Assembly: GCA_019057635.1 (NCBI GenBank)
Contig: DXJL01000156.1
Location: 1-64,000 of the forward strand
Reading direction: 5' to 3'
Length of the DNA: 64,000 nucleotides
From: Candidatus Heimdallarchaeota archaeon
GTDB taxonomy: Archaea > Asgardarchaeota > Heimdallarchaeia > Hodarchaeales > Hodarchaeaceae
Both the position numbers and the translations under genes were made by a program. How positions within the stretch are numbered: position 1 is the first letter of the stretch; each line of letters begins with the position of its first letter. Positions 1 to 64,000 of this stretch are shown here, piece by piece. The notes below the pieces were generated by a model. The model was given only the letters and a program-made list of their open reading frames with translations, did not search any database and was not told where the DNA came from.

Positions 1-40
1 ATATGAAACACTTAATGGCTTTGATCCGAATAGATACATG

Positions 41-393
41 ATCTTTTTTGTCTTTTATGCCAATATTTCTCGTATTCGCTGACCGCTCTCTCTGACAATC
101 TCAAAAGTCCTCCCTCCCTTACTTCTTCAATCCCGAGGTGATGACAAAAAAATTTTTCTTAATTCTTAGGTCATATTTCCTTGTAACTACGTTAGACGAG
201 TTACCCGTCAAAGGCAAGAGAAGAATGGCCCAATCTGGTGGAAATTCATAAGTGTTTGGGAAATCGCAAGCAGATCTGATTCAAGTAGTCCCAATGGAAA
301 GCAAACATTCTCTTGTTGCTAACCTGCCAGATAGCGGTGTGTGACTCATCCTGTCCAGAACTATTTGCTAAATAGTTGTCTGACAAATATAGT
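41..393 (+). mobile_element. Non-autonomous, internally deleted (MITE-like) derivative of the TnpB element at 54330-55742
   Basis: Flanked by CATG at 37-40 and 394-397. 82-93 is an exact 12-mer match to revcomp 55650-55661. 183-215 matches revcomp 54946-54978 at 29/33. 282-397 closely matches revcomp 54326-54441. The segments are collinear. Confidence 0.85.
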
Positions 394-415
394 CATGAAG
401 ATTTTTCATAATCTT
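282..415 (+). ncRNA. Putative orphan omegaRNA (TnpB guide scaffold plus flanking guide)
   Basis: Homologous to the tnpB 3'-end/right-end region where omegaRNAs are encoded. The hairpin AACTATTT-GCT-AAATAGTT replaces AACTC-GTTTTCAA-GAGTT of the full element. Boundaries are approximate. Confidence 0.5.
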
Positions 416-728
416 ATGATACAATTAGGTGTAGAACCATATTCGGAAACTGATCTTTCTTCTGAGGATCCTTCAACCTATTGAAAAAACGATAGTCTTC
501 CTTTAGTGTAAATTAGGGCTAGTCTGCCATAAATTTCTTAGACTAAGTCTGAAATTTGAATAATTATTTATCGAAATAATCTCTTAATTATCTTACTTAC
601 AGAATATGTAGTAAATTACATTTATTAATGTCCATTAGAGAGAGAGGAATTGACGAATATCAGCTGTTAAGACGAGAAAAGCGTCAAAAATAGCTTTAGT
701 ATAAAACAAATCGTAGACGTGTATCACA

Positions 729-3173
729 ATGTCGAAAAGTAGAGAAGAAAAATCTATTCTGTGGTTTGATGAACTCAGAATAGAAGATGTGCCCTTAGTC
801 GGCGGAAAGAACGCATCACTGGGCGAAATGTATCATCATCTAACCAGTAAAGGAGTGAATATTCCTAATGGTTTTGCAATTACCGCAAGCGCTTACAGAC
901 ATCTCCTCCGAGATGCAGGGATCGAGGATGCGATCAAAGACGCTTTAGCTGGGTTGGACACTCATGATATCAGAAACCTCCAAAAAAGAGGAAGGAAAGT
1001 CCGTGAAATTATTCGTTATGCTAAATTACCCGCTGATCTCGAACAAGAAATCCGCAAAGCATATCAAGAATTATGTGAAAAATCAGGTCAGGAAAATGTG
1101 GATGTTGCAGTACGATCTAGTGCTACAGCTGAGGACCTTCCCGATGCTTCGTTCGCAGGTCAACAAGAAACTTATTTAAACGTCCGCGGTGAAGAATCTC
1201 TTTTAGATTCCTGTCGTTCATGTTTTGCAAGTTTATTTACTGATCGAGCAATCTCTTATCGTCAGGACAAAGGATTTGGTCATTTTGATGTTTACTTATC
1301 CATCGCCGTTCAGTTAATGATTCGCTCAGATTCGGCTTCTTCAGGAGTGATATTTTCCATCGATACCGAGTCAGGATTCGAACGAGCAGTCTTTATTACT
1401 GGAGCTTACGGACTTGGTGAAACTGTTGTCCAAGGTTCGGTGAATCCAGATGAATGGTATGTATTCAAACCAACATTGAAAGAAGGTAAGCGACCTATTG
1501 TTGGTAAACGATTGGGATCAAAGGAAATTATGATGGTTTACACCTCTGATAGCCGACGCCCAGTTAAAATAGTAGATACACCAGATTCAATGCGAAAAAC
1601 TTTCTGCGCATCGGATGACGAAGTTCTGAAGTTATCTGAATGGACTGTTATTATTGAAGAACACTACGGAAAAGCCATGGATATTGAATGGGCGAAAAAC
1701 GGTGATGGTGACTATGAGGGTGATGGTGAGCTTTATATTGTACAGGCACGACCTGAAACAGTTCACTCACAAAAGGCCACCAATGTCATAGAGACGTATG
1801 TACTGAAAGAAAGAAGCACAGAACTAGTACATGGTCAAGCGGTCGGCGCCAAGATAGGTCAAGGTGAAGTTAATGTCATTAAAACATCTGCTCGTATCCA
1901 TGAGTTCAAAAAAGGACAAGTTCTTGTTACGGATATGACAGACCCTGATTGGGAACCAATTATGAAGATTGCAGCAGCAATTATAACAAACCGCGGTGGA
2001 CGTACTTGTCACGCTGCTATTGTCTCACGTGAACTAGGTATTCCAGCAATTATTGGTACAGAAAACGCAACCAAAATTTTGAAAGATGGAATGAAAGTCA
2101 CAGCTTCCTGTGCAGAAGGACAAGATGGTATTGTTTTCGATGGGATTCTACCTTATGAAATCGATATCGTGGAACTTGATAATATTCCTGAAACACGTAC
2201 AAAAATCATGATGAACGTTGGTATCCCTGAAAAAGCCTTTGATCAAGCACAAATTCCAAATGACGGAGTAGGATTAGCCCGAGAAGAGTTTATCATCAAT
2301 TCATATATCGGTATTCATCCTCTTGCGTTAATTCACTACGAAGAACTCAAGGAAAAGGCTGAATCTGATCCTGAAATTCGCGAAATAATTACTAAAATTG
2401 ATGCAAAAACCAATGCCTATCCAGATAAAGAAGAATTCTTTATTGAGCAATTAGCAATGGGAATCGGCCGAATTGCAGCCGCATTCTATCCAAATGATGT
2501 CGTAGTCAGGATGTCGGACTTTAAAACAAACGAATACATCAATTTAATCGGTGGAATTTTGTATGAACCAACAGAATCGAATCCCATGATTGGATGGCGT
2601 GGTGCTTCACGTTATTATGATGAGACTTATGCACCAGCATATATCATGGAATGTAAAGCAATTAAACGAGTCCGTGATGATATGGGTTTGACGAACGTCA
2701 TAACAATGATTCCCTTCTGCCGTACCGTTGAAGAAGGAAAGAAAGTTATCGAAATAATGGCAAAAGCTGGATTGAAACAAGGTGAGAATGGACTAGAAGT
2801 CTATGTAATGGCTGAAGTTCCTTCAAACGTCATTCAAGCTGATGGTTTTGCTGAAGTTTTCGATGGATTTTCGATTGGAAGTAACGACTTGACACAATTA
2901 GCCCTTGGTCTTGATCGTGATTCTGAATTAGTTGCGCACATCTATGATGAACGAAATGAATCCGTAAAGAGATTAGTAAAATCGGTTATTGATGTTGCAA
3001 AAGCTCATAATCGGAAAATTGGTATTTGTGGACAAGCTCCTAGCGATTTTCCTGAATTTGCTACTTTCTTAGTCGAATGTGGAATTGACTCGATGAGTTT
3101 AAACCCTGATACAGTCGTTAAAACTAAACTCGATATTGCAAAAAAAGAGAAAGAATTAGGAATTCAACCATAA
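729..3173 (+). CDS. ppsA: Phosphoenolpyruvate synthase (pyruvate, water dikinase)
   Basis: VGGKNASLGEM, VAVRSSATAED, phospho-His motif GGRTCHAAIVSRELG, FSIGSNDLTQ, GICGQ; 814 aa. Confidence 0.97.
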   Translation: MSKSREEKSILWFDELRIEDVPLVGGKNASLGEMYHHLTSKGVNIPNGFAITASAYRHLLRDAGIEDAIKDALAGLDTHDIRNLQKRGRKVREIIRYAKLPADLEQEIRKAYQELCEKSGQENVDVAVRSSATAEDLPDASFAGQQETYLNVRGEESLLDSCRSCFASLFTDRAISYRQDKGFGHFDVYLSIAVQLMIRSDSASSGVIFSIDTESGFERAVFITGAYGLGETVVQGSVNPDEWYVFKPTLKEGKRPIVGKRLGSKEIMMVYTSDSRRPVKIVDTPDSMRKTFCASDDEVLKLSEWTVIIEEHYGKAMDIEWAKNGDGDYEGDGELYIVQARPETVHSQKATNVIETYVLKERSTELVHGQAVGAKIGQGEVNVIKTSARIHEFKKGQVLVTDMTDPDWEPIMKIAAAIITNRGGRTCHAAIVSRELGIPAIIGTENATKILKDGMKVTASCAEGQDGIVFDGILPYEIDIVELDNIPETRTKIMMNVGIPEKAFDQAQIPNDGVGLAREEFIINSYIGIHPLALIHYEELKEKAESDPEIREIITKIDAKTNAYPDKEEFFIEQLAMGIGRIAAAFYPNDVVVRMSDFKTNEYINLIGGILYEPTESNPMIGWRGASRYYDETYAPAYIMECKAIKRVRDDMGLTNVITMIPFCRTVEEGKKVIEIMAKAGLKQGENGLEVYVMAEVPSNVIQADGFAEVFDGFSIGSNDLTQLALGLDRDSELVAHIYDERNESVKRLVKSVIDVAKAHNRKIGICGQAPSDFPEFATFLVECGIDSMSLNPDTVVKTKLDIAKKEKELGIQP

Positions 3174-3274
3174 TTCCCCCTTTCTTCATTTTTTCTAATT
3201 TCGCTTAATAGAGTTCTTTTTGGGAGGGTAAACACCCTTTTTTACATTATCTATTGTAATAGAAACATTTGGAA

Positions 3275-4366
3275 TTATTCCAAATCAATTTCTGGATTTA
3301 AAAATGTTAAGAGATAAGGAGTAAGAGTATCCGAGTTTTTTACGATTAGCATTGAAATTCCTTCAATATTTCCGACTTCGAAAGGGATAAAATTAACATA
3401 TTTTGCTTTTTCCCCTTCTAGTTCAATTGTTAGATGATTTATTCCGAATGCTGTCGGATAGGAAATTGAAAATTGACCAGAATTTTCAGGAAGAGTTGCT
3501 TTCCCCAAACTTCCTTGAAACTTGGGGAGAAGATAGACCATTCGTTCTAGAGCCAAAATAAGTTCGCTATAACAGATTTCTATGCTTTTCAACGGAGATG
3601 GCATTTTACCATACGCAAATTGTGAGTAAAAGAGGGAGGATTTCCGATCTCGAAAGGTAGGTAAATCAATCAACGACGAAATTACACCAGAAGCCCGTGC
3701 AATAGGGCCTGCCAGATTAGTACTAACTATTTCGGAGTTGGAAAGAAAATTCATATTATTCAATGCTTTCTTAAGTTTAACTGAGTTCTCGATAATTTTT
3801 ATTATTCTTTTTACCATTCTTCTATGGCCATTTATTGATCGCATAAGTTTAGAGATTGTAGTATGGTCGAGCTGCTTTAAGGCAATTCCAGGTCTCATCA
3901 CACCAAAAGGAAATTGAGAGTCCCATAAATCCTCAAATGTATCTTGTACCGAAGTAACACCTTGATAAGCAGTTTTAGAGAGGTCTGTAATTGAAAAGAT
4001 ACTTGATATCTTTACAAAAATGTTGAAAATTAACAAAACTTTTTCCCAATTTAATAAAAATCCTCTGTACAAAGCCATTTTCTCAGATATAAATTGGCCC
4101 GTCAATTTTTCAATTGCTTCAGTTAGAAAAATTTGCCGAGAAAGAGCTACAAGTGGTTGATCCCTTTCCAAACTGGAAATGACATTCACGTAAGATTGAT
4201 TTTGTAATTGACTATTTAATGACTTTTGTTGAAGCCAAAAATCCTTTGAGCTGCCTGTAAGTGTTGCCTTTACCACTTCCGTGTATTTGCTTGCGGTAAC
4301 TTTGTATAAATCAAGAATTTCCTTTCGTCCTCGTTTGGCCTCTTGCATACCAATTGACTCTGACAC
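3275..4366 (-). CDS. Degenerate NuoD / group 4 [NiFe]-hydrogenase large-subunit-like protein lacking the Ni-binding cysteines
   Basis: AIEKLTG..SEKMALYRGFLLNWEKV and NLAGPIARASGV resemble NuoD/EchE segments. No CxxC at either end. Confidence 0.6.
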   Translation of the reverse strand: MSESIGMQEAKRGRKEILDLYKVTASKYTEVVKATLTGSSKDFWLQQKSLNSQLQNQSYVNVISSLERDQPLVALSRQIFLTEAIEKLTGQFISEKMALYRGFLLNWEKVLLIFNIFVKISSIFSITDLSKTAYQGVTSVQDTFEDLWDSQFPFGVMRPGIALKQLDHTTISKLMRSINGHRRMVKRIIKIIENSVKLKKALNNMNFLSNSEIVSTNLAGPIARASGVISSLIDLPTFRDRKSSLFYSQFAYGKMPSPLKSIEICYSELILALERMVYLLPKFQGSLGKATLPENSGQFSISYPTAFGINHLTIELEGEKAKYVNFIPFEVGNIEGISMLIVKNSDTLTPYLLTFLNPEIDLE

Positions 4367-4485
4367 TCCATTTTATAAAGTTCAGCTTCACTTCATCGAT
4401 ATATTGTACGGCAAATTTATCTATACAAGAGCGAAATTGTCGCTGCGATAGTTATTCATTTATTATCGAATTCAGAGGTGACAAT

Positions 4486-6585
4486 GTGGGTCTAAAGCCA
4501 GAACGTATGAGTATTGCCAAAATTACAGTTGATCACGCAGCAGGCCGATCTTTTCTGAGTAATATTGGGGCTAAACTTGAGCTAGAATTAATTGATTTAG
4601 TAAAGACAATTAGTATTGAACCCAACCCCCCAACTAAGAAAGAATCCAAAACAATAGCATTATTAGAAGAATTTTCGCGCCTTACCGATTTAATTGATTC
4701 ATTATCACTTACAAATAAACGCCAGAAGATTGATCTTGAGCGAGATGAGCTGGAGGAGATAAATTTCGAGGCCGAAAAATTATTCGACCGAACTGGACAT
4801 ATTGTTGCCGAAGTTGAAAAACTTCAAGCTCAGAAACAAAATTTAAGCGTGGTTCGTACAGCAGTTCAATCCCTCGATGCATTACAGGGATTAGATATTC
4901 ACGATGTGCAAGATTTTGGAACTGGTACCCATTTTTATGCTGTTCTTGGTTTTCTTAAGGGAATTCACAGTTTTCGCTTAGAAATGGCTCTCGATCAGCT
5001 AACTGGTGGAGAATTCATCTATAAGCCTATCAGTTCAGATAAAACTAAAAATATTTGCTTGATTGGAGTTATGAAGCGATTTAGTGGTCCTTTGGATCGT
5101 CTTCTTAGTGGACTTGGGTTTGAACCAATCACTATTCCCCCGAAAATTGTTGGTCCACCTGAAGAAGCAAAGAAAAAGGCGAACGCTCTACTAGAGCACC
5201 TAGAATTAGATTATGTAACTCTTAAAGAGAAAATTAATTCTGAATTAGGGAATGAAATAAATAATATTCGAGCTATGACAGAACAGCTTGAGATTGAATC
5301 TACTCGAATTTCTCTTCTCCAGCGAAGTCAGTTAAAGAATGAGAAGTACATAATTTGGGCTTGGATTCCCAAAAGACAGATTAAATCACTTAAGCGGATG
5401 ACGGCTAAAATCGATTCTAGCATAACTTTGAATATCATTGCAAAGCCTAAGCTTCAAAGTGAGGAATTTCCTTCATCTATCCATAACAATATATATTCTC
5501 GCAATTATGAGGATCTAATTCATGGATTTGGAACCCCTGGATACAACGAATGGGATCCTACCAAGGTACTTAGCATTTTAATGCCCATTTTCTTTGGTAT
5601 TATGTTCGGAGATGTAGTAGATGGATTTATTGTTTTTCTAATTGGATTATATGGGTTATCATTGAGTAAAGAGAAGTACTCCACAAATTCAATGCTTTCA
5701 GAGCTTCAAACATACTTCGATAAAGGAGGGCCTATCTTAGTTACCTTTGGATTAACAGCAATGGTTTTTGGGTTTTTGTTTGGCAGTTTTCGTGGGTTAG
5801 GCGGGGAACACGCCCATCATCTCGGCCTTGAACCCTTGTGGTTTAGTCCAGAGGCTGAAGGAGGCCAGTTCGCATTATTGGAATTTGCGATCGTGCTAGG
5901 TATACTAGTAATTTCTCTTGCTTTGTTTATGCAGTTCATCAACCTGTTATCACACGACAAATGGGAAGCCATTTTTCTACCTGGGATGTTCTTAGTATTT
6001 TACATTTCACTTTCATTTTTGCTCTTTGCTTACGGTCCCGATCCAATGAAGTGGATTTCGGAAACTACTGGAAGTGTTGACTTACTCGCGTTACAAGAAA
6101 AAACTGCTCATAGTTTAATTGGTCATAATTTAGGTCTTGATTGGGTTGCTGACATGGGTATACCTGTGTTTGCTATTGGCCCTGTTAGTTATCCCATGTT
6201 CTTTTTACTCGTTTCATTTCTTTTAACGACAATATATCATTTCAAACATGGTATGGATGGCATGAGTGAATGGTTAGATTACACAATTACAATGATTTCG
6301 AATACAATATCATTTGCGAGGATATTCGCTTATAATATGGTTCATGGGTCATTATCCTTAGTTTTCATTCAAATTCTCGCTGGTAGCGGAGAAGGTTGGG
6401 CGGATGTATTACCAGGAATGATTATAGGAGCTCCAGTTGTTATCGGTTTAGAGTTACTCGTTTCATTCTTACAGTCCTTACGTCTCTGTTGGGTAGAATT
6501 TTTCGGAAAACTAGGTTATCAAGGAACTGGGCGTAAATTTATTCCATTTAAAGAAAACCGTTGGTTTACAGCAATTACAGGCTAA
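4486..6585 (+). CDS. atpI: A/V-type ATP synthase subunit I (a)
   Basis: P..Y.E.DPT, FFGIMFGD, essential Arg in SNTISFARI, LQSLRLCWVEFFGK. Start reassigned to GTG 4486, after a GAGGTGA RBS. Confidence 0.92.
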   Translation: MGLKPERMSIAKITVDHAAGRSFLSNIGAKLELELIDLVKTISIEPNPPTKKESKTIALLEEFSRLTDLIDSLSLTNKRQKIDLERDELEEINFEAEKLFDRTGHIVAEVEKLQAQKQNLSVVRTAVQSLDALQGLDIHDVQDFGTGTHFYAVLGFLKGIHSFRLEMALDQLTGGEFIYKPISSDKTKNICLIGVMKRFSGPLDRLLSGLGFEPITIPPKIVGPPEEAKKKANALLEHLELDYVTLKEKINSELGNEINNIRAMTEQLEIESTRISLLQRSQLKNEKYIIWAWIPKRQIKSLKRMTAKIDSSITLNIIAKPKLQSEEFPSSIHNNIYSRNYEDLIHGFGTPGYNEWDPTKVLSILMPIFFGIMFGDVVDGFIVFLIGLYGLSLSKEKYSTNSMLSELQTYFDKGGPILVTFGLTAMVFGFLFGSFRGLGGEHAHHLGLEPLWFSPEAEGGQFALLEFAIVLGILVISLALFMQFINLLSHDKWEAIFLPGMFLVFYISLSFLLFAYGPDPMKWISETTGSVDLLALQEKTAHSLIGHNLGLDWVADMGIPVFAIGPVSYPMFFLLVSFLLTTIYHFKHGMDGMSEWLDYTITMISNTISFARIFAYNMVHGSLSLVFIQILAGSGEGWADVLPGMIIGAPVVIGLELLVSFLQSLRLCWVEFFGKLGYQGTGRKFIPFKENRWFTAITG

Positions 6586-6586
6586 A

Positions 6587-7702
6587 ATGACTACGATTAA
6601 ACATAATCAGGAATATGAAATTATGGCTTTTCATCAGATCCGTGAAGCAAAGGACTATTCTTTTATTAACGCAAGGATCAAAGCACGTCGAAGCCAGCTC
6701 CTAACAACAAGTGATTATGAGCACATTCTAGATATTTCTTTAGAAGATGGAATTTCTGTTTTACTCGAACATCCCCGCTATCATGATGCACTCCGAGAAA
6801 TGTCTTCTCAGTCGAGTCCACCCTCCCTAATGATAGAAAAATCATTAACTGACTCGCTTCAGGTTGAAATTCATTCCCTAATGAAGAATCTTCCTAATAC
6901 GGATCAAGATTTTTTATCATTCTATTTGAAGAAAAATTCTCTTAAAATAATTGAAGACATTCTTTTTAAATTACATAACTCGGATAGTAAACCTTTAGAT
7001 TTAGCAAATCGCTATATTTCCTCTCCCGAAGAACGTGTAGAACTAATCCAAGCCACACAAGTCACCTCAATTGAAGAGTTAGCAGAAACAGTGACAGAAA
7101 ACTGGTTACGGAAAGCTATTTTATCCTCGCTTGATATATACAATGAAACAAAGGATATTTTAGAAATTGTTTATAGAATAGAGCGCGCGTTCTATGAAGA
7201 ATTGGTGAAAGTAAAAATTCCAAATCTCAAGAGAATGAGCAAAACTATAGCGGAGAAAGTTTTAGGTATAGAAATAGACCTGAATAATATTAACATTGTT
7301 CTTAGACAAAAAGCAATGAAAAAAATTGGTTCTTCAATCGAATCCTTAGTTATACCCCTTCACTACCGTTTAAAAGCGGATTTTGATGATTTACTAAATG
7401 CTTCGTCACTCACAAGCGCATTCTCGATATTAGAATCAACCTATTACGTTGATTTTACCCGAAAGGTTCATAATAGCTACATCATGAAAAAATCGATCGA
7501 AATGTTAGAACAAATACAACAAGAATATTTCTTACGATCGCTAACAAGTATTATGGCTGGTTATCCCTTCCATTTGGGTATTCTACTAGGTTATTATCAC
7601 TATCGGAAACAAGAAGTTGAAAATCTACGTATTATCTTTGAGTCAAAAATTAAAGAGGTAGACATTGAATTTACACGAAATTTACTCATTTACAGTATAT
7701 GA
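6587..7702 (+). CDS. atpC: A/V-type ATP synthase subunit C (d/AC39)
   Basis: DYSFINARIKARRSQLL, EIDLNNI, EVENLRII; lies between subunits I and K. Confidence 0.88.
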   Translation: MTTIKHNQEYEIMAFHQIREAKDYSFINARIKARRSQLLTTSDYEHILDISLEDGISVLLEHPRYHDALREMSSQSSPPSLMIEKSLTDSLQVEIHSLMKNLPNTDQDFLSFYLKKNSLKIIEDILFKLHNSDSKPLDLANRYISSPEERVELIQATQVTSIEELAETVTENWLRKAILSSLDIYNETKDILEIVYRIERAFYEELVKVKIPNLKRMSKTIAEKVLGIEIDLNNINIVLRQKAMKKIGSSIESLVIPLHYRLKADFDDLLNASSLTSAFSILESTYYVDFTRKVHNSYIMKKSIEMLEQIQQEYFLRSLTSIMAGYPFHLGILLGYYHYRKQEVENLRIIFESKIKEVDIEFTRNLLIYSI

Positions 7703-7768
7703 TGCTAGCAAAATGATTCACAGAATCTAATAGAAAATTTAAAATGAATAATCAAAAAGTGAAAAAAC

Positions 7769-8128
7769 ATGAACACAACACAATTAAAACAGATATTTAA
7801 GGTACAATTCGTAGTAGGCACATTAGTATTAGTCTTACTAATCCTTACGATCTCTGTCTCTTCGATTGTTGCCAGTCCAGAATCAGCACAATCAGTTGCT
7901 CAAGTGGATTCCAACTGGGGATTGGGATTAGGAGCAGGTATCGCTATTGGTTTGGCAGGATTAGGAGCAGGACTTGGGCTTGGATCAGCAAGCTCTGCAG
8001 CAATTGGCGCCATTTCAGAAAGGCCAGAAGTATTCGGAAGAACGATCATTTTCATTGCGTTCATAGAAGGAATAGGTGTATTCGGGTTCGTTATAGCATT
8101 CCTACTTTACCTATCATTAGGTGGATAG
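7769..8128 (+). CDS. atpK: A/V-type ATP synthase proteolipid subunit K (c) with an N-terminal hydrophobic extension
   Basis: Gly-rich helix GLAGLGAGLGLG, ERPE loop, ion-binding Glu in FIEGIGVFG. Confidence 0.93.
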   Translation: MNTTQLKQIFKVQFVVGTLVLVLLILTISVSSIVASPESAQSVAQVDSNWGLGLGAGIAIGLAGLGAGLGLGSASSAAIGAISERPEVFGRTIIFIAFIEGIGVFGFVIAFLLYLSLGG

Positions 8129-8302
8129 GTATAACTAGATTGATTACGTAATCTTATTAATCGATCTTTGCCTTTAAATCAGATTAAATCGTTTAATGAA
8201 GGGAAAAGATTTTTCCCTACATAAAACAGTTTACTTCAAAAATTGAAACGCAAAGATCTAAAATTCCCCTATCCTTGTAATAAATCCAGTGTAAAATTAG
8301 TT

Positions 8303-8608
8303 CTACATTTCTTCAGCTTTTCCACTTTCAAGAATCAAGTCACTAAGTGTTTTCTGTTGTTTTGAAGCTAATAGAGCATCTTTTTTTGTTTGATATTGTA
8401 CAACTAGATATATTTCTATAATAGCAATGATAAAGAAAACAAGGATTGTTAAAATTAGAACAAATTCACTTACGGGGGATTCGAAAGATTCTGAAAGTAG
8501 ACTCCCGATGTAAACGCCGAGAATAACCATAATGGGTAAATTGAAAGCCGAAGCAGCAACATTGGCGGGAGTACCTAACTGTCGTCTTCTTCTCTGTTTA
8601 ATTGTCAT
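8303..8608 (-). CDS. Small two-TM membrane protein, possibly AtpZ/AtpI-like
   Basis: Two hydrophobic helices with the pattern P...LG..IG.LL...F..P; last gene of the molybdoenzyme operon. Confidence 0.45.
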   Translation of the reverse strand: MTIKQRRRRQLGTPANVAASAFNLPIMVILGVYIGSLLSESFESPVSEFVLILTILVFFIIAIIEIYLVVQYQTKKDALLASKQQKTLSDLILESGKAEEM

Positions 8609-8613
8609 ACAAA

Positions 8614-9105
8614 TCAGCTAAATTTCTTCTCATTCACTTCAAAAATACTCTCTATGATTTGCTTATACCCTGTACAACGACAAATAATTCCATTTATCAT
8701 CTCTTGAATCTCTGCAAAAGTGAATCGCTGCTGTTGGGTAAGAATATAATAACCCATTATTAGAAATGCGCCTGTGCAAAATCCACATTGAACTGCACCG
8801 TGCTGTATAAAAGCATTTTGCAAATTAATTGCGTGTTCTATCATAGAAATTCCTTCCACTGTGATGACATCGCAGTTCATTGCTTCTTGGGCTAGAACTA
8901 AACATGATTTAACTGGTTTATCGTCAAGAAGAACTGTACAAATGCCACAATCTCCAGCCCAACAGGCAGCTTTGACTGATTTCACCTGAAACTGATTTCG
9001 AAGCACATCTAATAATGTCTCATTGGAGGTGATATTCGTAAGTCGTTTCTGGCCATTCAATGTGAGAGAAAGTGTTTTCATTCCTAGAGTCTCCTCTTTA
9101 ATCAT
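8614..9105 (-). CDS. Xanthine dehydrogenase family 2Fe-2S small subunit (CoxS/XdhC-like)
   Basis: CWAGDCGICTV, QCGFCT, CRCTGY. Confidence 0.93.
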   Translation of the reverse strand: MIKEETLGMKTLSLTLNGQKRLTNITSNETLLDVLRNQFQVKSVKAACWAGDCGICTVLLDDKPVKSCLVLAQEAMNCDVITVEGISMIEHAINLQNAFIQHGAVQCGFCTGAFLIMGYYILTQQQRFTFAEIQEMINGIICRCTGYKQIIESIFEVNEKKFS

Positions 9106-9968
9106 TCTAATACCTCCTTGAGTATAGTTCTAGTAATCATTTCAGCCATGTGCATTCTATATTTCTTACTGGCACGTATATCGTCAATTGGTCTCAAAAT
9201 TGGAGTAATTATATCCCATATATCTCTGAATTTTGCTTCATCAAGTTCCTTTTTCTCTCGGACAATATTATCGGTTATATCGATCAATAAAGGAGTTGGA
9301 GCCATGGCGGTATAAGATAAGCACGTCTTTTTTTCATTGTGAAAGCAAGCTACGCCAACTAGCGCTAAATCTTCTGAACTTCGCTTCATCTTCTTAAAAG
9401 AGGATCTTGATCCCTTCTTAGGACGCGGTATACTAATGGAAGTAATAATTTCATCTGAAGATAAAAGATTACGTTTTACACCAGTAAAAAACTGATTGAT
9501 TGGGACTGTCCTTTGCCCCTTTGCTAAAGATGAAATATTGATTTGTGCATCTAAAACGTAAAGAGAAGCTGCAGAATCAGCTGCAGGTGACGATGTACCA
9601 ATATTTCCACCAATAGTAGCCCGATATCGAAGAATTTCATCCGCTAAATCTGCCAAGGATTGATATAATGCGAGATATTCCTCTTTTATAATTGGGATTG
9701 TAAGAACTTCTATAATAGGTGTGACAGCACCAATTTTAAGTTCTTGTTCCGTTATCCTTATAGTTTGAAGTTCTGGTATCATTTTCAGATTAATAACAAC
9801 TTTTGGTTGAATTAATCGATGACGTAGTTCGATTAATAGATCTGTTCCCCCTGCAAGTAATTGTGCTTCATTTTTATACTGATCAAGAAGCTCTAAAGCT
9901 TCTTTTAATGATGAAGGAGTAATTAAATTAAATTTTGGAAGACTTGAGTATGAAATGATGTTCTTCAT
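9102..9968 (-). CDS. Xanthine dehydrogenase family FAD-binding subunit (CoxM-like)
   Basis: LAGGTDL, RATIGGN, DDIRASKKYR. Confidence 0.93.
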   Translation of the reverse strand: MKNIISYSSLPKFNLITPSSLKEALELLDQYKNEAQLLAGGTDLLIELRHRLIQPKVVINLKMIPELQTIRITEQELKIGAVTPIIEVLTIPIIKEEYLALYQSLADLADEILRYRATIGGNIGTSSPAADSAASLYVLDAQINISSLAKGQRTVPINQFFTGVKRNLLSSDEIITSISIPRPKKGSRSSFKKMKRSSEDLALVGVACFHNEKKTCLSYTAMAPTPLLIDITDNIVREKKELDEAKFRDIWDIITPILRPIDDIRASKKYRMHMAEMITRTILKEVLE

Positions 9969-12340
9969 GGCTTTTCCTCCATCAATTGTTTCTTTAAAGA
10001 GGTAATTAACTCAGGCCGTTGCTTTTGAATTTCAGACCAGACTCTTTCTGAAGTAATTGGTAAATCAAATATTTGTACATTAATTGCATCTGCAATTGCA
10101 TTTCCTAATGCGGCTGGTACACCAATCATTGTTAGTTCTCCAATACCTCGTGCTCCGTGTGGACCATCCTCTTGGGGATTTTCAATAAAGTATGAAGAGA
10201 ATTCCTTTGGGATATCTCCAGGTCGGGCAATAATATAATCAACAAAGCTGGGATTAAGCAACTCCCCAGTCTTAGAATATTGTAGTTGCTCAGATGTGGC
10301 AATAGAAAGGGCCATGACACTGCCGCCAAGTACTTGCCCTTCACATAATTGTGGATTGATAGCTTTACCAATATCAAAAGCAGAGACTATTTGATTGATT
10401 GTAATTTCTCCAGTTAATGCATTAAGTTCAAGTTCGACACCTTGAGCTCCAAATGTTTCAAATATGGCTGGATTACCAGCTCCAGTATCAGAATCCAGAA
10501 TAGTCATTTTAGCTATATATTTCCCATGACCAATAACAGGCCCACCAATGGATTCGCCTGTTGGATACATATAGCCCATCACCACTTCAGAAAGACTCAA
10601 GTGGTTCCACGGTTCACCTTTAGGAAAAATTAATTCGTTCTTAATGACTAAATCGTCTTTTATCACTCTTAATACTTGAGAAGCAGTTTCAAATATCTGT
10701 TCTTTTGCGTTAATACAGGCGTTTTGGACCGCATTTCCATCCATAAATAGAGAGCGTGATCCAACGGTTTGCCATGTATAGGCATCCCTATCAGTATCCC
10801 GATCTCCTCTAATCTTTACTTTCTCGATTGGCAAACCAAGTTCATCTGCCGCAATTTGTGCTAGGCTAGTTAACGTACCTTGACCCATCTCCGAGGTTCC
10901 AACTGAAAGTATAACACTTCCATCTTCATTAAACTTAACGTATGATGAAGAGGCACTGTTTGGGGGTTGTGCAGGTCCTTTCATAAAACCAGCAATCCCA
11001 ACACCTCGAAAAATCCACGGTTTAGGAGGAGGAGTCTTTTTCTTTTTTTTAGTAAGCTCACTCCAAACTTTATCTAAACATTCATCTATACTACCAGCAT
11101 CTTCTCTCAGACGATGTTGATTCCCTGTAATCCCAGAACCTGGCTTTAAGGTATTTATCTTGCGAAAAGTAACTGAATCTAATCCTAATTTCTTTGCGAT
11201 GATTTCATTTTGTCGTTCGATCACCCAATGAAGCTCTAAATGCCCAAAACCACGAAAAGCTGTCGCGTATGGTTTATTCGTATAAACTGTGTATGAATCT
11301 GATTTAATATGCTCTATATCGTACGGGCCTATTGAAACATAGCCAGCAGCTCTGCCTACATTGACTGCATAGTCAGCACAGGCACCTGAATCCCAAATAT
11401 ATTCAATCTGCTGAGCTGTTACTTTCCCTTGTTTAGTAACACCTGTTTTCAGTTTTGCTACCATTCCTACCCGTATCGGAGCGCTTCTGAAGTTCTCTTC
11501 TCTTGTTAAATGTAATTTAACGGGACGATTGTTTGCTTTTCGAGAGAGTAAAACGACCAAAGGTTCGAAGTTAAGTCCTGCTTTTCCTCCAAATCCACCT
11601 CCAAGGAGAGGTGAGTATACAGTAATATTAGATGTCGGTGTTGCAAAAGTAATACCCAATAGATAACGTACGGTGAATGGCGATTGTGCAGAGGACCATA
11701 CTTCTATAGTTCCGTCTCTACGGTAATGTCCTATAGAAACTATTGTTTCTAAGTATGCATGGGATATTTGGGGCATACTATAACTGTGTTCGAAGATTTC
11801 ATCAGCTTGTTTAAACCCATCTTCTATGTTACCTTTTCGTAATTTAAAATGATTTGCAACATTTGTTCCTGGAATGGGATGAAAAGCGGGGGAATGATTA
11901 TAGTCAGCCATTTTTTCATGGACTAATATTTGTTTGGAGTCCATTGCTTTAACAGGATCTAAAATAGGTTCTAATGGCTCATATTCTATCTTTATTAATG
12001 ATAATGCTTCTTCAGCAATAGCCTCTGATTCTGCAGCTACAGCCACAACAGGTTGTCCAATCCAAACAACTTTTTCGACCGCGAGAATATCTCGATCCCC
12101 AGCGTAAAGACCAATTTTTACAGGCCAATCCTTTCCAGTAACAATAGCGACCACTCCAGGTAATTTTTCTGCTTCGGCTGTGTCTATTGAAAGTATTTTT
12201 CCGTGGGCGATTGGAGAGGCAAGAAATTTTCCTGTGAGCATATTTGGAATGTAATCTATGTCAACTGCGTACATTGCCTGGCCAGATACTTTATCATTGG
12301 CATCTTTTCGGGGAACTGACTGACCAACATATTCATTCAT
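9965..12340 (-). CDS. Xanthine dehydrogenase family molybdopterin-binding large subunit
   Basis: GGGFGGK, active-site loop AFRGFG, EMGQG, GARGIGE. Confidence 0.93.
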   Translation of the reverse strand: MNEYVGQSVPRKDANDKVSGQAMYAVDIDYIPNMLTGKFLASPIAHGKILSIDTAEAEKLPGVVAIVTGKDWPVKIGLYAGDRDILAVEKVVWIGQPVVAVAAESEAIAEEALSLIKIEYEPLEPILDPVKAMDSKQILVHEKMADYNHSPAFHPIPGTNVANHFKLRKGNIEDGFKQADEIFEHSYSMPQISHAYLETIVSIGHYRRDGTIEVWSSAQSPFTVRYLLGITFATPTSNITVYSPLLGGGFGGKAGLNFEPLVVLLSRKANNRPVKLHLTREENFRSAPIRVGMVAKLKTGVTKQGKVTAQQIEYIWDSGACADYAVNVGRAAGYVSIGPYDIEHIKSDSYTVYTNKPYATAFRGFGHLELHWVIERQNEIIAKKLGLDSVTFRKINTLKPGSGITGNQHRLREDAGSIDECLDKVWSELTKKKKKTPPPKPWIFRGVGIAGFMKGPAQPPNSASSSYVKFNEDGSVILSVGTSEMGQGTLTSLAQIAADELGLPIEKVKIRGDRDTDRDAYTWQTVGSRSLFMDGNAVQNACINAKEQIFETASQVLRVIKDDLVIKNELIFPKGEPWNHLSLSEVVMGYMYPTGESIGGPVIGHGKYIAKMTILDSDTGAGNPAIFETFGAQGVELELNALTGEITINQIVSAFDIGKAINPQLCEGQVLGGSVMALSIATSEQLQYSKTGELLNPSFVDYIIARPGDIPKEFSSYFIENPQEDGPHGARGIGELTMIGVPAALGNAIADAINVQIFDLPITSERVWSEIQKQRPELITSLKKQLMEEKP

Positions 12341-12379
12341 TCAATTTTCACCATTAATATAGATAAGTGTTGTAATACG

Positions 12380-12676
12380 TCATCCTCCTCCCACAATTTC
12401 CAAAAAACCAATTCGATCAACTCTTACATGATCTTTGGAATTCAAAATAGTATCTAATCCTGTTGTTGATCGATTCACCACATGTCCATTTACCAAAAGA
12501 ATTGTTGCTTGATGTAATTTCTCATGATTCAGAAGAAGCAATTTTAAATCAGGGTCCTTTTGGATTAATGTATTTACTACATCTTGAATTGTAGGTTCTT
12601 TATCTAGTATCTCTAATTCGATTTCAGAACCCAAATTTGCGCCTAATTTCCCAAAAAGCTGAACATGTATTTTCAT
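12380..12676 (-). CDS. MoaD/ThiS/SAMP ubiquitin-like sulfur carrier
   Basis: Beta-grasp pattern (ILLVNG) and C-terminal GGG; directly upstream of the molybdoenzyme genes. Confidence 0.85.
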   Translation of the reverse strand: MKIHVQLFGKLGANLGSEIELEILDKEPTIQDVVNTLIQKDPDLKLLLLNHEKLHQATILLVNGHVVNRSTTGLDTILNSKDHVRVDRIGFLEIVGGG

Positions 12677-12792
12677 TATAAGTGGGATAGTTTAGATATA
12701 ATCTGTTGAAATATTTTCTTCTTTCTAGGGTTTTTGAATATCAAAAGCTAGAAGAAGAAAATCTGAGCTAGTCTGAATTTGTTACAATTGAC

Positions 12793-13683
12793 TTAAAGAG
12801 TAGGAAGAAATAAGAAAAACACTCCCAGCACTATCAAAGATGCTGCAAAAAGTCTCTGCCTAATATCTTCCTTAAATAGGATACGTGCTAGAATCATTGC
12901 AAAGAATATATTAAGAGCTCCAATCGGTTCGACTATGGAAACATCTAGATAATTGAAAGCTACAATCAATGCAAGATATGAATAGGCATTTGTGATACCT
13001 GAAACTACGCTAATACTTGGATTTGTTTTGATGACATAATAAGGCTCAATCATTTGTCCTTTAAATATCAAAATGGTAAACAATATAATAGTAATTAACA
13101 GATATATCAAGAAGGCATAAACTTCAGGTGTAAAATTATCTGTTGCGGCAAAACCATCAATTATTCTTCCTATTGCCATTAAAAGTGATGCACTAATCAT
13201 TAACTGGGCTGATGTATTAGTAAAGACTTGTTTTAAAGAATTTTTAAATGATGATCCCTTTTGCAAATAAGATAAACCAATAAATATTGACACCACACCA
13301 AATAATTTCGTAAATGTAATTTCTTCACCAAGTAAGATAGTAGAGAATAGTAATAAGAATATTAAGTTAAAATTATATAGGGGAGTAACTAAACTAATAT
13401 CTCCTTCTTTTAACGAAGCGGTATACATCCAAAAGGCAAATGAATAGAATATACTTGATATCATAGGAAAAATTATCATTTCCGAAACTTTTATATGCAT
13501 TATAGCAAATGGGAATAGACTTACTGCCCCAAATCCGAAAAAAACTGCCGTAATTGCAAGTGATTTATCCTCGATTGAGTCTTTACCAAGTAATTTCAAA
13601 AATATTCTTTCAAAACCTAGAAGAATTATCCTGACAACCAATGCTAGAGTTAATATTCCAGTACTCACAAAATTACTTTCCAA
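12793..13683 (-). CDS. EamA/DMT family transporter
   Basis: About 10 TM segments in two repeats; ISLVTPL, LLGEEIT, ILFKEDI. Confidence 0.88.
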   Translation of the reverse strand: MESNFVSTGILTLALVVRIILLGFERIFLKLLGKDSIEDKSLAITAVFFGFGAVSLFPFAIMHIKVSEMIIFPMISSIFYSFAFWMYTASLKEGDISLVTPLYNFNLIFLLLFSTILLGEEITFTKLFGVVSIFIGLSYLQKGSSFKNSLKQVFTNTSAQLMISASLLMAIGRIIDGFAATDNFTPEVYAFLIYLLITIILFTILIFKGQMIEPYYVIKTNPSISVVSGITNAYSYLALIVAFNYLDVSIVEPIGALNIFFAMILARILFKEDIRQRLFAASLIVLGVFFLFLPTL

Positions 13684-14388
13684 TTAGGTTGATTCTATCA
13701 GATCAACTAGTTGAGAATAATTCTGAATTGTTCGAAATGATGGCGTAATAACTTTTGCTACCTGTTCCTCGTTTGGGTTGAACCAAATAGGTGTAATTCC
13801 GATAAAGGCTGCAGGATTGATATCATTTTTCAATGAATCTCCTACCATGAAAGTATTTTCTGGAATACCTCCCATTAACGACAAAGTATGATAGAAGATT
13901 AGTGGATGAGGTTTTTCATGGCCAACAGCCTCCGAGGTAACAATCCCCTCAAACATATCTCCAAGGCCTAAGAGGCTAATTTTTTTATATTGGATATTTG
14001 CCTGCATATTAGTAATAATGCCCAGACGATAATTTTTCCTTTTTAATGAATCTAATGCATCTTTCAACCCAGGATATGGAGTCATTGTTTCATAAAAACC
14101 AGCATAATATCCATCTAGAAGAGCTGAAATTAAATCAGTATTCGGAATACCAGTTGCTATCTCAACAAACTTTTGAAAGTACAAAGCTCGAGAATGTGAT
14201 GCAGCAGAATCAGCTAGAAATCTCTTAATCCAAGAACGGCTGTCTGAATACAGTTTACTAAATTCTGCAAACTCCATGTTCGCTCCTTGCTCATTCCAAC
14301 TTTTGTGAGCTTGAGTAAGCCCTTTTCGTTGAGCTGTATCATAATCATATAGCGTACCATCCAGATCAAAGAGAACAATTTTAGACAA
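13684..14388 (-). CDS. HAD-superfamily hydrolase (YjjG-like)
   Basis: FDLDGTL, ITN, KPHP, VGDSLKND. Confidence 0.9.
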   Translation of the reverse strand: MSKIVLFDLDGTLYDYDTAQRKGLTQAHKSWNEQGANMEFAEFSKLYSDSRSWIKRFLADSAASHSRALYFQKFVEIATGIPNTDLISALLDGYYAGFYETMTPYPGLKDALDSLKRKNYRLGIITNMQANIQYKKISLLGLGDMFEGIVTSEAVGHEKPHPLIFYHTLSLMGGIPENTFMVGDSLKNDINPAAFIGITPIWFNPNEEQVAKVITPSFRTIQNYSQLVDLIEST

Positions 14389-14487
14389 AAAACAACACCC
14401 TTAGTCTGTGCACGATAAAAGAATTTCACTGCTTTAAGAATTTTTCAGCTATGCTCTATGATTTGTTTGAAATAAAAAAGAAAATGG

Positions 14488-14520
14488 AAAACTAAGCATC
14501 AAAAAAGTTGCTTAGATTTT
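14488..14520 (-). terminator. Hairpin just downstream of the OFOR beta gene
   Basis: Inverted repeat AAAACTAAGCA...TGCTTAGATTTT, with T-rich tracts downstream on the minus strand. Confidence 0.35.
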
Positions 14521-14527
14521 TTTTGCT

Positions 14528-15400
14528 CTAATGCCTCATAGAATCTATCAGTTTCTGGAGTTGAGGTAAATTTACTTCCCGTTTATACAGGGGATCCTTA
14601 TTTGTTTTATAAACTGGTAAATAATCCTCAAAAGTTGGTTTTTCATTCTTATAGAAAACACCCAAAGGTAATTTCCCTTTCTCGGTAGCTCTTTTGAAAG
14701 CCTCAGTTCTATTTTTTGGATCATACGATTCTTCTAAATAATATACATTTTCCCTGAACCATTTCCAAGTGTTTATCTTATTAAATGATACACAAGGTTG
14801 GAGGATATCAACAAAAGAATATCCTTTGAAAGATATAGCTTGTTTAATTACCTCTAAAGATTTTTCTTGGTTTGCAATTGAAACTCGTGCAACGAAAGCT
14901 GCATCTAATGCAATAGCCAGTGCTAATGGATTGAATGGTTCATTTGTAACACCTTGTACTTGAACTGGTGTAATAAATCCAAACTGGCTTGTTGGCGAAG
15001 CTTGACCTTTTGTTAATCCGTATACCATGTTATCATGTGCAAGATGGGTAATATTTGGATTTCTCAGGATATTATGGATAAAATGGTTACCACCTTCACC
15101 AAATGAGCATCCGTCGCCACTCTCAACAATGACGGTAAGCTCAGGATTAGCTGCTTTAACTGCCATTGCTGCAGCTACTGCCCGCCCGTGTAGACCATTA
15201 AATACGTTAGTTTTCAGATAATGAGGAGTTTTTGCCGCTTGACCTATACCCGATGCCATAACCAATTCTTCAGGTTTTATATCTAATTCAGTTAATGCTT
15301 GTTTTACAATTTTTAAAATACTAAAATTTCCACATCCGGGGCACCACGCCACGTCTGTTTCATGGGGCATATCATAAATACTTGTATCCATGTATTTCAT
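14528..15400 (-). CDS. 2-oxoacid:ferredoxin oxidoreductase beta subunit
   Basis: [16 protein letters not shown] motif GDG...[12 protein letters not shown]. Confidence 0.95.
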
Positions 15401-15403
15401 CTC

Positions 15404-17107
15404 CTATATCTTTTCAATAAACTCCTTCACTTCTTCTACACTGAAAGGCATACCGTTATATTTCAGAAATTGATCGGGTTTGATGTTGAATTCCAATGTA
15501 ATCACTTTACCGAATTGAGCGGTAGCATTGTTTTCAACTACAACAACCTTTTTTGCTTTTTTCAGGTAATCAATAGTATCTTCTGATAATGGATACACTT
15601 GTTTGAAATGGAGAAAAGCCACATCTTTCCGGTTCGATAGCTCTAGAGCTTCTTTCACAGCACTATAGGTCGACCCCCAGCCTATCAGCAAAATAGAATA
15701 ATCTGCAGGGCCAATTAATTCAGGTTTAACGAAATCTTCTTTTAATAATTTGAGTTTTTTATATAGACGTTTATCTACCATTTTGGGTCTTAAATCATGG
15801 ACATCCTCTGTAATGTGGCCTTCTTCATCGTGTTCATCACTATCCACATTTACTAATCCCGATCCATAACCTGGGATTCCTCGAGGAGAAATACCATTCT
15901 CTGTAAGGAGATATCGTTTGTAGTTTTCATCCGTCTTTTCAATATACTTCGTATTTTTAATGTTCGTAAGATCCAGATCGGGAAGACTATAATGTGAATC
16001 AACAAGGAATTGATCACTAAGTATGAATACTGGAACTTGATACTTATCTGCGAGATTAAATGCGTGCTGCGTCAGAAAAAAAGCTTCTTCTGCATTTCCC
16101 GGAGCAAAAATTGCTCGTGCGAATTCTCCATGACCCCCATTTAGTACAAATTGTAAATCCTCTTGACCTGTTCGCGTTGGAAGTCCTGTTCCTGGTCCAG
16201 GACGCTGTGCTATGTGGAAAACCATTGGAGTTTCCAAGATTCCTGACAATGATAGTCCTTCGGTCATAAGAGCAAAACCTCCTCCAGAAGTTGTAATCAT
16301 AGCTCTTGCACCTGCGTACCATGCGCCAATTCCTTTGTTAACCGCAGCAATTTCATCTTCTGCCTGATCTATTATAATCCCAAAATCTTCTGCCTTTTGG
16401 GAAAGGAAGATCAATACTCCTGTCGAGGGGGACATAGGATAGGAGGAGATAAAGTTGAGTCCTGCTGCGATACTTCCCATTGCGATTGCTTGTGATCCAT
16501 TTAATGTAAGATAGTTCTTTACTGAATCATCTTTTTGAAGATCAATTTTAAGTTTCCCATCTTCCAGCATTTGATTCCCGATCTCGATACCGCGATGGCA
16601 AGCCTTGATATTGTTTTGGAGGATAGTATCCCCTTTTGGCGAGAACTTTTTTGTTAAATATGCCTTAGAAATGTTCCCTTCTACACCAAAAAGTGCAAGG
16701 AATATACCGACAGAGACGATATTTGTATAGATCTTACCACCGATCTCATTAGCAATTTTTGTAAAATCAACTTTGATAATATTTGCTTTGTTTGGACAGT
16801 ATTCTTCTGCTATATTCCCCTCTTCACCAATGATAATTGTTTCTGGTGATATTCTGTGTTCCAAGTGTTTAAGCGCTTTTGAACTTAAGGGAAATAAAAT
16901 GTCAATTCGATCTATAAAGGCTGATCGTGATTTTTCATCTGAAATTCGTATTAACGTGGAGTTAGTTCCTCCTCGAATTCGCGACATGAATTCTGAAGTA
17001 CTATAGACATGATAACCAGACAATTTAAGCATTCCAGTTACAAGTTGCTCAACTGTTGCAATACCTTGTCCTGCTTCTCCGCATAACACTATTGATACTT
17101 CTTTCAT
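15404..17107 (-). CDS. 2-oxoacid:ferredoxin oxidoreductase alpha subunit (gamma-alpha fusion)
   Basis: [30 protein letters not shown]. Confidence 0.95.
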
Positions 17108-17384
17108 ATTAGTATACTTCCGAAAATTAATTTTTCATTAATCTGTTTTGATTGATGTGCTCTTCAAGGCAACATAAGGAAATTACACTCATGTTAAATC
17201 GCTTAATGTTTTGTTTATCGAAATAGGGTAAAATCATTATGAGCGTTGATTTCGCAAAACTCAAACCTAGCGTTAATTTCCCTGAAATAATTTGAATTCT
17301 CCCTTCCTATTTAAGGTTGTAGTCCAAGATATCAAGGTGATTCATTAAATTCCGTGAGGTTTTTATACCAAATTATGATATGAA

Positions 17385-17780
17385 GTGATAGGGAAACCAT
17401 TGGGAACTCATGAAATTATCCAAGCTTTTGAAGCAGTTTTCGGAGAAATGATTGACCTTCCAGCATGTATTTCCATATGTGACAATGATGGGCTCCTCAT
17501 ATATTCAGTGGGGGAATGTGCAGACCAATGGGTCTTAGAATCGTTGTTATCATATCTGATCATGTCATATGAAGCTACTCATGAGAAATTAGCACTAACA
17601 GATGAGAAACTCGATAGTCTCGTGATAACTACTGGGAATAAAGTCTATTACATTGATAATATTGGGGGAAAGGACGGATTATTTATGATAATTCAAACCA
17701 CTCCAGTCTTAATGAACAAAGTTCTCCCCTTTCTTAAAAACATCGTAATTAATGTTGAAAAATCGTTATCTAGGGGATAA
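17385..17780 (+). CDS. Roadblock/LC7 (MglB)-like protein
   Basis: 131 aa; ISICDNDGLLIYS strand-turn-strand motif in an alpha-beta-beta-alpha-beta-beta-beta-alpha pattern. Confidence 0.6.
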   Translation: MIGKPLGTHEIIQAFEAVFGEMIDLPACISICDNDGLLIYSVGECADQWVLESLLSYLIMSYEATHEKLALTDEKLDSLVITTGNKVYYIDNIGGKDGLFMIIQTTPVLMNKVLPFLKNIVINVEKSLSRG

Positions 17781-18023
17781 AATGATTATAACTTCATACA
17801 AAACATGATATACTATCTCAAATCTCTATTTTCTAAGAAAGAGCAGGATTTTACTAATTTTATTTGTGTAGATTTTGATTTATCCGGAATAGTTGACTTA
17901 AAACATTTTTTTCTGGAAACATCCGACCATCAAGTAACTTTTTAATTTCCCAATATTTCCCCTTACTCTGTCTAAGGTATGCTAATTGAATATAATTCAG
18001 TATTTAAAGGAAGATAGTTATGC

Positions 18024-19109
18024 ATGGGAAAAATTAGAGTAGCAATTGCGGGATTAGGTAATTGTGCATCAGCCTTAATTCAAGGAGTTCACTATTATCG
18101 CAATGAAAAACCAGATACACGGGTTCCAGGACTTATGCATGTAAAATTTGGTGATTATCATGTCCATGATTTGGAATTCGTTGCTGCTTTTGAAGTCAAT
18201 AAAGATAAAATTGGGAAGAAAATAAGTGATGCGATTTGGATTGAACCCAATTGTACCCCAAAGTTCTCTGATATCCCTGAAATCGATGTAATCGTTCAAC
18301 CTGGACCTATCAATGATGGTGTTGCTTCTCACATGGTGGATTCTTTCCATTGTTATGATGAAGCGAAAATGAGTCCTGTTGATGTAGCTCAAGTCTTAAA
18401 AGATGCAAAAGCTGACGTATTGGTTAATTTTCTGCCAGTTGGAAGTGAGAAAGCTACACGTGTTTACGCACAAGCATGCCTAGATTCTGGAGTTTCTCTT
18501 GCCAATGGAATTCCTTCGTTTATTGTTTCAGATCCAACGAAAGAATGGCCAAATAAATTTGAAGAGAAGGGCATTCCTATTGCTGGAGATGATATAAAAT
18601 CTCAAATAGGAGCTACGATTCTACATCGTGTTCTGACCAAATTAATGTTGGATCGTGGAATCGAAATTGAGAAAACTTATCAATTGAATGTCGGTGGAAA
18701 TACTGATTTTGAAAATATGAAGTACGAAGCTCGTTTAACGTCAAAGCGGATAAGTAAAACAGAAGCAGTTACAAGTTTAATGCCCCATGATGTACCAACA
18801 CGAATTGGCCCCTCTGATTATGTACCTTTTTTAGGAGATAGAAAGATCTGTTACTTGATGCTTGAAGGACGAAAATTTGGTGATCAACCTGTTTCTATTG
18901 AAGCAAAATTAAGTGTCATTGATAGTCCCAATTCCGCAGGTGTTATGATAGACGTCATCCGGGCTTTAAAAATTGCCAGAGATCGTAAAATCGGTGGTCC
19001 ATTAATTTCAATGTCTTCGTATTCATTTAAACACCCTCCAGTTCAAGTACCTGATTTTGAGGCTCATGAACGTGTTGAGGCATTTATCCGTGGAGAAGTA
19101 GAAAGGTAA
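18024..19109 (+). CDS. ino1: myo-inositol-1-phosphate synthase
   Basis: GLGNCAS, GDDIKSQIGAT, QLNVGGNTDF, DSPNSAG. Confidence 0.95.
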   Translation: MGKIRVAIAGLGNCASALIQGVHYYRNEKPDTRVPGLMHVKFGDYHVHDLEFVAAFEVNKDKIGKKISDAIWIEPNCTPKFSDIPEIDVIVQPGPINDGVASHMVDSFHCYDEAKMSPVDVAQVLKDAKADVLVNFLPVGSEKATRVYAQACLDSGVSLANGIPSFIVSDPTKEWPNKFEEKGIPIAGDDIKSQIGATILHRVLTKLMLDRGIEIEKTYQLNVGGNTDFENMKYEARLTSKRISKTEAVTSLMPHDVPTRIGPSDYVPFLGDRKICYLMLEGRKFGDQPVSIEAKLSVIDSPNSAGVMIDVIRALKIARDRKIGGPLISMSSYSFKHPPVQVPDFEAHERVEAFIRGEVER

Positions 19110-19124
19110 AATCTTCGACAGCAC

Positions 19125-20063
19125 ATGGTGCTCGATTTGGCAACTAAGTCATTATTTCACGATATTTACGATTTAATTAGATTACCTCTATGTATAATGG
19201 GTTCTCTTGCTGGGTTTACTGCAGGATTAATTGTTTTATTAGTTCAGAACCCAGGTTACAATATTATTACGCTACTTTCACAATATTGGCAATTAGGAGC
19301 GTTAGGTCTTTCAATCCCATTTCTTATTGTAGGCGCTTCAATGGCTATTAATGATTACCATGATTATGAGGCTGATCGTATAAATGGAAGGATTGATAGA
19401 CCGCTTGTTCGAAATTCTAAGCTTAAACCACAATATGTCCTCTATGGGTCACTCTCAATGATTGGACTTGGAGTTTTGATTTCTCTCTTCCTCTTTAATA
19501 GCAATTTCTTAGTACCTATTGGTGTTATCATTTTTAGTTTTCTATCAATATCATACAATTTATGGACCAAAGAAAAAGGGATTTTAGGGAATATCACAGT
19601 TGCTGCAAGTAATACTGCTCCTTACCTATTAACTCTAGTGGCTCTTGATGCTCAAGATCTAGATACCGTACTTGTCGTTGTTGTAATGGCAATTATTGTC
19701 TTTTGCGGTGTATTGGGACGTGAATTAGTAAAAGGAATTATGGATATCGAAGGTGATCAGAAAACCGACTCCCGTACATTTGCTGTTCAATACGGTCCCA
19801 AAAGAGCCGTACAAATGGCTTCTTTCTTTTTTATTCTCTTAATTATTCTCATACCTATACCTATGTTCATTAAATTTCAGCATAATTATCTCTATCTTAT
19901 TTTAATGATGATTACTGTTTTTCTGTTTCTCTATACTGTTGGTATTTTATATAACGATCCTTCTATTAAATCAGGAAAAAAAGCTAGATCCTATACTCGA
20001 ACTGCTCTTTGGATTGGATCTGCAGCATTTTTAGTTGGAGCTATTGCTCTTTCTGGAGTTTAA
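19125..20063 (+). CDS. UbiA-family prenyltransferase (DGGGP synthase-like)
   Basis: NDYHDYEADRINGRIDRPL and RELVKGIMDIEGD motifs; multi-TM. Confidence 0.85.
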   Translation: MVLDLATKSLFHDIYDLIRLPLCIMGSLAGFTAGLIVLLVQNPGYNIITLLSQYWQLGALGLSIPFLIVGASMAINDYHDYEADRINGRIDRPLVRNSKLKPQYVLYGSLSMIGLGVLISLFLFNSNFLVPIGVIIFSFLSISYNLWTKEKGILGNITVAASNTAPYLLTLVALDAQDLDTVLVVVVMAIIVFCGVLGRELVKGIMDIEGDQKTDSRTFAVQYGPKRAVQMASFFFILLIILIPIPMFIKFQHNYLYLILMMITVFLFLYTVGILYNDPSIKSGKKARSYTRTALWIGSAAFLVGAIALSGV

Positions 20064-20086
20064 ATCACGACTATTAAGGGATAAAA

Positions 20087-21469
20087 TTGTTCGGAGAACC
20101 AAATAAATTCGCTTGGCAAATGGCTCAGAAGACTAATCTGCGCGAGGGAACAGATGGAGTATATAAAATTATTAGAAATCTCTATAGATACCAACAACAA
20201 AAACTAACTAATAAGGAATTTGCAAAATTAGTTGGAATTCCAGTGCCAGTTGTCTCAGCTGTTCGGGGGGAATTGATGAAAGCAAAATTTCTGAAAACGA
20301 AAAATCTTCTTAGCTCAACGGCTATATCGTGGATTGAAAAGGAATTGGGATTGCGATTTGAATTCTCCTTCTTTCAAGAGTTTTCTCCTTCTTCTCCCAC
20401 ACTTACTCCAGAACATTTGTCATTTTTTAATCCAATAATTAAAGCTCTTGAGGGCCGTCCGCCACCTGAATATAAATACGATCAATCAAGAAGCACTACT
20501 GAAACCGTATTAAAACGAGCTATAATAATGGCAAGAAATGGGGATGTAGAAGGAAAGAAAATAGTTTTACTCGGTGATGATGATGGATTATCACTGGCAC
20601 TTGCGCATCTTGATTGTGCTCGTGAAATTTTGGTGATTGATATTGACTCACGAATTTTAAAGTTAATAAATGACTTTACCGAGAGAAATAATTATTCAAC
20701 TTTGATACGTACTCAATTATGGGATATAAGAACCGCTTTTCCAGAAGAGTGGTTGAATCATTTTGATACGTTTGAGATGGATCCACCTTACACTGTTTCA
20801 GGATTTAAACTGTTTGTAACACGTGCTCTTTCATTAATTAATCCTGATTCAAGTTCACATGGGTATATTTCCTTTGGGAATAAGTCACCGTTTGAAAAGT
20901 GGGAGTGTCAAGAACATTTAAATACACATGGACTTGTTATCGAGGAATTTATTCCTAATTTCAACAAGTATATTGGAGCAACAATACTTGGAAGCACATC
21001 TAATCTGTATATTGTTGGCTCAATCCCACAAAAAGTGTGTAGGACAGAGTTAACAGATCAACAACAAGCAATCTATACTTTTGATGAAAAAAAAGTAAAA
21101 GATTTACCAACAGTAGGGTATCAGATAATTGCAGAATTCTATGGAGTGAGTAAAGAAATCTTAACTGATGGTGATCATCTAAAGGGAATCGCCTTACTTG
21201 GATTAGAGCAGAGTCAACTTCATACCGAGGAAGTTTTTTTAAAAGAGTATTCTCCATACGGAGTATCAATCATCTTTATTTTAGTAGAAAGTCATTGTCA
21301 CATCCATACGTGGCCTGAACATAACTATTTATCGTTGGATTTATTCGTATGTGAAGCAAAGGAAAAAGCCGAAACATTCTTTCACTACTTATTAAGAAGT
21401 ATAAATCCAGTCGATTATCATAAATTTCAATTTTATCGGGGACATCCCCCATTATCAGATGAGTCTTAA
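20087..21469 (+). CDS. Fusion: branched-chain polyamine synthase (BpsA/DUF43)-like domain plus pyruvoyl S-adenosylmethionine decarboxylase (SpeD/SpeH) domain
   Basis: DQ..ST.ET...R, GDVEGKKIVLLGDDD and FDTFEMDPPYT (BpsA-like). C-terminal GVS....LVESHCHIHTWPE..YLSLDLFVC (AdoMetDC self-cleavage site). Confidence 0.85.
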   Translation: MFGEPNKFAWQMAQKTNLREGTDGVYKIIRNLYRYQQQKLTNKEFAKLVGIPVPVVSAVRGELMKAKFLKTKNLLSSTAISWIEKELGLRFEFSFFQEFSPSSPTLTPEHLSFFNPIIKALEGRPPPEYKYDQSRSTTETVLKRAIIMARNGDVEGKKIVLLGDDDGLSLALAHLDCAREILVIDIDSRILKLINDFTERNNYSTLIRTQLWDIRTAFPEEWLNHFDTFEMDPPYTVSGFKLFVTRALSLINPDSSSHGYISFGNKSPFEKWECQEHLNTHGLVIEEFIPNFNKYIGATILGSTSNLYIVGSIPQKVCRTELTDQQQAIYTFDEKKVKDLPTVGYQIIAEFYGVSKEILTDGDHLKGIALLGLEQSQLHTEEVFLKEYSPYGVSIIFILVESHCHIHTWPEHNYLSLDLFVCEAKEKAETFFHYLLRSINPVDYHKFQFYRGHPPLSDES

Positions 21470-21482
21470 GGTGTAAAAGTAA

Positions 21483-22136
21483 ATGTCAAGTCGTTTGGAA
21501 GATCAAAATCATGAATTCAACTTTCTAAACGAACTAGGTAGAAAAGCAGTCCACTTGACTGTGTTAATTATTCCTTTTAGTTACCATGTACTTAAAATCG
21601 AGTTATGGTTTATAATTTTGTCATTATTCGGTGTTTTATGCTTTTTCATTCCGATGGAGCTATACCGTCTTAAGGTCAATCCAAGAACATGGTTAAACTT
21701 CATAACTCGGGAAGCAGAAAAGGATGAAGTTGCAAACTATATTCCTTCAACACTTATTTGGTTAGCAGTATTGCTTGGAGTTTACTGTTTTTATTCAATG
21801 GAAATAGCAGAATTGGCATTATTAGCAACTGTACTTGGAGATTCTGCTGCAGCGCTTATTGGAAAAGGAGTAGGGCAGCATAGATTGCCCCTTACTAAGG
21901 AGAAAACAATAGAAGGGTACTTGGGAGGAGTAGTATTCGCTTACATAATTGGATTTGCCTTTCTATATATAATTGGAATGCCCTCCCTAATCCTCCCTCT
22001 CTTACCCGCTGTTGCGATAGCAATATTCGATTTTTTTGAAGATTTACCATATTGGGCGGCAGATAACCTATTTCACCCATTAATAACGCTTGCCCTCGCA
22101 TATATCTCAATTATTCTAGGAATTATTAATGTTTAA
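21483..22136 (+). CDS. CTP-dependent polyprenol/diacylglycerol kinase family (SEC59/DGK1/VTE5-like)
   Basis: RKAVH, GDSAAALIGK, KTIEG, DN motif; multi-TM. Confidence 0.82.
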   Translation: MSSRLEDQNHEFNFLNELGRKAVHLTVLIIPFSYHVLKIELWFIILSLFGVLCFFIPMELYRLKVNPRTWLNFITREAEKDEVANYIPSTLIWLAVLLGVYCFYSMEIAELALLATVLGDSAAALIGKGVGQHRLPLTKEKTIEGYLGGVVFAYIIGFAFLYIIGMPSLILPLLPAVAIAIFDFFEDLPYWAADNLFHPLITLALAYISIILGIINV

Positions 22137-22143
22137 TTCCTCA

Positions 22144-22875
22144 TTACGGTTTTCCTGTTAATGGTATCATCTTATTTGAATTGCATACATCACAATGATT
22201 ATTTTTGATGAAACAATTCTTACAATAAGGCGTACTACAGCTGGGATTACCACACATTACCGTAGCAAGAGCATTACATGAATTACATACAGTTTTAGAT
22301 CCAAATATATTCCGAGATTGCCCGTAACGCTTGATTCGATAGTATACAATAATACTAAGTAATATTAGAAGGAAAAAGAGGAAGGGAACGACGAAAGGAA
22401 GATCAAAGAGTGTTTTGGGAATCTCTGTTGCATCAAGCAATATCTCAGATATTGTCACTTGATAGAATAAATCTTCATTATGGAAGGGATCTGTTTCATT
22501 ATTGAAGGCCTCTCCATCTATAAAAAACACGTTAAACGTTTTTGTATCACCTGCTTTCATATATACTCCATCATATATACCCAATATGCCCTTTAGAAAT
22601 CCCACATTTGGTGGAACAGTTAGATCTGGATACAGTTCATATAATTCATTGGGTGCATTTGGATCGTTTGGATCGTGAACCCATACAGTACCATTTTGCC
22701 GCTCTACAACCTCCGTTTCAATCCACAAAGTATAGTTGAGCTTAACAACGTCATTTAGTTCTACAAGAGTATCAGGTGTAACGTCTATTGCGTTACTTAG
22801 CTGAATACTTCCACTAGAAGCTGGAATAATCAGAAATGAGAAGAAAATAAGTGGTAAAAAGCTTCTACGATCCAT
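22144..22875 (-). CDS. Single-pass membrane protein: signal peptide, FKBP-like domain, TM helix, C-terminal 8-Cys zinc finger
   Basis: DVVKLNYTLW, GF.KGILG..MKAGDTKTF and LFYQVTI are FKBP-like. The C-terminus is CxxC-x7-C-x4-C-x4-CxxC-x6-CxxC. Confidence 0.6.
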   Translation of the reverse strand: MDRRSFLPLIFFSFLIIPASSGSIQLSNAIDVTPDTLVELNDVVKLNYTLWIETEVVERQNGTVWVHDPNDPNAPNELYELYPDLTVPPNVGFLKGILGIYDGVYMKAGDTKTFNVFFIDGEAFNNETDPFHNEDLFYQVTISEILLDATEIPKTLFDLPFVVPFLFFLLILLSIIVYYRIKRYGQSRNIFGSKTVCNSCNALATVMCGNPSCSTPYCKNCFIKNNHCDVCNSNKMIPLTGKP

Positions 22876-22986
22876 TCTTGATCACAGGGTAAGTCAATGA
22901 GCCATTTATTGGAAGAGGATTTTTATATTTATTTCTTCTAAATAGGAGAAGAAAAATATTATGCTCTCAGAATAACAACACCTTAA

Positions 22987-23403
22987 GTGAAAATGGTAAC
23001 ACCTTCAGGCTTAACATTAAAATTTGTCCTTCAAGGCTGGGCTGCTAATAATTCTCGTCGATCAGAGGGCATAGCATTTCTAGCTCAAGATCCAGCTACA
23101 GCTCGAGCGAGAATTGAGGCATTCAAAGATAAAACTCATCGGATTTTGATTTGTCCTTTATTAGATTGGTCGTGGTCAGATATCGCTAATGAAGTTGCAG
23201 GAGTTGTTACAGATCATGGAACAAGAGTTTCCAGAGGATCAGAAGTTTCTGGAATTGTTCAGGTCGCTGCTGTATTAGGTACTAGAGAAGCTACTGCCAA
23301 AATTAAAGATGGAGATTATGTACAGATAATTTGTGAAGGAAATGAGGCACTAGCGAAAATTTTTGAACCAATAAAAAATGTTTCTGGTATTAAAGAAACC
23401 TAA
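22987..23403 (+). CDS. Stand-alone PEP-utilising mobile (swivel) domain protein with the catalytic His absent
   Basis: AGVVTDHGTRVSRGSEVS...AVLGTREATAKIKDGD aligns with the PpsA segment AAIITNRGGRTCHAAIVS...AIIGTENATKILKDGM in this window. Confidence 0.75.
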   Translation: MKMVTPSGLTLKFVLQGWAANNSRRSEGIAFLAQDPATARARIEAFKDKTHRILICPLLDWSWSDIANEVAGVVTDHGTRVSRGSEVSGIVQVAAVLGTREATAKIKDGDYVQIICEGNEALAKIFEPIKNVSGIKET

Positions 23404-23409
23404 AATTCG

Positions 23410-24027
23410 CTACTCTTCTTCTATTCGATTTCCTACAGAAGATTGTACCTCTTGTTCTGCTAGTTTTAATTTCACGTAACTATCCCATTCCTCCTGATTT
23501 TTACGAAATTTTTCTTCCCATTTTGTGGAGAGTGATAATAATTGATTTTCATGTTGGGTTGTCATCGTTGTAAGGTTAGACTCCAACTCCATTACTGTAG
23601 TGTTCAGGCGCGAGAATTGTCTTAATGTTTCTTCTTTCTCACTTTCCAAAGTCTTAGCTCGCTGTTCTAATATTTTTACCTGTTTTTGCAGACCATCTGT
23701 TTCTGCTTCTTTTTTTGTAAGAGATTGTTGGAGTTCTTCTACTATATTAGAATCTGTTTGAGAACTTTTTCTAGCGTGGGTACGTGCCTTCTTGGCAACA
23801 CTGATGGAATATTGGTTGAGAAGATCCTGATTGATCTTTATTAGTTGATCCGTGATCTCTCGGACGAAGTTTTCAGCTTGATAAACAGGTACACTTGAAT
23901 GAGCAGGAACTCGACGTGGTATGGATTGTAAAAATTTATCACGAGATTCTCCTAGTTGTCTTTTGGACTCAGAAATAAGAGGGTCGAATAATTTCATAAT
24001 ATAATTTCCAAGATCGGAATCTGACAT
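23410..24027 (-). CDS. Coiled-coil hypothetical protein
   Basis: Heptad-rich E/Q/K/L C-terminal half. Confidence 0.6.
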   Translation of the reverse strand: MSDSDLGNYIMKLFDPLISESKRQLGESRDKFLQSIPRRVPAHSSVPVYQAENFVREITDQLIKINQDLLNQYSISVAKKARTHARKSSQTDSNIVEELQQSLTKKEAETDGLQKQVKILEQRAKTLESEKEETLRQFSRLNTTVMELESNLTTMTTQHENQLLSLSTKWEEKFRKNQEEWDSYVKLKLAEQEVQSSVGNRIEEE

Positions 24028-24323
24028 AGAATCACACTGGGGATATCATACAAGACAGTACTTTTAGTGTAATTTATACACTCTTTTTAATATTGGTATT
24101 TTTTACAAATCATTTTTTATTCTTTATTGAAACTCAAACTTCAGCGAGATTTAAGAATATTAAAAAAGGAATTCAAAGTCATTTGACATACTTATGCTGG
24201 TTTACCTTAATTATAATCGTAATGTTGGTAAAAGGAGGGTGAATTAGAGAATTTCTCCGAATTCTCATAATATTAGCACACCTTTATAATAGATACACAG
24301 AAGAACATTATAGGGATATAATT

Positions 24324-24692
24324 ATGTCTTATCAAGATGATATGAACGCTTTAATCCAAAATGGATATGTGTCAATCGTTACAATTTTAGATCCTAATGG
24401 GGCACCCTATTGGACAAACCAACCCGAATGGCATGTTGACGGCCCTGCTCTTTTATCCTCATGGCAAAACAAAGAGCCAGGTGTTAATATTGCTGGAGTT
24501 CGTTACTCCAGTATGGTTAATGATTGGGAAGTTGGCAACTTTGTAGCCCGAAATGTAGGCGGAGCAGGAATAATTTGCCTAGTACGAGCGCCAAATAATT
24601 ATTATTTTTTGACCTGGACTCCTGGTGATGTTCAGATTCCTTCTATCAATGTCCACGGCGAAGTAGCAAAGATGGCTATTAAATTCCAGTAA
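24324..24692 (+). CDS. Profilin-like protein (eukaryotic signature protein)
   Basis: 122 aa; MSYQ N-terminal helix, TILDPNG..YW and GVNIAGVRY match the profilin pattern (MSWQ.., AI...DG..WA, G..v.G.KY). Confidence 0.8.
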   Translation: MSYQDDMNALIQNGYVSIVTILDPNGAPYWTNQPEWHVDGPALLSSWQNKEPGVNIAGVRYSSMVNDWEVGNFVARNVGGAGIICLVRAPNNYYFLTWTPGDVQIPSINVHGEVAKMAIKFQ

Positions 24693-24705
24693 ATATTCAT
24701 CCACT

Positions 24706-24722
24706 CCCTTTCTCTTTTTTTT
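24706..24722 (+). terminator. Archaeal oligo-T terminator after profilin
   Basis: Pyrimidine tract ending in a long T run just after the stop codon. Confidence 0.5.
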
Positions 24723-24854
24723 ATTGAATTTTCCTATTCGTCAGAGTCTTAAGTCATATTTCTTTTAAGATGAGTAAAACTTTCATTCATTATTCTTTTC
24801 TTTATGAGAAGATGTTTTGAAATATCAGCTTCTAGATCGCTAGATGAGTAACAA

Positions 24855-27659
24855 ATGAACGGCCAATGGAAAAATACTTTTGTTTCACTAAGCAACATTA
24901 GAAATAATCTTCTTGCGGTAAGTTCCACCTCAGATAATTCATCATATGACTTTGTAAATCAATATCTCTTACAAATGACAGTTTTATGGACTTTACAGAA
25001 ACATCGGTACTTCAATGATGATGAAAACTATTTTATTACGATGTTCCATTTAATTGAAAAGAATGATCAAAATATTCCTTTCAATACCTACAATGAGTTT
25101 ATAAATTCATTATTAATAGAATTGTCTTCACTGAATGATAATCATCTTAGCATAGATCAACGATTTGGGAGATTACGAGGCTGCAAATCTGCGATATTTA
25201 TCAATATCTCACTTTTACAAAAGAAAGCAAATTTCTCTAACGCAAGATACTACAATTCATTAAAATCGCTTTTGAGTGATAATGAAATTTCCAAGTCACT
25301 GGGAATATTAACAGTTCTTGATCGAATAGATTTTGAAATTAACGGAACATTTTTGGGATCCTTATATGAGTGGTTGATATCATCTAGAACCAAAAGGAAA
25401 GGTGGAGTATATTATACTCCCGTGGAACTAACAGCTTATATTTCGCGCTACTCAGTAAGAACGCTACTAATGGGTCAGTTGGGGGTTAAATCTAGATATT
25501 CACTTGATGCCTGGGTTACTTATTTCGAGTCCCTTGATAGCACTGGTTTATTAAGATTGTATGAAACATTAATTAATTTAACGATACTAGATCCCGCTGT
25601 TGGTACTGGACAATTCCTAGAAAGTGTTATTGACGAATTATTATCAATATATTCTAAGCTAGTCAGAAAATTTAAAGCTTTAAATCTGTCACTACCGCTC
25701 AATCTTATTACCAATCGATCTCATAACACTGGAAACCTAATCGATCTTACAAAGATTACAGATCAGACAGAATTTGAATTCTATCTATTAACACATCTGA
25801 TTTTTCCAAAATCATTATATGGAGTAGATATAGACCCTTTTGTTATTCCTTTCACAAAGACTCGGTTATTTATTTATGCTGCTCAACGAATTAACCATCA
25901 TGAGAAAGATTTTCATTTCATTAATCCATTCCAGTGTAATTTAAAGGTTGGAGATGCACTGTTGATGGCTTGGGAGGATTTCTTCCCAAAAACATTGACT
26001 AAGAAAAATAATTTCTCTCTTATTCTTACAAATCCCCCTTATATTGGAGAAAGTGACAATAAGGAACTATTTAGGAAATATTCGGTTGCTTTTCCTACGT
26101 ATTATGAGGGAAAACTCAACATTTGGTATCTATTTTTTCATTTAGCCCTTAATTTAGTTCAATCTGGAGGTATTGTATCTTTTTTAGTCTCTAATTATTG
26201 GTTGACTGCCTCAGGAGCTTCAAAATTACGTAAAAGAATGCTGGAAGAAACTTTTATATTAGAATTTATTGATTTTAAAGAAAATCGTTTGTTTAAAGGA
26301 GCTCAAGGTATTCATTCTAGTATAATAACCATAAAGAAACTGAAAAAGCACAATTCATCCATAAATTGTGTTTTCTATACAAAGAAAGAACCAGTGAACA
26401 GTCAACTTCTAAATAAAATGTCGGATCAATTGGTATTCCAAATTAACCAGAAAAATCTTACTTTACACAATTGGGATGACTATTTTCATTTTCTTCCTTC
26501 TGATGTCTCTCTCATACTGAATAATATGATTAATAAATCCTCTCCTCTTAAAACCTCCACCTACACAGTAAAAGAAGGCTTGATCACAGGTCTTAACAAG
26601 ATTACTAAACGTCAAATTGAGAAATATGGATACCCTATAACTTGGATAAATCGTGGCATATATGTGTTTGATAGTAAAAATAAAAATGACCAAAAGACTA
26701 TTCAGACATTTACAACTGAGGAAAATGAATATTTACGTCCTTTATACAAAAGTTCATCTATAGTGGATTATTCAACACGAGCTAAGACTGATCAACGCTT
26801 TCTTTATCTAGTAAGGAGAGATGTAGATATTTCCACAATCCCAAATATAAAAAAGCATCTTGAACAATACCAAACAGCTACGCACAATTCGTTAGATCAC
26901 CCTCCATATATTAATCGTCCTCGACAAAAAGACATCTTTCTCTCTCCAAAACTTGTGACTCCTCAAAGAGCACGGAAAACAAACTTTGGATACAGCTTTA
27001 CAGAATGGTTTGCTGCTCAAGATGTATATTTTATTCTCGAAGAGAGAAACTCAATTCAAAAATTGAAAATTCTCCTTATTCTTCTGCAATCGAAGGTATC
27101 TTTCTACTGGTTCTCTTGGATGGGGAAAAAAAAGGGCTCTCAGTTGGAGTTTTTTGGTGAGTCAGTTTCTAACTTTCCCATTCCTAAGAAATTGAATAAA
27201 GGAGATCTTCTAGCGCGGATCGCTGATTATTTAATTTTTCTGAACTCCTTTGAAAACAAGTCAAATGAATATGAACATATAAGGAGGTTTCTAGAAGAAG
27301 GAATCGCTAATGTTGTTGTTTATAAGAGTTATTTTAACGACTTAATTCTCACTTCTCCAAGTCAAAATCAACTTTACGAGGATGTTTGTGATTTTCTAGT
27401 TAAATCCCTCGAAGAAATTGACATAGAACATTTTTTAAAACTCCGACATGCCATTTCTGTCACAGAAAGTGTTACCACGACTAATAAGACAAACTTTATG
27501 GATTTAAAAGAGTCTATCTTATCTACAATTAATGCCTCCTTTCATAAATTAGTTTCTGATCAGAGGATTGAAAAACTGAACAGTGAAGTAAGCACAAGCC
27601 ATATTGTAGAACAGATTGGCAATTATTATGATTCTAAAAACATTAAAGATACAACATAG
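24855..27659 (+). CDS. Eco57I/TaqI-like gamma-class N6-adenine DNA methyltransferase with TRD; no evident nuclease domain
   Basis: GVYYTP, ILDPAVGTGQF, YGVDID, NPPY, TaqI-C-like C-terminal region. Confidence 0.88.
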   Translation: MNGQWKNTFVSLSNIRNNLLAVSSTSDNSSYDFVNQYLLQMTVLWTLQKHRYFNDDENYFITMFHLIEKNDQNIPFNTYNEFINSLLIELSSLNDNHLSIDQRFGRLRGCKSAIFINISLLQKKANFSNARYYNSLKSLLSDNEISKSLGILTVLDRIDFEINGTFLGSLYEWLISSRTKRKGGVYYTPVELTAYISRYSVRTLLMGQLGVKSRYSLDAWVTYFESLDSTGLLRLYETLINLTILDPAVGTGQFLESVIDELLSIYSKLVRKFKALNLSLPLNLITNRSHNTGNLIDLTKITDQTEFEFYLLTHLIFPKSLYGVDIDPFVIPFTKTRLFIYAAQRINHHEKDFHFINPFQCNLKVGDALLMAWEDFFPKTLTKKNNFSLILTNPPYIGESDNKELFRKYSVAFPTYYEGKLNIWYLFFHLALNLVQSGGIVSFLVSNYWLTASGASKLRKRMLEETFILEFIDFKENRLFKGAQGIHSSIITIKKLKKHNSSINCVFYTKKEPVNSQLLNKMSDQLVFQINQKNLTLHNWDDYFHFLPSDVSLILNNMINKSSPLKTSTYTVKEGLITGLNKITKRQIEKYGYPITWINRGIYVFDSKNKNDQKTIQTFTTEENEYLRPLYKSSSIVDYSTRAKTDQRFLYLVRRDVDISTIPNIKKHLEQYQTATHNSLDHPPYINRPRQKDIFLSPKLVTPQRARKTNFGYSFTEWFAAQDVYFILEERNSIQKLKILLILLQSKVSFYWFSWMGKKKGSQLEFFGESVSNFPIPKKLNKGDLLARIADYLIFLNSFENKSNEYEHIRRFLEEGIANVVVYKSYFNDLILTSPSQNQLYEDVCDFLVKSLEEIDIEHFLKLRHAISVTESVTTTNKTNFMDLKESILSTINASFHKLVSDQRIEKLNSEVSTSHIVEQIGNYYDSKNIKDTT

Positions 27660-27714
27660 ATTAAGGAATTTTAAATTGATAATTAATTTATCTTTTTGAG
27701 TTTTAACTTAGTGA

Positions 27715-28653
27715 TCAATTGAAATAGTAATCAAGAGATCGTATTTGATCTTGAGAGATAATATTTTTCATTCGTTTCTTAATTGATTTCACATAAGAAA
27801 CTTGCTCAATTTTTAGGCTATAATTCTGAGCTGTAAGAAATATCCAAACATTCCATAATGCCCGATTTATCCATCCTCGACTTCCTGGTTGCTGTAGTTG
27901 TGTAAAATTCTCAAGGAAAGGTGGTTTATACATATCAAACAGTTCCACAGTAAACCATTTCCTAGTTCTTGATGATTTCCTTACTCTAGGAACTGATCTA
28001 GAACCCTCAGGAGTATAACAATCTCCAATTGCAGCATTTCTCCTCCATCCAATCCAATCTATTGACTCAAGATACTTCCTGAAAGCCAATTGGTGAAAAG
28101 GACTCCCTAGCCCAAATCCATGAAATTTTTGGACAGTTATTGAACGAAATTTGGCTAACCAAGCAGCAACATCGAAAACACTTCCTTTCTCGTTAATTTT
28201 TAGCGGGGAAACCATTCCTCCCAATCCGATATTGGAGACTGAATAATCTACAGTATTAATTTTTGGAAAATGAACGACTGGTAAAATTGGATGATCAATA
28301 CTCTGCATTAGAGTCGACCAATTGCTAAAAGATTTGTACGGATTTCCGATGACATCAAGATTCACAATTAAATCACTGTCGTTTACCCCTATATTCTTAA
28401 GAAAATCAGTATAATTTTCTAACGAAATTGAGATTCCTGAATGATGTGCACTATAGGCACCAGAGTCAATCATTATAGGTCCGTCGAAAGAAAAGTAGTC
28501 ATGCAAACCTTTTGCTTTAATCCTTCGAAAGAACCTTCTAAACTGCCAATATGAAAACAATATTCCAGATTTTTTTTCATGCATGCATTGTCTAATTTCA
28601 TTTGCATGTACCCAAGGAAAAAATCCCTGTACAAAACCTAAGTATAATTTCAA
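27715..28653 (-). CDS. TGT/DpdA-like transglycosylase homolog 1
   Basis: IMIDSGAYS, NLDVI, LPVVH, IGLGGMV, FHGFG, SID: the TGT-barrel motif order. Confidence 0.75.
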   Translation of the reverse strand: MKLYLGFVQGFFPWVHANEIRQCMHEKKSGILFSYWQFRRFFRRIKAKGLHDYFSFDGPIMIDSGAYSAHHSGISISLENYTDFLKNIGVNDSDLIVNLDVIGNPYKSFSNWSTLMQSIDHPILPVVHFPKINTVDYSVSNIGLGGMVSPLKINEKGSVFDVAAWLAKFRSITVQKFHGFGLGSPFHQLAFRKYLESIDWIGWRRNAAIGDCYTPEGSRSVPRVRKSSRTRKWFTVELFDMYKPPFLENFTQLQQPGSRGWINRALWNVWIFLTAQNYSLKIEQVSYVKSIKKRMKNIISQDQIRSLDYYFN

Positions 28654-28769
28654 AAGAAATTTTACCCCTAAATCAATTTAATACATCACAAAAATATGTT
28701 GTTACCATTCGTATAATCATACATAATTTTCTTCTATAATTAGCTGTGTGATAATAAAGGTGTAGATAT

Positions 28770-29243
28770 ATGTCACCATCGAAATACCTCCTCATTATCT
28801 CATGTGGGAAGAAAAAATCCGAGGAACTTAAACACCATGCTTTGAAAGCAGAGGAGGCATATAAAGGACCAATGTTTCAAGTCATAAACAAAGCGAAAAG
28901 GGAAAATAGGTGGGGAGATAATCTGAAACTAGGTATCGTTTCAGCAAAATATGGATTCTTACGAGCAAGTGACTTGATCACCTATTATGATCTTAAAATG
29001 ACAACAGCTATTGCCAAACAACTTCAATCGCAAGTAATTGAGAGCATTCAAAGTTGGCATGATGCTGAATTATTTTCATTAATATATGTGATCATGGGTA
29101 AGGATTATTTAGCAAGTGTGAAAGGATTGGAAAATTACATTAAAACAGATATCAGAATTGAAAATATGGGAGGATTAGGCATTGGACAGCGAAAACTCTT
29201 GGATTTCCTCAATTTATTAGATATTTCTGGTTTAGATTCGTGA
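28770..29243 (+). CDS. DUF6884/YaaA-like protein
   Basis: LIISCGKKK, AEEAYKG.MF, IVSAKYG, YDLKM, GLGIGQR. Confidence 0.72.
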   Translation: MSPSKYLLIISCGKKKSEELKHHALKAEEAYKGPMFQVINKAKRENRWGDNLKLGIVSAKYGFLRASDLITYYDLKMTTAIAKQLQSQVIESIQSWHDAELFSLIYVIMGKDYLASVKGLENYIKTDIRIENMGGLGIGQRKLLDFLNLLDISGLDS

Positions 29244-29255
29244 GGAGAAGAAAAA

Positions 29256-30317
29256 ATGAGCTTTGCTTTAGGAACTCCCATCAATGCTCGAACAAGACCT
29301 TGGAAATATGATTGGATTGTAAAACCTGATTCCTTGATGATCTCTGCTATCGATTTAATGGAAAATTCAAGTTTATTTGAGAAAATAAAGAAAATCGGGA
29401 TTCACGAGTATTTAGAATGGGACGGTCCTCTAGTCTGTGATTCTGGGGCGTTTTCTGCCATTAATCGGAAAAAGAAGATCAATGTTGAAATCGAACAATT
29501 AAAACTCTATTATCGAGAGTTAACAAGACAAGATCCAAATATTATCAAGATCACACTAGATTATCCTGATGAGAACATCCTCTCGAATTATCTAGAATTG
29601 CTTCCATATGAGGTCCAACCAGTCATTCCGTATAACCAATTACAGCTTTTGGAGCAAATTGCAACAGAATCTGGATTACCTGAATGGAGCTTCATTGGAC
29701 GCTTAGTTCCTTTAATGAGAGGAGGTAGTGGATATAAAAGTCGATTGTTTTCTGCTATCAACGATTTTAAAAACAAATTAGATGAATTTTCTTATAATGA
29801 AAAATGTAGAATATGGGCCTTGGGAGTAGGTGCACCTAGTATTCTGATCGAGGTATTAACAGCCGTGGATGGATGTGATTCATCTCGTTGGAGAATTACT
29901 GGCTCTAATATGATTTTACTTCCGCATGGAGGGGAACGGGGAGTTGGTAACAAGACTAAATGGAGGGGAACTCATCGTAGAATTACAGAGGGGGATGAAA
30001 AAATGTTGGTTTTACAGATTTTACAACAAATAGATACTCTCTCAGGAGGATTAGAAACTCTTGATAAATCATTATGGTTTAATAAGAATCCTAAACAACT
30101 TAAAAATCATTTTGAGGTAAATTTACCGAGTATTGGAGAGCTTATAGAAAAATTAAGAAACAATATTCAAACAATGACGGTTTACAACTTAGAATTGCTA
30201 TTAAGAAGTTCTGGAAATCTACGTCTTATATTCAATTACTTTGCTGCGTTGCATTACAAGCTAGAAGAAAGAGATAATACTAATTATGGGAACAATAATC
30301 CAAACTTCATAATCTAG
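29256..30317 (+). CDS. TGT/DpdA-like transglycosylase homolog 2
   Basis: GIHEYLEWDGPLVCDSGAFS (cf. GLHDYFSFDGPIMIDSGAYS in homolog 1), TLDYP, IGRLVP, WALGVG, CDSSRW. Confidence 0.72.
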   Translation: MSFALGTPINARTRPWKYDWIVKPDSLMISAIDLMENSSLFEKIKKIGIHEYLEWDGPLVCDSGAFSAINRKKKINVEIEQLKLYYRELTRQDPNIIKITLDYPDENILSNYLELLPYEVQPVIPYNQLQLLEQIATESGLPEWSFIGRLVPLMRGGSGYKSRLFSAINDFKNKLDEFSYNEKCRIWALGVGAPSILIEVLTAVDGCDSSRWRITGSNMILLPHGGERGVGNKTKWRGTHRRITEGDEKMLVLQILQQIDTLSGGLETLDKSLWFNKNPKQLKNHFEVNLPSIGELIEKLRNNIQTMTVYNLELLLRSSGNLRLIFNYFAALHYKLEERDNTNYGNNNPNFII

Positions 30318-30329
30318 AGAGGCTAATCA

Positions 30330-32747
30330 ATGAATAATCCGATTGAAAACAAAAAAGACTCCAAAATAAGATCAGGTTCCGATAATTTTTTTGAGAATCA
30401 GATTATTTACTGTCCAGAAACAGACAATCTCGATAGTAGCTTATCTCAACTGAAGAACAAAAGTCCTAGATTGATTATTCATGATATTTCTCATAATTTC
30501 TATCCACCAAAAGTACAATTGATTCCTAATAGAAGATTCAAAGGGAAGCACAATTGGAAGTCCACTCTTATCTATCATGACGAAATTTCTCTGGACGAAT
30601 TTTTGAATCAAATAACTAATATTTTCAAGATTTCCCGTTCTGTACTGAAATTGGATGGATTTTTAGCTGTTAAGGTGAATGGTTCGATCAAATCGTTTAT
30701 AAAAAAAATTTTGGATACTATCTTTTATCAAGAAAATTTTATGAACGAGATTATATTAAATTCCCCAATACAAATTCACTATTCCAAGGAAAGTGCATAC
30801 TTTGAGAGGACTGATTATTTCTTATTATATAGCTCTTCAAATCCTCAAAAAATAAATCCTGTGTATGATGAAAAGGAAAGTGGAGGGTACTGGCACTCAT
30901 TTATGTCCAAAGGACAAGGATCTCCGAAAAATTTTCTTATAAATGGTAAGATGGTTCTATTAAATCCCCCTAGTGGAACTCATTGGAAATTGAAACAGGA
31001 GTCCATACTTGAACTTTGTAAGAAAGGACAGATTCGATTGAATAGGAGAGGGAATCCTGAATATTGGGTACCACCTAAAATCGGACAAATAATAGATACG
31101 AATTGGCTCGATCTAGATATCCTTACAATGAGCAAAGGAAAAGATCGAAGTTCATATTATATGCGGCTCTTCCAGGTGTTATTGACATCAAAGCAACTTG
31201 TTGTCATTATAAACCCTAGAGATGTTAAATCTTTAATAGAAGCCTCTAACTTTGATTTAAATTGGATATGTTTGGTTGAGGATAAAAAAACAGTTGATGT
31301 CCTGAAATCTGAACTTATACAGGAAAATCTGAATTATTCAGTAGGGGTTGCCCAGAATTCAAAAGTTTCACATCTCGATTTGTACAAGATACCCTTACTC
31401 GAAGAACAGATAGAGGAATTACCTTCGTACAATGAGAAAATTAGTAAATTAAAACCTGTTTCAATGTATTCAAATGATACTAATAAAGAGATTCAAGCCG
31501 AGAATGAATTAGGTAATATATTAATTCAGGGGGATTGTCTCCATGTTTTACGTTTACTTCAGACAGAATACCATCAGGCTATAAAACTAATTTATATTGA
31601 TCCTCCCTTCTATACTGGAACCAATGAATTGCTATATATCCCCGTTCAAAAAAGAGATAATTCAAATGTTATACAAAACAATAAATCAGACATTTCGATA
31701 AAAACGGTGGCTTATGAAAATGTATTTACGAGTAACACGCCAATAGAAGACTTTAAACTCTGGTTCAGAAAACGTATTATTCTAATGAGGTCGTTATTAC
31801 GTCCAGATGGTTTTATATTTGTAAGATTTGATTATCATTTTGGCCACTATGCGAGGGAAGTTTTGAATGATATTTTTGGCCAGGAAAATTTTGAGATTGA
31901 ATTTATTATCCGTCGTATGAAAAAGAATTTATCAGAAAAGCAGTTAAATCAACAGACCCACTTAATTGTGCATTCTGATTCGTTATTCGTTTATCGTGGG
32001 AGCAAACAGGCAAAGCTTAGGCATGAAATGATAAAAAAGAGGAGCAGAAAGGGCCAAGATGAAGCAGAAATTGAGTATTCCAATGATAATCTGTGGATTG
32101 ACATTGCTGGATACCAAAAAGTAAAAAGAACTTTATATCCAACAGAAAATTCTGAAGTCTTATTAAAACGCATTATTGAAATTAGTACTTCAAAAAGTGA
32201 TATTATTGCTGATTTTTTTGCTGGGTCAGGGACTACACTCGCTATGGCAGAACAACATAAACGGAAATGGTTGGGTATTGACATTGGAATGTTATCCATC
32301 AATGAAATACGGAAAAGATTATTGAAGATAGAGGGAAGGAAACCATTTGCTTTTCATGAATTAATACTGAAACCTAATAACCGTAAATCCGACAAAAATA
32401 GGAAATTTGGTTTTAATATAAACGTCAGCAAACATCCAGTTGCTCAAGGGACTGAAATAGTGTTAACATTAATAAATTTGCTGCACACCCCTCCATTGAG
32501 TAAATTACAACATTATTCATATTTAAACTTGATCGATTATTGGGAAATTGATTGGTATTATAATAAATCAATGGCAAATATAGGATGGTATTCTTATAGG
32601 CAAATAATAAGAAAGGAGGTAGAAAAGACCGTCGCAGTTTCCGCTTGTCATGAATATTCGCATTCTGGGGAATATAACATTTGGATAAATGTCATTGATA
32701 TCTTTGGAAATTCTCATCATAAGACAATCAAAATTGATTTACTATAA
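30330..32747 (+). CDS. Mod-like beta-class DNA methyltransferase with a degenerate N-terminal duplicate MTase domain
   Basis: The C half has LIQGDCL, IYIDPPF, YPT and DFFAGSGTT. The N half repeats the scaffold without the catalytic motifs. The C-terminal IDYW...VIDIFGN domain is present. Confidence 0.85.
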   Translation: MNNPIENKKDSKIRSGSDNFFENQIIYCPETDNLDSSLSQLKNKSPRLIIHDISHNFYPPKVQLIPNRRFKGKHNWKSTLIYHDEISLDEFLNQITNIFKISRSVLKLDGFLAVKVNGSIKSFIKKILDTIFYQENFMNEIILNSPIQIHYSKESAYFERTDYFLLYSSSNPQKINPVYDEKESGGYWHSFMSKGQGSPKNFLINGKMVLLNPPSGTHWKLKQESILELCKKGQIRLNRRGNPEYWVPPKIGQIIDTNWLDLDILTMSKGKDRSSYYMRLFQVLLTSKQLVVIINPRDVKSLIEASNFDLNWICLVEDKKTVDVLKSELIQENLNYSVGVAQNSKVSHLDLYKIPLLEEQIEELPSYNEKISKLKPVSMYSNDTNKEIQAENELGNILIQGDCLHVLRLLQTEYHQAIKLIYIDPPFYTGTNELLYIPVQKRDNSNVIQNNKSDISIKTVAYENVFTSNTPIEDFKLWFRKRIILMRSLLRPDGFIFVRFDYHFGHYAREVLNDIFGQENFEIEFIIRRMKKNLSEKQLNQQTHLIVHSDSLFVYRGSKQAKLRHEMIKKRSRKGQDEAEIEYSNDNLWIDIAGYQKVKRTLYPTENSEVLLKRIIEISTSKSDIIADFFAGSGTTLAMAEQHKRKWLGIDIGMLSINEIRKRLLKIEGRKPFAFHELILKPNNRKSDKNRKFGFNINVSKHPVAQGTEIVLTLINLLHTPPLSKLQHYSYLNLIDYWEIDWYYNKSMANIGWYSYRQIIRKEVEKTVAVSACHEYSHSGEYNIWINVIDIFGNSHHKTIKIDLL

Positions 32748-32843
32748 GCTAAATTAACAATAAAGATACACATAAGCAACCTAGATAGATATATGTATTT
32801 AAGAATTCAAATCATAAGTAAAAGACTTTTGTAGGTTAAAATT

Positions 32844-33263
32844 ATGACCGTTATGCATTCAGAAATTGAGTTACCTAGAACTTACGAAACAGATATAATA
32901 AACATTACTAATAAGGTGAAAACTGCCGTAAATCGATCTAAAATTAAGGAAGGAATTGTTTCTATTTTCAATGCAGGTTCTACTGGTGCAATCATCACTT
33001 TGGAGTTTGAACCAGGCCTCTTGAAAGATATTCCAGAGTTTCTTGAACGGATTATTCCTAAATCAATAACTTATCATCATGAACAAACGTGGCACGATAA
33101 TAATGGCCATAGTCATGTTCGTGCATCCCTAATGGGTCCATCTTTAACTGTGCCAATCCATGAAGGTAAATTAATTCATGGGACTTGGCAACAAATCGCT
33201 TTCCTTGAATTGGATGATAAACCTCGTGATAGGCATTTGATTGTAACAATAATTGGGGAATGA
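32844..33263 (+). CDS. YjbQ/UPF0047 family protein
   Basis: GSTGAI, NGHSHVRASL, GTWQQI. Confidence 0.92.
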   Translation: MTVMHSEIELPRTYETDIINITNKVKTAVNRSKIKEGIVSIFNAGSTGAIITLEFEPGLLKDIPEFLERIIPKSITYHHEQTWHDNNGHSHVRASLMGPSLTVPIHEGKLIHGTWQQIAFLELDDKPRDRHLIVTIIGE

Positions 33264-33383
33264 TCTATCAGCTTGAAAATTCTTAGTTAATCAACAGCCT
33301 TAAAAATATCCTAGATAACCACAATTAGGCAAGTAAAGGATTATTCGAGAAAACAAGAAAATCGTTTACGAGAATTTTTTGAA

Positions 33384-33839
33384 TTGAGATTAAGGATTGT
33401 TTATCGAGTGACTGTGTTTGAGGATGCTCATGGGTACTTAAATAGCTCTATTAGGGTTTACGTAAACGCAACCACTACACTTGATAAGTTATTTGCGGTT
33501 AAACTCGTGGTACTAAGCATGATCATCGCTGTTGATGCTTTGATGGAAGGTGTTGGCGCAAAATCAAATACTTCATTCCAAAGTCACTTTGAGGATTCCA
33601 ATTTCTTTTTACCACTGGCTGCATATGAACAACGTATCACAGAGTTGCAATTGCTTGAAGAACAAAATTCTCAAATCAAAGATTTATCATTAGCCATACG
33701 TTTACAACAATCCATTCACACGTTAAAGTTTGTATATGGCAAACATGGCTTTCGATCGCTGTTGTCCTTGAACATTAAAGATTTTATCAACAACGCCATG
33801 TTTTTTATTTTAGAAATAAAAGAATTGGTGGAGACATAA
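33384..33839 (+). CDS. Hypothetical protein (start uncertain)
   Basis: 151-codon ORF filling the gap; no recognised motif. Confidence 0.4.
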   Translation: MRLRIVYRVTVFEDAHGYLNSSIRVYVNATTTLDKLFAVKLVVLSMIIAVDALMEGVGAKSNTSFQSHFEDSNFFLPLAAYEQRITELQLLEEQNSQIKDLSLAIRLQQSIHTLKFVYGKHGFRSLLSLNIKDFINNAMFFILEIKELVET

Positions 33840-33870
33840 GCTTCACCTGTTGTGATCTAAACTGAAGAAT

Positions 33871-34869
33871 TTATGCGTTAGCTGATTTTCTTTTCTTGCG
33901 TACCCAAGCGGTGGGGTCTTGAATTATGACTGGTTTTGCAGCTGCCCCTCGTTTCACTTCAAATTTTTCCATCCCAAGCCCACGTGCAAGCTCTTTGAAG
34001 CGATTTCTGATAGTGACGGGAGTAGTTCTTGCTGGAATGGCAATTTGTTGCTGAGTACGACGCTCGCCAGTTTGAATGGATGCAATATAGATTGCTGCTG
34101 CTGCTAATGACATTGGTATTTTCCCTATGGTTAATTTTTTATCACGAGCTTCCACAAGGATATCAATAGCAATTTTACGAGTATACATTGTTAATCCGAG
34201 ATTTTCTCCAAGACGGTTAACCAGAGTTATCGGATCGGTAGTAGATTTGTTCATATTTACATTTTGGAGGAAGATTCGAATGCATCTACCTAATTCCTTA
34301 GAAGTTATATTAGCAACTTCAGAAGTATCTTTTAAAGTAATAGCGGTTCCTTTTTTACGACAAGCCAAATATATTGCCGCACTCATCATACCAATTACCG
34401 ATCGCCCTTTAATGAGATTTTTTTCGAGAGCTAATTTGTAGATATGGACAGCTGTTTCACATGTGTCATCAGATAAATTTAAATGCGATCTGATGCGTTT
34501 GAGTTCCATTAATGCGTTTTTTAAGTTCCGAGTAGTCCGATCTTGGATCCTTTCATCCATTACAGTTAAACGAGCGAATTTTGCTTGTGTTTCAGTGTTT
34601 AAGGATTTACCATAGGAATCCTTGGATTTTCCTCCAATAACGGTTCGTAACTCATTATTGTTTAACAAAGTCGAAGGTAATCCAACTCTGACTCTAGATT
34701 TTTCTTCTTGAGCATTATACGCTCGCCATTCAGGTTCATGGCTGAAAATCGCGCTATTAGCTACTAAACCACATTCTGCGCATATGATTTCACCACGTTG
34801 ATCGTCATAAACCATATCAGGACTCTTACATTCATTACAGCTCTCGTAAGCCAAATTAAAACTCTCCAA
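33871..34869 (-). CDS. tfb: Transcription initiation factor IIB
   Basis: Zn ribbon CNEC...CAECG, PEWRAY B-reader, two cyclin repeats, TIRNRFKEL. Confidence 0.95.
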   Translation of the reverse strand: MESFNLAYESCNECKSPDMVYDDQRGEIICAECGLVANSAIFSHEPEWRAYNAQEEKSRVRVGLPSTLLNNNELRTVIGGKSKDSYGKSLNTETQAKFARLTVMDERIQDRTTRNLKNALMELKRIRSHLNLSDDTCETAVHIYKLALEKNLIKGRSVIGMMSAAIYLACRKKGTAITLKDTSEVANITSKELGRCIRIFLQNVNMNKSTTDPITLVNRLGENLGLTMYTRKIAIDILVEARDKKLTIGKIPMSLAAAAIYIASIQTGERRTQQQIAIPARTTPVTIRNRFKELARGLGMEKFEVKRGAAAKPVIIQDPTAWVRKKRKSANA

Positions 34870-35306
34870 AGGTATTAATCGATACGAAGTAATTCATCTG
34901 TATCACAATTGTCGGTGAATCATTCACGAAAAATAGCTTATTAAAAGATACCTAGAGAGAATATCCTTAATATACATAAATAATGTGTTAATTATGTGTA
35001 TATATAAATGAAATGTGAAATCCCCCTCGCTAGCAAAAAGAGTAGATGTCGATCTCCACCCTTTATCGTCTATATATTGATATTGAGGTGCATCAACTGG
35101 TAAAATTGAAGACGGATGGATCTATTCTCAATTAATATCCTTGGAAGTCGAATTACGATCTTTTTGAAGAAACGAAATTACATACAAAAAAATTGTTGAA
35201 TTTAAATTGTCTGACCTGGTTTCAATAAACAGAAGAGGTAAAAATAACTTCTTCTCTTATTTCTTAATCAGAAGTTGAGATACTCAAAAGGAAATAGATG
35301 ATTTTC

Positions 35307-35744
35307 CTATATTTCATCGTCTAAACAGATATTACAATTTTCGTGGGTAATTCCATATTGTCGGTGATATTTACACAAAAATTTGCCGTTATCTATAAAT
35401 TTTAGAATTCGTTGGACTTCACGTGGGGCGTAGCTATCTTCCTCTGCAATTCGGCGTGCAGACTCAAGAATTTCAGTCGTTACTTCTGGCTCAAAGGTAA
35501 CTTTGTTCCCACGGGTATTTTTTTTCCCCTCTTTATCCTTATATTGTGAGATAGCTGGTTCTGTGAGTCTGAATTTTTTAGCAATTTCTGTTTGAGGCAT
35601 GTGATGTTCATTAATAAGCGTATTTGTTAACACGCGACGGATGGCGGGAAGAACGTACCATACAATTACCTCTTGGGGTTGTACGAGTTTTTTCAACCGT
35701 TTGGGCCCTGTTTTAATATTAGTTTTAGTACCGGACATATCCAT
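35307..35744 (-). CDS. Archaeal HTH transcriptional regulator with C-terminal Cys/His motif
   Basis: PQEVIVWYVLPAIR, QTEIA...LTEPAISQY, C..H......C..C. Confidence 0.8.
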   Translation of the reverse strand: MDMSGTKTNIKTGPKRLKKLVQPQEVIVWYVLPAIRRVLTNTLINEHHMPQTEIAKKFRLTEPAISQYKDKEGKKNTRGNKVTFEPEVTTEILESARRIAEEDSYAPREVQRILKFIDNGKFLCKYHRQYGITHENCNICLDDEI

Positions 35745-35911
35745 TCAAATCAAGAGGGATTTCCAAGAAAGATTAACAATCGTTATTCTGTGTTAGTCAA
35801 CTCAAGATCAGATTTAAAAACCTTTTTAGAAGAAGGCCGTCAGATATAGACTAAAAAAAGACAATACTTAAACAATGAACTGTAGAATCTCAAAATGTCA
35901 GAGATTCTTCT

Positions 35912-37267
35912 TTGAATGAATATTTGTCATCGGATGTGAGAATTTTACAACAAATGGAGTCAGAATTAATGGAACCAAGAGGGGAGTGTATTCTTATACT
36001 TCCATATCCGAATACAAAGAATGATCTGTTTCTAAATAATGAAATGCGACTACTAGTGAAGTCATCTAATTATAAAATTATGGAAGAGGTCCAATTACGG
36101 ATAAATAATCCCAAGTATCTATTTTCACCCAGTCAACTTGTCGATTTAAAATACAGGATTGGAGAGCAAGTAGATTCAATCATAATTGTAGGAGTGCATT
36201 TATCAGCGAAACAGCATATTAATCTGGAAGAAAAACTAGAATGTTTGATAATTGATAAATTTGAATTAGTTCTTGAGATTTTTGCACTCAGAGCCATGAT
36301 GGAAGAAGCTAAGATACAGATTCAATTAGCTCAGCTTAAATATGAAAGTCCTCGTCAAAGATTGAGGTTGATGAATCGTTTAAGCATAGGTGGGGCATGG
36401 CATACAGAACGTGCAGGCTTTCGAGGAACAGGAGAAAACCCGTTACATGAATTTGACGCAGGGACTAAAAAACGTGAGGCCCACCTAAAAGGAAAGCTTG
36501 CCACATTGAAGCAACAACGTGTAGAACGAAGATTGAATCGCAAGAGGTACCACCATGATAGTTTATATATGAGCATTGTTGGTTATACTTCTGCTGGAAA
36601 ATCAACTTTGTTAAATGCATTAACAAAAACCAATGAAGCAAGTGTTAGTTCTCGACTCTTTGAAACCCTAGATACCCGTATCAGAAGTTTTGTACTAGAT
36701 GATCTGAAAATCTTTGTTACAGATACTGTAGGATTCATAGAAGACTTGCCCACATTTTTAATTGATTCTTTTCGATCTACTCTTGAAGAAAGTTTAGCTG
36801 CAGATATAATATTGATAGTAATAGACGCTAGTGAATCATCGTTAGATTTAATTCTTCAAAAGTTAAACGTTACAATTAATACAATAAATGAGATCAACCC
36901 TCAAAATAATCGTGTGCTAGTCATCAATAAAATAGACTTATTAACAGAAAACGAACTTGAAACACGGGAAAATCTTCTAAAAAAACATTTTCCAGAATAT
37001 GAAATAGTTTGCATCTCAGCAAAGGAAAGAATTGAACCTTTAACAAGAGTAATTGAGAAATTTCGTCCTAAAAAGAGTTATTTAATTAAATACACACCCA
37101 GTTTTATTTTTCGATCCTTTTGTCATGAATTTGCTACCGTTGAAAAGGAAGTATTTGGCGATCACTGGTCAATGATCTTCTCCATTCGTAAGCCGACATA
37201 CGGTCTCGACTTTATAAAACGGAAAGCAGAGGCTCTTCAAGTTTCAATTGAAATCGAGGCTGCGTAG
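35912..37267 (+). CDS. hflX: GTPase HflX
   Basis: LEIFALRA..EAKIQIQLAQLKY, GYTSAGKST, LFETLDT, DTVGFI, NKID. Confidence 0.93.
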   Translation: MNEYLSSDVRILQQMESELMEPRGECILILPYPNTKNDLFLNNEMRLLVKSSNYKIMEEVQLRINNPKYLFSPSQLVDLKYRIGEQVDSIIIVGVHLSAKQHINLEEKLECLIIDKFELVLEIFALRAMMEEAKIQIQLAQLKYESPRQRLRLMNRLSIGGAWHTERAGFRGTGENPLHEFDAGTKKREAHLKGKLATLKQQRVERRLNRKRYHHDSLYMSIVGYTSAGKSTLLNALTKTNEASVSSRLFETLDTRIRSFVLDDLKIFVTDTVGFIEDLPTFLIDSFRSTLEESLAADIILIVIDASESSLDLILQKLNVTINTINEINPQNNRVLVINKIDLLTENELETRENLLKKHFPEYEIVCISAKERIEPLTRVIEKFRPKKSYLIKYTPSFIFRSFCHEFATVEKEVFGDHWSMIFSIRKPTYGLDFIKRKAEALQVSIEIEAA

Positions 37268-37271
37268 AAGT

Positions 37272-38465
37272 ATGAAGGATCGGTCTATAAGTGTAAATTT
37301 CTTTACTTCCATTTGGATACTAATTCTTGCTAGTTTTTTAATTCAACCTATATTCGTTTATACCTTGAGTACATCATATTATTGGAACCTGCAGGAAGTG
37401 GGTATACCGGATGCATGGATGTATTCCCAAGGATCTTCAGAGATTACAGTTGCTATAATTGATTCAGGCGTAGATTTTACTCACCCTGATTTACAAAACT
37501 CGAGGTGGGAGAATCCAGGAGAAATCCCAAATAATGGTTGGGACGATGATAAAAATGGATATATTGATGATTATGTGGGATGGGATTTTCAGGACAATGA
37601 TAATAATCCATCACCTCCTCTTCCCCCTGTGATCGGGAGTAAGCATGGAACGTTTATCGCAGGTTTAATAGCCGCAGATGATGATGATGATATCTTTGTA
37701 GGTGTTGCTCCTTCTGTCAAGATTATGTCGTTACGTTTTTTTCGTCCTGATCTTAGCTTTTTTGTATCAGATTGGCCAAAATTAGTAGGTGCTATTAATT
37801 ATGCAGTTGAACAAGGAGCATTAATCATTAATCTATCCCTACAAGCAAATGGGATCCCTCCAAATGAAGTTTATGAGGCTATCCAGAATGCATACCGAGC
37901 AGGGGTTATCATCGTAGGTGTAACAGGTAATAATAAAGATTATGTGACTTATCCAGGTAATTATAGTGAGGTAATCGCTGTTTCAGCAACAACAAGCTCC
38001 CAAGTCATTGCTGATTTTTCTGCTCCTGGGTCGCAAAATGAGATTTGTGCACCAGGAGATGACGTATATTCAATTACTGGATATAACTCATCCGTTGTTC
38101 TTGGTTCTGGAACTTCTTATGCTACTCCTCTAGTTTCGGGGTCAGTTGCTTTAATATTATCCTTAAATCCTTTATTAACAACGGAAGAAATACGAATGAT
38201 TTTACATGAATCGTGTGTTGATTTAGGAGAAGAAGGAAAAGATCTTGTATATGGCTATGGTTTATTAAATATTACTTCTGCATTAGAACGAGTTGTAACA
38301 GATTTCAATACTTCATCTGTCACTGTTAGTTCAACTAGTTCTTCAACTAATTCTTCTCCATTCAACAAAATGGAATCCGATTTAGTTGTATTAGGTATTG
38401 CATATGCTCTTTTATTGAGCATTGTCATACTTCTTGTTATTAAGAAAGAAATAATCAAATCGTGA
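37272..38465 (+). CDS. Membrane-anchored S8 (subtilisin-like) serine protease
   Basis: Catalytic triad IIDSG / HGT / GTSYATP, signal peptide, Ser/Thr linker, C-terminal TM. Start moved to ATG 37272. Confidence 0.92.
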   Translation: MKDRSISVNFFTSIWILILASFLIQPIFVYTLSTSYYWNLQEVGIPDAWMYSQGSSEITVAIIDSGVDFTHPDLQNSRWENPGEIPNNGWDDDKNGYIDDYVGWDFQDNDNNPSPPLPPVIGSKHGTFIAGLIAADDDDDIFVGVAPSVKIMSLRFFRPDLSFFVSDWPKLVGAINYAVEQGALIINLSLQANGIPPNEVYEAIQNAYRAGVIIVGVTGNNKDYVTYPGNYSEVIAVSATTSSQVIADFSAPGSQNEICAPGDDVYSITGYNSSVVLGSGTSYATPLVSGSVALILSLNPLLTTEEIRMILHESCVDLGEEGKDLVYGYGLLNITSALERVVTDFNTSSVTVSSTSSSTNSSPFNKMESDLVVLGIAYALLLSIVILLVIKKEIIKS

Positions 38466-38479
38466 AATTACATACCTGC

Positions 38480-39652
38480 TTATTTTTTACCACATTTAAC
38501 TTTGGTGATTAGATCTGCAACCTCTAAAAGATCAGATGTGAGTGGTACAAGCTTCTTCTGAGCTCCTTCAGTTAATGCGACTGATCCTATCTCAGTTCCG
38601 TTAAGGCATGCCATTTGTCCAAAGTTGTTTTCGATTACAAGTTTTACTGCTTGTACTCCTAATCGAAGTCCCAAAATTCTGTCAAAGGAATTAGGAGTTC
38701 CAGCTCGCATTGTGTGGCCAAGAGTAACCTCACGAATATCATACTCCGCATCTTTTCTTATGAAGTATTCCCGAAGTTCATTTTGATTGTTTAATTCCCT
38801 TACAAGGATTTTAGACATATTTAATTTTGCGAGTAGCGGGTTTCCAAAGTCATCCTTTGGTAATTCATCAATATCTTGGGGTGAAATTGTTGTAAAATCA
38901 CGTTCTAAAGATTCTTTTGTTGGAATAGCACCTTCACTGCAAGCAATAATGTGATATTTACGTCCAGAGTCAACACGATCTTTCAAAATCTTAATAATAT
39001 CATTTTGTAAATCAAATGGTTTCTCTGGAATTAATATGATATCTGTACCAGCAGAAATTCCGCTCACTAATGTTAACCACCCTGCATCACGGCCCATTAC
39101 TTCAACAATGAATATTCGTTGATGTGAGCGAGCTGTAGTCGTAATGTTGTCCATTGTGTTAGAAGCAAGTTGAATTGCAGACCAGAAACCGAATGTATAG
39201 TCAGTACTGGATAGGTCATTGTCAATCGTTTTTGGAACACCAATAACGTTTGCTCCAGCAAACTTATACATAGCTGCAGCAACTCCTAACGTGTCATCCC
39301 CGCCAATTGTAATGAGTGCGTCAAGTTTTAATTTTTTAACTTGAGAAGCCATCATTTCTGCTGTGTTTTTAATAGCCTTTTCTCGTTCAATGGGATTCTG
39401 AATATTTTTGCTCTTTTTGTACGGATTAGTGCGGGATGTGTAAATCAATGTGCCTCCAACAGTGTGCAGATCATCGAGAGTTGAAACATCTAATTCTCGC
39501 GTACGATTCTCTAAAAACCCCTTCCATCCCTTCTCAATACCAATAACGTTGTAACCAGCATCTGCAGCCTTTAAAAGGATACCATAAATCACACTGTTCA
39601 ATCCTGGACAATCTCCTCCACCAGTTAAAATACCTATAGTTTTTGACATCAT
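38480..39652 (-). CDS. PfkA-family 6-phosphofructokinase, probably PPi-dependent
   Basis: TGGGDCPGLN, GGDDT, PKTIDND, EVMGRDAGW. Confidence 0.92.
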   Translation of the reverse strand: MMSKTIGILTGGGDCPGLNSVIYGILLKAADAGYNVIGIEKGWKGFLENRTRELDVSTLDDLHTVGGTLIYTSRTNPYKKSKNIQNPIEREKAIKNTAEMMASQVKKLKLDALITIGGDDTLGVAAAMYKFAGANVIGVPKTIDNDLSSTDYTFGFWSAIQLASNTMDNITTTARSHQRIFIVEVMGRDAGWLTLVSGISAGTDIILIPEKPFDLQNDIIKILKDRVDSGRKYHIIACSEGAIPTKESLERDFTTISPQDIDELPKDDFGNPLLAKLNMSKILVRELNNQNELREYFIRKDAEYDIREVTLGHTMRAGTPNSFDRILGLRLGVQAVKLVIENNFGQMACLNGTEIGSVALTEGAQKKLVPLTSDLLEVADLITKVKCGKK

Positions 39653-39783
39653 ACATCGATCCGCTGAGTACCTTCAACAGGATATGTAGATTTACCGTGC
39701 TGAAATTAATACTTCTCTCTACCATTACTGGTACTGGAAATTACAATTGAAAGAAAAAAAGGAGAAAGGGAGGTTTATTCCAC

Positions 39784-40614
39784 TTATCGTAGTTTCCCAT
39801 AACAATGTGGGCAAAAAAACGCGTTATTGGGTACTTGTTTTCCACAGAACTTACACCCAGCTTGGGCCCCTCCTTTAGGTACCGCCTTTTTCACAACAGT
39901 TCTTTTTTGTGTAGGTTGACCTTTTGTAGAGGAAATAGCCATCTTTGGTCGCTTCTTGTTTGTACTAGGTTTAGCTCCACCTGATCCACCACTCCATTGG
40001 AGTGTAGGTTCCCACTCACCTGCGGGAGCAGCTCTTTTTCTTTTAACTTTTGGTGCCTTGCCTTGTCTTAAACCAACCACGGTCACAATAACGCCACTTA
40101 AAGCAAGTAATACTGGCGTAAGAATCCCTAAAAATTGAACAATCACAACTCGGCGTGTAAAAATCCTAATTGGCGATGATCCTGTATTTGATACCCTGAT
40201 AAATACGTTTGCCTCCTCTCCTTGTGAAAGAGGATCAAAAAATGATAGAGAAATTTGTTTACTTGACGTTCCTTCTGGTTTATCATAACTTCTTGTGGTA
40301 CCAGCAAGAGATGCACCAGTCGGGAAACTATTAGTCTTGAATATAAGTGAAAATTCACAAGAGTAAGCAGCATCAGCGGAAAAGATGAAAATAACCTTTA
40401 AATTTAACATTAACGGCGATGCAGGTATCCTCCCGACTTCTACTTCACCTGCAAGGTTACCAGCAGATATTGTCACTTCGTTAGTTAAATCCGATGTTCT
40501 TCCCCCAAAAGGTGGAAAAACAATCCACGCAACATTAAATAATGAAAAGACTATAACTCCGATGATTACTAATCCAATTCCCAGAACACTTAATTTCGAC
40601 GCCATTTTTACCAC
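39784..40614 (-). CDS. Two-TM membrane protein with basic linker and C-terminal zinc ribbon
   Basis: N- and C-proximal TM helices; terminal CKFCG...FCPHCY. Confidence 0.7.
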   Translation of the reverse strand: MVKMASKLSVLGIGLVIIGVIVFSLFNVAWIVFPPFGGRTSDLTNEVTISAGNLAGEVEVGRIPASPLMLNLKVIFIFSADAAYSCEFSLIFKTNSFPTGASLAGTTRSYDKPEGTSSKQISLSFFDPLSQGEEANVFIRVSNTGSSPIRIFTRRVVIVQFLGILTPVLLALSGVIVTVVGLRQGKAPKVKRKRAAPAGEWEPTLQWSGGSGGAKPSTNKKRPKMAISSTKGQPTQKRTVVKKAVPKGGAQAGCKFCGKQVPNNAFFCPHCYGKLR

Positions 40615-40783
40615 TCAAACATCGTTAAATCCGTGTATTTTTTTGACTTAAATACTTACTATTGGAATTTTACTTGGAGGTTAAATAAATATTTCGAATT
40701 TCACAAGTAATTTCCTCCTGAAATCGAAAGGCATAAATGATTCAAAAATGAAAATCTTTCAATAATCTTGATGAGGTTTTGCT

Positions 40784-41917
40784 ATGAAAAAACAAGTTGG
40801 AATTATGTTAATATTGTATTTCTTCATGCTTAGTGGTCAACCACTTACAGCAAATAATGCTACAATCAATGAACCCCTCCAAAAAATTGCCGTGATACTA
40901 GATTCACCCGAATTCTATCATTCTTCGTATACTGATGACGTTCTTAGGGGGTTTAGGTACATTAATCAGACATACCAGATTGATTTTGACGTATTTCAGC
41001 TCGAAAATTATACACGTAACAAGATAGCCCCATATGAAGTTACTTATACTTACAATGGATCAAGTACAAATCATACTCACCTTACTGAAACTCTGATACA
41101 GACTAATCAGTATGATTTGTTTGTACTTGTAGGATATGAATTAAGGAGAGCATTTAATGTTTCAGCTTATACTGAAACTAATTTCCTGTTTTATGATTTA
41201 GCGGGAGAGTTTCCAACTTTTACAGGTAGAAGTATTCCTGACAATCTATTTGTAGTGAGTTTTCAAGAAAATGAGACAGCCTTCATTGCTGGATCATTAA
41301 CAGTTGCAGAATTTTATCCTTTACCTCCTAAGATTGGAATAGTTGGTTCTTGGAAAGGAGACGCAAGGACTCGTCAATTGATTGCAGGGTTTCAAAGTGC
41401 TATATTTAGAAATACTACAGATATAGATATTTCGATATCTTACATCGATACATATATTGATCAAGAAAAAGTCCAGACTATTGGTTCTGAGTTTTCTAAT
41501 CAGAATATCGAACTAGTTTTTACCGCTCTTCAAGCTAATAACACCTTAACTATGCTAAACTCAGTTACAAGCGGAGATGTGGTTTGTGTGGATTTGAATC
41601 AATCCATGAGTGTGATGAAAAATAATACACGTGCGTTAACCGAAATTTTCAAATCTTTTAACGATACTCAAGGATTTTTCGGAGGTATCGCGGCCAGTTT
41701 TGGAATATCTGATGACATATTCTATGCTAATGGATGGTCTGATCCTTCGGTCGTCAATAAGACCATGGTTGAATTGTACGAGGAAGTTTTAGCTGGGGAC
41801 CTGATTATCCCAACCGATGTGAAGTACGCTTCAAATACTCCAAATATTTCTTTGTTAATGGTTATCTTGGTTATTTTACCAATCCTATCAACGAGAAAAA
41901 GAAGATCGAACCGATAA
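40784..41917 (+). CDS. BMP/PnrA-like substrate-binding protein with a C-terminal membrane anchor
   Basis: F.ENETAFIAG, KIGIVG, AGFQSA; signal peptide; P-x-TM-RKRR tail. Confidence 0.75.
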   Translation: MKKQVGIMLILYFFMLSGQPLTANNATINEPLQKIAVILDSPEFYHSSYTDDVLRGFRYINQTYQIDFDVFQLENYTRNKIAPYEVTYTYNGSSTNHTHLTETLIQTNQYDLFVLVGYELRRAFNVSAYTETNFLFYDLAGEFPTFTGRSIPDNLFVVSFQENETAFIAGSLTVAEFYPLPPKIGIVGSWKGDARTRQLIAGFQSAIFRNTTDIDISISYIDTYIDQEKVQTIGSEFSNQNIELVFTALQANNTLTMLNSVTSGDVVCVDLNQSMSVMKNNTRALTEIFKSFNDTQGFFGGIAASFGISDDIFYANGWSDPSVVNKTMVELYEEVLAGDLIIPTDVKYASNTPNISLLMVILVILPILSTRKRRSNR

Positions 41918-41942
41918 TCCGTAAGCAGGAGTAAAAAATTAA

Positions 41943-42740
41943 ATGAAAGAGGCGCTTTGTATCATTGGTGGATCTGGATTCTATGATTTTTTACCCTCTC
42001 CATCAGAAAAACTTGTGGAAACTCCATTTAGCTCAGAACCCGTAGGGATTTATTATTCCGAAGTTAAAAATAGAGATTTGTATTTTTTACCTCGTCATGG
42101 TAAGGGCCATTCGATTCCACCCCATCGTATTAATTTCAGAGCGAATATTTATGCCTTACATCACCTTTCAATCTCTAGAGTGCTATCGACAAGTGCAGTA
42201 GGTAGTGCCCAGACTGAAATCAAACCTGGAACTTATGTGCTCTTAGATCAATTTATTGATTTTATTCGTCCAATTACATTCTTTGAAGACGGTTTCAGTA
42301 TTAAATTTTCTGATGGACATGAATTATCAGGTGTTGTACATACCGATATGACTCAACCTTATTGTCCAGATCTACGTCACCATATTTCTGAAGTACTCTC
42401 ACAAATTCCTCATTCCCGACTTCATGGGACGTATTGTTGTGCGGCAGGTCCAAGATTTGAGACCCCTGCAGAAATAAAAGCTTTCCAATCCATGGGTGGA
42501 GATGTTGTTGGTATGACCAATTCCTCCGAAGCAATACTCTGTCGTGAACTGGGGATATGTTACAGTTCAATTGCTGTAGTAACCAACTTCGCTGCAGGAC
42601 TTCAGCAACAGGTGAATCATCAGGAAGTTATCGATTTATTTAACCAACGAGCGTCTGAGCTAAAGAATATTCTAAATGATGTAATAGAACTCATCCCCCC
42701 AAACAAAACGTGTTCATGCAGGAGTCATCTCTCTGAATAA
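41943..42740 (+). CDS. mtnP: Methylthioadenosine/methylthioinosine phosphorylase
   Basis: IIGGSG, RHG..H..PPH.INFRAN, GPRFETPAE, VVGMT. Confidence 0.9.
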   Translation: MKEALCIIGGSGFYDFLPSPSEKLVETPFSSEPVGIYYSEVKNRDLYFLPRHGKGHSIPPHRINFRANIYALHHLSISRVLSTSAVGSAQTEIKPGTYVLLDQFIDFIRPITFFEDGFSIKFSDGHELSGVVHTDMTQPYCPDLRHHISEVLSQIPHSRLHGTYCCAAGPRFETPAEIKAFQSMGGDVVGMTNSSEAILCRELGICYSSIAVVTNFAAGLQQQVNHQEVIDLFNQRASELKNILNDVIELIPPNKTCSCRSHLSE

Positions 42741-42900
42741 AATCAAGTCTGAAGTCGGAAAGTGATATTTTCGCTGTTTCACTTAGAGGTAAATCATTTT
42801 GGTAAGAATTACTTCATACTCTTCGTTGAGCTTCTCGAGATAAACATCACTACACTTAAGTAAAAATTCTATTATTGTATGTCCTAGTGAGTAATCCACA

Positions 42901-42931
42901 TTCCAGCAAGGAAAACTTGAAATTGCTGGAA
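42901..42931. promoter_or_regulatory. Perfect 9-bp inverted repeat upstream of metK
   Basis: TTCCAGCAA-N13-TTGCTGGAA, ending 17 nt before the ATG. Confidence 0.4.
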
Positions 42932-42948
42932 CATGGAAGGTTGATAAT

Positions 42949-44112
42949 ATGGTTCAAACAGAACATCTTTTTACTTCTGAATCAGTAACCGAAGGACATC
43001 CAGATAAAATGGCTGATGCAATATCGGATAGTATCCTTGATGCGATACTGATAAAAGACCCTGAGGCACATGTTGCATGCGAAACTTACCTTACAACTGG
43101 TATGGCGCTTGTTGGCGGTGAAATTTCAACTAATACATATGTAGACATTCAAAAAGTGGTTCGGCAAAAAATCAAAGAAATTGGTTACGTAAATTCAGAT
43201 ATGGGTTTTGATTATAAGAGCGTAGCAGTACTTAATGCTATTCATGAACAAAGTTCTGATATAGCCCAAGGAGTTAAACGGCCAACACCCGAAGAACAAG
43301 GAGCTGGAGATCAAGGAATGATGTTCGGATATGCGTGCTCAGAAACGGATTCTTTTATGCCCTTACCAATTACGCTTGCCCACAGCTTAACTAGTAGGCT
43401 GGCAGAAGTACGTAAGAATGGAAAACTTCATTGGTTACGACCCGATGGGAAATCTCAGGTAACGGTTCAATACAAAGGTGATGTGCCCTCTAAAGTTCTA
43501 TCTGTGGTCATTGCAGCACAGCATTCATCAGAAGTGACCCATTCGCAAATCAAAGAGGAGATCATTGAAAATGTTATCAATCCTGTTATACCATCGATGT
43601 ATCTAGCCGAAAATACTGAATTCTTTGTAAATGAAACAGGACGATTTGTAATTGGAGGTCCTCACGGCGATACTGGGCTTACTGGCAGAAAAATAATTGT
43701 AGATACTTATGGTGGTGTAGGTTCACATGGTGGTGGGTGTTTTTCTGGAAAAGATCCTTCTAAAGTTGATCGTTCAGGATCTTACGCTGCACGCTGGGCC
43801 GCAAAAAATGTTGTTGCTGCGGGATTAGCGAAAAAGTGTGAGATACAAATCGCATATGCGATAGGAGTTTCAAAACCATTATCCATTTATCTCGAGACAA
43901 AAAGAACTAATAAAATCCCAGAGAAAATTATTCTTGACCTTATCAAAACATATTTTGATTTCCGACCTGGAATGATCATTCAGAGGTTGAATCTCAAGCG
44001 TCCAATTTTTGCTAAAACAGCTGCTTATGGTCACTTTGGAAGAGAAGATCCTGATTTTACATGGGAAAAGACTGATATTGCTCCTATCTTAAAAGAAAAC
44101 GCTGGTCTTTGA
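42949..44112 (+). CDS. metK: Methionine adenosyltransferase, bacterial/eukaryotic type
   Basis: [43 protein letters not shown]. Confidence 0.97.
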
Positions 44113-44151
44113 TCTTCATAACGGATTTCATTTCAGAATCAATTAATGATC

Positions 44152-44754
44152 CTAAAGAATCTCTCTCTTCTCTCTCCATTTTGTATAGTTTCGTAAGCAG
44201 ATAGGACAACAAAAATAATGGCGTGTGTCTTTGATTTTTATAGTTTCATAATCTTCAGAGATTTTTTTCCCACAGTATTCGCATTTCAGATTAATAACCG
44301 TCCCATGTTGAGGGATGCGATGTGCTTTTGAAAAAACTTCTTTGATTAATATCTGAATACGGACTTGTTTAATTGATTGATGAGCTTGGAGATTCTAGAA
44401 GAGCATTTGAATCATGGTGATTGGTTGAAATTGTGTTATTATGAGGAGATTGTAGGTATATAAAACTTTATAAGATGATTTGATTTCGTCTAAGGATTGT
44501 AAATGGTCAACAAATGATTGAACATCGTCTTTCATAACCTGAAAATGTAGAATCGCTGAAAGATCTCCTGTTAATGTATGAGGATTCAAGTAAATTCCGA
44601 AATGATCAATGACGCCTATTTTAATTAACTTATCGATCCGAGCTTGAACAGTGGGAACAGTAAGCATCAGTTCCTCTGCTAGTTCGGAATACGTAGCACG
44701 TCCTTTCTCATATAGTCGATTCAAAATTGTTAAATAAGAAGAATCTAAATCTAT
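44152..44754 (-). pseudogene. Lrp/AsnC-HTH plus TRASH-domain copper regulator (CopR/CopT-like), interrupted by an in-frame TAG
   Basis: The frame continues past TAG 44395-44397 into CEYCG...HYFCCPIC and stops at 44152. The expected start position is ATA (44752-44754; xDLDSSYLTIL). Divergent from copA. Confidence 0.82.
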
Positions 44755-45123
44755 TAGGGAATTAGTTCACTTCATCTGAATAACTTGTTTTGTCTAGAAA
44801 GATCAATCGATAAGTAATTACTTAAAATATTAAAGCTCTACCTAAATTGACTACCTTTCTATTGGAAACGGGAATTTCCAAAAATGAATTTCCTCTTTTG
44901 TTTCAACGAAATTAACCCTTTTAACTTGTATCTTATTATAATCTGAATCCTTTAATTTTTAAGTGCATGATCCTATAAGCGAAATTTTGTAGAGGGTAAA
45001 ATAAGTGAAAAGAACAACTATAGGATTTTTTAGGATTTAGCCCCTAATCATTACTTTATTCGGACTAATTTACCTTTAAATCCACGTTCTTTAAAAATTA
45101 TGGTAAAATAAGGTGATAAAAAG

Positions 45124-47931
45124 ATGTCACAAATCCTTAAATGCGCAATTTGCGATTATACAGAACCTGTTCCAATGCATTGTAGACAATCCATGCATTT
45201 AGAATTAATTGATGGTAAAGAGCAATTAGTCTGCTGGATGGGTCCTTCTTGTGGTGTACAAGACATTCCAACTCATTGTGGAAAACCTATGACACTCGAG
45301 GAAGGAGATTCTCCTGAACGAGTCGATTCTCCTGAATTAGAAGATGGAGGAAAATCCTCTTCCTTTAAAGAAAAAGAAGATCCATTAAGTGGATCCTCTT
45401 CCTTGAAAAATGTTAATTTATCGATAACTGGTATGACTTGTGCCTCTTGTGTAGCTTCTGTAGAGAAAAAGTTAAGCAAAGTGAGTGGGGTACACAAGGT
45501 TAATGTAAACTTAATGACAGAAAAAGCCAATATAGTATTTGATCCCGAAAATGTTTCCATAAAGAAATTAATTACCGATGTGGAAAGCATTGGTTACGGA
45601 GCCGAGAATCTAGAGGTGAAGGCGGGAGCTGCAAATCAGCTTGATTTAAAAATTGAGGGTATGACTTGTGCAAGTTGTGTGAGCTCTATCGAAAAATCTC
45701 TTACAAATGTTGCTGGAGTAACAAATATTACAGTAAACTTAACAACAGAAAAAGCCCACGTAAAATTCGATCCTTCAGTCATCAGTGAAACTGAGGTAAT
45801 AAAGCGAATTGAAAACGTTGGATATGGGGCTACACCAATTATTTCAGATATGAGGACTGAAGATCGAGAAAAGTTAGCACGAGAACGGGAGTACAAACGT
45901 CAAAAAATGAAATTTTTTTCTGCGATAATTTTTACAATTCCTGTGTTTTTATACAGTCTTGGTTATGTGTTGGGTTTAAGAATACCCTTACTATTACCAG
46001 ACCCCTTTATTCTAGGTATTAATACGAGACAATTCGTAGTTATGTTATTCACTATGCCAGTTGTGTTTATTGCTGGCTGGCAATTTCATAGGGGTGCAAT
46101 AAAAGTACTTCGTCATCGTCAGTTCAATATGGATGTTCTCATCTTTATTGGGACTAATGCGGCATTTTGGTATTCCGTTGTATCATTGTTTATCCTAAAG
46201 GGCGAAGTTTTCTTTGAAACAGCAGCATTCTTGATCACATTTCTGCTCTTAGGGAAATTTTTAGAGGCTCGTGCAAAAGGTCAGACCTCACAGGCTATTC
46301 GGAAATTAATTGATCTGCAAGCGAAAGAAGCAACCGTATTGGTGGAGGGTCAAGAGACAAAAATTCCTATTGAAGATGTAACTGTAGGTATGGTAGTACT
46401 GGTTCGTCCAGGTGAGAAAATACCAGTTGATGGTTCCATCCTTGAAGGAAAATCTACAGTTGATGAATCAATGATCACTGGAGAATCTATGCCTGTTAAA
46501 AAATCTGTAGGTGACAAAGTCTTAGGTGCGACAATTAATAATAATGGCCTTTTGAAAGTACAGACAAGTAAAATTGGTGCGGATTCAGCGTTAGCTCAAA
46601 TTGTTAAACTAGTTGAGGATGCGCAAGCATCTAAAGCTCCAATTCAGCGACTTGCGGATATTGTCTCTGGCAGATTTGTCCCATCTGTAATATTAATCTC
46701 CCTAATTACCTTTTTAATATGGTTTAGTCTCTTTACATTTGGTATTCTACCTACATCACTGATTACTGATCTGAATATGAGCCCCTTTGTCTTTTCTTTA
46801 AAATTAATGATAGCAGTGCTAGTGATTGCCTGTCCTTGCGCTTTAGGATTAGCTACTCCAACTGCAATTATGGTTGGTACAGGAAAGGGGGCTGAGAAAG
46901 GAATTTTGATTAAAAATGCCGAATCATTAGAGGCTGCACAAAAAATCGACGCTTTAATATTTGATAAGACTGGCACCTTAACTAAAGGGAAACCTCGTGT
47001 AACAGATATAACTGTATTAAAAAAAGACTTGACTGAAGACGATGTATTAAAGTGGGTCGCCTCTGCCGAACGAGGTTCCGAGCATCCATTAGCTCAGGCA
47101 ATTTTAGAAACAGCTACTGAAAGAAAAATTTCATTATGGGAGCCTAAAGATTTTGAAGCAATTCCAGGTAAAGGAGTTCGTGTACGTGTCGATGGTACGA
47201 TTGTCACTGTAGGCAATAGAAAATTGCATGAAGTAGATGGTTTAATTACAGATTCTATAGAAGCTCTAATGCAAAAATTGGAGAGCCAGGCAAAGACAGT
47301 AGTATTGATTTCTCTAAACAAAGAGCTGATAGGCCTTTTGGGAATTTCAGATCCAATCAAAGAAACGAGTAAAATCACTATTCAACTTCTTAAGGAGATG
47401 GGAATTCAAACTTACATGGTTACTGGCGATAATAATCGTACAGCTGAAGCTATTGCAAGGGAGTTAGGTATTATTGAAGTATTTGCAGAAGTTCTTCCTC
47501 AAAATAAGGCTCAGATAGTTAAAAATTTACAACAAGAAGGTAAATTCGTGGGTATGGTGGGTGATGGGATTAATGACGCTCCTGCTTTAGCACAGGCTGA
47601 TGTAGGGTTTGCGATAGGAAGTGGTACCGACATTGCTATTGAAACTGGAGATATTGTCCTTATTAAGGAAGATCTTCGGGATGTAGTAGCAAGTATTCAA
47701 TTAAGTAGTAAAACTCTTTCAAAAATAAAGCAGAATCTCTTCTGGGCATTTATTTATAATGTTCTCGGCATTCCCTTAGCAGCAGGTGTTTTATTCCTTC
47801 CATTCGGCGTATTACTCGTTCCTGAGATAGCTGCTGCAGCAATGGCCTTCAGCTCGGTATCTGTAGTTTCAAATAGCCTCTTACTCCGATATTACTCTCC
47901 TAGTGCTCAGAATACTAAGATCCTCGCCTAG
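45124..47931 (+). CDS. copA: Cu(I)-exporting P1B-type ATPase
   Basis: Two GMTCASC HMA domains, TGES, CPC, DKTGT, SEHP, GDGIND, YN...MAFSS. Confidence 0.96.
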
Positions 47932-47983
47932 GACATTAATTCTAATTTCTTTTCTTTCGACCAAATTCCTCAATCTGAGTAAA

Positions 47984-48012
47984 TTTCTCTAATTTTTCTG
48001 AAATTAGAGAAA
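47984..48012. terminator. Perfect 12-bp hairpin after copA (terminator or operator)
   Basis: TTTCTCTAATTT-TTCTG-AAATTAGAGAAA. Confidence 0.45.
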
Positions 48013-48150
48013 GACGATAGAAATTTAAACACCTAAGTCATAAAAACAACTACTTGAAAGGAGTGTGGAAAGTACCTTTCACTAGAACTTACTTCCATTC
48101 ATCCTCAAATCTAAACAAAAAACTACTTCTCCAATGCTTCGGAAACAGGG

Positions 48151-49170
48151 ATGAGTTGTCAAATGTACGAGTTGGCGCCAATTCGCAAATTATCTGAGGT
48201 AGATTATGCTCGAGCTGATACATTTGGCGATAGAGCATGTTCCCTCTCACGCTTAATGGCACGAGGGTATCACGTTCCTAAGGGTATTGTAATATCTACA
48301 AAGGTTTTCAAACGATATCTTAATACCGCTCCAGGGACGAAACGAATTGATCAGTTAATTGAGCAAGTTTCCCCTGCAACGATTAACGAAACTGCGCAAG
48401 AAATTCAGGATTTAATTAATTTTAGTCCTGTCCCAATGCAGATGGCAAATCAAATAGCTAATGCAATAACTTCACTTTTAGAAAATTCTCCTTCTCAGGC
48501 ATTAATTGTTCGGACTTCGGCTAATGTAGAAGGGTCATCGCGACATGTTTGTTCTGGAAGGGGAGTACATTTCAATATGAATGATATCAGCCAAATTATT
48601 CGTGTCGTAAAGAATTGTTGGGCATCAGCGTATACAGCTGATGTACTGAAAGATTTGATAAATGTGGGTCTTGCCCCTGATAGCGTTTGGGTGGCTGTTA
48701 TTGTCGAAAAAATGGTGCAGGCTAATATCAGTGGGATAATGTATATCGAAAAAGGTAATAAGGAAGAGAAAATCCACATTGAAGCCAATTGGGGAGCTCA
48801 AGTTCACCATTCTGAGGATGGAATTTTCCCTGACCATGTCATCATAGATCCATCCGAGACAAAAATTGGAGAACCTATCGAAACATTTAATGCGTACAAA
48901 GGAAAAATTTTTCAAATATCTCCCGAAAATCATCAATTGGAAATTATCGAAAACGATCCAGCGAAAAGAAATGTACTTTCGCTAGATCAAGCAAAAATTT
49001 CAACTCTAGCTCAATTAGCTAAAAAAATTCATGATGATTTTGAGGTAGGCTATATGATTGAGTTTGTATTTGATGAAACTGACACCTTGTGGTTATTGGA
49101 CGCTGTACCACTTTCGGTCCATAAGAATCTCCACAAAATAGGTCAATCCTCGGTGGTTAAAACGACCTAG
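48151..49170 (+). CDS. Stand-alone, divergent PEP synthase/PPDK N-terminal ATP-grasp domain
   Basis: FGDRACSL, VPKGIVI, IVRTSANVEG, AVIVEKMV, IEANWG, IEF, WLLDAVP align with the PpsA N-domain. Confidence 0.82.
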   Translation: MSCQMYELAPIRKLSEVDYARADTFGDRACSLSRLMARGYHVPKGIVISTKVFKRYLNTAPGTKRIDQLIEQVSPATINETAQEIQDLINFSPVPMQMANQIANAITSLLENSPSQALIVRTSANVEGSSRHVCSGRGVHFNMNDISQIIRVVKNCWASAYTADVLKDLINVGLAPDSVWVAVIVEKMVQANISGIMYIEKGNKEEKIHIEANWGAQVHHSEDGIFPDHVIIDPSETKIGEPIETFNAYKGKIFQISPENHQLEIIENDPAKRNVLSLDQAKISTLAQLAKKIHDDFEVGYMIEFVFDETDTLWLLDAVPLSVHKNLHKIGQSSVVKTT

Positions 49171-49182
49171 AATTAATTATCA

Positions 49183-50373
49183 TTATTCAAAGAACAAAAG
49201 CTCTAATGTTTCTTTCATAGGGGAGGAAAGACGGTAGTAAACTTCTCTACCTTCCTTGAAATAGGAAATGATTCCCGCTTTCAAAAGGGTCTGACATTGA
49301 TACGTTAAGGAAGAATCTTTAATTCCTGACCTCTCCTGGAGCTCTGATCGCTGAATTGAACCCTCTAAATAATCAAGAAAGATCATCTCCTCTAAAATTT
49401 CCTTCTTAGGAAGTGCGTTCTTTTTTATACGAGTTAAAGAACGGGTAAATGATGGAGAAATGGCTTTTAATGGATCTATTATAGGCCAGAACTCTCCTCC
49501 AGATTCATCTTTTTCTTCTTGAACGATTCGAGCATTATTATCGATAATGAGTCTTAGAGCTTTCTCGAAACTCAATCTGGATACTACACTTTGAAAATCA
49601 TCGAGAGTAATTTTTTGGACCTTGTTTCGATCAATAACTTTGAGGGGGATATTTCTAATTATCCAAAGAGCAAGTCCTGGAAGACCCAATGATAGAATAC
49701 CTGCATAGCGCAATATATTCATAGGTAGGAATTGTGTACTTTCAAGGAAATCCATCCTTTCCTTTAATATTTGGACGATTTCGGTATGACTAGGCTTTTT
49801 ATAATGGAAGAAGAGTGGTTTATGGTCAAATAATACTAACTCCTCACTTTTTGACCGTCTTCTTAACCAATGATCTTCAATTGAATTTAATAATGTCACA
49901 ATAACTATTTTATCATGGCTAGAGCGTCGGAGAAGATCCTGGAAGGAAGTAAATGATAAATCATCCCAAATTGGAAAGATATCATCCAAGAAGAATATCT
50001 GCGTCGAGGAAAAATCTGTCTCTTCCCACCACTCCCAAAATTTATGATCGTACTGAACATAACGAGAATAGTTAGGACCGACGATACTATTAATTTCCTG
50101 CGAAATAAAACGTGCAGCAGAAGATTTTCCGATTCTTCGTGGCCCCAAAAGTGTTAAGGAAAGGATTTCATTTGGTAAAGGCGTAGCATTTACCATTTGT
50201 CCAAGTAAATGGCTTAATCTCTGAATTTCAGAAGTATTGATATAACACTGAGGAAAAGAAATAGGGAAGTCATCCTGAAAAACATTATTAAGCATCTGAC
50301 TAAAATTTAATTGCTCACGCCAATGCCGCGAGTGTTTTTTACCTTCTAGAAATAATTTTCCAGGAGAATCCAA
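49183..50373 (-). CDS. P-loop (AAA+-like) ATPase with a C-terminal ArsR-type winged HTH
   Basis: Walker A GPRRIGKS, Walker B FFLDD, GLPG; C-terminal SSLTYQ...L...GII...KEGREVYYRL. Confidence 0.7.
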   Translation of the reverse strand: MDSPGKLFLEGKKHSRHWREQLNFSQMLNNVFQDDFPISFPQCYINTSEIQRLSHLLGQMVNATPLPNEILSLTLLGPRRIGKSSAARFISQEINSIVGPNYSRYVQYDHKFWEWWEETDFSSTQIFFLDDIFPIWDDLSFTSFQDLLRRSSHDKIVIVTLLNSIEDHWLRRRSKSEELVLFDHKPLFFHYKKPSHTEIVQILKERMDFLESTQFLPMNILRYAGILSLGLPGLALWIIRNIPLKVIDRNKVQKITLDDFQSVVSRLSFEKALRLIIDNNARIVQEEKDESGGEFWPIIDPLKAISPSFTRSLTRIKKNALPKKEILEEMIFLDYLEGSIQRSELQERSGIKDSSLTYQCQTLLKAGIISYFKEGREVYYRLSSPMKETLELLFFE

Positions 50374-50848
50374 CTAAGAAGCCTCTAGTGATGTAATATA
50401 TATTCGAACTATTTAAATTATTTGAATTTTCTTTGTATATTAGAAAAACCGACTTAAAATAGAAATATCTATTTAATTATTATGTTAATATTTATTTTAC
50501 ATCTACCGCACTTTATGAGAATCATGTCCTCAATATCCTAATTTATTATGATGATTGCACATTTCATTTGATTTAGTCCAGCTATAGTGTTATTCATTCA
50601 TTTCTTAATCCGAAATCTCATTTTACAGTCCTCTTACCAAATATAGTCTTATTCAACGAATATTGACAACAAATGGAGTAGCTGGAATTATCTAGGTAGG
50701 TAAAAGATAAGGTTATCGTTGGAAAAATGATTTTAGATCTTTTAACACTTATGTGGGGTCTTGACAATAGCAATAACTGATAAAAATAAGAAAAGATTTA
50801 CATCTAGATGGAATTTGTTTTTTCTAAACCATTTGTGAGTGATGTATA

Positions 50849-52030
50849 ATGGTAGCCCTATTGCTTGAAAGTGTGAATAAGGGTAGAAAATCTATTAAGG
50901 CCTTTTTACACGATTTAGGGTCTCTGAAATACATATTCTTTTTTCTAATTTCTCTCCACTTAGTTTTGGGGGTATTCTTCCTTCCATTATTCTCGAGTGA
51001 TTTTGAAAGGAACCTTTTTTATGGGGAAGCCTTTTGGAAACATGGTTTTCAGGTTTATGATATGACGCCACTCGAGATCGATCCTAATTACTCGATTGGT
51101 GATCCCACCTCGGGGATTCTATCATATCCAAATACAACTTTTGATTATCCAACTCTCCAGTTATTATTTTGGGTTGGAATTGCGGCCCTGCCCTTTCCTC
51201 AAATCACAGCGAAATGGATTTTGTCAATCTTTGATATATTTAATACGATCTTGATTTTTGAGCTATTGAAGCGGTTTTCGCCTAATGAAAATGGTAGTGA
51301 GAAATCTGAATTATTTGAAAAAGGATTTACTCTCTCCTATCTCTTATTTGCTATTCCCTTCTCTGCTATTGAAGGACAATCTACTTCTATTACCATTTTT
51401 TTCTTTTTAATTTCGATAGCATTGTATTCTCGTAATAATCAAGCGAGTTATTTGGCCGTTGGCCTTGGTTTCCACTGGAAATATGTAACATTGCTTATTC
51501 TTCCGTATTTACTTGTGAAGGATATCGGTTCGGTGAAAAAAATGTTGAGTGGCCTTGGTTATCTTGTTGGTTGTTTAATTTTATTGTCCTTCCCACTATT
51601 CTTTTCCCAGTTTATATTGTCATACTTTAGTTTTTTTGGGAACTTATCTCTATACTCTGGGCAAATCCCCTCTAATCCTTTGTTGATATCGAAATTGTAT
51701 ATATCATCGATTCTATCAACTGGAATGCTACTATTGGGTATTTTTATTTGGTTAAAACCAGTTTTAGAAAATAGAAAGATCTCATTCGATATCCAAGGAA
51801 TAATAGGTAGGGGATATTGGATTCCTTTACTCTTACTCCTTTTATTCTTAAAAATATATGCAACAGCATTTCCTTGGTACTGGATGTGGTTTTATGCGTT
51901 AATTGTCATTTTTCCAAGGAAAGACCGACGCTTATTTACTAAATTATTCGCGATTACGTTCGCGTTTGGTTTAGTCGACTTTGTAGATATGACTGTGGGG
52001 TTTGAGACTTTTTTCGGTTTTTTTTCTTAA
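50849..52030 (+). CDS. Multi-TM GT-C glycosyltransferase-like protein (GT87/PIG-M-like)
   Basis: SSDF loop, F.YP motif, EGQ, conserved K, FPWY.W; about 10 TM segments. Confidence 0.6.
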   Translation: MVALLLESVNKGRKSIKAFLHDLGSLKYIFFFLISLHLVLGVFFLPLFSSDFERNLFYGEAFWKHGFQVYDMTPLEIDPNYSIGDPTSGILSYPNTTFDYPTLQLLFWVGIAALPFPQITAKWILSIFDIFNTILIFELLKRFSPNENGSEKSELFEKGFTLSYLLFAIPFSAIEGQSTSITIFFFLISIALYSRNNQASYLAVGLGFHWKYVTLLILPYLLVKDIGSVKKMLSGLGYLVGCLILLSFPLFFSQFILSYFSFFGNLSLYSGQIPSNPLLISKLYISSILSTGMLLLGIFIWLKPVLENRKISFDIQGIIGRGYWIPLLLLLLFLKIYATAFPWYWMWFYALIVIFPRKDRRLFTKLFAITFAFGLVDFVDMTVGFETFFGFFS

Positions 52031-52065
52031 GTATGTAAACCTAGAGATCCTCTTACCTATTATTA

Positions 52066-53436
52066 CTACTGTCCAAGATACAGGCTACGTCCACGCGAGG
52101 GGAGTATCAACGGAATGTCAACAATATCTTTATACTTTTCTGGATGTTCACTATGAATAGGGATTAAGATTTCTGGGGCAATTTCTTCAACGATATGCTT
52201 TAAATCCTTGCGAGGGGCATGCCCTGAAGCATGAAATTGATGGAAATCAAGCTTAAAAGCTTCAACCCATTCCATCATTCGTTTATAGTCAATTAATCCC
52301 TCTTCAGAGAAAGGATCTCCATGTGAATAGAAATAAGTAGCTGATTTTGGTTTAATATCAATTAAATCCGTTAGGTTCCAAAAATCACAATGGAAAATAT
52401 ATTCTTCTTGAGCAAAATTAGGATTATCAATAATTGTGATGGAAGGATCGTTAATAATTTCCTGTTCCCAGCGATAGTATCGTCCTTTTGGTCGTTGATA
52501 AACCTCGATATTAGGGTCTTCAAAGGATGGGATATCCAAATGTACATCTTTTTGCAATAATTTCAGCAAGTGTGCCTGTTTCAAATTAATCATGAGTTTT
52601 CGTGAGTTTTTTGTGGCAGCAAAATAGAAACTTCTAAACCTGTCTATGTCTCTTAAAGTGTAATTTGCAATTGCCAAACCTTCGGTCATTTGAATAGTTT
52701 CTGATACATCTTGTTGTACCTGTGGCTCATTTAATTCAAAATCCTCATCAACATTGGTACCTTCCATTAATAAGATCTTTACCCCTTTCTTCTTAGCGAT
52801 ATTAATGAAGTCAGTTGTAAGATCTTTTCGCCATCCATGTAATCTCACATCACCTGAATAACCTATCACTAAATCTTCTTTACGATCTTCAATTATAAAA
52901 CCATAAGCTCCTGGGATAGAATGATCTACATGTACTGGGGTAATGGTTAATCCCGAAATCTGGATTGTATCTCCAGTACGAAATGTTCGCACATTAGATG
53001 AAGTATTATCAGACGGGGGTCGAATAAACGGTCTTCCAAATCTAGGTCGTGAGGTTTCCTGTACAGAGGTTAGTATAGTTTTTGCAGTTTCCCCCATATA
53101 GACAGGAATATCTTCTGATAGGAGATGAATGTTGCCGTAGTGATCCATATGAGCATGTGATAAGAAACAACCATGAATGTTCTTAATATCTCCCGGAAAA
53201 CTTACATTGAAGTCATCGGAGTATAATCCATTCATTTTAGGCAAAATATTAAATTCCAGGAAATCGGTTAACCCTTGGCTTGTACGTGGTTGTAAATATC
53301 CTGCGTAATAAATCCCTTCATTTTTAAAAGAACGACCAAAATCTAAAAGGATACTGGCATTTTCTTCCTCAAGAAGGAAACAATTACCCCCAATTTCATC
53401 AATACCACCATACGGTGTTAGTTTCATATTATTCAT
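52066..53436 (-). CDS. Beta-CASP metallo-beta-lactamase nuclease (RNase J-like)
   Basis: GG..EIGGN, SHAHMDH, DHS, SGD.R, HASGH, PIH. Confidence 0.88.
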   Translation of the reverse strand: MNNMKLTPYGGIDEIGGNCFLLEEENASILLDFGRSFKNEGIYYAGYLQPRTSQGLTDFLEFNILPKMNGLYSDDFNVSFPGDIKNIHGCFLSHAHMDHYGNIHLLSEDIPVYMGETAKTILTSVQETSRPRFGRPFIRPPSDNTSSNVRTFRTGDTIQISGLTITPVHVDHSIPGAYGFIIEDRKEDLVIGYSGDVRLHGWRKDLTTDFINIAKKKGVKILLMEGTNVDEDFELNEPQVQQDVSETIQMTEGLAIANYTLRDIDRFRSFYFAATKNSRKLMINLKQAHLLKLLQKDVHLDIPSFEDPNIEVYQRPKGRYYRWEQEIINDPSITIIDNPNFAQEEYIFHCDFWNLTDLIDIKPKSATYFYSHGDPFSEEGLIDYKRMMEWVEAFKLDFHQFHASGHAPRKDLKHIVEEIAPEILIPIHSEHPEKYKDIVDIPLILPSRGRSLYLGQ

Positions 53437-53460
53437 TCCTAGTTTTTCTTGTTGCTTTTC

Positions 53461-54276
53461 TTACTTCCGTTTCTTCAATATTAAAGCATAATGGTGATGG
53501 ATATTGGAAACAAAACTATATGGATAGCCATACGGTCTCAAATTTTTCTGATTTTGTAACCAAATTCGTTCTCCCAAAAAGGAATACCATTTTGTTAGAC
53601 GTAGGGGGAGTTCGAAGGCGAGAGGTATCATTTCTCCCTTATCCCTGACATTTTGGATAAATACAATTAGATGGGCTTGGGGAAGTAATAGTTCATGAAT
53701 TTTAGTGAATATATCTACCAATTCATTTAGGAACTCTTCTTTTTCTTCTATCATTCCTAAATCAAGAGGATTTTGCCCATATTGGAGGTCGAGACCTTTT
53801 TCTAAGCGTTCTTGTTGATTATAATCTTTTTTTTTCTTTAATATTCGCCAATATGGAGGAGAGGTGATGCAAAGAGAAAAAGATTGTTTTTCTAAAGTGG
53901 GTAGAAGTATTCGGACATCACCTTCAAGAACAGGGAACTTTGTTCTAGATTTTGCAGTTTTAAAATACTTAGGATAAAGTTCTATACCGATACCCTTTCT
54001 TGCTGTGTTTTCACAGGCAACTAAAGTCGACCCTGTCCCCAAAAATGGATCTAGTACTATTTCACCAGGTTTCGTGAAAAATTCGATGAATTCTTCTATC
54101 ATAGAGGGAGGAAATGACGCAGGATGTAAATCAATCTCATGTGAAATGTCACTTGGTCTACCATCGGCTATAAACCAAGATTTTGTAAAACGAATCCACT
54201 CTTTCCCCGAGAGTGCGTTTAGCTTATTCCGAGGATCAATCTTTCCTGAATCTTTCATCACTATCCACTCTCTCAA
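53461..54276 (-). CDS. Alpha-class amino DNA methyltransferase (probably N4-cytosine)
   Basis: HPASFP; LDPFLGTGST precedes TSPPY. Confidence 0.88.
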   Translation of the reverse strand: MREWIVMKDSGKIDPRNKLNALSGKEWIRFTKSWFIADGRPSDISHEIDLHPASFPPSMIEEFIEFFTKPGEIVLDPFLGTGSTLVACENTARKGIGIELYPKYFKTAKSRTKFPVLEGDVRILLPTLEKQSFSLCITSPPYWRILKKKKDYNQQERLEKGLDLQYGQNPLDLGMIEEKEEFLNELVDIFTKIHELLLPQAHLIVFIQNVRDKGEMIPLAFELPLRLTKWYSFLGERIWLQNQKNLRPYGYPYSFVSNIHHHYALILKKRK

Positions 54277-54309
54277 TCCATTTTTCTAAGTTAAAAATAT
54301 ATAATAAAA

Positions 54310-54445
54310 AGGTACGGTGAGGAATCATGACTAAAATTGTCAGACAACTCTTGAAAACGAGTTCTGGACAGGATGAGTCACACATCCGCTATCCGGCAGG
54401 TTAGTAACACTAGAATGGATACTATCCGTTGGGACTACTTGGGAG
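54310..54445 (-). ncRNA. Putative omegaRNA overlapping the tnpB 3' end
   Basis: Canonical position for an omegaRNA. The sequence is conserved in the copy at 282-397 up to CATG and diverges immediately after, at the predicted scaffold/guide boundary. Boundaries are approximate. Confidence 0.65.
54330..54349. repeat. Right-end terminal inverted repeat
   Basis: ACTAAAATTGTCAGACAACT versus revcomp of 55723-55742, ATCAAATTTGTCAGAACACT. Confidence 0.7.
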
Positions 54446-55611
54446 TCTGTAGGATAACGTTGAAGAATATTCCGAGCCGCGTTATAATCGGCATTCAGAT
54501 GAACCCCGCACCTCTGACAACAAAAGGAACCTCGCGATGTTCGATTCCGCTTATCTACATGGCCACACTTACTACATTGTTGGGAGGTATACGCTTCGTC
54601 TACCCGTACTACGGTCATTCCAACAAGTTTAGCCTTGTATTCAAGCATTTGAACCAATTGGGAGAAGGGAAGTTGAATAAACGACTGATTTATCCGTTTT
54701 CCTAAGTTGCAGTGCTGTTTCCATCCCGCATTATAACCAATGACTAAGGTCTTTATCTTCTGCTCTAAACAGTAGTTGATTATTCGACGGGAGATTTGAT
54801 GGAAGATATCGTGGAGCTTATTAATCCGTCTACGATGTAGGCGTTGTATACGACGAGTAGTATACTGATGATTACAGATGGTGGCTAAGGATCGATAATG
54901 CGCAAGTTGCTTGTTATACCACTGATTAATGGTCTTAACTACCCCGCCTTTGACGAGTAAGCCGTCTGACGTAGTTACGAGATTGGTAAGACCGAGATCT
55001 ATTCCCATAGTTCGGGATGGAAAATCAGAGGAAGGAAATGGTTGCGCTTGTACTTCATAGAGTAATTCTACCACAAAGCGATCATAAAATGGCACTAACC
55101 GCGCCCCAACACATGCTTCCGCTGTCAATGGAAGAGAATCCAGGGGAAAGGTCGGAAACCCTCGTGCCATGAGATTTCGAGTAAATAGAATTTGGCTATT
55201 ACGGATTCGAACTCTGCGCCGGGGAAAGCTCAGCATATACATTCCGTTCTTGGGTTTATATCTAGGGGTTCGGGGGCGGGTTCGAAACCGGCCAGGATCC
55301 TTTTTCCAAACTTTCAGCGCGTTAAAAAAGCTGCGCCAAGTTTGTTCTACCTGTCGTAGGACCTGTTGGGGTAAATAGCTATCAGACATGTCTTTTAATG
55401 CTAGATACACTGGTTCGTGCTTGAGGCGATGATATAGGTTGGTATATTGGATCCATTTCCCTGTACTGAAAAATTCTTGTCGTACCTCATATGTCGCTCG
55501 ATTATAGAGATTTTTGGCACAGGTGCACAAATCGGTGAAAATTGGCCTAGGTTTCATTTGCATTCGGATAGCTAATTGGGGTTGAGGGTTTTTCTTGATA
55601 CGCATTCCCAT
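54340..55611 (-). CDS. tnpB: RNA-guided endonuclease TnpB with rearranged RuvC-II
   Basis: AKNLYN, QQVLR, RuvC-I GIDLG, LVIGYN, VDEAYTS, CSKCG..CQRCG, RuvC-III NADYNAARNI. Confidence 0.95.
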   Translation of the reverse strand: MGMRIKKNPQPQLAIRMQMKPRPIFTDLCTCAKNLYNRATYEVRQEFFSTGKWIQYTNLYHRLKHEPVYLALKDMSDSYLPQQVLRQVEQTWRSFFNALKVWKKDPGRFRTRPRTPRYKPKNGMYMLSFPRRRVRIRNSQILFTRNLMARGFPTFPLDSLPLTAEACVGARLVPFYDRFVVELLYEVQAQPFPSSDFPSRTMGIDLGLTNLVTTSDGLLVKGGVVKTINQWYNKQLAHYRSLATICNHQYTTRRIQRLHRRRINKLHDIFHQISRRIINYCLEQKIKTLVIGYNAGWKQHCNLGKRINQSFIQLPFSQLVQMLEYKAKLVGMTVVRVDEAYTSQQCSKCGHVDKRNRTSRGSFCCQRCGVHLNADYNAARNILQRYPTDSQVVPTDSIHSSVTNLPDSGCVTHPVQNSFSRVV

Positions 55612-55722
55612 TCCTTTTTGGAATTTTCACTCTTATAAACTTGAGACAAAGAGAGAGCGGTGAAATTGATGAATGTGATGAAATTGAACCCTTTTTCTTC
55701 CCGACCAGTACTGATAAAAACT

Positions 55723-55742
55723 AGTGTTCTGACAAATTTGAT
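55723..55742. repeat. Left-end terminal inverted repeat
   Basis: AGTGTTCTGACAAATTTGAT, immediately followed by CATG. Confidence 0.7.
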
Positions 55743-55743
55743 C

Positions 55744-56391
55744 ATGCCTAAGATTCAGTGTATCATATTCGATGTGGATGGGACATTACTTGACAATACA
55801 AATTTTATAGTATCCCTATTTCAGGATACTGTAATAAAATATCTTGGACCAGCAAAAAGTATGTCTAGGAATGAAGTTTTGTCATTATGGGGTCCACCTG
55901 GAGATGAAATCTTTAGAAAAGTATTTCCACCCGAGGTAGTTGACGAAGCTTGGTCAGAATTTCTCATTAAGTATCGTAACACTCATACAAAAACGGGTTT
56001 TTTTTCTCGTGTGGAATTGAATGACTTTCGGAAATATGTTCAATATCTAGTAATTTTTACTGGTAAATCGCGTTATACTAATACCATCTCTTTGGAAGAA
56101 TTGGATATTACTGATTGTTTCGACCTTATCTATACTGGAAGTGATGTGGAAAATTCAAAACCCCATCCTGATGCACTGTTCCTTATATTAGAAGATTTAG
56201 ATCTGAATCCGGATAAAGTAATCTTTATTGGGGATAGCCATCTTGATATCATTGCAGGAAAGGCTGCAGGTATTCCAACCGCTGGGGCCGAATGGGGAGC
56301 AGTTGAGTTGGAAAAGCTCCTCCAAAGCAAGCCTGATCATGTTTTTAAGACCCCAAATGACTTTATCAAGTTCATAGAAAGCGCTTCATGA
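55744..56391 (+). CDS. HAD-superfamily phosphatase (PpaX/Gph-like)
   Basis: FDVDGTL, TGK, KPHPD, IGDSHLD. The true start is ATG 55744, inside the CATG repeat. Confidence 0.9.
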   Translation: MPKIQCIIFDVDGTLLDNTNFIVSLFQDTVIKYLGPAKSMSRNEVLSLWGPPGDEIFRKVFPPEVVDEAWSEFLIKYRNTHTKTGFFSRVELNDFRKYVQYLVIFTGKSRYTNTISLEELDITDCFDLIYTGSDVENSKPHPDALFLILEDLDLNPDKVIFIGDSHLDIIAGKAAGIPTAGAEWGAVELEKLLQSKPDHVFKTPNDFIKFIESAS

Positions 56392-56406
56392 TTTGGTCTT
56401 GATTTT

Positions 56407-58551
56407 ATGACTAAAAAAATGATTGAAACCACTTTTCCAATCATTGAAATAAGTCAACTCGCCATACCTGAACGCAGCAGCTATAAACCTATTTATCAGA
56501 TTTCTAAATGGTTTGCCCGACGATCTTCGGCTATTTTTAGGGCCATTCTCCTTAGCTGTACTCTTAATTCATCAGAGAATTTCATGGACGAATTTTATAA
56601 TGCTAAGGATAGTTTCAAAGATATAACTATTCTTGATCCATTTATGGGAGGAGGAACAACAATTATAGAAGCTTTAAGGCTTGGTATGCAATGTATCGGA
56701 GTTGATATTAATCCAGTTGCATGGTTTATCACTAAAACTGAGAGTGCTATGGTCGATATAGAAGAACTTCAAGGTTTAATCACAAAATGTGAAGAAAACC
56801 TTGAAAATGATGTGAAAAAATGGTATAAAACCTCCTGTCCAGTATGTGAGAATCCCGCTGATATAATTTACACTCATTGGGTCAAATGCTTACCCTGTCC
56901 GACATGTAATTCACTCATCCCTATGTTTCGTAATTTTCTTGTCGGTTATTTGGCTAATGAGGCAATCCTTCTCTGTCCCTCATGTTATGCAGTATTTCCT
57001 TCAAATAAACCGATCACATCAGATAATAGATGTCCTGAATGTACTCAAAAATTCAAACCGAGTGCGGGTTTTAGAAAGGGTAGAAAATTGCTCGAATGTC
57101 CAGATTGTGGAAATTCTGTCAATATCTTAAACTCTATTCGTTCGATTAAGACTCCTCTCGCTTGCAAACCGTTTGCCATTGAAGGATATTGTTGTCACTG
57201 TGCAAATGAGAAAGATCCTGATTCAGACCTTGCAAAATCTAGATATAAATTTATCAAAAGAGTTTCACAAACAGACAGAGATCTTTATAAAAAGGCTGAA
57301 GATCACTGGAAGAATTATTCAGGCATCTTTCTTTGGCCAAAAGAAGATATCCCGATTGGCATGACAACAAAGGTTTTATTAAATCATAACTATACTAAAT
57401 GGGCTGACCTATTTACATACCGTCAATTATTAACTTTGAGTTTAATTTTAAACTTCATTAAAGACATTGAAGAAGAACATCTCCAAGAGATGTTTTTAGC
57501 GGCATTTCTAAACCTCTTAAATCACAACAATTCGTTTACAAGGTATTCTCCTAAAGGGCAAAAAGTCGAGGGGATATTTTCTCGCCATGATTTTCACCCT
57601 TTGTCTACATTTGCAGAAAATAATGTGTGGGGGACGAGATATGGACGTGGAACTTGGATCAAATGCCTCAAAAGATTACTAGAAGGGAAGAAGTACAACC
57701 TTGAACCCTATAATTTTACGTCTATAAATTCCAAAGAAAAGATCTCTAAGCGTCGAAGAATCGTATCTGGTAAAATTGATGGAAAAGTATACAATGGAGA
57801 AATTGAGCATTTTCCTGATGAAAAAAGTAATTTACTTCTTCTCTGTCAAGACTCTGAAAAACTTCCCTTGTTTACAAATGGCGTTGACCTTTTGATCTCT
57901 GATCCCCCGTATGCTGATAATGTAAATTATTCAGAACTATCTGATTTCTTATATGTTTGGATTCGATTAATATTACAGGAAAAATATCCCTTCTTTATTC
58001 CAGTTGAGACTCCAAAATTGGGAGAGGCAATTGAAACAAAAAATAGAGGTACTGATTACTATTCCAAACTCTTTAATATTTTTAGAAGCTGTAAGAAACA
58101 GCTCATCCCAGGTGGGTTGTTTGTATTTACATTTCATCATGGTAATCCTGATACTTGGTTTAAACTTGCTGAAGTAATTGAATCGTCTGGTTTTAGCGTG
58201 GTTAAAACGCATGTTTTGCAGAGTGAAGCCTTGAATGTTCTGAATATCCAAAATAAGAAAGCCGTGTCTTATGATTTAATTCTTGTCTGCCAGCAGAATC
58301 AACAAAAAAGGAAAAAACCCCATAATTTATCAGAATTTGTAGAACGGTTAAGCAAGAATTATGATAAGAAATTTACCTATTATACTGAGATAGGTCTCAC
58401 AATACATACAAATAATGTGATAGTTGTATTCTTTGGTGAATATTTGGAGCTTATTTCAAAGGTACAACCAGTAAACTGGTCAGACTCAATTGCTAAATCT
58501 GATCTAAGAAAAAGTTGTAAAGACCTTTACTCGAGTAAAATTATTGCCTGA
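56407..58551 (+). CDS. DUF1156/COG1743-type adenine DNA methyltransferase with multiple Zn ribbons
   Basis: KWFARR, DPFMGGGT, six CxxC pairs, SDPPYADNVNYSELSDF. Confidence 0.88.
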   Translation: MTKKMIETTFPIIEISQLAIPERSSYKPIYQISKWFARRSSAIFRAILLSCTLNSSENFMDEFYNAKDSFKDITILDPFMGGGTTIIEALRLGMQCIGVDINPVAWFITKTESAMVDIEELQGLITKCEENLENDVKKWYKTSCPVCENPADIIYTHWVKCLPCPTCNSLIPMFRNFLVGYLANEAILLCPSCYAVFPSNKPITSDNRCPECTQKFKPSAGFRKGRKLLECPDCGNSVNILNSIRSIKTPLACKPFAIEGYCCHCANEKDPDSDLAKSRYKFIKRVSQTDRDLYKKAEDHWKNYSGIFLWPKEDIPIGMTTKVLLNHNYTKWADLFTYRQLLTLSLILNFIKDIEEEHLQEMFLAAFLNLLNHNNSFTRYSPKGQKVEGIFSRHDFHPLSTFAENNVWGTRYGRGTWIKCLKRLLEGKKYNLEPYNFTSINSKEKISKRRRIVSGKIDGKVYNGEIEHFPDEKSNLLLLCQDSEKLPLFTNGVDLLISDPPYADNVNYSELSDFLYVWIRLILQEKYPFFIPVETPKLGEAIETKNRGTDYYSKLFNIFRSCKKQLIPGGLFVFTFHHGNPDTWFKLAEVIESSGFSVVKTHVLQSEALNVLNIQNKKAVSYDLILVCQQNQQKRKKPHNLSEFVERLSKNYDKKFTYYTEIGLTIHTNNVIVVFFGEYLELISKVQPVNWSDSIAKSDLRKSCKDLYSSKIIA

Positions 58552-58557
58552 TATTGA

Positions 58558-59340
58558 GTGTATAGCATGAGCGACGAATCCAAATACAAACTAGTAATAG
58601 GAGATGTTAACCATGCTCTACCTAATATGGCAAAAAAACGTTTGTTTGATTTAATCATTGCTGACCCTCCATTTGGAATTTCCTTCAGCAAATCTTCTCA
58701 TGAATATGGAGCAGACGAATATCACCTATATAATGACGATTATACTACTGATAATTATTACGAATTTTCAAAAAAATGGATTTTAAATTGTTATAATGCG
58801 CTTAGTCCAACTGGAAGTCTTTATATTATATCTGGATGGACTAATCTTCAATACATTTTAAATGCACTTGAAACCACAGATTTTCATATGCTAAATCATG
58901 CGATTTGGCATTTTTCATGGGGGGTCTACACGAAACGTCGCTTTGTTACAAGTCATTACCATATTTTATTGCTTGTAAAAAATCGTAAGAAATATCAGTT
59001 CTATAAACAAAAGCATTATGATGAAGATGTTTTCTTTTGGCAGGAATACAATAGAGGGAATGACCCTCATCGTATTAAGGGACATCCTTGCCAACTTCCC
59101 ATAGTTCTCCTAGAAAAATTAATTCTAACCTCAAGTTCTGTAGGTGATCTAGTAGGAGATGTATTTTCTGGATCTGGAGGGACGATTCTAGCAGCGCGTA
59201 AGACTGAACGGGATGTAATAGGATTCGAACTTAGAGAAGAATATAAACCCATTATCGAAAAGAAAGCGTTGTTTGGGAAATCTCTATACAAATATAATCA
59301 GAAGAATACACTAGATTCTTACTTAGAAACACAAGAATGA
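58558..59340 (+). CDS. Small beta-class N6A/N4C DNA methyltransferase
   Basis: IIADPPF precedes HPCQLP and DVFSGSG; minimal TRD. Confidence 0.9.
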   Translation: MYSMSDESKYKLVIGDVNHALPNMAKKRLFDLIIADPPFGISFSKSSHEYGADEYHLYNDDYTTDNYYEFSKKWILNCYNALSPTGSLYIISGWTNLQYILNALETTDFHMLNHAIWHFSWGVYTKRRFVTSHYHILLLVKNRKKYQFYKQKHYDEDVFFWQEYNRGNDPHRIKGHPCQLPIVLLEKLILTSSSVGDLVGDVFSGSGGTILAARKTERDVIGFELREEYKPIIEKKALFGKSLYKYNQKNTLDSYLETQE

Positions 59341-59357
59341 GAGTATCGTCTCTCAAG

Positions 59358-61103
59358 TTAGTCTGAAACCAACAGTAGTTCTTTATACGAAGAACATTCA
59401 TATAGTTCTAATATTAAATCGTCGATTTCGTCTTTCTGCATAATTCGAGGCTGTGTTGATGGGTGAGAATTCTTGAATTGAGTTTCAATTGTCCCGAGAA
59501 TCTTTTCATTATCCTCTGGAGGTCGAATTGGAAGACGTTTCAGATTTTTGATTGAAATTGCATTTGTATATTTTGATCCAAGGTTGAATTGATTTTCATA
59601 ATACCAATGCATAAGACTAGAATTCAGTATTGCTAAAATGTAGTAAAGATAAATTGGTTTTCTTCGCCATTGTTCCTTTAACCGTATATTGTAAACATTC
59701 TGAGTTGTAAGAGTGTTATTTAAATCAATTGCAGCACAGGGAAATTGCTTTATTTTCTGTAACACAATTTTTGGTGATTTGTAGACATTTCGATTCTTTT
59801 TAGATTTAAATTCTATTGTGTCATTAAAAAAATGAGTAGATTTAATATAATAATGGTTAAAATCATCACCCGTAAGTATTGGTGTAATATGCTCTGACGA
59901 TTTACTGGGATTTATTAGGAATTGGATCAATAATTGACTTTTATCTAGAATCTCATGACATTGAGGACATTCAACTCTAGGTTTTCTACTTGATAATGGT
60001 ACCCACGATGTACAGAAATTACAGTACATTACTCCTCCTTTTTTACTTAGCTCTTCACCCCGCTGTATTGTTACATATTCTTCTAATCCTTTTGCATTTT
60101 TCTTAATTTGATCTAATACTTGGAAAGATGTTTTATCAGTTATGTTCGTAAATATATAATCAGTATTGGTCATGTAGACAGTTTGCAGAATTCTTTCCTC
60201 ATTATCTACAAGAATTTCATTCTTGGATTTGATTTTGTCAGTGAAGAGAGCTACAATTGATATGAATTCCTGTGTTACATGTTCAAATAAATCGTGAAAA
60301 AACAGAGATTTAATCCGATAGTTATGGAGAATGAATTTTCGCAGATTTGCATATTGATTAGACCGTGTTAAGTTTTTTGGGAGATATAATGCCAAGTAAC
60401 CACTATTTGATCTTAGTAAATATGTGCTTTGATATACAAATAGTTCAAACGAGTTCAAATTTCGTCTTGAACCTGATAGTTTAAATTTTTTGAAATAATG
60501 AGCTCTTTCCTCTTTTGTTAATTGACTTCCCCAAGGTGGATTTCCGATAATGAGGTCGAATCCAGGAAAATTCTCAGGTATCTTTTTCCAAGAAGTGAAA
60601 TCACTTTCTAGAAAATTCCCTCTCACTAGATTATTCTTCATCCACTTTGGAATAATTTCTTTGTCTATATCCCAGGAATGCCCTTTTAAAATTTCTTGGC
60701 ATCCAAGCAGAGTTCTAGAATTTATTTCCATGCCATACAGGTTGTTTAATATTTTCCTTCGATAATTTTTTGTCTTATTTATTCCTAATTCGGCAAGTCG
60801 TTGAGTTATAGAATCAGAAACTCCAAGTAATAAATGATAGGACGTTATTATAAATTCTCCTTGTCCTACTGAACCGTCAAGGATCGTAAAGCTTAGTATG
60901 TACGACAATAGTTCTTGTAAGACTTTGGTATTGCCTGAATTGATAATATTTTCAACAGATGAATGTGAAACATTAAACCTACGTCGCATTTGAAATATAA
61001 TTGCTTGTTGAATGGCTCGATTCGTCAATTCAAATGCGAGTGAACTTGGAGTGTTAAATGCACCGAAGGATTTTTTGAATTCACTATTCTTCATTGGATC
61101 CAA
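59358..61103 (-). CDS. Gamma-class (TaqI/Eco57I-like) N6-adenine DNA methyltransferase with a Zn-ribbon insert in the TRD
   Basis: GAFNTP, ILDGSVGQGEF, GNPPW, CNFC...CPQC, ILAILNS. Confidence 0.85.
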   Translation of the reverse strand: MDPMKNSEFKKSFGAFNTPSSLAFELTNRAIQQAIIFQMRRRFNVSHSSVENIINSGNTKVLQELLSYILSFTILDGSVGQGEFIITSYHLLLGVSDSITQRLAELGINKTKNYRRKILNNLYGMEINSRTLLGCQEILKGHSWDIDKEIIPKWMKNNLVRGNFLESDFTSWKKIPENFPGFDLIIGNPPWGSQLTKEERAHYFKKFKLSGSRRNLNSFELFVYQSTYLLRSNSGYLALYLPKNLTRSNQYANLRKFILHNYRIKSLFFHDLFEHVTQEFISIVALFTDKIKSKNEILVDNEERILQTVYMTNTDYIFTNITDKTSFQVLDQIKKNAKGLEEYVTIQRGEELSKKGGVMYCNFCTSWVPLSSRKPRVECPQCHEILDKSQLLIQFLINPSKSSEHITPILTGDDFNHYYIKSTHFFNDTIEFKSKKNRNVYKSPKIVLQKIKQFPCAAIDLNNTLTTQNVYNIRLKEQWRRKPIYLYYILAILNSSLMHWYYENQFNLGSKYTNAISIKNLKRLPIRPPEDNEKILGTIETQFKNSHPSTQPRIMQKDEIDDLILELYECSSYKELLLVSD

Positions 61104-61263
61104 TATTATTCTACCTAAATGTTATATCTTCTTTTGAGAGCTGAATAGTGTTTTACAGGTCACACTGCAGAAGATAGGATTTAAACTCTGCGATCAAAAA
61201 TATTGTATTCCATAATATGAGAAGAGAGAAATTTTTATACTCTCACAATTTATGTGAAGTTAA

Positions 61264-61716
61264 ATGAAAGGTCTAACTCATGTCTTCTTCGGAGTAGGAC
61301 TTGTTAGTGCTGTTTTAGCTTACTTACAGATATCCCTAGGTCTATGGGGAATCGGAACATTTATAATAGCACCAATATTTTCTCGTCTACCCGATTTTGA
61401 TCAAAAAATTGCGAAAATTACTTTTAATCAGGTTATTCCCCATCGAGGTATTCTTTCACACAATTTACTATATGGAGTTCCAATATTTTTGTGTTTCTAT
61501 GTATCTGATTCCCCAATATTCCTGGTAGCTATTATCTCGGTATTTGGAGCTCTTTTTATTCACGTTTTCGTTGATGCATTTAATTCAGGAGGTGTTTGGA
61601 TGGGACTCTTTCATCTATCATTTGCCAATTTTGGATGGGACTCGTTTTTAGGGAATTTAATTTTTAAGCTCGTAGGGATAGGATTACTAGGAATATCAAT
61701 TTTCGTCTATTTATAA
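61264..61716 (+). CDS. YdjM-like membrane metal-dependent hydrolase
   Basis: TH, LPDFD, HRG..SH, H.F.D. Confidence 0.82.
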   Translation: MKGLTHVFFGVGLVSAVLAYLQISLGLWGIGTFIIAPIFSRLPDFDQKIAKITFNQVIPHRGILSHNLLYGVPIFLCFYVSDSPIFLVAIISVFGALFIHVFVDAFNSGGVWMGLFHLSFANFGWDSFLGNLIFKLVGIGLLGISIFVYL

Positions 61717-61752
61717 TCTAAATAGAATTCACTGTCTGGAAAGCGATTCAAA

Positions 61753-62463
61753 ATGGTCGAAACAATATATCTTACCGATATGTACCAAAAAGAGTTTGAA
61801 GCGGAAGTTATTTCTGTAACTGATGATAAATTCATTGTACTTGATCAAACAGCCTTTTATCCTAAGTCGGGAGGAGTTGCTAATGATGAAGGCCACCTTA
61901 TCCGTGACAATGATGAGTTTAATGTTGTTTATGTAGGCAAATTTAGTGGTAAAATTTCTCATGAAGTAGATAAGCCAGGTTTAAAAGTGGGTGATAAAAT
62001 AATTGGAAAATTAGATTGGGATCGCCGTTACACATTGATGCGATATCACACAGCTGCCCATGTAATATCTGGCGCTTTTTATCATAATTTAAATGCTAAA
62101 ATAACTGGGAATGAGATTTCAATTGACCAAGGAAGAGTGGATTTTAATTTGGAAAACTTTGACCGAGCACTTATCGAAAAAGAAGTTAACAATTCGAACA
62201 TAATAATTTCCAAAGATCATTCTGTTGAAGTGTATTCTCTTGATAGGAAGGATGTTGAGTCAGATCCTGATCTAACGAAACTAGCAATGGGTTTACCTAA
62301 AAATATTCAAAAATTAAGAATTGTTGATATCAAAAATTTTGACAGACAACCTGATGGCGGGTGTCATGTCAGATCGCTAAAGGAAATAGGTAATATAAAG
62401 ATTAAAAAACTTGTGAATAAAGGAAAAAATAATAGACGTTTATATTTCACAATCGAATCTTAA
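61753..62463 (+). CDS. alaX: Alanyl-tRNA editing protein AlaX-M
   Basis: LDQTAFYP.SGG, MRYHTAAH, GGCHV. Confidence 0.93.
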   Translation: MVETIYLTDMYQKEFEAEVISVTDDKFIVLDQTAFYPKSGGVANDEGHLIRDNDEFNVVYVGKFSGKISHEVDKPGLKVGDKIIGKLDWDRRYTLMRYHTAAHVISGAFYHNLNAKITGNEISIDQGRVDFNLENFDRALIEKEVNNSNIIISKDHSVEVYSLDRKDVESDPDLTKLAMGLPKNIQKLRIVDIKNFDRQPDGGCHVRSLKEIGNIKIKKLVNKGKNNRRLYFTIES

Positions 62464-62475
62464 AGGTGAAAAAAA

Positions 62476-63831
62476 ATGGAAATAGTAGTCATAGGAGGAA
62501 ATGCTGCTGGCTTAAGTGCAGCTAGTGCTATCAGGAGAATACACCACGATTGGCAGATCGATGTATATGAAAAAGATCAATATATCTCATTCGGTTCGTG
62601 CGGTATCCCGTACTATGTTTCAGAAACCGTTGAAAATCTTCATAGTTTAATCACTCTCACGCCTGAAATAGTTGAGAAGAAAAGAAAAATACCCGTTCAT
62701 TTGATGAACGAGGTAATTGATGTTGATTTTAACTCAAAAACCTTAACAATTTTAGATAAGAATACAAAATCTCAGTATAATCGTTCTTATAAAATACTAA
62801 TTATCGCTACTGGAGCACACGCAACCTCCTCCCCAGAATTAAATCTTGAACATGAACGAATATTTTTCGTACATAATCTTAGTCATGCTGAAAAATTAAG
62901 AACTTTCTTGAAGACCCCTAACCATAAAATTCAATCTGTGGCCATAATCGGAGCAGGATACATAGGATTAGAGATGTTGGAAGCATATAAAGCACAAGGC
63001 ATTAATGATATTACGATTATTGGGCCTCGTCTTGTTTTTCGATCACAAAGCCAAGAATATTTACTTAAAGAGCTGAAATCTCATGAGATTAAGGCTATCC
63101 TTGGGAAAAGAGTAAGTCAACTAGAAGGTCTATCAAAGGACAGAATTAAAATTTATCTTGATGATCATTCCTCAATAGAAACAGATTTATTACAAATTTC
63201 CATAGGTGTTTCACCTGCAACTGACATCTTTATGAATAAAGGGTTACACATGCTGTCAAATGGGGCAATCTTAACAGATGAATATATGAAAACTAATATT
63301 TCTGATGTTTATGCAGCTGGTGATTGTATTGCATCATACCACCAAATTTTGAAACAACATGTATATTATCCTTTAGCGCCTGCTGCAAATAAACAGGGAC
63401 GTTTAGCTGGATCAATAATTGCTGGGAAAGAAGTTAGCCCTTATCCGGGTATCGTCGGAACTTCAATCTTTAAAGTTCTTGATCTTTATTGCGCGAGAAC
63501 TGGAATTTCATTAGAACAGGCTGTAGAAATGGGTTTTGATGCAGAATCTATACTGATTGAAAATAATGAGATTGCTCATTATATGGGTACAAAGAAGATG
63601 TCAGTCTTTTTGGTTTTCGACCCTAAAAGTCATCTTCTATTGGGAGCGGAAATAACTGCTCCTACTGCGCTTGGTGCAAAAAAAATTGATACCTTGGCCA
63701 CAGCTTTGTCTGCAAAGATGAAAATTGAGGATGTTCAGTCATTAGATTTGGCTTATGCTCCTCCATTCGCCCCAGTTTGGGATCCAATTTTAGTAGCCGC
63801 TAATATCGCAAGTAAGAAGCTAGCAAAATGA
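62476..63831 (+). CDS. CoA-disulfide reductase / NADH oxidase family flavoprotein
   Basis: GGNAAG, redox Cys in SFGSCGIPY, GAGYIG, YAAGD, LAYAPPF. Confidence 0.9.
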   Translation: MEIVVIGGNAAGLSAASAIRRIHHDWQIDVYEKDQYISFGSCGIPYYVSETVENLHSLITLTPEIVEKKRKIPVHLMNEVIDVDFNSKTLTILDKNTKSQYNRSYKILIIATGAHATSSPELNLEHERIFFVHNLSHAEKLRTFLKTPNHKIQSVAIIGAGYIGLEMLEAYKAQGINDITIIGPRLVFRSQSQEYLLKELKSHEIKAILGKRVSQLEGLSKDRIKIYLDDHSSIETDLLQISIGVSPATDIFMNKGLHMLSNGAILTDEYMKTNISDVYAAGDCIASYHQILKQHVYYPLAPAANKQGRLAGSIIAGKEVSPYPGIVGTSIFKVLDLYCARTGISLEQAVEMGFDAESILIENNEIAHYMGTKKMSVFLVFDPKSHLLLGAEITAPTALGAKKIDTLATALSAKMKIEDVQSLDLAYAPPFAPVWDPILVAANIASKKLAK

Positions 63832-64000
63832 GAATATTATAATCTTAGATAAATAATTAAGTTTCTTAGTCAGGAATTCATTCACAGTAACATTTGAAGA
63901 CAAGATCAGTTTTTTAATTTGCCACAATCATTTTACTTAAGAATGCTAATGTTTAAGGAAGTACATAATTCATTTTATGGGTCCACCTGAATCGATTGTT

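Follow-up and report, generated by a model that had tools for sequence, protein, structure and literature searches.

PATEs (palindrome-associated transposable elements) are short elements derived from tnpB elements of the IS200/IS605 type, and were first described in Haloquadratum walsbyi (PMC3119063, in part). Related elements can be found in Geobacillus stearothermophilus. There, gene-less PATE-like elements of IS605 encode omega RNAs that need TnpB in trans (PMC10055086, in part). The omega RNAs of TnpB lie over the 3' end of tnpB and continue up to the end of the transposon (PMC10055086, in part).

Other branches of tnpB are associated with different transposases. In DDE-associated branches inverted repeats surround tnpB, and repeats also surround the aCas1-tnpB loci of Asgard archaea (PMC10691335, in part). 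In some of these DDE- or aCas1-linked lineages, some of them in Asgard archaea, solo tnpB is moved in trans, and a conserved GTTCACTCA motif occurs downstream of aCas1-linked tnpB (PMC10691335, in part).

The locus described here lies at the beginning of a stretch of 64,000 nucleotides (the window, positions 1-64000 of contig C133) from an Asgard archaeon of the Heimdall/Hod type. The source genome, G000, is 91.6% complete. The element at this locus is TnpB-derived, probably omega-RNA-bearing and MITE/PATE-like, and clearly belongs to an already known type. Its family behaves as would an omega-RNA-carrying PATE derived from IS605; that it is a member of IS200/IS605 proper is unproven. A literature search gave no full-text match joining Asgard, TnpB and MITE, and by title and abstract none of the papers on Asgard TnpB transposons is about this family; the supplementary end lists of PMC10691335 and PMC3119063 may hold it.

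Members of the family resemble PATEs in several ways. They are too short for a protein, their near-terminal palindromes are common to tnpB-only elements, they seem to be inserted next to a short specific oligonucleotide, they have more copies than their parents, and TnpB would be needed in trans. They differ in that PATEs are defined as having no inverted terminal repeats (PMC3119063, in part), whereas this family has a 21-bp repeat. In addition, the core of the target is the element's own last four bases, the palindrome CATG; there is an extra conserved stem-loop block derived from RuvC-I; and the host is an Asgard archaeon.

The family can also be compared with classical MITEs. Like them, it is short and non-coding, has inverted repeats (the left arm being degenerate in the window copy) and short direct-repeat flanks, occurs in many copies, and shares its ends with a larger element. 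Unlike in classical MITEs, the larger element encodes TnpB and no transposase, the ends being common only to tnpB-only elements. Moreover, conservation extends beyond the terminal repeats, its larger part falling in a structured, RNA-like module.

The full element and the miniature

A full tnpB-only element of the same family is located 54 kb away in the window, at 54326-55746 on the minus strand. It measures 1421 bp including both CATGs, which are found at 55743-55746 (left end) and 54326-54329 (right end). Its tnpB gene (54340-55611, minus strand) is intact and encodes 423 amino acids, with the stop codon inside the right-end palindrome. The protein matches the Pfam families OrfB_IS605 (PF01385, E = 6.6e-21) and Cas12f1-like TNB (PF07282, E = 4.1e-25), as well as PDB chains of TnpB and Cas12f, and it has the RuvC-like and zinc-ribbon domains of an IS200/IS605 parent.

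Uninterrupted, near-full-length copies of tnpB occur four times in the source genome (on C133, C152, C72 and C35). In other genomes of the genus there are seven complete close relatives of the element. These too contain tnpB only, and some 130 bp separate the gene from the left end upstream of it. The closest named TnpB records come from 11 loci in Heimdallarchaeota and Hodarchaeota MAGs, at 67-82% identity; the remaining relatives reach at most 39%.

The earlier note on this DNA had described 37-397 as a miniature of the TnpB element, and every piece it listed can be found, in collinear order and on one and the same strand of the tnpB element. In a comparison of window positions 1-600 with the whole window, 37-397 gives four collinear matches to the element at 54326-55746, minus strand. 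The left tip, 37-52, reads CATG-ATCTTTTTTGTC; its counterpart CATG-ATCAAATTTGTC is the reverse complement of 55731-55746. An exact 12-mer, ACCGCTCTCTCT, is shared between 82-93 and 55661-55650, a match that alone is at chance level (E = 1.8). The piece of tnpB coding sequence, previously given as 33 bp, extends over 33-36 bp and belongs to the RuvC-I part of the gene (180-215 against 54981-54946, 86% over 36 bp, E = 4e-5). The strongest match is the right end, for which about 115 bp had been claimed and 117 bp are found (282-398 against 54441-54325, 84.7% over 118 columns, E = 1.8e-27). CATG flanks the element on both sides, at 37-40 and 394-397, and the right edge reads ...TTGTCTGACAAATATAGT-CATG.

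The reading preferred here, with a probability of roughly 80%, is that 41-397 is a non-autonomous miniature element which arose by collinear internal deletions of a tnpB-only transposon and later multiplied to form a separate family. The deletions would have kept the left end, the A/T-rich block with the start region ahead of tnpB, 47 bp of structured sequence derived from RuvC-I, and the last ~115 bp, which in a complete element overlap the tnpB 3' end. The near-terminal palindromes and the terminal TCATG would have been kept as well.

By the IS605 convention, which counts only the right CATG as part of the element and leaves out the left one, the insert is a type-1 MITE of 357 bp (41-397, plus strand). 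The left CATG (37-40, plus strand) is the target tetranucleotide and the proposed core of the TAM, and its ATG is a Met codon shared with the host gene. Next to it lies the left end (41-62, plus strand), an inverted-repeat arm with a near-terminal palindrome, degenerate in C133 (TTTGTCTTTTAT). When the left 135-165 bp of MITEs and full elements are aligned, the left part of the MITE proves to be that of the full element with one deletion of about 44 bp. This alignment includes the A/T-rich block at 100-107 (plus strand) and the start region of tnpB. The block reads CTCAAAAG in the window copy and CTTAAAAGG in the consensus, is conserved between type 1 and type 2 MITEs, and aligns with CTTATAAGAG upstream of tnpB; it is probably the remnant of a TATA-like tnpB promoter. 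The remnant of the start region, GAGGTGATGA (135-144, plus strand), contains an ATG at 141-143 that opens no conserved ORF.

The internal conserved block from the RuvC-I coding piece occupies 176-222 (plus strand) and consists of a hairpin, GTAACT/AGTTAC, within the stem TTYCCYTYG/CRAGRGAA. The right end (282-397, plus strand), common to full tnpB elements, is the proposed omega-RNA scaffold of about 115 nt. Within it are two covarying structures on the plus strand, helix 1 at about 296-324 and a terminal hairpin at 360-376. The right-end palindrome TTGTCTGACAA follows at 376-386 (plus strand), then the spacer ATATAGT at 387-393 and the terminal CATG at 394-397. The flank directly after the right end, 398-417 on the plus strand, would be the guide of the window copy's omega RNA, going by its position in the TnpB model (PMC10055086, in part).

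A small protein encoded by the MITE in the TnpB frame was considered and rejected. Out of 30 copies examined, 3 were left unscored because one of the two motifs used in the search was missing; in only 4 of the other 27 is the TnpB frame open from the conserved ATG through the internal block. The allele of the window copy on the overlapping contig C182 is one of these 4, with an 86-codon 'mini-TnpB' relic.

The interrupted host gene

What looks like intergenic sequence separating the enolase and PEP synthase genes consists of a disrupted gene together with a mobile element. The host gene, a small and conserved archaeal one, has 152 codons. Its first 124 codons are found at C182:399-770 (minus strand), in a frame of 124 residues that ends ...FDPNRYM and lies directly downstream of the enolase gene. 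The end of this N-terminal part, ...YETLNGFDPNRY, is at 1-36 of the window (plus strand). The severed C-terminal part, 28 codons and a stop, is at 398-484 (plus strand) and reads KIFHNLMIQLGVEPYSETDLSSEDPSTY before the stop; its ending EDPxTY-stop is conserved in four homologues. Next after the host gene comes the PEP synthase gene, at 729. A single RNA run, metatranscriptome X18, covers only 897-1047, in the PEP synthase gene.

Deleting the element had been said to restore an open frame, and it does: once the 357 bp are removed, the frame reads ...FDPNRY-M-KIFHNLM...EDPSTY and the stop. Homologues of the host frame can be found in 9 of 41 genomes, the source genome included. All four near-full matches (in G002, G018, G004 and G015) are uninterrupted and span the junction, both pieces being contiguous in one frame with exactly one codon, M or L, at the site of the element. 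The closest empty site, in G002, has TATATG where the source genome has TACATG. In the homologue of G023 (31% identity) the C-terminal piece is not recognisable, and a Pfam search gave no family for the host protein. The insertion, directly after CATG at an internal Met codon, shortens the host protein by 28 residues. It is later than the split from G002.

Several observations would be expected if the edge of the contig were a chimera with other copies of the repeat and no true insertion existed at 37-397. The window begins only 36 bp before the element, C182 and C133 differ at 15 positions inside it, and contigs from public runs repeatedly end within 41-397. Such an assembly artefact can hardly be the explanation, however. 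The element lies between identical flanks in two contigs, C133 and C182. In X1, the run in which this DNA is best represented, each junction is crossed by a contig (one of 990 nt covering 1-74, the other of 636 nt covering 359-994), and the two halves of the host gene abut the two CATGs exactly. Among the public-read contigs, none joins across the element; the only skip is an internal one of 119 bp (218 to 338), seen in one contig each in X1 and X2.

The differences between the two contigs bear on the state of the left end. C182 overlaps positions 1-437 of the window with identical flanks; each of the 15 differences is inside the element, and 6 of them are at 53-60. At these positions C182 has the canonical palindrome TTTGTCCGACAA, whereas the version in C133 is damaged. 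Contigs from public runs share the state of C182 at several of the differing positions (108, 329 and an extra base at 337), and because of this the damaged palindrome at 53-60 may be an assembly mixture, not real decay. The degenerate left end reported in the earlier note is thus correct for C133 but not for C182, and is perhaps partly an effect of assembly. If the damage in C133 is taken at face value, the window copy may no longer be mobile.

Ends and target site

In MITEs and tnpB elements alike, each tip has the palindrome TTGTC-N-GACAA at a distance of seven bases from its terminal CATG. Together the two ends make an inverted repeat of 21 bp, CATGATCAAATTTGTCAGACA / CATGACTAAATTTGTCAGACA, in which at best 19 positions match, as they do in several copies. 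When the genome and its relatives were searched with the element and the flanks tabulated, the other copies in the source genome proved to have the same ends, and CATG flanks prevail. There are 78 matches to the end motif with at most 3 mismatches; CATG follows in 48 and CATA in 8, and the remainder are mostly weak matches.

Empty sites can be used to define the target. Two insertions in G002, L070 and L066, correspond to uninterrupted sequence in the source genome, with a single CATG at C150:13173-13176 and C31:5501-5504. The target is therefore CATG. Since this core is also the element's last four bases, insertions look like a 4-bp duplication. A CATG on both sides of insertions and one CATG at empty sites fit such a duplication and the placement of a CATG-ended element after CATG equally well.

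The base in front of the left CATG distinguishes the two sides of the target. A T stands there in only 1 of the source genome's 35 ends and in 5 of 66 overall (a sample somewhat overstated in size, as copies in related genomes are non-independent; the count of 1 in 35 stands alone), whereas T precedes CATG at 37.5% of the 8426 sites genome-wide. At the mirror position, after the right CATG, A is found in 23 of 44. The right end of the element itself always reads TCATG. This avoidance of T in front of the left CATG makes the target asymmetric: it is VCATG, as against the TCATG borne by the element. This asymmetric -1 position favours integration next to VCATG. Characterised TAMs are T-rich, for example TTGAT or TTAC.

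Family size and spread

The source genome contains 12 near-full matches to 37-397. Pairing of ends yields 10 type-1 elements of 355-365 bp, 7 type-2 elements of 359-363 bp, and 6 tnpB-only elements of 1336-1424 bp with the same ends as the MITEs. Two type-1 copies lie outside the end pairing: the window copy, whose left arm is too degenerate, and a 5'-truncated copy on C22. The two MITE types share about 68% identity and are collinear along their entire length, and type-1 copies are 79-97% identical to the window copy. In this Asgard archaeon, gene-less carriers of the putative omega RNA outnumber the protein-coding parents.

The earlier note regarded the miniature as a second, independent insertion that confirms the element's ends and a CATG target. 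Ends and target do agree. The right ends of the miniature and of the element 54 kb away, however, are 85% identical, against 79-97% among MITE copies, so the miniature was not copied from that element but is one of a MITE lineage that has been amplified.

Within the genus, 6 of 21 genomes contain the family; outside it, none of 19 does. It has been mobile since the source genome and G002 diverged, as empty and filled sites differ in both directions. Twelve MITE loci of relatives were compared with the source genome. Two have clean empty sites there, one site is occupied by another subfamily, and one locus (L058) is a truncated copy that is shared, being the copy on C22; at least one truncated copy is thus common to the source genome and G002. 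At L072 there is no room for an insertion in the source genome, and the junction is unaligned. The other seven are uninformative, with the flanks on different contigs, a single flank matched, or neither. The family has moved after a split between close species, in genomes without a detectable matching transposase.

Structure of the right end and the internal block

Evidence for an RNA structure in the right end can be obtained from covariation. Of 53 right ends, 6 are truncated and were left out; the 47 distinct ones that were aligned (135 nt) come from MITEs and full elements of the source genome and five relatives. RNAalifold predicts 27 pairs in five helices, 12 of them changed on both sides, and 95.1% of the cells in this structure pair. 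The covariation score is 0.255, compared with 0.114 +/- 0.007 in shuffled alignments (none of 500 reaches it) and at most 0.089 with slid partners. Two-sided changes affect all six pairs of helix 1 and all four of helix 5. No information comes from two long-range helices that do not vary, one of them pairing GUGACU with AGUCAU at the extreme tip.

Since the stop codon of tnpB lies inside the right-end palindrome, the structure overlaps the 3' end of the gene and extends up to the end of the transposon, which is where an omega RNA is located. The right ~115 nt are most likely the scaffold of the TnpB guide (omega) RNA, judging by position and covariation. For helix 5, a single-stranded DNA hairpin recognised by a transposase would give an equal signature. 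When the MITE locus and the full element were compared with Rfam, E values of up to 1 being allowed, no omega-RNA family came up, and the only match, to the S15 leader, was sub-threshold. The structured right end is the most conserved part of the element, which for this reason is best read as a mobile omega-RNA gene and not as an inert remnant. With defined ends, a predicted VCATG TAM (TCATG being protected) and a scaffold of about 115 nt for an archaeal TnpB of 423 residues, the family may be useful for the characterisation and engineering of TnpB nucleases.

The block at 176-222 has the 33-36-bp coding piece at its core and hardly varies from one MITE subfamily to the other. Its GTAACT/AGTTAC hairpin stands inside an 8-bp stem with compensatory differences between subfamilies. 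One pair of the stem is T-A in 22 copies, C-G in 6 and mismatched in 1; another is G-C in 24, G-T in 4 and A-T in 1. This stem was found by eye and then counted, and is therefore weaker evidence than the right-end helices. RNAalifold on whole MITEs did not recover it.

How the family may move

A mechanism can be proposed for the maintenance of the MITEs. The right end would be transcribed, perhaps from the retained promoter-like block, to give an omega-RNA scaffold with the adjoining flank, from 398 onward, as its guide. Intact TnpB from full elements would use this RNA in trans and cut vacated joints between VCATG and the flank. The lost copy could then be restored by recombination, while the difference between the right-end TCATG and the target VCATG would keep occupied sites uncut. 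Movement to new sites would need a transposase supplied in trans.

The likeliest such enzyme, named here only tentatively and with none found, is a Y1 transposase of the IS200/IS605 type, which moves single strands by 'peel and paste'. The family resembles IS1341-type (tnpB-only) members of IS200/IS605 such as ISDra2/ISGst (PMC10055086, in part) in its OrfB_IS605 and zinc-ribbon TnpB, in the RNA-like region that runs over the 3' end of tnpB to the right end, and in its clean single-target empty sites. VCATG and TCATG differ at one position, as do the TAM and TEM of ISGst2 (PMC10055086, in part), and this likeness tips the balance towards a strand-specific mechanism. Unlike in IS605, the ends are symmetric, the 4-nt core of the target is palindromic, and no Y1 TnpA was found in the source genome or linked to the family in relatives. 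The Y1 domain (PF01797) has no match in the source genome, at 91.6% completeness. Two of the 21 genomes of the genus have one, a fragment in G013 and a copy with an in-frame TGA in G018, both at loci without the end motif. There is no Y1 gene nearby at any of the 11 Asgard loci with close TnpB relatives; among 67 loci of TnpB relatives, 3, all bacterial, have Y1 beside tnpB, and 1 has a serine recombinase directly upstream. These genomes are MAGs, in which repeats and transposases are often unassembled, so that a transposase not found is not the same as a transposase absent. The same puzzle is known from Haloquadratum, where species-specific PATE insertions were seen without an intact Y1 transposase (PMC3119063, in part).

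Other movers have to be weighed against Y1. The family might consist of classical MITEs, their 21-bp repeats bound by a double-strand transposase (DDE-type or other) encoded elsewhere, with CATG as a true 4-bp duplication at a preferred palindromic site and tnpB with its omega RNA as cargo, as in DDE-associated branches of TnpB. An inverted repeat of 19/21 with CATG on both sides, the lack of a Y1 match, and one CATG site occupied in opposite orientations in two species all agree with this. The family is also like DDE- and aCas1-linked TnpB in having inverted repeats and a tnpB 3' end within 250 bp of the transposon end (PMC10691335, in part), but no DDE or Cas1 gene was found inside it or sharing its ends. 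The only product of a Cas1 search is a sub-threshold fragment (17.8 bits) at the end of a contig, without the end motif. Nor does a longer element with these ends appear: a paired-end scan of up to 8 kb in the source genome gave no credible element above 1424 bp, and the seven complete tnpB relatives in the genus have no room for another gene. A comparison of the source genome with itself, for repeats of at least 500 bp, gave no transposase besides TnpB, a 2.27-kb repeat among them being a duplicated block of ORFs that look ordinary by eye. Finally, the asymmetry of the target (T in 1/35 on the left, A in 23/44 at the mirror position) would be unexpected of a symmetric enzyme on a palindromic site. 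Classical MITEs are accordingly a somewhat unlikely account.

Serine recombinases of the IS607 type, acting in trans, are an improbable source of movement. The source genome does have resolvase-domain genes adjoining TnpB-like genes, on C54 (7009-7419 by 5876-6976) and on C56, these more distant TnpB genes being 41% and 27% identical, and immediately upstream of L119, which at 35% identity is the nearest TnpB relative from outside the Asgard archaea, there is a serine recombinase. Against this, the resolvase elements on C54 and C56 have ends unrelated to those of the family, with nothing resembling them on the C54 element; no serine recombinase TnpA thus lies within the same ends. The TnpB type of 41% identity occurs in most of the genus, as opposed to 6 of 21 genomes for the MITE family, and IS607 elements are described as having no inverted repeats (PMC6188088, in part). 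More novel, and unlikely, is an Asgard lineage of TnpB and omega RNA transposons that has ceased to depend on either a Y1 or a serine TnpA. Some unrecognised mobilisation route would act on its symmetric 21-bp ends and its VCATG target, and its MITEs would be free-living guide-RNA genes which exploit the TnpB of full elements and carry an undescribed RuvC-I-derived module at 176-222.

One target site, two occupants

MITEs of both ~360-bp subfamilies can be found at one and the same CATG site. In the genome of the window (G000), this site carries a type-2 MITE (contig C191, 21722-22083). The orthologous site in G002, a related genome of the same genus, is occupied by a type-1 MITE (locus L051, 1501-1859) in the opposite orientation, and the flanks are otherwise 94-96% identical between the two genomes. 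The double occupancy suggests that either the two MITEs hit this site independently or one of them replaced the other. A genome has some 20-30 insertions for its roughly 8400 CATG sites, and at these numbers a single coincidence of this kind is not very unlikely by chance.

Reduced and shared parts of the element

An 'ends-only' remnant of 33 bp, in which the left arm is joined directly to the right arm, is located in G000 at C84:3071-3103. It has CATG on one side and CATA on the other, and is reminiscent of the 52-bp terminal-only PATEs of Haloquadratum.

Other copies retain coding sequence. An open frame of 86 codons, an in-frame 'mini-TnpB', consists of the TnpB start and RuvC-I strand (LVTTLDELPVKG) followed by the C-terminal 35 residues. 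It is intact in the allele of the window copy on the overlapping contig C182 (41-402, minus strand) and at locus L058 of G002. Because most MITE copies have frameshifts across it, this frame is probably a relic.

In contigs from public sediment and cold-seep metagenomes, summed depth over window positions 161-240 (RuvC-I block) and 321-400 (right end) exceeds the depth of the unique flanks 10- to 50-fold; in the metagenome run X1, for instance, it is 475 over the MITE modules versus 9 in the unique flanks. Such an excess would be expected if, among the family's parts, the RuvC-I block and the right end are shared most widely in those communities.

Surroundings of the full element

The full tnpB element (window 54326-55746, minus strand) adjoins a HAD-hydrolase gene (55744-56391; Pfam HAD_2), whose start codon is likely the ATG within the CATG on the left-end side (55743-55746). 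The N-terminus predicted from this ATG is MPKIQCIIFDVDG..., and HAD_2 starts 6 residues after. With this likely start, the element would lie exactly between the gene and its upstream region. The GTG start in the ORF list, at 55660, is inside the element.

Two genes with N6/N4 DNA methyltransferase domains (PF01555) bracket the element and the HAD gene: one at 53461-54276 (minus strand) and one of 714 residues with a DUF1156-like N-terminus at 56407-58551 (plus strand).

Other TnpB families in the genome

G000 also encodes an IS607-type pair (C54:5876-7583), consisting of a 195-residue serine recombinase with an HTH-like N-terminal region and a TnpB 41% identical to that of the window (54340-55611, minus strand). 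The pair is separated by 4.3 kb from a type-1 MITE at C54:1183-1542, and a second TnpB gene of the C54 type is found at C163:2645-3736.

A Cas1-like protein at C155:3543-3786 is cut by the contig end, leaving only its N-terminal ~80 residues (PF01867, 17.8 bits, below cut-off); the MITE end motif was not found near this fragment.

Three copies of ~1.66 kb (C104:14209-15871, C152:3625-5286 and C139:3638-5298) represent a third, unrelated TnpB family, whose proteins are 24-26% identical to the TnpB of the window.

Follow-up and report, generated by a model that had tools for sequence, protein, structure and literature searches.

A miniature non-coding relative of TnpB elements in an Asgard archaeal genome, with an omegaRNA scaffold that may be used in trans

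The DNA analysed here, in the following called the window, covers the first 64 kb of C133, a contig of an Asgard archaeal assembly (3.19 Mb, 214 contigs, 36% G+C, 91.6% complete). In the reading to which we modestly lean, positions 37–397 of the window are a miniature element without coding capacity that derives from a TnpB-only insertion sequence, arrived by transposition and has an omegaRNA scaffold that is used in trans for homing. The orphan element is a new representative of an already described class, the standalone omegaRNAs, which were shown to work in trans (PMC10691335). PATEs, which in Haloquadratum arose from IS605-type elements via internal deletion (PMC3119063), likewise often encode omegaRNAs that need to be acted on in trans (bioRxiv 10.1101/2023.03.14.532601), and the idea of trans-use, both for standalone omegaRNAs and for PATEs, is therefore already in print. 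New observations are the architecture with inverted repeats and CATG and a block within tnpB in which synonymous sites are frozen.

Short and full-length copies in one genome

When positions 201–520 were compared by BLAST with the window, 282–398 matched 54441–54325 on the minus strand with 84.7% identity over 118 columns (E 2.8e-31). The partner is the 3' end (~100 nt) of an ORF of 423 aa (54340–55611, minus strand) plus ~15 nt past its stop codon, and the match ends after ...AGTCATG. The proposal, made earlier from the sequence alone, of an orphan omegaRNA scaffold without tnpB was thus borne out. With the other genomic copies that match over at least 110 nt the orphan scaffold shares 77–94% identity. 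The features of the two loci in the window are as follows:

37..397, plus strand: whole short non-autonomous element, 361 bp with the CATG at each end counted; homologous over its full length to the 17 other short loci
37..58, plus strand: left end with left inverted repeat; the window version, CATGATCTTTTTTGTCttttat, is degenerate relative to the consensus CATGATCAWWTTTGTCYGACAA
99..107, plus strand: putative archaeal TATA-like box CTCAAAAGT; at this place in the alignment other short copies have CTTAAAAGG and the full-length ones CTTATAAGAG
183..214, plus strand: internal conserved block GTAACTACGTTAGACGAGTTACCCGTCAAAGG, 32 nt, remnant of the RuvC-I coding region
223..281, plus strand: decayed stretch, weak alignment only
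282..397, plus strand: omegaRNA scaffold, homologous to the tnpB 3' end plus right end
296..324, plus strand: long 5' hairpin H1, with an A.G mismatch in the window copy
336..351, plus strand: GG(A)TG/CATCC hairpin, its loop containing GTGACT (341–346); the A is absent in the window version
352..385, plus strand: TGTC-C-AGA/TCT-GACA stem, enclosing the variable hairpin AACTATTT/AAATAGTT (359–377)
391..396, plus strand: AGTCAT, 3' strand of the long-range or pseudoknot pairing with 341–346; lies also within the right inverted repeat (376–397)
398..413, plus strand: presumed guide AAGATTTTTCATAATC, coding sequence of the interrupted host gene
398..484, plus strand: last 28 codons and stop of the split small host gene; the frame is restored without the element and one CATG
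54326..55746, minus strand: full-length TnpB-only element, ~1420 bp, with ends as in the short copies
54340..55611, minus strand: intact tnpB, 423 aa; Pfam OrfB_IS605 (6.6e-21) and Cas12f1-like_TNB (4.1e-25)
54310..54441, minus strand: own omegaRNA scaffold (54326–54441) and guide ATTCCTCACCGTACCT (54310–54325) of the full-length copy

A BLAST search of the whole assembly found the right end at 43 places, among which two pairs (C182 and the window start, C118 and C35) are probably one locus each on overlapping contigs. By pattern search both ends were located in 23 copies, 6 of them full-length (1335–1423 bp) and 17 short (354–364 bp); the remaining right ends are partial or lie at contig edges. 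With the window copy and the one on C22, both of which have degenerate left ends, the short elements amount to 19 rows representing 18 loci of 354–364 bp. They form two subfamilies that can be aligned over their entire length and hence descend from one short ancestor, whereas overall divergence among the copies is 12–32%. All are non-coding: the ORF from the conserved ATG is at most 14 aa long in 15 of the 19 rows, and no ORF is conserved. Each has retained the left end, the TATA-like CTTAAAAGG, the 32-nt RuvC-I block and the last ~120 nt. The family is also plentiful in related genomes (46 matches in G002).

Two statements of the sequence-only reading have to be revised in the light of these comparisons. 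It had almost all of tnpB deleted at this locus, whereas the copy arrived short, as a member of the 18-locus family with empty sites in three other genomes; and it had only the RNA-encoding end preserved, whereas the left end (37 to ~135), the RuvC-I remnant (183–214) and the decayed stretch (223–281) are still present as well. The decayed stretch is probably derived from the RuvC-III region of the ancestral tnpB, to judge from its weak alignment.

The window begins at a contig end, and a 3.3-kb contig, C182, overlaps positions 1–437 with 96.6% identity and the same flanks. Three of the differences fall in the scaffold (305, 329 and a base absent after 337), and in each the window version is the one that departs from the family consensus; C182 is consensus at all three, and its left repeat is consensus-like too. 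Measured against columns conserved in at least 90% of the copies, the window version has an A at 329, lacks the A after 337 in the GGATG stem and carries the A.G mismatch in H1. If these odd scaffold positions and the degenerate left repeat are real, the orphan may be poorly mobile or poorly loaded.

Other readings of the region were considered and set aside. An Rfam scan of the window gave nothing at the gathering score; the sole match with an E up to 1, SNORD44 at 133–193, reached 17.8 bits versus a cut-off of 40. A box C/D RNA, suggested by GUGAUGA, was dropped because no CUGA lies within range, and a small protein from the 37-aa ORF at 138–251 was dismissed, this ORF not being conserved.

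The 423-aa TnpB of the window matches Cas12f and TnpB chains in the PDB. Its motifs are GIDLG (RuvC-I), LVIGYN (RuvC-II, with Gly in place of the canonical Glu), VDEAYTSQQC with an alternative Glu, six residues separating this Glu from the first Cys, and NADYNAA (RuvC-III). Of seven tnpB copies four are open (C133, 423 aa; C152, 423 aa; C72, 424 aa; C35, 420 aa) and three broken (C69, C179, C67). GIDLG is kept in all seven, and Gly is found at RuvC-II in every copy reaching that position, as opposed to the Glu (..qmEDL..) of the Cas12f chain. The four intact proteins keep the Glu in V(D/N/S)EAYTSQxC and the Asp of RuvC-III (NADYNAA; HTDYNAA in C152 and NADHNAA in C35). With Asp, alternative Glu and Asp retained, they are apparently active. 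Among themselves the full-length copies are diverged (71–81% amino-acid identity). The closest public TnpB loci (67–82% identity) are from Candidatus Heimdallarchaeota B3_Heim and from Candidatus Hodarchaeota MAGs, and the next relatives are bacterial (30–35%). The nearest TnpBs outside the family are IS607-linked, namely that of the element on C54 of the same genome (38%) and that of locus L069, which has a Resolvase gene just upstream (35%).

Scaffold structure and the block in the RuvC-I region

A structure drawn by hand (37 pairs) was tested on a MAFFT alignment of 32 genomic copies, which gives 1170 cells. Of these, 88.6% pair, versus 78.5% in shuffled alignments (none of 500 shuffles reaches the observed value) and 36–45% when the partners are slid, the range over all sliding controls being 33–48%; since the copies are related by descent the shuffle control overstates, and more weight should be given to the sliding. 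The covariation score amounts to 0.272 versus 0.122, and double-sided change is seen at 17 of the 37 pairs. Among the short copies alone (n = 20) the corresponding values are 90.5% of cells and 14 of 37 pairs.

The helices contribute very unequally. In H1 all 12 pairs show double-sided change, for example GCAAC/GUUGC, AAUUCA/UGAAUU and UCACC/GGUGA; that only 72% of its cells pair is due to a MAFFT register that is off by one in three full-length-type copies. The variable hairpin (359–377) shows double-sided change at 5 pairs. In the GGAUG/CAUCC hairpin (96.2% of cells paired) and in the UGUC-AGA/UCU-GACA stem there are only single changes of the G.U type, and a CCG/CGG helix that is exclusive with the former fits about equally well. 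GUGACU/AGUCAU pairs in 98.4% of cells with zero double-sided changes; among its 192 cells 3 have a G.U-type single change and 3 are unpaired. It had been claimed that the scaffold changes in a compensatory manner. Over all the genomic copies this is true of the variable hairpins, but not of TGACT/AGTCA, which is indeed present in both copies of the window (342–346 and 391–395 in the orphan) and has never changed on both sides.

A direct comparison of these two copies gives the same picture. The orphan hairpin AACTATTT(gct)AAATAGTT at 359–377 corresponds to AACTCGTT(ttc)AAGAGTT in the full-length copy; at one pair both partners are replaced (C-G to A-U) and a G.A mismatch gives way to U-A, so that the hairpin has changed while its pairing was kept, as had been described. 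The stem AATTCA/TGAATT of subfamily B is found in none of the six aligned full-length copies. Its absence there, together with the compensatory change among the short copies, indicates that the structure was maintained after loss of the nuclease gene.

A second conserved part lies within tnpB. Over codons 211–222 (LVTTSDGLLVKG) six aligned full-length copies reach an identity of 0.97 at the third codon position, compared with ~0.5 in the rest of tnpB and 0.85–0.87 where it overlaps the scaffold. In other Asgard MAGs all 11 loci carry the 32-nt block with 0–2 mismatches, and a fixed variant of it is retained by every short element. In the orphan it contains a 6-bp hairpin, GTAACT/AGTTAC, and an outer stem (~176–222) that covaries (CCUCG/CGGGG, CCCUCG/CGAGGG, CCCUUG/CAAGAG). 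Judged by these comparisons the block in the RuvC-I coding region is an element at the nucleic-acid level. Pairing between block and scaffold was no better than in shuffles.

Insertion sites, guides and homing in trans

Left ends start with CATGATCAWWTTTGTCYGACAA and right ends close with TTGTCTGACAAATTTAGTCATG. A single 21-nt pattern with up to 4 mismatches has 76 matches, nearly all of them element ends, left ones forward and right ones reversed. The inverted repeats are imperfect and ~22 nt long; by hand count ~16–17 of 22 positions match in both copies of the window locus, and a repeat search in two copies (seed 8, minimum 14) did not list them.

Related genomes of the same genus (G002, G004, G018 and G020) show what the sites look like without an element. 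That of the full-length copy reads ..CTTAGG CATG ATTCCCCACCG.. when empty, as in G002, and ..CTTAGG CATG ATCAAA...TTTAGT CATG ATTCCTCACCG.. when occupied, as in the window; it is empty in G002, G020 and G018 with CATG and in G004 with CATA. The site of the orphan is empty precisely at the element ends in G002, G018 and G004: its flanks are 6 nt apart in G002 and in the other two are spaced as expected without the element. Removal of the element together with one CATG restores the frame (..AGA TAC ATG AAG ATT..) of a small ORF that belongs to no Pfam family, lies between the genes for enolase and PEP synthase and is interrupted 28 codons upstream of its stop; the orthologues in the three genomes are intact. 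The orphan entered this host gene after the split from the three related genomes. A contig from another sample's run (X2) spans 359–614, and the insertion is therefore not private to one data set.

An empty site thus has one CATG-like tetranucleotide and an occupied one a CATG at both junctions, which fits either a 2–4 bp duplication or conservative recombination within CATG. Two positions vary: the left CATG starts with T instead of C in 3 short copies and in C152, and the right CAT is followed by G in 37 of 43 rows and by another base in 6. Under a 2-bp AT duplication just these two positions would be host-derived. The base preceding the left CATG is never T, neither in the own genome (A12 G7 C4 T0, n = 23) nor in G002 and G020 (A6 C9 G4 T0, n = 19). 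As one of the G002/G020 sites is orthologous to a site already counted, this is 0 of 41 independent sites, which by hand arithmetic has a chance of ~1e-7 given a T content of ~0.32 (36% G+C). The element's own right junction is T-CATG. It should be noted that the depletion of T could equally reflect the target preference of a recombinase.

What follows AGTCAT(G) in the 43 rows differs from locus to locus; the window locus is represented by two rows, which are alike. In the window AAGATTTTTCATAATC follows the orphan and ATTCCTCACCGTACC the full-length copy. They are unrelated, as had been noticed before, because the flank is simply whatever DNA adjoins the insertion. Outside their own loci the 43 flanks have no genomic site with 0 mismatches; among the matches listed, near ones with 1–2 mismatches mostly lack an upstream CATG, and one 1-mismatch match is preceded by CATG. 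The several guides expected for one nuclease would therefore be one per insertion site, as in homing, and not guides to extra genomic targets. An exact 26-nt scaffold core found no match in viral contigs.

For transcription the orphan possibly has its own promoter, a putative archaeal TATA-like box, CTCAAAAGT, at 99–107. Runs of T, which could stop archaeal transcription, occur as T5 at 148–152 in the orphan and as T6–7 within the scaffold of subfamily B and would speak against it. When three DNA runs and one RNA run, all in the form of contigs, were placed on 1–1500, the RNA run (X18) was found on parts of 851–1500 and nowhere on 1–850, which tells neither for nor against expression. Read-through as a general source was rejected, since among 23 loci the closest ORF upstream has the orientation of the element in 5 cases and is divergent in 12; at the window locus the upstream host gene is co-oriented with the element.

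Homing in trans could proceed as follows. The element would be transcribed from the retained TATA-like box or via read-through from the co-oriented host gene, and the scaffold would be bound by TnpB from one of the four intact copies; that four intact genes are present in the genome makes such loading of the orphan scaffold in trans plausible. After excision, which would leave ..GATACATG joined straight to AAGATT.., the 3' flank (AAGAUUUUUCAUAAUC...) would direct cleavage of the vacated site (..ACATG followed by AAGATTTTTCATAATC), and repair from the sister chromosome would then reinstate the element, amounting to restorative homing in trans. By the difference between V-CATG at the target and T-CATG at the element's own right end TnpB might tell an empty from an occupied site.

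No enzyme capable of excising the elements was found in the genome or among the neighbours of TnpB loci. The genome, 91.6% complete, gave no match to Y1 TnpA (PF01797) and none to DDE_3. Its two IS607-type serine TnpA genes were discarded as candidate mobilisers, since the ends of the elements that hold them are dissimilar. A tyrosine recombinase occurs once, on C157, and there are three DDE_Tnp_1 matches, one of them beside the short copy on C22 and none linked to element ends. A Cas1-like N-terminal fragment was also dropped: it is at a contig end, below the cut-off and has no repeat beside it. Solo left ends carry no transposase. The neighbours of the 9 closest Asgard TnpB loci are host genes; among 65 neighbouring ORFs of 39 TnpB loci there are one Resolvase and two Y1 genes, none adjoining an Asgard locus. 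The metagenome relatives are on short contigs, and at one of them (L146) the upstream ORF is on the opposite strand.

Several other explanations have to be weighed against homing in trans. The short elements could be inert relics that spread via ends recognized by a recombinase, the conservation of the scaffold then reflecting recent copying rather than use of the guide. The state of the window copy, with three odd positions in the conserved scaffold and a degenerate left end, would suit this explanation, and so would the many truncated right-end fragments (only 23 of the 43 right ends have both ends by pattern). Recent copying is difficult to reconcile with 12–32% divergence, at which still 90.5% of the short-copy cells pair and 14 of 37 pairs have changed on both sides. 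Moreover, the covarying hairpins are 20–100 nt inward of the end, past the ~22-nt inverted repeat, and the unpaired stretches CAAGTAGTCCC and GATAGCGG are at least 90% conserved. We therefore regard inert relics as rather unlikely, if by no means far-fetched.

Covariation that tolerates G.T is the same for DNA and RNA of one strand, and in IS200/IS605 elements subterminal hairpins are transposase sites (PMC13565253). The hairpins could thus be single-stranded DNA structures for the mobilising enzyme rather than parts of an RNA, which we consider decidedly improbable: the genome is without a Y1 transposase, the ends are inverted repeats of which the left one has no matching strong hairpin, and the conserved structure has with ~120 nt the length of an omegaRNA scaffold. 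That TnpB uses the RNA for something other than homing, for instance to repress or cut further targets, be they genomic or foreign, has a precedent in TnpB relatives recruited as RNA-guided regulators (PMC10705468). Since the catalytic Asp, alternative Glu and Asp are kept in the TnpB copies and each of the 43 flanks matches the genome exactly at its own locus alone, such a use has in our opinion very little probability here. Homing in trans remains the explanation that we favour.

Meaning of the family and relation to known systems

Standalone omegaRNAs are the simplest natural case of many separately encoded guides serving one RNA-guided nuclease, a step toward a CRISPR-like organisation. 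The present family offers a clean comparative set: a single genome holds 18 short loci and 6 full-length ones, with more in relatives and with empty sites dated by species comparison, and the compensatory change within nuclease-less copies adds to its comparative value. With its rearranged active site the nuclease is of a kind for which a link to eukaryotic Fanzors has been drawn, and the host apparently belongs to the archaeal group nearest to the eukaryotes. The main interest of the family lies in its inverted repeats with CATG, in its host lineage and in the frozen block. Taken to their limit the data could mean a distinct TnpB transposon of Heimdall/Hodarchaeota-type Asgard archaea, with inverted repeats, insertion at CATG, a mobilising enzyme yet to be found, TnpB-dependent miniatures, discrimination of V-CATG from T-CATG and a required cis-acting block in RuvC-I; the last would follow from the frozen synonymous sites of the block and its retention in every miniature. 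As a whole this is speculative and we would not expect it to hold. Should the CATG motif, the single-base distinction of self from non-self and the internal block be true, both a target motif and a cis element would be new additions to the biology of TnpB.

Being small, uniform, multicopy and non-coding and having terminal inverted repeats, the short elements share these traits with MITEs. Like the standalone omegaRNAs and PATEs as described they are mobile without effector or transposase, have kept the scaffold, have a presumably compatible tnpB elsewhere and would take the right flank as guide. PATEs are, however, defined as without inverted terminal repeats (PMC3119063), whereas the short elements have imperfect ones of ~22 nt and CATG at both ends. 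They differ from PATEs also in that the present genome has no Y1 transposase and in that a second conserved block, internal to tnpB, is kept. With IS1341-type members of IS200/IS605 the full-length copies share that they encode TnpB only and occur as several diverged copies per genome. IS200/IS605 elements, as described in PMC13565253, have no inverted repeats and a target motif only at the left end, in contrast to the CATG at both junctions found here; inverted-repeat ends, the lack of a strong conserved left-end hairpin and the lack of PF01797 place the family outside PATEs and IS200/IS605.

There is some likeness to IS607, because the nearest outside TnpBs are IS607-linked and because a short sequence common to both junctions and the empty site is compatible with conservative recombination. 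The ends of IS607 elements lack inverted repeats and in most cases terminate in GG (PMC13565253, PMC6188088), whereas the present ends are CATG with inverted repeats and the serine TnpA genes of the genome are in elements with unlike ends, so that the family does not qualify as an IS607 derivative. Symmetrical ends have been reported for DDE-linked TnpBs, and an Asgard group of Cas1-linked TnpBs exists (PMC10691335). Unlike the DDE-associated TnpBs, the present elements have no DDE transposase linked to them; a link to the Cas1-linked or DDE-linked groups was not found, and the family was not met among the Asgard TnpBs (aCas1-linked groups) treated in that paper.

A further similarity is with Fanzor1 RNAs (PMC10711439): there, as here, the scaffold includes the right inverted repeat together with the junction tetranucleotide, and the guide follows immediately. 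The pseudoknot-like pairing seems to be kept in the present family, unlike in Fanzor1, and RuvC-I has D-L-G in the present TnpBs versus D-P-G in Fanzors. The arrangement of the active site finally matches that of TnpBs with an alternative Glu for RuvC-II (PMC10711439), described also as the group with a Glu-to-Gly change (PMC10691335).

Insertion site of the full-length element

The full-length TnpB-only element (window 54326-55746, minus strand) sits exactly at the start codon of a gene for a HAD hydrolase, and the features concerned are as follows.

55660-56391, plus strand, HAD-hydrolase gene, with the element inserted at its start codon
55743-55746, left junction tetranucleotide of the element
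54326-54329, the other junction tetranucleotide of the element

The ATG of the gene (ATG CCT AAG ATT..) is provided by the left-junction CATG, and its native ribosome-binding stretch, GGTGAGG, now lies 1.42 kb off, past the right end of the element, where it is part of the presumed guide. Among the elements of the host assembly and of the related genomes G002 and G020, none of 42 left junctions (41 independent sites) has a T before the left CATG; at the right end of the element itself, a T occupies the position preceding CATG.

A conserved block from the RuvC-I coding region

A 32-nt internal block occurs both in tnpB and in the short copy, the miniature element without tnpB at the start of the window.

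54946-54985, minus strand, tnpB copy of the block (codons 211-222, RuvC-I coding region)
183-214, the block in the short copy, retained from the RuvC-I coding region

Its synonymous sites are frozen (0.97 versus about 0.5 elsewhere in tnpB), its outer stem shows covariation, and it is near-invariant among 11 loci from other Asgard MAGs. All short elements keep it, as a fixed variant. Word depth, taken from metagenome contigs of three DNA runs, was in X1 and X2 8 to 40 times higher over the block and the scaffold (window 151-250 and 301-400) than over unique flank (in X1 about 380 versus 9), and it was likewise raised over these intervals in X3. This agrees with exact words being common to many copies.

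Overlapping contigs and remnants

At the short element, window 1-437 overlaps positions 438-1 of contig C182 (locus L035) with 15 differences (96.6%) and identical flanks. The cause is either the presence of two strains or a mixing of repeat copies during assembly, which leaves the window copy uncertain in its exact sequence. Elsewhere in the host assembly there are palindrome-like remnants of about 33 bp.

C84, ~3070-3105, outside the window, remnant
C104, ~23050-23085, outside the window, remnant

In both, the left end is joined directly to the right end (CATGATCA..TTGTC.G.CAAAT..AGTCAT); each could be a minimal element, or else the product of a deletion between the 11-nt TTGTCTGACAA common to both ends. 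The right flank of the short element on C194 has a match with one mismatch at C199:~6727, preceded by TACATG, which may reflect a duplicate or allelic contig or else a second target.

Comparison with IS607-type elements

The same assembly carries two IS607-type elements, in which a serine TnpA adjoins TnpB.

C54, 5735-~7700, outside the window, IS607-type element
C56, 27300-29330, outside the window, IS607-type element

The TnpB of the window is 38% identical to that on C54, and the ends of both IS607-type elements are unlike those of the CATG/inverted-repeat family.

Follow-up and report, generated by a model that had tools for sequence, protein, structure and literature searches.

A single open reading frame in DNA of a Hodarchaeales archaeon joins a protein resembling the branched-polyamine synthase BpsA to a domain of the S-adenosylmethionine decarboxylase (AdoMetDC) family, which raises the question of what such an enzyme would make and where its donor would come from. 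The frame lies in a 64,000-nucleotide stretch of contig DXJL01000156.1 (the window) and, according to the ORF list, encodes 460 residues from a TTG start, with the stop codon within its coordinates (Table 1). The reading that we favor, with modest confidence, is a bifunctional proenzyme: a self-supplying aminopropyltransferase dependent on decarboxylated S-adenosylmethionine (dcSAM), which would serve as the basic polyamine synthase of the lineage. The parts of this reading differ in strength. It is quite likely that the fusion makes and uses dcSAM, while we put a basic linear polyamine as the product at slightly below even confidence.

A BpsA-like protein and a class 1b AdoMetDC domain in one reading frame

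Profile searches confirm that the ORF encodes a whole BpsA-like protein, made up of a winged-helix N-domain and a Rossmann domain, with an entire class 1b AdoMetDC domain after it. Pfam BpsA_C (PF01861) matches residues 122-303 (161.3 bits, cut-off 27, profile positions 11-191 of 243), and AdoMet_dc (PF02675) matches residues 347-452 (85.1 bits, cut-off 25, profile positions 2-107 of 107). The NCBIfam adenosylmethionine decarboxylase model TIGR03330 scores 84.1 bits, a margin of ∼8 bits over its cut-off of 75.65, and no NCBIfam model matches the transferase part. The same frame was recovered by a profile search of the whole genome, and the TTG start is favored because the N-terminus MFGxP is common to homologues. 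The AlphaFold2 model of the fusion has a mean pLDDT of 88.3 and a pTM of 0.72, with low confidence at residues 453-460 and 335-342 only. In VIA-align comparisons with this predicted model, the closest solved structures are the BpsA enzymes of Thermococcus kodakarensis (Tk-BpsA) and Thermus thermophilus (Tth-BpsA), with Z of 29.3-29.8; residues 100-336 superpose on Tk-BpsA 94-347 (Z 29.3, rmsd 2.5 Å over 231 residues). The decarboxylase domain of the model aligns with the Thermotoga maritima (Tm) AdoMetDC 1tlu (Z 18.9, rmsd 1.9 Å over 116 residues) and with Aquifex aeolicus 2iii (Z 19.9), and a Foldseek comparison of this domain gives a TM of 0.90 normalized to the target.

An earlier note on this DNA had listed an N-terminal HTH-like region beside the two enzyme domains. 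The region is real, with weak wHTH matches to ScaR (5.5e-06) and SloR (5e-05), but is no additional module: since a profile built from 23 fusions matches Tk-BpsA (5xnc, chain residues 21-310, E 1.9e-52) across profile positions 5-294, it corresponds to BpsA's own winged-helix N-domain. The central claim of that note, a BpsA-like protein and an intact AdoMetDC in one ORF, is borne out by the Pfam and NCBIfam matches and by residue conservation. Among the 23 aligned fusions, whose identity to the studied protein ranges from 86% down to 26%, GDDD, D232, Y295, S402, H407, TWPE (T408, W409, P410, E411), D418 and C422 are invariant. Residue numbers in the decarboxylase domain equal those of Tm AdoMetDC (1tlu) plus 339, so that H407 and C422 align to His68 and Cys83; together with S402, the counterpart of Ser63, they presumably have the catalytic roles of these residues. 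The codons of E401-S402-H403 fall at 21287-21295, in agreement with the earlier note.

Table 1. Features of the fusion gene and its neighbors, in positions of the window.
Feature	Coordinates	Strand	Evidence
Myo-inositol-1-phosphate synthase (MIPS), two genes upstream	18024..19109	+	PF01658 110.3 bits; TIGR03450 458 bits, under cut-off
UbiA-family prenyltransferase, DGGGP synthase-like	19125..20063	+	PF01040 97.8 bits; PDB 6m31 DGGGP synthase E 9.6e-21
Whole fusion ORF	20087..21469	+	Both Pfam domains in one frame
Winged-helix N-terminal domain, residues 1-99	20087..20383	+	5xnc profile match; helices 5-87 in model
Rossmann-fold BpsA-like domain, residues 100-316	20384..21034	+	PF01861; VIA-align
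GDDD motif, G163-D164-D165-D166	20573..20584	+	Invariant 23/23; aligned to Tk-BpsA 157-160 GDDD
DPPYT signature, D232-P-P-Y-T236	20780..20794	+	Invariant 23/23; D232 = Tk-BpsA Asp225
K266	20882..20884	+	Aligned to acceptor-site Glu of Tk-BpsA (Glu259) and Tth-BpsA; HMMER
Acidic motif I329-Y-T-F-D-E334, linker start	21071..21088	+	Y330, T331 invariant; aligns to BpsA C-terminus
Class 1b AdoMetDC domain, residues 342-452	21110..21442	+	PF02675, TIGR03330, fold match
Predicted autocleavage site E401|S402-H403	21287..21295	+	S402 invariant 23/23; aligns to Tm Ser63
Predicted alpha-chain catalytic core H407-C422, incl. TWPE 408-411, D418	21305..21352	+	Sequence conservation
217-aa membrane protein, weak CTP_transf_1 match	21483..22136	+	PF01148 26.9 bits vs cut-off 24

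The fusion is not confined to this assembly. Both Pfam domains are present in 80 of 94 database matches, including contigs of 4.94 and 3.16 Mb, and 19 of the 22 genomes of genus g1 carry both in one open frame (459-468 aa in 17 of these 19, interrupted at contig ends in the other two). The three exceptions are G004, in which just the AdoMetDC end is present, at the edge of a contig, and G001 and G006, with neither domain. These counts rule out an assembly artifact, the first of the possible refutations named in the earlier note. Highly improbable, more generally, is that the protein is an assembly or annotation artifact or a SAM-dependent N-methyltransferase joined by chance to a decarboxylase. 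The next structural neighbors after BpsA are [DN]PP[YF] amino-methyltransferases (METTL5, Z 20.7), and some sources name relatives 'predicted methyltransferase'; yet the fusion occurs on closed contigs and recurs in unrelated lineages, and GDDD is, according to the available parts of the literature, specific to the dcSAM-using BpsA family. The earlier note also knew of no characterization of this architecture, and the literature search agrees: no paper describing a BpsA-like/AdoMetDC fusion was found in a search of openly accessible articles that covered BpsA and AdoMetDC fusions, PF01861/DUF43, Asgard or Hodarchaeales polyamines, and aminocarboxypropyl or carboxyspermidine formation from SAM.

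Active-site motifs of the transferase and the supply of its donor

Judged by its motifs and phylogenetic placement, the transferase belongs to a large DPPYT subfamily (1403 representative clusters at E <= 0.001) and is not orthologous to the branched-polyamine synthase of thermophiles. DPPY[TS] is found in 142 of 150 family representatives. The canonical BpsA signature is absent: DPPYT stands in place of DP[VL]ET, the ∼25-residue insert after NFNxY is missing, and the Pfam match extends no further than profile position 191, whereas canonical BpsA neighbors of speD score 230-340 bits over PF01861 positions 1-242. In a tree of the transferase core rooted on the canonical clade, the DPPYT proteins fall apart from it. 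The acceptor-site set of Tk-BpsA (Asp225/Glu259/Tyr290/Tyr316) is partly kept. D232 and Y295, the latter corresponding to Tyr290, are retained, the counterpart of Tyr316 may be Y308 or Y330, and Glu259 is replaced by K266, a match that is approximate because MAFFT places a two-residue gap in the shorter loop at this point. K266 is invariant in the 23 fusions, and K or R occupies the site in 114 of 150 representatives. K266 and the missing insert set the acceptor pocket apart from those of the characterized enzymes, so that homology is no guide to the acceptor.

BpsA needs spermidine as a substrate. It is unlikely that the fusion is a true branched-chain synthase with a built-in donor, converting spermidine to N4-aminopropylspermidine and N4-bis(aminopropyl)spermidine. 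The proximity of the Tk- and Tth-BpsA structures and the retention of GDDD, D232, Y295 and the acidic tail motif fit such an enzyme. Against it stand the replacement of Glu259 by Lys, the DPPYT signature, the lost insert, the placement outside the canonical clade, a score of 161 rather than 230-340 bits, and a host with no evident source of spermidine (no SpeE, no evidence of the CASDH/CASDC route) and a growth temperature of ∼44 °C by a rough proteome estimate, which is not hyperthermophile-like. To the extent that 'BpsA-like' in the earlier note implied branched-polyamine synthesis, these points speak against it.

The segment between the two domains probably preserves a further element of BpsA. 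In Tk-BpsA, a flexible C-terminal acidic cluster (Glu339, Asp342-Glu345) carries the aminopropyl group. In the fusion, the motif YTFDE (330-334) aligns by MAFFT with [VI]Y[KR]D(D/E)ES at the C-terminus of BpsA proteins that cover the full profile, a match containing two acidic residues only, and the structural alignment ends at residue 336 where the Tk-BpsA range ends at 347, which is a range-level match. The adjoining linker is flexible in the model (pLDDT <50 at 335-342). This linker motif is thus a probable counterpart of the aminopropyl-carrier tail, kept between the domains.

According to the available part of the review PMC12979288, the aminopropyl group of dcSAM is held in place by Asp159 and Asp160 of GDDD in Tk-BpsA. 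Within Heimdallarchaeia, the middle Asp of this motif tracks a fused or adjacent AdoMetDC, a correlation that is new here. GDDD accompanies an AdoMetDC gene that is either fused (genus g1, family f1) or directly upstream (family f7, in 8/8 genomes holding the pair; G059). The DPPYT proteins of family f4 read GDSD in 26 of 27 genomes and GDGD in one, with AdoMetDC in 0/27, and those of family f5 read GDFD in 3/3 genomes, with AdoMetDC in 0/3. Among the 150 representatives, the AdoMetDC motif occurs in 17, all GDDD, and in 0 of 11 GDxD variants. The correlation draws on few independent lineages, about three with the decarboxylase and four or five without. One GDAD protein retains a decayed AdoMet_dc remnant of 23.4 bits. 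That GDDD is kept with the pyruvoyl domain and altered without it fits a supply of donor, not of acceptor, and the GDSD/GDGD members of the f4 type probably use a donor other than dcSAM. The proposal in the earlier note that the fusion supports aminopropyl transfer therefore holds for GDDD members and does not extend to the DPPY-type subfamily as a whole.

Fusion or adjacency of the two genes recurs in unrelated lineages. Fused forms occupy at least eight places in the transferase-core tree, and adjacent pairs, in both gene orders, occur in Archaeoglobaceae, Bathyarchaeia, Methanocellales, Chloroflexota, Bipolaricaulota, Gammaproteobacteria, Patescibacteria and Streptosporangiaceae; one locus set was chosen partly by its AdoMetDC pattern, so adjacency counts from that set are biased. 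The same fusion is found in cultured bacteria (Xenorhabdus hominickii, Paenibacillus motobuensis and an Erysipelothrix sp.), which makes its function directly testable. Recurrent fusion and adjacency in unrelated lineages, together with the GDDD/AdoMetDC correlation, back the logic of self-supply put forward in the earlier note.

These patterns also bear on whether the decarboxylase is an AdoMetDC at all. It could instead be an Arg/Orn decarboxylase that makes the acceptor, or could decarboxylate the product after transfer of a 3-amino-3-carboxypropyl group from SAM; we regard either version as quite improbable. The available part of PMC10407285 describes neofunctionalized SpeD homologues that decarboxylate Arg or Orn as widespread, and the TIGR03330 score of the fusion lies below the 117-140 bits of the comparison proteins (unfused neighbors of canonical BpsA, and bacterial fusions). 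Moreover, the BpsA-like gene of family f4 is paired with a PLP decarboxylase (DAP/Orn/carboxyspermidine decarboxylase fold) in 11/11 loci, which makes a transferase with some decarboxylase a conserved theme. Set against this, GDDD is invariant in precisely the cases with a pyruvoyl domain and gives way to GDSD, GDGD or GDFD in those without one, S402, H407 and C422 match Tm AdoMetDC residues, and for precursors the host has a PLP decarboxylase gene and agmatinase-like genes apart from the fusion. The f4 PLP decarboxylase was considered as an orthologue of the host enzyme and rejected at 23% identity.

The self-supplying aminopropyltransferase would work as follows. The AdoMetDC domain would cleave itself between E401 and S402, converting S402 to the pyruvoyl group; residues 1-401 (transferase plus beta chain) would remain one chain, in line with the tethering proposed in the earlier note, and stay packed against a 59-residue alpha chain (402-460). 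The processed domain would decarboxylate S-adenosylmethionine to dcSAM, which the BpsA-like domain would bind through GDDD to transfer the aminopropyl group to an amine. As in BpsA, transfer would proceed in two half-reactions, probably via an acidic residue of the flexible tail, whose counterpart here would be the linker motif at 330-334. The most likely acceptor would be a simple precursor (agmatine or putrescine) giving a spermidine-type product, and not thermophile-style branching.

Polyamine genes of the host and the lipid-gene neighborhood

The host genome, 91.6% complete, contains one PF02675 match, one PF01861 match and no PF01564 match, so that the fusion is its only AdoMetDC and its only aminopropyltransferase candidate. 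For this reason the role of basic polyamine synthase is judged the most likely. True SpeE was found in only one of 70 genomes of the class (G010, 194 and 167 bits), all other matches being partial and at most 36.5 bits. Class 2 AdoMetDC (PF01536) gave 0/40 in class genomes, a count that is uninformative since control genomes were also silent. The host genome shows no sign of the CASDH/CASDC route: its single PLP decarboxylase has no nspC match at E <= 1e-5. Three Sacchrp_dh_C matches were examined as CASDH candidates and rejected, one being a saccharopine reductase (E 2.2e-100 to 1e5l), one PH1688-like and one weak. PvlArgDC was likewise not found in the host genome. A cluster on contig C31 contains a TiaS-like gene, DHS, a LysA-like PLP decarboxylase and an agmatinase-like gene.

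DHS uses spermidine. All 40 of the Heimdallarchaeia genomes examined carry the gene, including all 19 of family f4, which have no AdoMetDC, and genus g16 has DHS in 3/3 genomes yet no BpsA-like, AdoMetDC or real SpeE gene. Relatives lacking this enzyme thus either hypusinate without it or import spermidine, and DHS is a weak argument for the fusion as the spermidine source.

Genomic neighborhood analysis places the fusion within a conserved lipid-gene cluster and not a polyamine-gene cluster. The UbiA-family gene ends 23 nt ahead of the fusion, and the gene for the 217-aa membrane protein, whose sequence has no match in a PDB search, begins 13 nt past it. Across 20 related loci, MIPS is retained in 19, UbiA in 18 and the downstream CTP_transf_1-like gene in 17, with one further partial copy. 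ORFs at 17385-17780, 22144-22875 and 24324-24692 have no Pfam match. This arrangement raises the alternative that the acceptor is a lipid head group, an inositol derivative, a nucleotide or a carrier-bound intermediate instead of a free polyamine, which we consider improbable. Beyond the closely spaced same-strand order itself, family f2 keeps MIPS (and UbiA) beside its BpsA-like gene, K266 would be positively charged at the site that in BpsA receives a cationic amine, and GNAT, LPG_synthase_C, PP-binding and RrnaAD-like domains are fusion partners of other subfamily members. However, the genes farther out on both sides are syntenic as well, so the lipid-cluster linkage may reflect shared ancestry only; same-strand lipid genes of this kind flank the pair in none of 15 distant fused or adjacent loci; and the TetR, GNAT, MFS, EamA and methyltransferase neighbors of bacterial loci fit small amines. 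At L063, a Methanocellales locus among these 15, the opposite strand carries genes for CDP-alcohol phosphatidyltransferase and phosphatidylserine decarboxylase ∼2 to 3.3 kb upstream.

A broader proposal, which we hold to be rather doubtful, would unite the two decarboxylase pairings. Heimdallarchaeia would lack a SpeD+SpeE pathway, and the DPPYT BpsA-like enzyme would be their primary polyamine alkyltransferase, in two forms that carry out the same two steps in opposite order. With GDDD and the fused pyruvoyl AdoMetDC, decarboxylation would precede aminopropyl transfer; in family f4, with GDSD and the PLP decarboxylase, aminocarboxypropyl transfer would come first. The acidic linker would act as a covalent swinging carrier between the active sites. 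If true, spermidine synthase would have been replaced by a non-homologous enzyme, and spermidine-type polyamines would be made by a new route.

Whether or not both forms share one pathway, the recurrent fusion to AdoMetDC provides a first functional handle on the DPPYT subfamily and argues that its GDDD members use dcSAM. Heimdallarchaeia include the proposed closest relatives of eukaryotes. If the fusion is the polyamine synthase of SpeE-less Heimdallarchaeia, such a host was probably not the source of the eukaryotic AdoMetDC and spermidine synthase, which bears on a point left open in the available part of PMC10407285. The available part of the 2026 review PMC12979288 still places the BpsA family in thermophiles only.

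Comparison with known systems

The closest known enzyme is BpsA itself (EC 2.5.1.128; T. kodakarensis 5xnc/5xnf/5xnh, Thermus thermophilus 6j27, P. furiosus 2qm3), with which the fusion shares ∼25-28% identity, the winged-helix plus Rossmann plan, GDDD, Asp225 (D232), Tyr290 (Y295) and, probably, an acidic [IV]Y.x[DE][DE] motif at the site of the carrier tail. It differs in having DPPYT instead of DP[VLP]E[T], Lys for Glu259 and no insert after NFNxY, in continuing from the tail into a whole AdoMetDC domain where BpsA reaches its C-terminus, and in residing in a host that is no hyperthermophile and has no SpeE. Compared with class 1b AdoMetDC (SpeD/SpeH; Thermotoga maritima 1tlu/1vr7, Aquifex aeolicus 2iii), the fusion retains the full domain (rmsd 1.9-2.1 Å over 116-117 residues, Z 18.9-19.9), the ES|H cleavage site, and the equivalents of Tm His68 and Cys83. 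The domain is, however, appended to a 340-residue transferase, so that the predicted beta chain spans 401 residues versus ∼62, and its TIGR03330 score is barely above the cut-off.

Fusions of AdoMetDC with an aminopropyltransferase were known and tested for the SpeE type only; the present transferase belongs to the BpsA family. For the bacterial AdoMetDC-SpmSyn fusions, both activities have been shown experimentally, as described in the available part of PMC12803844. Such proteins (e.g. P0090-P0094 among the database matches) combine donor-making and donor-using enzymes in one polypeptide, as is predicted for the present fusion. Their SpeE/PF01564 domain lies C-terminal to AdoMetDC and hence on the alpha chain, whereas the present ORF has no PF01564 (Spermine_synth) match and the opposite domain order, with a non-homologous BpsA-family domain at the N-terminus and hence on the predicted beta chain. 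SpeD1-SpeD2 (AdoMetDC plus Orn decarboxylase), as presented in the available part of PMC10407285, also joins a class 1b SpeD to a polyamine enzyme with internal self-cleavage, which is predicted here, but its partner is a second SpeD homologue and not a transferase. Finally, the [DN]PP[YF] amino-methyltransferases (METTL5, 6h2u) share the Rossmann core and a DPPY-type motif that presents the substrate nitrogen; their methyl donor is SAM, and they lack GDDD, the BpsA N-domain and a decarboxylase partner.

A single-frame fusion conserved across its genus

The fusion protein is encoded by a single ORF with a TTG start and, as an earlier note on this DNA had claimed, joins a BpsA-like and an AdoMetDC domain: BpsA_C (PF01861) spans residues 122-303 (161.3 bits, profile positions 11-191 of 243) and AdoMet_dc (PF02675) spans residues 347-452, with the entire profile covered (85.1 bits). 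The protein passes the NCBIfam equivalog for adenosylmethionine decarboxylase (TIGR03330, 84.1 bits, cut-off 75.65), and public records name it just 'adenosylmethionine decarboxylase'; its transferase part matched no model in the NCBIfam search. The E|SH cleavage site lies where the note had placed it, at E401-S402-H403. When a profile built from an alignment of 23 fusions was used against solved structures, positions 5-294 matched Thermococcus kodakarensis BpsA (Tk-BpsA, 5xnc, E 1.9e-52) and positions 341-454 matched T. maritima AdoMetDC (1tlu, E 2e-33). Since the match to Tk-BpsA begins at position 5, the 'HTH-like' N-terminal region described previously is present but is not separate from BpsA; it is the winged-helix N-domain of BpsA itself. 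In the AlphaFold2 model (mean pLDDT 88.3, pTM 0.72), low confidence is confined to residues 335-342 and 453-460. The best Foldseek matches are BpsA structures (5xnc_B, E 3.9e-21), followed by T. maritima AdoMetDC. In VIA-align, model residues 100-336 superpose on Tk-BpsA 94-347 (Z 29.3, rmsd 2.5 Å over 231 residues), and the C-terminal domain gives Z 18.9-19.9 with rmsd 1.9-3.5 Å.

Coordinates of the fusion and of the other features described (G000 is the genome of the window)
Feature	Location	Strand	Remarks
Fusion ORF	window 20087..21469	+	460 aa
E|SH cleavage site	window 21287-21295	+	
MIPS-UbiA-fusion-CTP_transf_1 run	window 18024-22136	one strand	gaps 13-23 nt
Small conserved ORF	window 17385-17780		131 aa
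PF00391 protein	window 22987-23403		138 aa
Small conserved ORF	window 24324-24692		122 aa
Restriction-modification methylase	window 24855-27659		934 aa
Agmatine/hypusine-like cluster	L010:5681-10507		G000, contig C31
Saccharopine reductase-like protein	L011:1462-2823		G000, contig C157
SpeE and second AdoMetDC homologue	L118:5405-7155; L119:3469-5079		genome G010
BpsA-like/PLP decarboxylase loci	L114:5891-8918; L160-L169		family f4

The fusion is genuine and conserved. The domain-architecture search that the note had proposed as a check found both Pfam domains in 80 of the 94 proteins matched by the whole ORF, most of them 454-500 aa long and annotated at source as MAG proteins of Hodarchaeales, Heimdallarchaeota or Promethearchaeota. 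The set includes one protein from Erysipelothrix sp. and two whose contigs measure 4.94 and 3.16 Mb. Nine of the remaining 14 have PF01861 alone, some being partial, and the other five are AdoMetDC-SpeE fusions. The closest match, at 86% identity, is named Candidatus Hodarchaeales, which points to that order of Asgard archaea as the source of the window. Within the order (24 genomes, 22 of them from genus g1), both domains share a single frame in 19/22 genus g1 genomes; the exceptions are G001 and G006, which lack both domains, and G004, whose AdoMetDC end lies at the edge of a contig. In the sister family, the two domains form separate adjacent frames in G023 (383 and 136 aa) and lie on different short contigs in G022.

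The pairing also recurs elsewhere. True fusions of 473-480 aa are also encoded by three Promethearchaeota MAGs; Paenibacillus motobuensis has one of 444 aa, Xenorhabdus hominickii one of 507 aa and a Dysgonamonadaceae MAG one of 543 aa. In another nine loci the transferase and AdoMetDC genes are adjacent, in one order or the other, a count biased by the choice of loci partly by AdoMetDC pattern, and three Streptosporangiaceae loci have divergent pairs. On a FastTree phylogeny of the transferase core (165 of 168 sequences, three with fewer than 150 core residues being left out; rooted on the canonical clade), fused forms appear at no fewer than eight places, with moderate supports and with some 'unfused' tips that may be fragments.

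Transferase subfamily and proposed donor supply

A search of residues 1-340 against 1.84 billion cluster representatives returned 1403 proteins at E ≤ 0.001. Among the best 150 of these, DPPY[TS] (DPPYT in the window protein, residues 232-236) is present in 142, GDDD (residues 163-166) in 139, K or R at the K266 position in 114, and an AdoMetDC motif in 17. The canonical, full-profile PF01861 proteins (230-340 bits), from Archaeoglobaceae, Bathyarchaeia, Methanocellales, Chloroflexota and Bipolaricaulota, instead carry DP[VL]ET or EPLET, an insert of ∼25 residues following NFNxY, and the C-terminal ending [VI]Y[KR]D(D/E)ES. Judged by these signatures, the window protein is a member of a DPPYT subfamily, a group apart from full-profile BpsA. 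Other fusions within the subfamily involve GNAT (5 proteins), LPG_synthase_C (2), PP-binding (2, as N-terminal carrier domains) and RrnaAD-like domains (1), and P0230 has its AdoMetDC at the N-terminus. DPPYT proteins with other fused domains or a remnant are P0101, P0102, P0116, P0118, P0154, P0176, P0221, P0112, P0235, P0220 and P0100.

The window protein and Tk-BpsA have in common GDDD, D232 (Tk Asp225) and Y295 (Tk Tyr290). They differ at Tk Glu259, which the HMMER alignment places opposite an invariant Lys of the fusions; with MAFFT, the loop there is two residues shorter. According to the review PMC12979288, the aminopropyl group of dcSAM is positioned in Tk-BpsA by Asp159 and Asp160 of GDDD and, in a ping-pong reaction, is carried by acidic residues of the C-terminal tail (Glu339, Asp342-Glu345). 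The conserved IYTFDE of the fusions (residues 329-334) aligns in sequence with the acidic motif that ends the canonical proteins, and the structural alignment reaches model residue 336 versus Tk 347. Because this acidic tail is described there as the carrier in Tk-BpsA, the carrier element is probably kept in the fusion, now as a flexible linker to the AdoMetDC domain.

The middle Asp of GDDD tracks the presence of an AdoMetDC partner. Of the 70 Heimdallarchaeia genomes with a completeness of 80% or more, 60 have a BpsA_C match and 29 an AdoMet_dc match. The motif is GDDD where AdoMetDC is fused (family f1) or encoded directly upstream (family f7, 8/9 genomes; G059). The main copy of family f4 reads GDSD in 26/27 genomes and GDGD in 1/27, with AdoMet_dc in 0/27; family f5 has GDFD in 3/3 and G058 and G024 have GDSD, all without an AdoMet_dc match, and G056 (GDAD) has only an 89-aa fragment match. 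Among the best 150 representatives, GDDD is present in 17/17 proteins with the AdoMetDC motif, which is found in 0/11 GDxD variants; P0100 (GDAD) has only a decayed AdoMet_dc remnant (23.4 bits). With lineages few and related, this is a pattern and not a statistic, and it is the one expected if the middle Asp were needed only with dcSAM as the donor. It argues that the fused domain would supply the donor, not the acceptor, and we consider it likely that the fusion both makes and uses dcSAM.

In family f4, whose genomes are distinct from that of the window, the GDSD-type DPPYT gene adjoins a LysA-like PLP decarboxylase (PF02784 and PF00278; TIGR01048 230 bits, below cut-off) and a CxxCxxCC protein in 11/11 loci, while the remaining flanks differ. 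This invariable pairing suggests a pathway form in which the aminocarboxypropyl group of SAM would be transferred first and decarboxylated afterwards.

Polyamine route and acceptor

PF02675 and PF01861 each match once in the genome of the window (3.19 Mb, 91.6% complete, 3.2% contamination), in both cases inside the fusion ORF, and searches of this genome for PF01564 and PvlArgDC gave no match. What looks like an agmatine/hypusine cluster places side by side a TiaS-like tRNA agmatidine synthetase, a deoxyhypusine synthase (DHS; TIGR00321, 325 bits, above cut-off), a LysA-like PLP decarboxylase that may be an arginine decarboxylase, and an agmatinase-like gene; arginase-family matches total five in the genome. 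Of the saccharopine-dehydrogenase-type matches in the genome, one is a eukaryote-like saccharopine reductase, another resembles PH1688 and the last is weak, with no carboxyspermidine dehydrogenase evident among them. The first of these, a 453-aa eukaryote-like lysine-pathway enzyme, matches the fungal saccharopine reductase very closely (1e5l, E 2.2e-100; 2axq). The window proteins have an IVYWREL fraction of 0.405, or ∼44 °C as a rough estimate by the Zeldovich formula.

The fusion is thus the sole visible route in this genome to an aminopropylated polyamine, which favors its being a basic polyamine synthase rather than a branching enzyme dependent on spermidine from elsewhere. A basic linear polyamine as the product has, in our estimate, somewhat under an even chance; the remainder is divided among a branched product, an acceptor other than a polyamine and a decarboxylase that does not act on SAM. 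Should the fusion prove to be the polyamine synthase of this archaeal lineage, the one closest to eukaryotes, it would gain in interest. DHS is encoded in 40/40 class genomes at least 88% complete, among them 19/19 from family f4, though that family lacks AdoMetDC, and 3/3 searched from genus g16, whose four genomes (G060-G063, family f6) all lack BpsA-like proteins, AdoMetDC and convincing SpeE; its presence is therefore no proof that the fusion makes spermidine.

Real SpeE is confined among the class genomes to G010 (1/70), in two tandem copies that score 194 and 167 bits and include the N-terminal tetramerisation domain; every other match is partial and reaches at most 36.5 bits. Next to a DUF3326 protein, G010 also encodes another AdoMetDC homologue, a weak one at 41 bits, and together these look like a conventional module acquired in addition to the fusion.

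Directly flanking the fusion are a DGGGP-synthase-like UbiA prenyltransferase (6m31, E 9.6e-21) upstream, itself preceded by myo-inositol-1-phosphate synthase (MIPS), and a weak CTP_transf_1 membrane protein downstream. Their retention in 20 related loci (MIPS in 19, UbiA in 18, the downstream gene in 17 plus one partial) lends a lipid or inositol acceptor a minor share of the probability, but the outer genes of these loci are syntenic as well, and lipid genes adjoin the pair on the same strand in 0/15 distant loci. Lipid head-group genes turn up in just one of the 15, Methanocellales L063, at a distance of 2 to 3.3 kb and on the opposite strand.

Elsewhere in the window, an Eco57I/MmeI-type restriction-modification methylase (PF07669 96.6 bits; N6_Mtase, TaqI_C) is present only in some syntenic relatives, and a stand-alone protein whose sole match is to the mobile domain of PEP-utilising enzymes (PF00391, 30.9 bits) is conserved in 16/20 related loci. 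Two small conserved ORFs have no Pfam match; the 122-aa one, kept at 66-98% identity in 9/20 related loci, recalls Asgard profilins by eye.

Comparison with known fusions

The feature is real and would be a donor-supplying aminopropyltransferase fusion. The earlier note knew of no characterization of this architecture, and the literature searched gave no description of a BpsA-family/AdoMetDC fusion, nor of polyamines in Hodarchaeales. SpeD-SpeD fusions are already known, as PMC10407285 reports. The characterized AdoMetDC-aminopropyltransferase fusions, as described in PMC12803844, carry a SpeE-type transferase C-terminal to the decarboxylase, whereas the window fusion uses a different, uncharacterized transferase family and reverses the domain order.

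Follow-up and report, generated by a model that had tools for sequence, protein, structure and literature searches.

A conserved Hodarchaeales gene cluster with two TGT/DpdA-like proteins and DNA methyltransferases: a candidate inherited DNA base-exchange module

Our analysis identifies, in archaea of the order Hodarchaeales, a conserved gene cluster that encodes two TGT/DpdA-like proteins (TGT1 and TGT2), a small DUF6884 protein and DNA methyltransferases. At roughly even odds (a probability of about 0.5), we read this cluster as an inherited, order-wide, nuclease-less Dpd-like module for DNA base exchange and modification, combined with methylation and fed by salvage. The window that we analyzed is the whole stretch of 64,000 nucleotides at positions 1 to 64,000 (forward strand) of contig DXJL01000156.1 from Candidatus Heimdallarchaeota archaeon GCA_019057635.1. 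It contains the following features:

24855-27659, + strand: MTase-A, an ORF of 934 amino acids
27715-28653, - strand: TGT1, an ORF of 312 amino acids
28654-28769: spacer of 116 bp between the divergent TGT1 and the DUF6884-TGT2-MTase-B string
28770-29243, + strand: DUF6884 protein, an ORF of 157 amino acids
29256-30317, + strand: TGT2, an ORF of 353 amino acids
30330-32747, + strand: MTase-B, an ORF of 805 amino acids

The coordinates and gaps of these five genes, including the 12-bp gaps described in an earlier note on this DNA, were reproduced: from MTase-A to MTase-B the genes are separated by 55, 116, 12 and 12 bp. The 116-bp spacer presumably holds divergent promoters; a promoter and terminator scan with a bacterial consensus, which is unsuited to an archaeon, gave nothing above shuffled sequences. 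Values of dN/dS across the cluster genes range from 0.10 to 0.26, indicating purifying selection, with MTase-A at 0.25 and TGT2, the most constrained cluster gene, at 0.10. We observed the arrangement again in 20/20 related loci examined, meaning that the gene association is recurrent and lies far beyond chance.

Two TGT-like proteins outside the arcTGT clade

The two TGT-like proteins had been described as keeping three aspartate positions (DSG, LD, and ID or CD) while lacking the CxCxxC zinc site and the PUA domain, and family alignments bear this out. TGT1 contains the motifs D63-S-G, L99-D100, GLGGM, HGFGLGSP and D199-W, with D63, D100 and D199 invariant in all 37 aligned sequences of its family. 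TGT2 contains D62-S-G, L101-D102, GRLVPLMR, LGVGAPS, D205-G-C-D208-S, GGERG and KWRGT, and D62, D102 and D208 are invariant in 40/40 family sequences. We take the three aspartates to be equivalent to D102, D156 and D280 of Z. mobilis TGT; HMMER output aligned the DSG segment with the DSGG of TGT. The CxCxxC motif is found in 0/37 TGT1-family and 0/40 TGT2-family sequences, and neither TGT1 nor TGT2 has a PUA domain, for which their lengths leave no room.

At the sequence level, matches to TGT models are weak. TGT1 matched phrog_887 (5.8e-18) and TIGR00432 (2.3e-7) and no Pfam family at E <= 0.01; TGT2 matched PF01702 at 0.0083, and neither protein reaches any Pfam cut-off. Their scores are likewise below the cut-offs of TIGR00432 (29.6 bits for TGT1 and 19 for TGT2, against 350) and TIGR00449 (16.9 and 17.9 bits, against 47.6). 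The Pfam DpdA model PF23859 is present in 29% and 81% of the members of the atlas neighbours of TGT1 and TGT2, respectively. TGT2 has 111 relatives among 1.84 billion representatives, and 47 of 58 distant relatives carry PF01702. The predicted folds of both proteins are clearly TGT-like barrels. The best Foldseek match of the TGT1 model (pLDDT 90.7) is arcTGT (1iq8, E 6e-10, TMq 0.68), and VIA-align superposed the TGT2 model (pLDDT 87.4) on arcTGT 1j2b (Z 20.4, rmsd 3.6, 267 residues aligned) and on the DNA preQ0 insertase DpdA 7ui4 (Z 17.8). An hhalign comparison of TGT2 with the TGT1 family gave a probability of 97.7%.

In a phylogenetic tree, the TGT1 and TGT2 families both fall outside the arcTGT-containing clade (98/97), and a split with 97/91 support separates them from one another. 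Four phage DpdA sequences form the sister group of TGT1 (support 93/96), and tblastn with TGT1 detected DpdA genes of phages (71 records) at 24-31% identity; a scan of viral contigs with the TGT1 alignment gave three weak matches (E 8e-4). TGT2 forms a small clade of its own (99/97) in a polytomy with the STSV1-type clade and the arcTGT clade. By these comparisons TGT2 is an anciently diverged TGT/DpdA-like transglycosylase that the tree places in no known DpdA subfamily. We also considered another pair of TGT-like genes, from a sister family (locus L062), as orthologues of TGT1 and TGT2 and rejected them: they are close paralogues of one another and belong to another clade. The fold models support the TGT assignment, and in the tree neither protein groups with arcTGT and TGT1 goes with phage DpdA.

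The TGT2 model fits a tRNA TGT as well as it fits DpdA (Z 20.4 versus 17.8), as would be expected if the twin enzymes were a new kind of RNA (tRNA or rRNA) guanine transglycosylases that insert a salvaged 7-deazaguanine, with methyltransferases that are unrelated to them or that act on RNA. We consider this unlikely, given that the proteins lack a zinc subdomain and any extension for RNA binding, PUA or other, and that TGT1 groups with phage DpdA.

The DUF6884 and methyltransferase partners

The DUF6884 protein scored 44.9 bits against PF21818 (DUF6884, cut-off 30) and 33.3 bits against PF03883 (YaaA, cut-off 29.6). It also matched phrog_5935 (6.8e-13) and, among PADLOC models, PDC-M57A (8.5e-10) and DpdC (1.9e-5), the last covering just profile positions 49-115 of 312. 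One section of a preprint groups DUF6884 with the DpdC/YaaA kind, and judged by its profile matches our protein is a small member of that kind; the claim that the cluster has no dpdC is thus not supported. With its 157 amino acids it is half the size of DpdC. The motifs CGKKK (C12...K16), SAKYG (58-62) and YD (73-74) are invariant among 12 orthologues and two viral homologues. Small homologues adjoin dpdA in the haloarchaeal virus HRTV-29 and in Acinetobacter phage HD01, where the DUF6884 gene ends a queE-queC-queD-folE-dpdA string. The DUF6884 alignment profile found nothing below E 0.36 among PDB sequences and did not find YaaA, and a literature search under the name PDC-M57 returned nothing.

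According to passages of the Pfam paper, the B. subtilis DUF6884 protein YfjM turned up among proteins that interact with abasic sites and RNA-base lesions, and YaaA binds DNA and belongs to the oxidative-stress proteins. Both would suit a DNA repair or lesion module that does without 7-deazaguanines, with TGT-like glycosylases acting on damaged or alkylated guanines and the DUF6884 protein binding the abasic or flipped site. This strikes us as distinctly improbable: homologues of the DUF6884 protein lie inside phage 7-deazaguanine clusters, the literature that we searched contained no TGT-fold repair glycosylase, and a repair module leaves the constant methyltransferase partners without explanation.

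MTase-A matched the Pfam families Eco57I (2.2e-27), N6_Mtase, MmeI_Mtase and TaqI_C, and carries DPAVGTG at residue 246 (motif I) and NPPY at residue 393. By these domains and motifs it is a gamma-class N6-adenine DNA methyltransferase with a TaqI_C-type specificity domain. We detected no nuclease domain in MTase-A, and the PADLOC type IIG/II methyltransferase models cover its methyltransferase part alone. MTase-B matched PF01555 (N6_N4_Mtase, 9.2e-38) and shows DPPF at residue 424 and FAGSG at residue 630, the beta-class order; its best PADLOC models are those of MTase_III (1.4e-51). When scored separately against N6_N4_Mtase, its C-terminal half reached 116.3 bits and its N-terminal half 24.4 bits (cut-off 26.7), and the N-terminal half is probably an inactive copy of the same fold.

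The link to methylation recurs across loci. MTase-B lies downstream of TGT2 in 18/20 loci, in a coupling that is not absolute, because an MFS gene intervenes between the two in eight of the 20. MTase-A is the variable partner, present in 8/20 related loci. In all 15 loci that have TGT1 inside the fetched stretch, a DNA methyltransferase borders TGT1 on its far side, either directly or with no more than one small gene in between. This enzyme is of two unrelated classes, gamma in eight loci and beta in seven, which looks like a non-orthologous swap with the association kept. The extras that vary across loci are Sir2 and this second methyltransferase. The partners of TGT1 and TGT2 are all of DNA type (DpdC/YaaA kind, Eco57I-type and N6_N4-type methyltransferases), which speaks against an RNA substrate. 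A DNA context is also suggested by a sister family, whose TGT-like paralogues have DNA methyltransferases, PD-(D/E)XK and PLD nucleases and GmrSD as neighbours. As previously observed, no restriction nuclease is adjacent: a scan of 16 ORFs between 20087 and 37267 found no helicase and no nuclease.

Inheritance and precursor supply

Among 24 Hodarchaeales genomes, TGT2 is present in 23, DUF6884 in 22 and TGT1 in 19, each as a single copy. The site is identical in 20/20 loci, in conserved order among the profilin, UPF0047, TFB and HflX genes, and the identity of the cluster genes declines in step with that of the flanking housekeeping genes. The cluster is therefore vertically inherited across Hodarchaeales and is not a mobile island, as it had previously been labelled.

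We accordingly give very little credence to a horizontally mobile anti-virus defence island in the form of a compact Dpd-like restriction-modification system, an idea that synteny largely refutes. PADLOC models for the methyltransferases, DpdC and the candidate PDC-M57A do match, and the variable extras resemble defence-island turnover. Moreover, TGT-like paralogues in a sister Heimdall family adjoin DNA methyltransferases, PD-(D/E)XK and PLD nucleases, GmrSD, STAND NTPases and a transposase; these paralogues, however, are of another clade. The Hodarchaeales cluster keeps the same core-gene site and occurs in single copy in 19-23 of 24 genomes, its GC content is just slightly below that of the surrounding window, and we noted no integrase, nuclease or tRNA gene at its borders in the neighbour scan and ORF map. 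One would sooner expect strictly vertical, single-copy inheritance among housekeeping genes from genes for RNA modification or repair than from DNA-modification systems, which counts against the module that we favor. Order-wide synteny, purifying selection and core-gene flanks thus form a housekeeping pattern that favors RNA guanine transglycosylases, and the same mode of inheritance favors a repair function.

The earlier note had seen no que genes beside the cluster, and our search found QueC and QueE to be absent from the whole genome and from the genus: QueC is present in 0/22 genomes of the genus versus 57/61 elsewhere in the class, and QueE in 0/22 versus 53/61. Conversely, the YhhQ-type queuosine-precursor transporter TIGR00697 is present in 20/22 genomes of the genus versus 2/61 elsewhere in the class, and scores 82.8 bits (cut-off 50.95) in the genome studied here. 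The genus has lost the de novo 7-deazaguanine route and gained a precursor transporter. It has also kept arcTGT (21/22 genomes; a 657-amino acid frame scoring 507.7 bits in the genome studied here). Two QueC-like matches in this genome were set aside: C69 is a ThiI-like PP-loop protein, and C21 covers model positions 2-62 alone. QueD-like PTPS genes, present in 22/22 genomes, were not counted as que genes, the genome's own C69 copy scoring 50 bits against a QueD cut-off of 89. QueT (PF06177) gave no match, and neither did Qng1 (PF10343), whose control likewise matched nowhere. In the sister family, two genomes contain the cluster genes together with QueC and/or QueE, so that salvage is not a condition for having the cluster.

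Because the transporter was gained and arcTGT was kept, a pool of 7-deazaguanine is to be expected in these cells, which argues against a repair module independent of such bases, even though the absence of QueC and QueE from the genus would fit one. For RNA guanine transglycosylases the same findings point both ways. Eukaryotes, which have a two-subunit TGT, are salvage-dependent like this lineage, but a canonical arcTGT is already present in the genus.

Proposed mechanism and relation to known systems

In the DNA base-exchange module that we favor, TGT1 and TGT2, as ancient DpdA-type paralogues, would swap guanine in DNA for a 7-deazaguanine base. The loss of QueC and QueE, the YhhQ-type transporter and the kept arcTGT suggest that this base would be salvaged through the transporter, most simply as preQ0. 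The DUF6884 protein would then act on the inserted base itself or at its position; if it resembles DpdC in function, it would convert the nitrile to an amide and thus dPreQ0 to dADG. The tightly spaced MTase-B and the interchangeable TGT1-side methyltransferase would methylate the same DNA. Since a nuclease partner is missing, the marks would serve to protect the chromosome or to label it, and not for classical restriction. Gene association and kinship with DpdA suggest DNA and not RNA as the substrate; which base is inserted, what DUF6884 does, whether methylation is coupled to the exchange and what the system is for are likewise inferences. Parts of the original proposal of a compact base-exchange system combined with methylation survive, namely the TGT fold, the aspartates, the grouping of TGT1 with DpdA, the methyltransferase link and a layout that differs from dpdABC; its island character and its lack of dpdC do not.

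More speculatively, the cluster may provide a lineage-wide, inherited double mark on the chromosome: a salvaged 7-deazaguanine placed by a DpdA pair (which might form a heteromer or recognize two different sequences) and processed by a mini-DpdC, alongside methyl groups added by a pseudo-dimeric Mod-like enzyme, for housekeeping labelling or protection. If true, archaeal cells would here provide their first example of a DNA 7-deazaguanine system, one that relies on other microbes for a micronutrient. Hodarchaeales belong to the known archaea most closely related to eukaryotes. In this Asgard order, enzymes of Dpd kinds have become a fixed part of the core chromosome, as two old paralogues with DNA methylases and no nuclease. 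If DNA is the target, defence-type chemistry has been turned, in a lineage close to eukaryotes, into a stable mark that is inherited with the genome and reliant on a precursor from other organisms. The DUF6884 family also gains a testable role beside DpdA, in both cellular and viral settings.

Individual features of the cluster resemble several known systems. MTase-B is like the Mod subunit of type III systems (EcoP15I-like) in its best models and in its order of DPPF followed by FxGxG. Unlike in type III restriction-modification, it has no Res subunit and is fixed beside a DpdA-like gene; no Res helicase-nuclease lies beside MTase-B in the window or in the ORF maps of related loci. As an analogy only, eukaryotic QTRT1/QTRT2 are also two TGT-fold paralogues in a salvage-dependent lineage without 7-deazaguanine synthesis, and human QTRT1 (7nq4) is among the fold matches. 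QTRT2 is non-catalytic, whereas the catalytic aspartates are intact in both of the archaeal proteins, which have no zinc site, are far in sequence from bacterial and eukaryotic TGTs, and have DNA-type gene partners.

Halorubrum virus HRTV-29 offers a close parallel in gene order: its YaaA/DUF6884-like gp32 lies directly upstream of, and overlaps, the DpdA gene gp33, and shares the SC..K, SA..G and YD motifs with the DUF6884 protein. The precursor must come from outside, because the virus has no preQ0 pathway of its own according to the portion of its description that covers this (PMC8651126); in the same portion, the YaaA gene is listed as a metabolic gene and is not linked to DpdA (PMC8651126). 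HRTV-29 differs in that it is a virus whose one DpdA, 243 amino acids long, has no methyltransferases attached. The TGT1 and TGT2 families gave no significant hhalign match to the single HRTV-29 DpdA sequence.

The tree sisters of TGT1 are phage DpdA proteins (subfamilies as in PMC10516641), of Queuovirinae such as Enterobacter phage EC151 and Vibrio phage AL-2 and of Microbacterium phage Megan. Like TGT1, phage DpdA are, in the section of PMC5699537 that treats them, short, without DpdB and with an incomplete zinc site. Megan also has two adjacent DpdA-like genes, but these are close mutual paralogues (100/99). Phage clusters have folE, queD, queE and queC beside dpdA, none of which is found at the Hodarchaeales cluster; they are viral, while the Hodarchaeales cluster is cellular, chromosomal and order-wide.

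Bacterial Dpd chemistry, as outlined in parts of PMC10164549 and PMC5699537, consists of a guanine-to-preQ0 swap in DNA followed by conversion of the nitrile to an amide. The Dpd system of Salmonella Montevideo (7ui4) resembles our cluster in combining a TGT-fold enzyme that has no tRNA-binding domain with a protein of the DpdC/YaaA kind. The layout is indeed unlike dpdABC, and dpdB is missing as first noted: the DpdB/DndB family (PF14072) has no match in this genome, which is 91.6% complete, or among the scanned neighbours, and no nuclease is adjacent. The missing DpdB-like ATPase, which bacterial DpdA needs according to a portion of PMC10164549, counts against DNA as the target, although phage DpdA do without it. 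Dpd also has dpdD-K restriction genes (helicases, a PLD nuclease), none of which is adjacent here, and one DpdA where the archaeal cluster has two DpdA-like paralogues, in which the zinc motif is missing. The DpdC-like protein has 157 amino acids here and matches the DpdC profile in part, two DNA methyltransferases are attached, and the precursor, made by Dpd hosts, would here be salvaged. In the portions of the literature that our search covered, DNA 7-deazaguanine systems are confined to mobile bacterial islands and viruses, Dpd itself being described there as a 20-kb mobile island (PMC5699537); the Hodarchaeales cluster, in contrast, is vertically inherited.

The five-gene cluster and its methyltransferases

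The window makes up the opening half of a 128.6-kb contig in a 3.19-Mb assembly (91.6% complete). Its archaeal character is evident from a domain scan, in which TFIIB and branched-chain polyamine synthase were found encoded, and the closest relatives of its proteins are in Heimdallarchaeota/Hodarchaeales metagenome-assembled genomes. One ORF (20087-21469, + strand, 460 aa) combines a branched-chain polyamine synthase BpsA C-terminal domain and an S-adenosylmethionine decarboxylase domain in a single frame. The five ORFs of the cluster, separated in order by 55, 116, 12 and 12 bp, lie as given in an earlier note on this DNA, and the 12-bp spacing it described holds for the last two gaps.

Genes of the cluster
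24855-27659, + strand: MTase-A, ORF for a gamma-class N6-adenine methyltransferase
27715-28653, - strand: TGT1, ORF for a TGT-like protein
28770-29243, + strand: DUF6884, ORF matching PF21818 and PF03883
29256-30317, + strand: TGT2, ORF for a TGT-like protein
30330-32747, + strand: MTase-B, ORF for a beta-class N6_N4 methyltransferase

MTase-A matches Eco57I, N6_Mtase and TaqI_C and has a DPAVGTG motif followed by NPPY; domain and profile scans of the protein found no nuclease domain. In MTase-B, DPPF precedes FAGSG, and the N6_N4 family match is 24.4 bits (sub-threshold) in the N-terminal half versus 116.3 bits in the C-terminal half. Directly upstream of MTase-A, a 122-aa ORF (24324-24692, + strand) encodes an Asgard profilin (PDB 6yrr ‘Profilin’, E 6.8e-36) that lacks a Pfam match at E <= 0.01 and is 66-98% identical over related loci.

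Fold, residues and phylogeny of TGT1 and TGT2

The sequences of TGT1 and TGT2 barely reach TGT models: TGT1 has no match in a Pfam scan, reaches 29.6 bits with TIGR00432 (cut-off 350) and matches phrog_887 at 5.8e-18, while TGT2 matches PF01702 at E 0.0083 in that scan. The two are 21% identical to each other (E 8e-12), and profiles of their families match with 97.7% probability. We built AlphaFold2 models using alignments of 37 relatives of TGT1 (pLDDT 90.7) and 40 of TGT2 (pLDDT 87.4). The TGT1 model matches P. horikoshii arcTGT in Foldseek (E 6e-10, TMq 0.68), and the TGT2 model aligns over 267 residues with arcTGT (Z 20.4, rmsd 3.6). For the TGT2 model, Z is about 18 with TGT of bacteria and human and 17.8 with the DNA preQ0 insertase DpdA (7ui4). 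Because these confident models match known TGT structures, we consider the predicted TGT fold of both proteins settled, in a comparison that cannot separate TGT subfamilies.

The earlier note had described both proteins as keeping three aspartates and missing the CxCxxC zinc motif, and the alignments bear this out: the aspartates of DSG, LD and (I/C)D are kept by 37/37 TGT1 and 40/40 TGT2 relatives, and CxCxxC occurs in 0/37 and 0/40 sequences of the two families. We take these aspartates to be equivalent to Z. mobilis TGT D102, D156 and the nucleophile D280. For DpdA, an excerpt of PMC10164549 names D95, D130 and D256. Since the aspartates are invariant in all aligned sequences, both copies look competent for catalysis, which sets them apart from a pair with one non-catalytic member.

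TGT1 matches phage DpdA genes in 71 phage records (24-31% identity among the matches listed), with no match spanning 80% of the query. The TGT2-family profile, run against 1.84 billion representative proteins, retrieved 111 at E <= 0.001, of which 8 reached E <= 1e-30; after family members and short fragments were left out, 58 of the 111 were scanned, and PF01702 was detected at E <= 0.001 in 47 of these 58 distant relatives. We then compared both proteins with DpdA and arcTGT by phylogeny, as the earlier note had suggested. TGT1, TGT2 and arcTGT group alike in a quick 92-row tree and in a careful one, for which 51 rows were dropped and the genome’s own ArcS-like protein was added to the remaining 41. 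In the careful tree, the sister group of the TGT1 family (100/99) consists, with support 93/96, of four phage DpdA proteins: one each from Enterobacter phage EC151 and Vibrio phage AL-2, and two (gp2 and gp3) from Microbacterium phage Megan. The TGT2 family and one metagenomic protein form a separate clade (99/97), the genome’s own arcTGT groups with TGT-like paralogues from other Heimdall families in a third (98/97), and TGT1 and TGT2 lie on opposite sides of a 97/91 split. This grouping and the split argue strongly that TGT1 and TGT2 are old paralogues and that neither is a tRNA TGT. TGT2 joins no DpdA subfamily in a tree sampled without curated bDpdA, DpdA2, DpdA3 and DpdA4 sequences, and the placement of the long arcTGT and ArcS branches in the careful tree is uncertain.

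Near the TGT1-phage DpdA group in the tree lie proteins P0142, P0153 and P0165, a third family of DpdA-like paralogues about 300 aa long; the clusters of P0142 and P0165 include members named from MAGs of Hodarchaeales and Promethearchaeota. In Megan gp2-gp4 (locus L076), two adjoining DpdA-like genes, each other’s close paralogues in the tree, are followed by a QueC-like gene.

Inheritance and variable partners

TGT2 was found at E <= 1e-88 in 23 of the 24 genomes of the order (our own, 20 of 21 others in the genus, and both of the sister family); the sole genome without it is 1.4 Mb and 71% complete. DUF6884 is present in 22/24 and TGT1 in 19/24, always as a single copy, and three of the TGT1 misses are contig ends beside the cluster. 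The gene association reported in the earlier note proved recurrent in 20 related loci: DUF6884 adjoins TGT2 in all 20, and MTase-B is present in 18 (one of the others ends at a contig end and one is without it). TGT1 is present in 15; of the remaining five loci, three break off where the contig ends, and in two TGT1 lies upstream on that contig, some 12 kb away. At locus L058 (7173-8897, - strand, genome G055), where MTase-B is absent, the TGT2 frame continues into an aspartate/ornithine carbamoyltransferase as one 574-aa ORF, as may result from gene fusion, from rearrangement or from a join made in assembly.

The flanking core genes keep their order: profilin (PDB 6yrr, E 6.8e-36), UPF0047, a 151-aa ORF, TFB and an HflX-type GTPase. 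Identity over related loci is 72-98% for TFB, 55-96% for TGT2, 47-89% for TGT1, 55-90% for DUF6884 and 40-94% for MTase-B, declining in the cluster in parallel with the flanks. Against the nearest species, dN/dS is 0.10 for TGT2, 0.17 for TGT1, 0.19 for DUF6884 and 0.25-0.26 for the methyltransferases (TFB, 0.07). Single copies in 19-23 of 24 genomes, constant core flanks and identity falling with those flanks contradict the ‘island’ of the earlier note, and we regard a mobile defence island as highly improbable. This housekeeping-like inheritance favours the main rival reading, in which TGT1 and TGT2 act on RNA.

The methyltransferase partners vary, and they point to DNA. MTase-A occurs in 8/20 loci and is replaced in 7 others by a 455-aa beta-class methyltransferase (assigned by Pfam in one locus and by BLASTP to that one in the rest) that adjoins TGT1 or lies one small gene off; a DNA methyltransferase from one of two unrelated classes is thus at or near the far side of TGT1 in 15/15 loci with TGT1. 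We consider an RNA target unlikely. Other inserts are a DUF362 gene (9/20 loci), Sir2 (3/20), EamA (2/20) and an MFS transporter between TGT2 and MTase-B (8/20); a search of our own genome found no close copy of the DUF362 or MFS insert genes.

Restriction-type surroundings of TGT-fold genes do exist in this class, since TGT-like paralogues of another Heimdall family (387-410 aa, in another clade; loci L060, L062 and L065 of genomes G007, G005 and G006) lie with restriction-type genes. Their contexts are a UvrD helicase with a PD-(D/E)XK nuclease and a methyltransferase; a tandem TGT pair with a methyltransferase, a PLD/NgoFVII-type nuclease and a STAND NTPase; and GmrSD with a transposase. 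The Hodarchaeales cluster has none of those nucleases.

DUF6884, probable precursor salvage and a proposed function

The DUF6884 protein exceeds the cut-offs of both PF21818 and PF03883 (YaaA/DUF328), matches PADLOC DpdC models at 1.9e-5 over a partial profile only, and also matches the PADLOC candidate PDC-M57A. Part of a preprint names the dpdC domain DUF6884, and the separation from dpdC drawn in the earlier note probably does not hold; excerpts of two other papers class DpdC as a DUF328 protein. The Pfam paper, also in excerpt, reports a DNA-binding cleft like that of YaaA together with CxxxK and LSAxxG motifs; these motifs (C12...K16 and S58-A-x-x-G62), along with Y73-D, do not vary among 12 orthologues and two viral homologues. 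Halorubrum tailed virus 29 has a ‘YaaA’ gene, gp32, that overlaps the start of its DpdA gene gp33, and in Acinetobacter phage HD01 a DUF6884 homologue ends a queE-queC-queD-folE-dpdA string. A putative mini-DpdC therefore recurs next to DpdA in cells of archaea, in one of their viruses and in a bacteriophage. The HRTV-29 paper (PMC8651126), in the portion consulted, treats YaaA as a metabolic gene and draws no tie to DpdA.

The earlier note saw no que genes adjacent to the cluster, and a search elsewhere in the genus agrees: QueC (TIGR00364) is over cut-off in 0/22 genomes, and also in 0/22 at E <= 1e-15 versus 57/61 elsewhere in the class, and QueE (TIGR03365, E <= 1e-8) is in 0/22 versus 53/61. 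arcTGT is over cut-off in 21/22 genus genomes, and a queuosine-precursor transporter (TIGR00697, YhhQ type) in 20/22 versus 2/61 elsewhere. Because synthesis genes are lost while arcTGT is kept and the transporter present, the genus appears to have swapped synthesis for salvage of the archaeosine precursor. We expect a preQ0-type pool, on which arcTGT and the DpdA-like enzymes could both draw. The two sister-family genomes hold cluster genes together with QueC and/or QueE, which indicates that the cluster predates this loss.

Beside the transporter in our own genome, on contig C72, a gene (locus L082, 2068-3531, - strand) partly matches an anti-phage-associated DUF1156 protein (103.6 bits, well short of the cut-off of 1000). 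On contig C69 of that genome, a TnpB-family RNA-guided endonuclease gene (locus L071, 2979-3932, - strand) adjoins ThiI-like and PTPS/QueD-like genes.

The most likely account, at a probability of about 0.5, is that the cluster encodes a DNA modification module of the Dpd kind that is inherited and has no nuclease. Its two DpdA-type enzymes would exchange guanine in DNA for salvaged 7-deazaguanine, the mini-DpdC would process the inserted base, and the same DNA would receive methyl marks from one or two methyltransferases. What we infer, beyond the gene-level observations, is DNA as the substrate, which base is inserted, the chemistry of DUF6884, a coupling to methylation and the purpose of the module; that the cluster serves repair seems quite doubtful.

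In the literature searched, largely excerpts, we found no account of a cellular archaeal or Asgard DpdA cluster (supplementary tables, outside the search, may include DpdA homologues from archaea), of methyltransferases joined to two old DpdA paralogues, or of DUF6884-DpdA pairing as such. Every part of the cluster is of a known kind; what is new is their combination, its fixation across a whole order and its apparent dependence on salvage.
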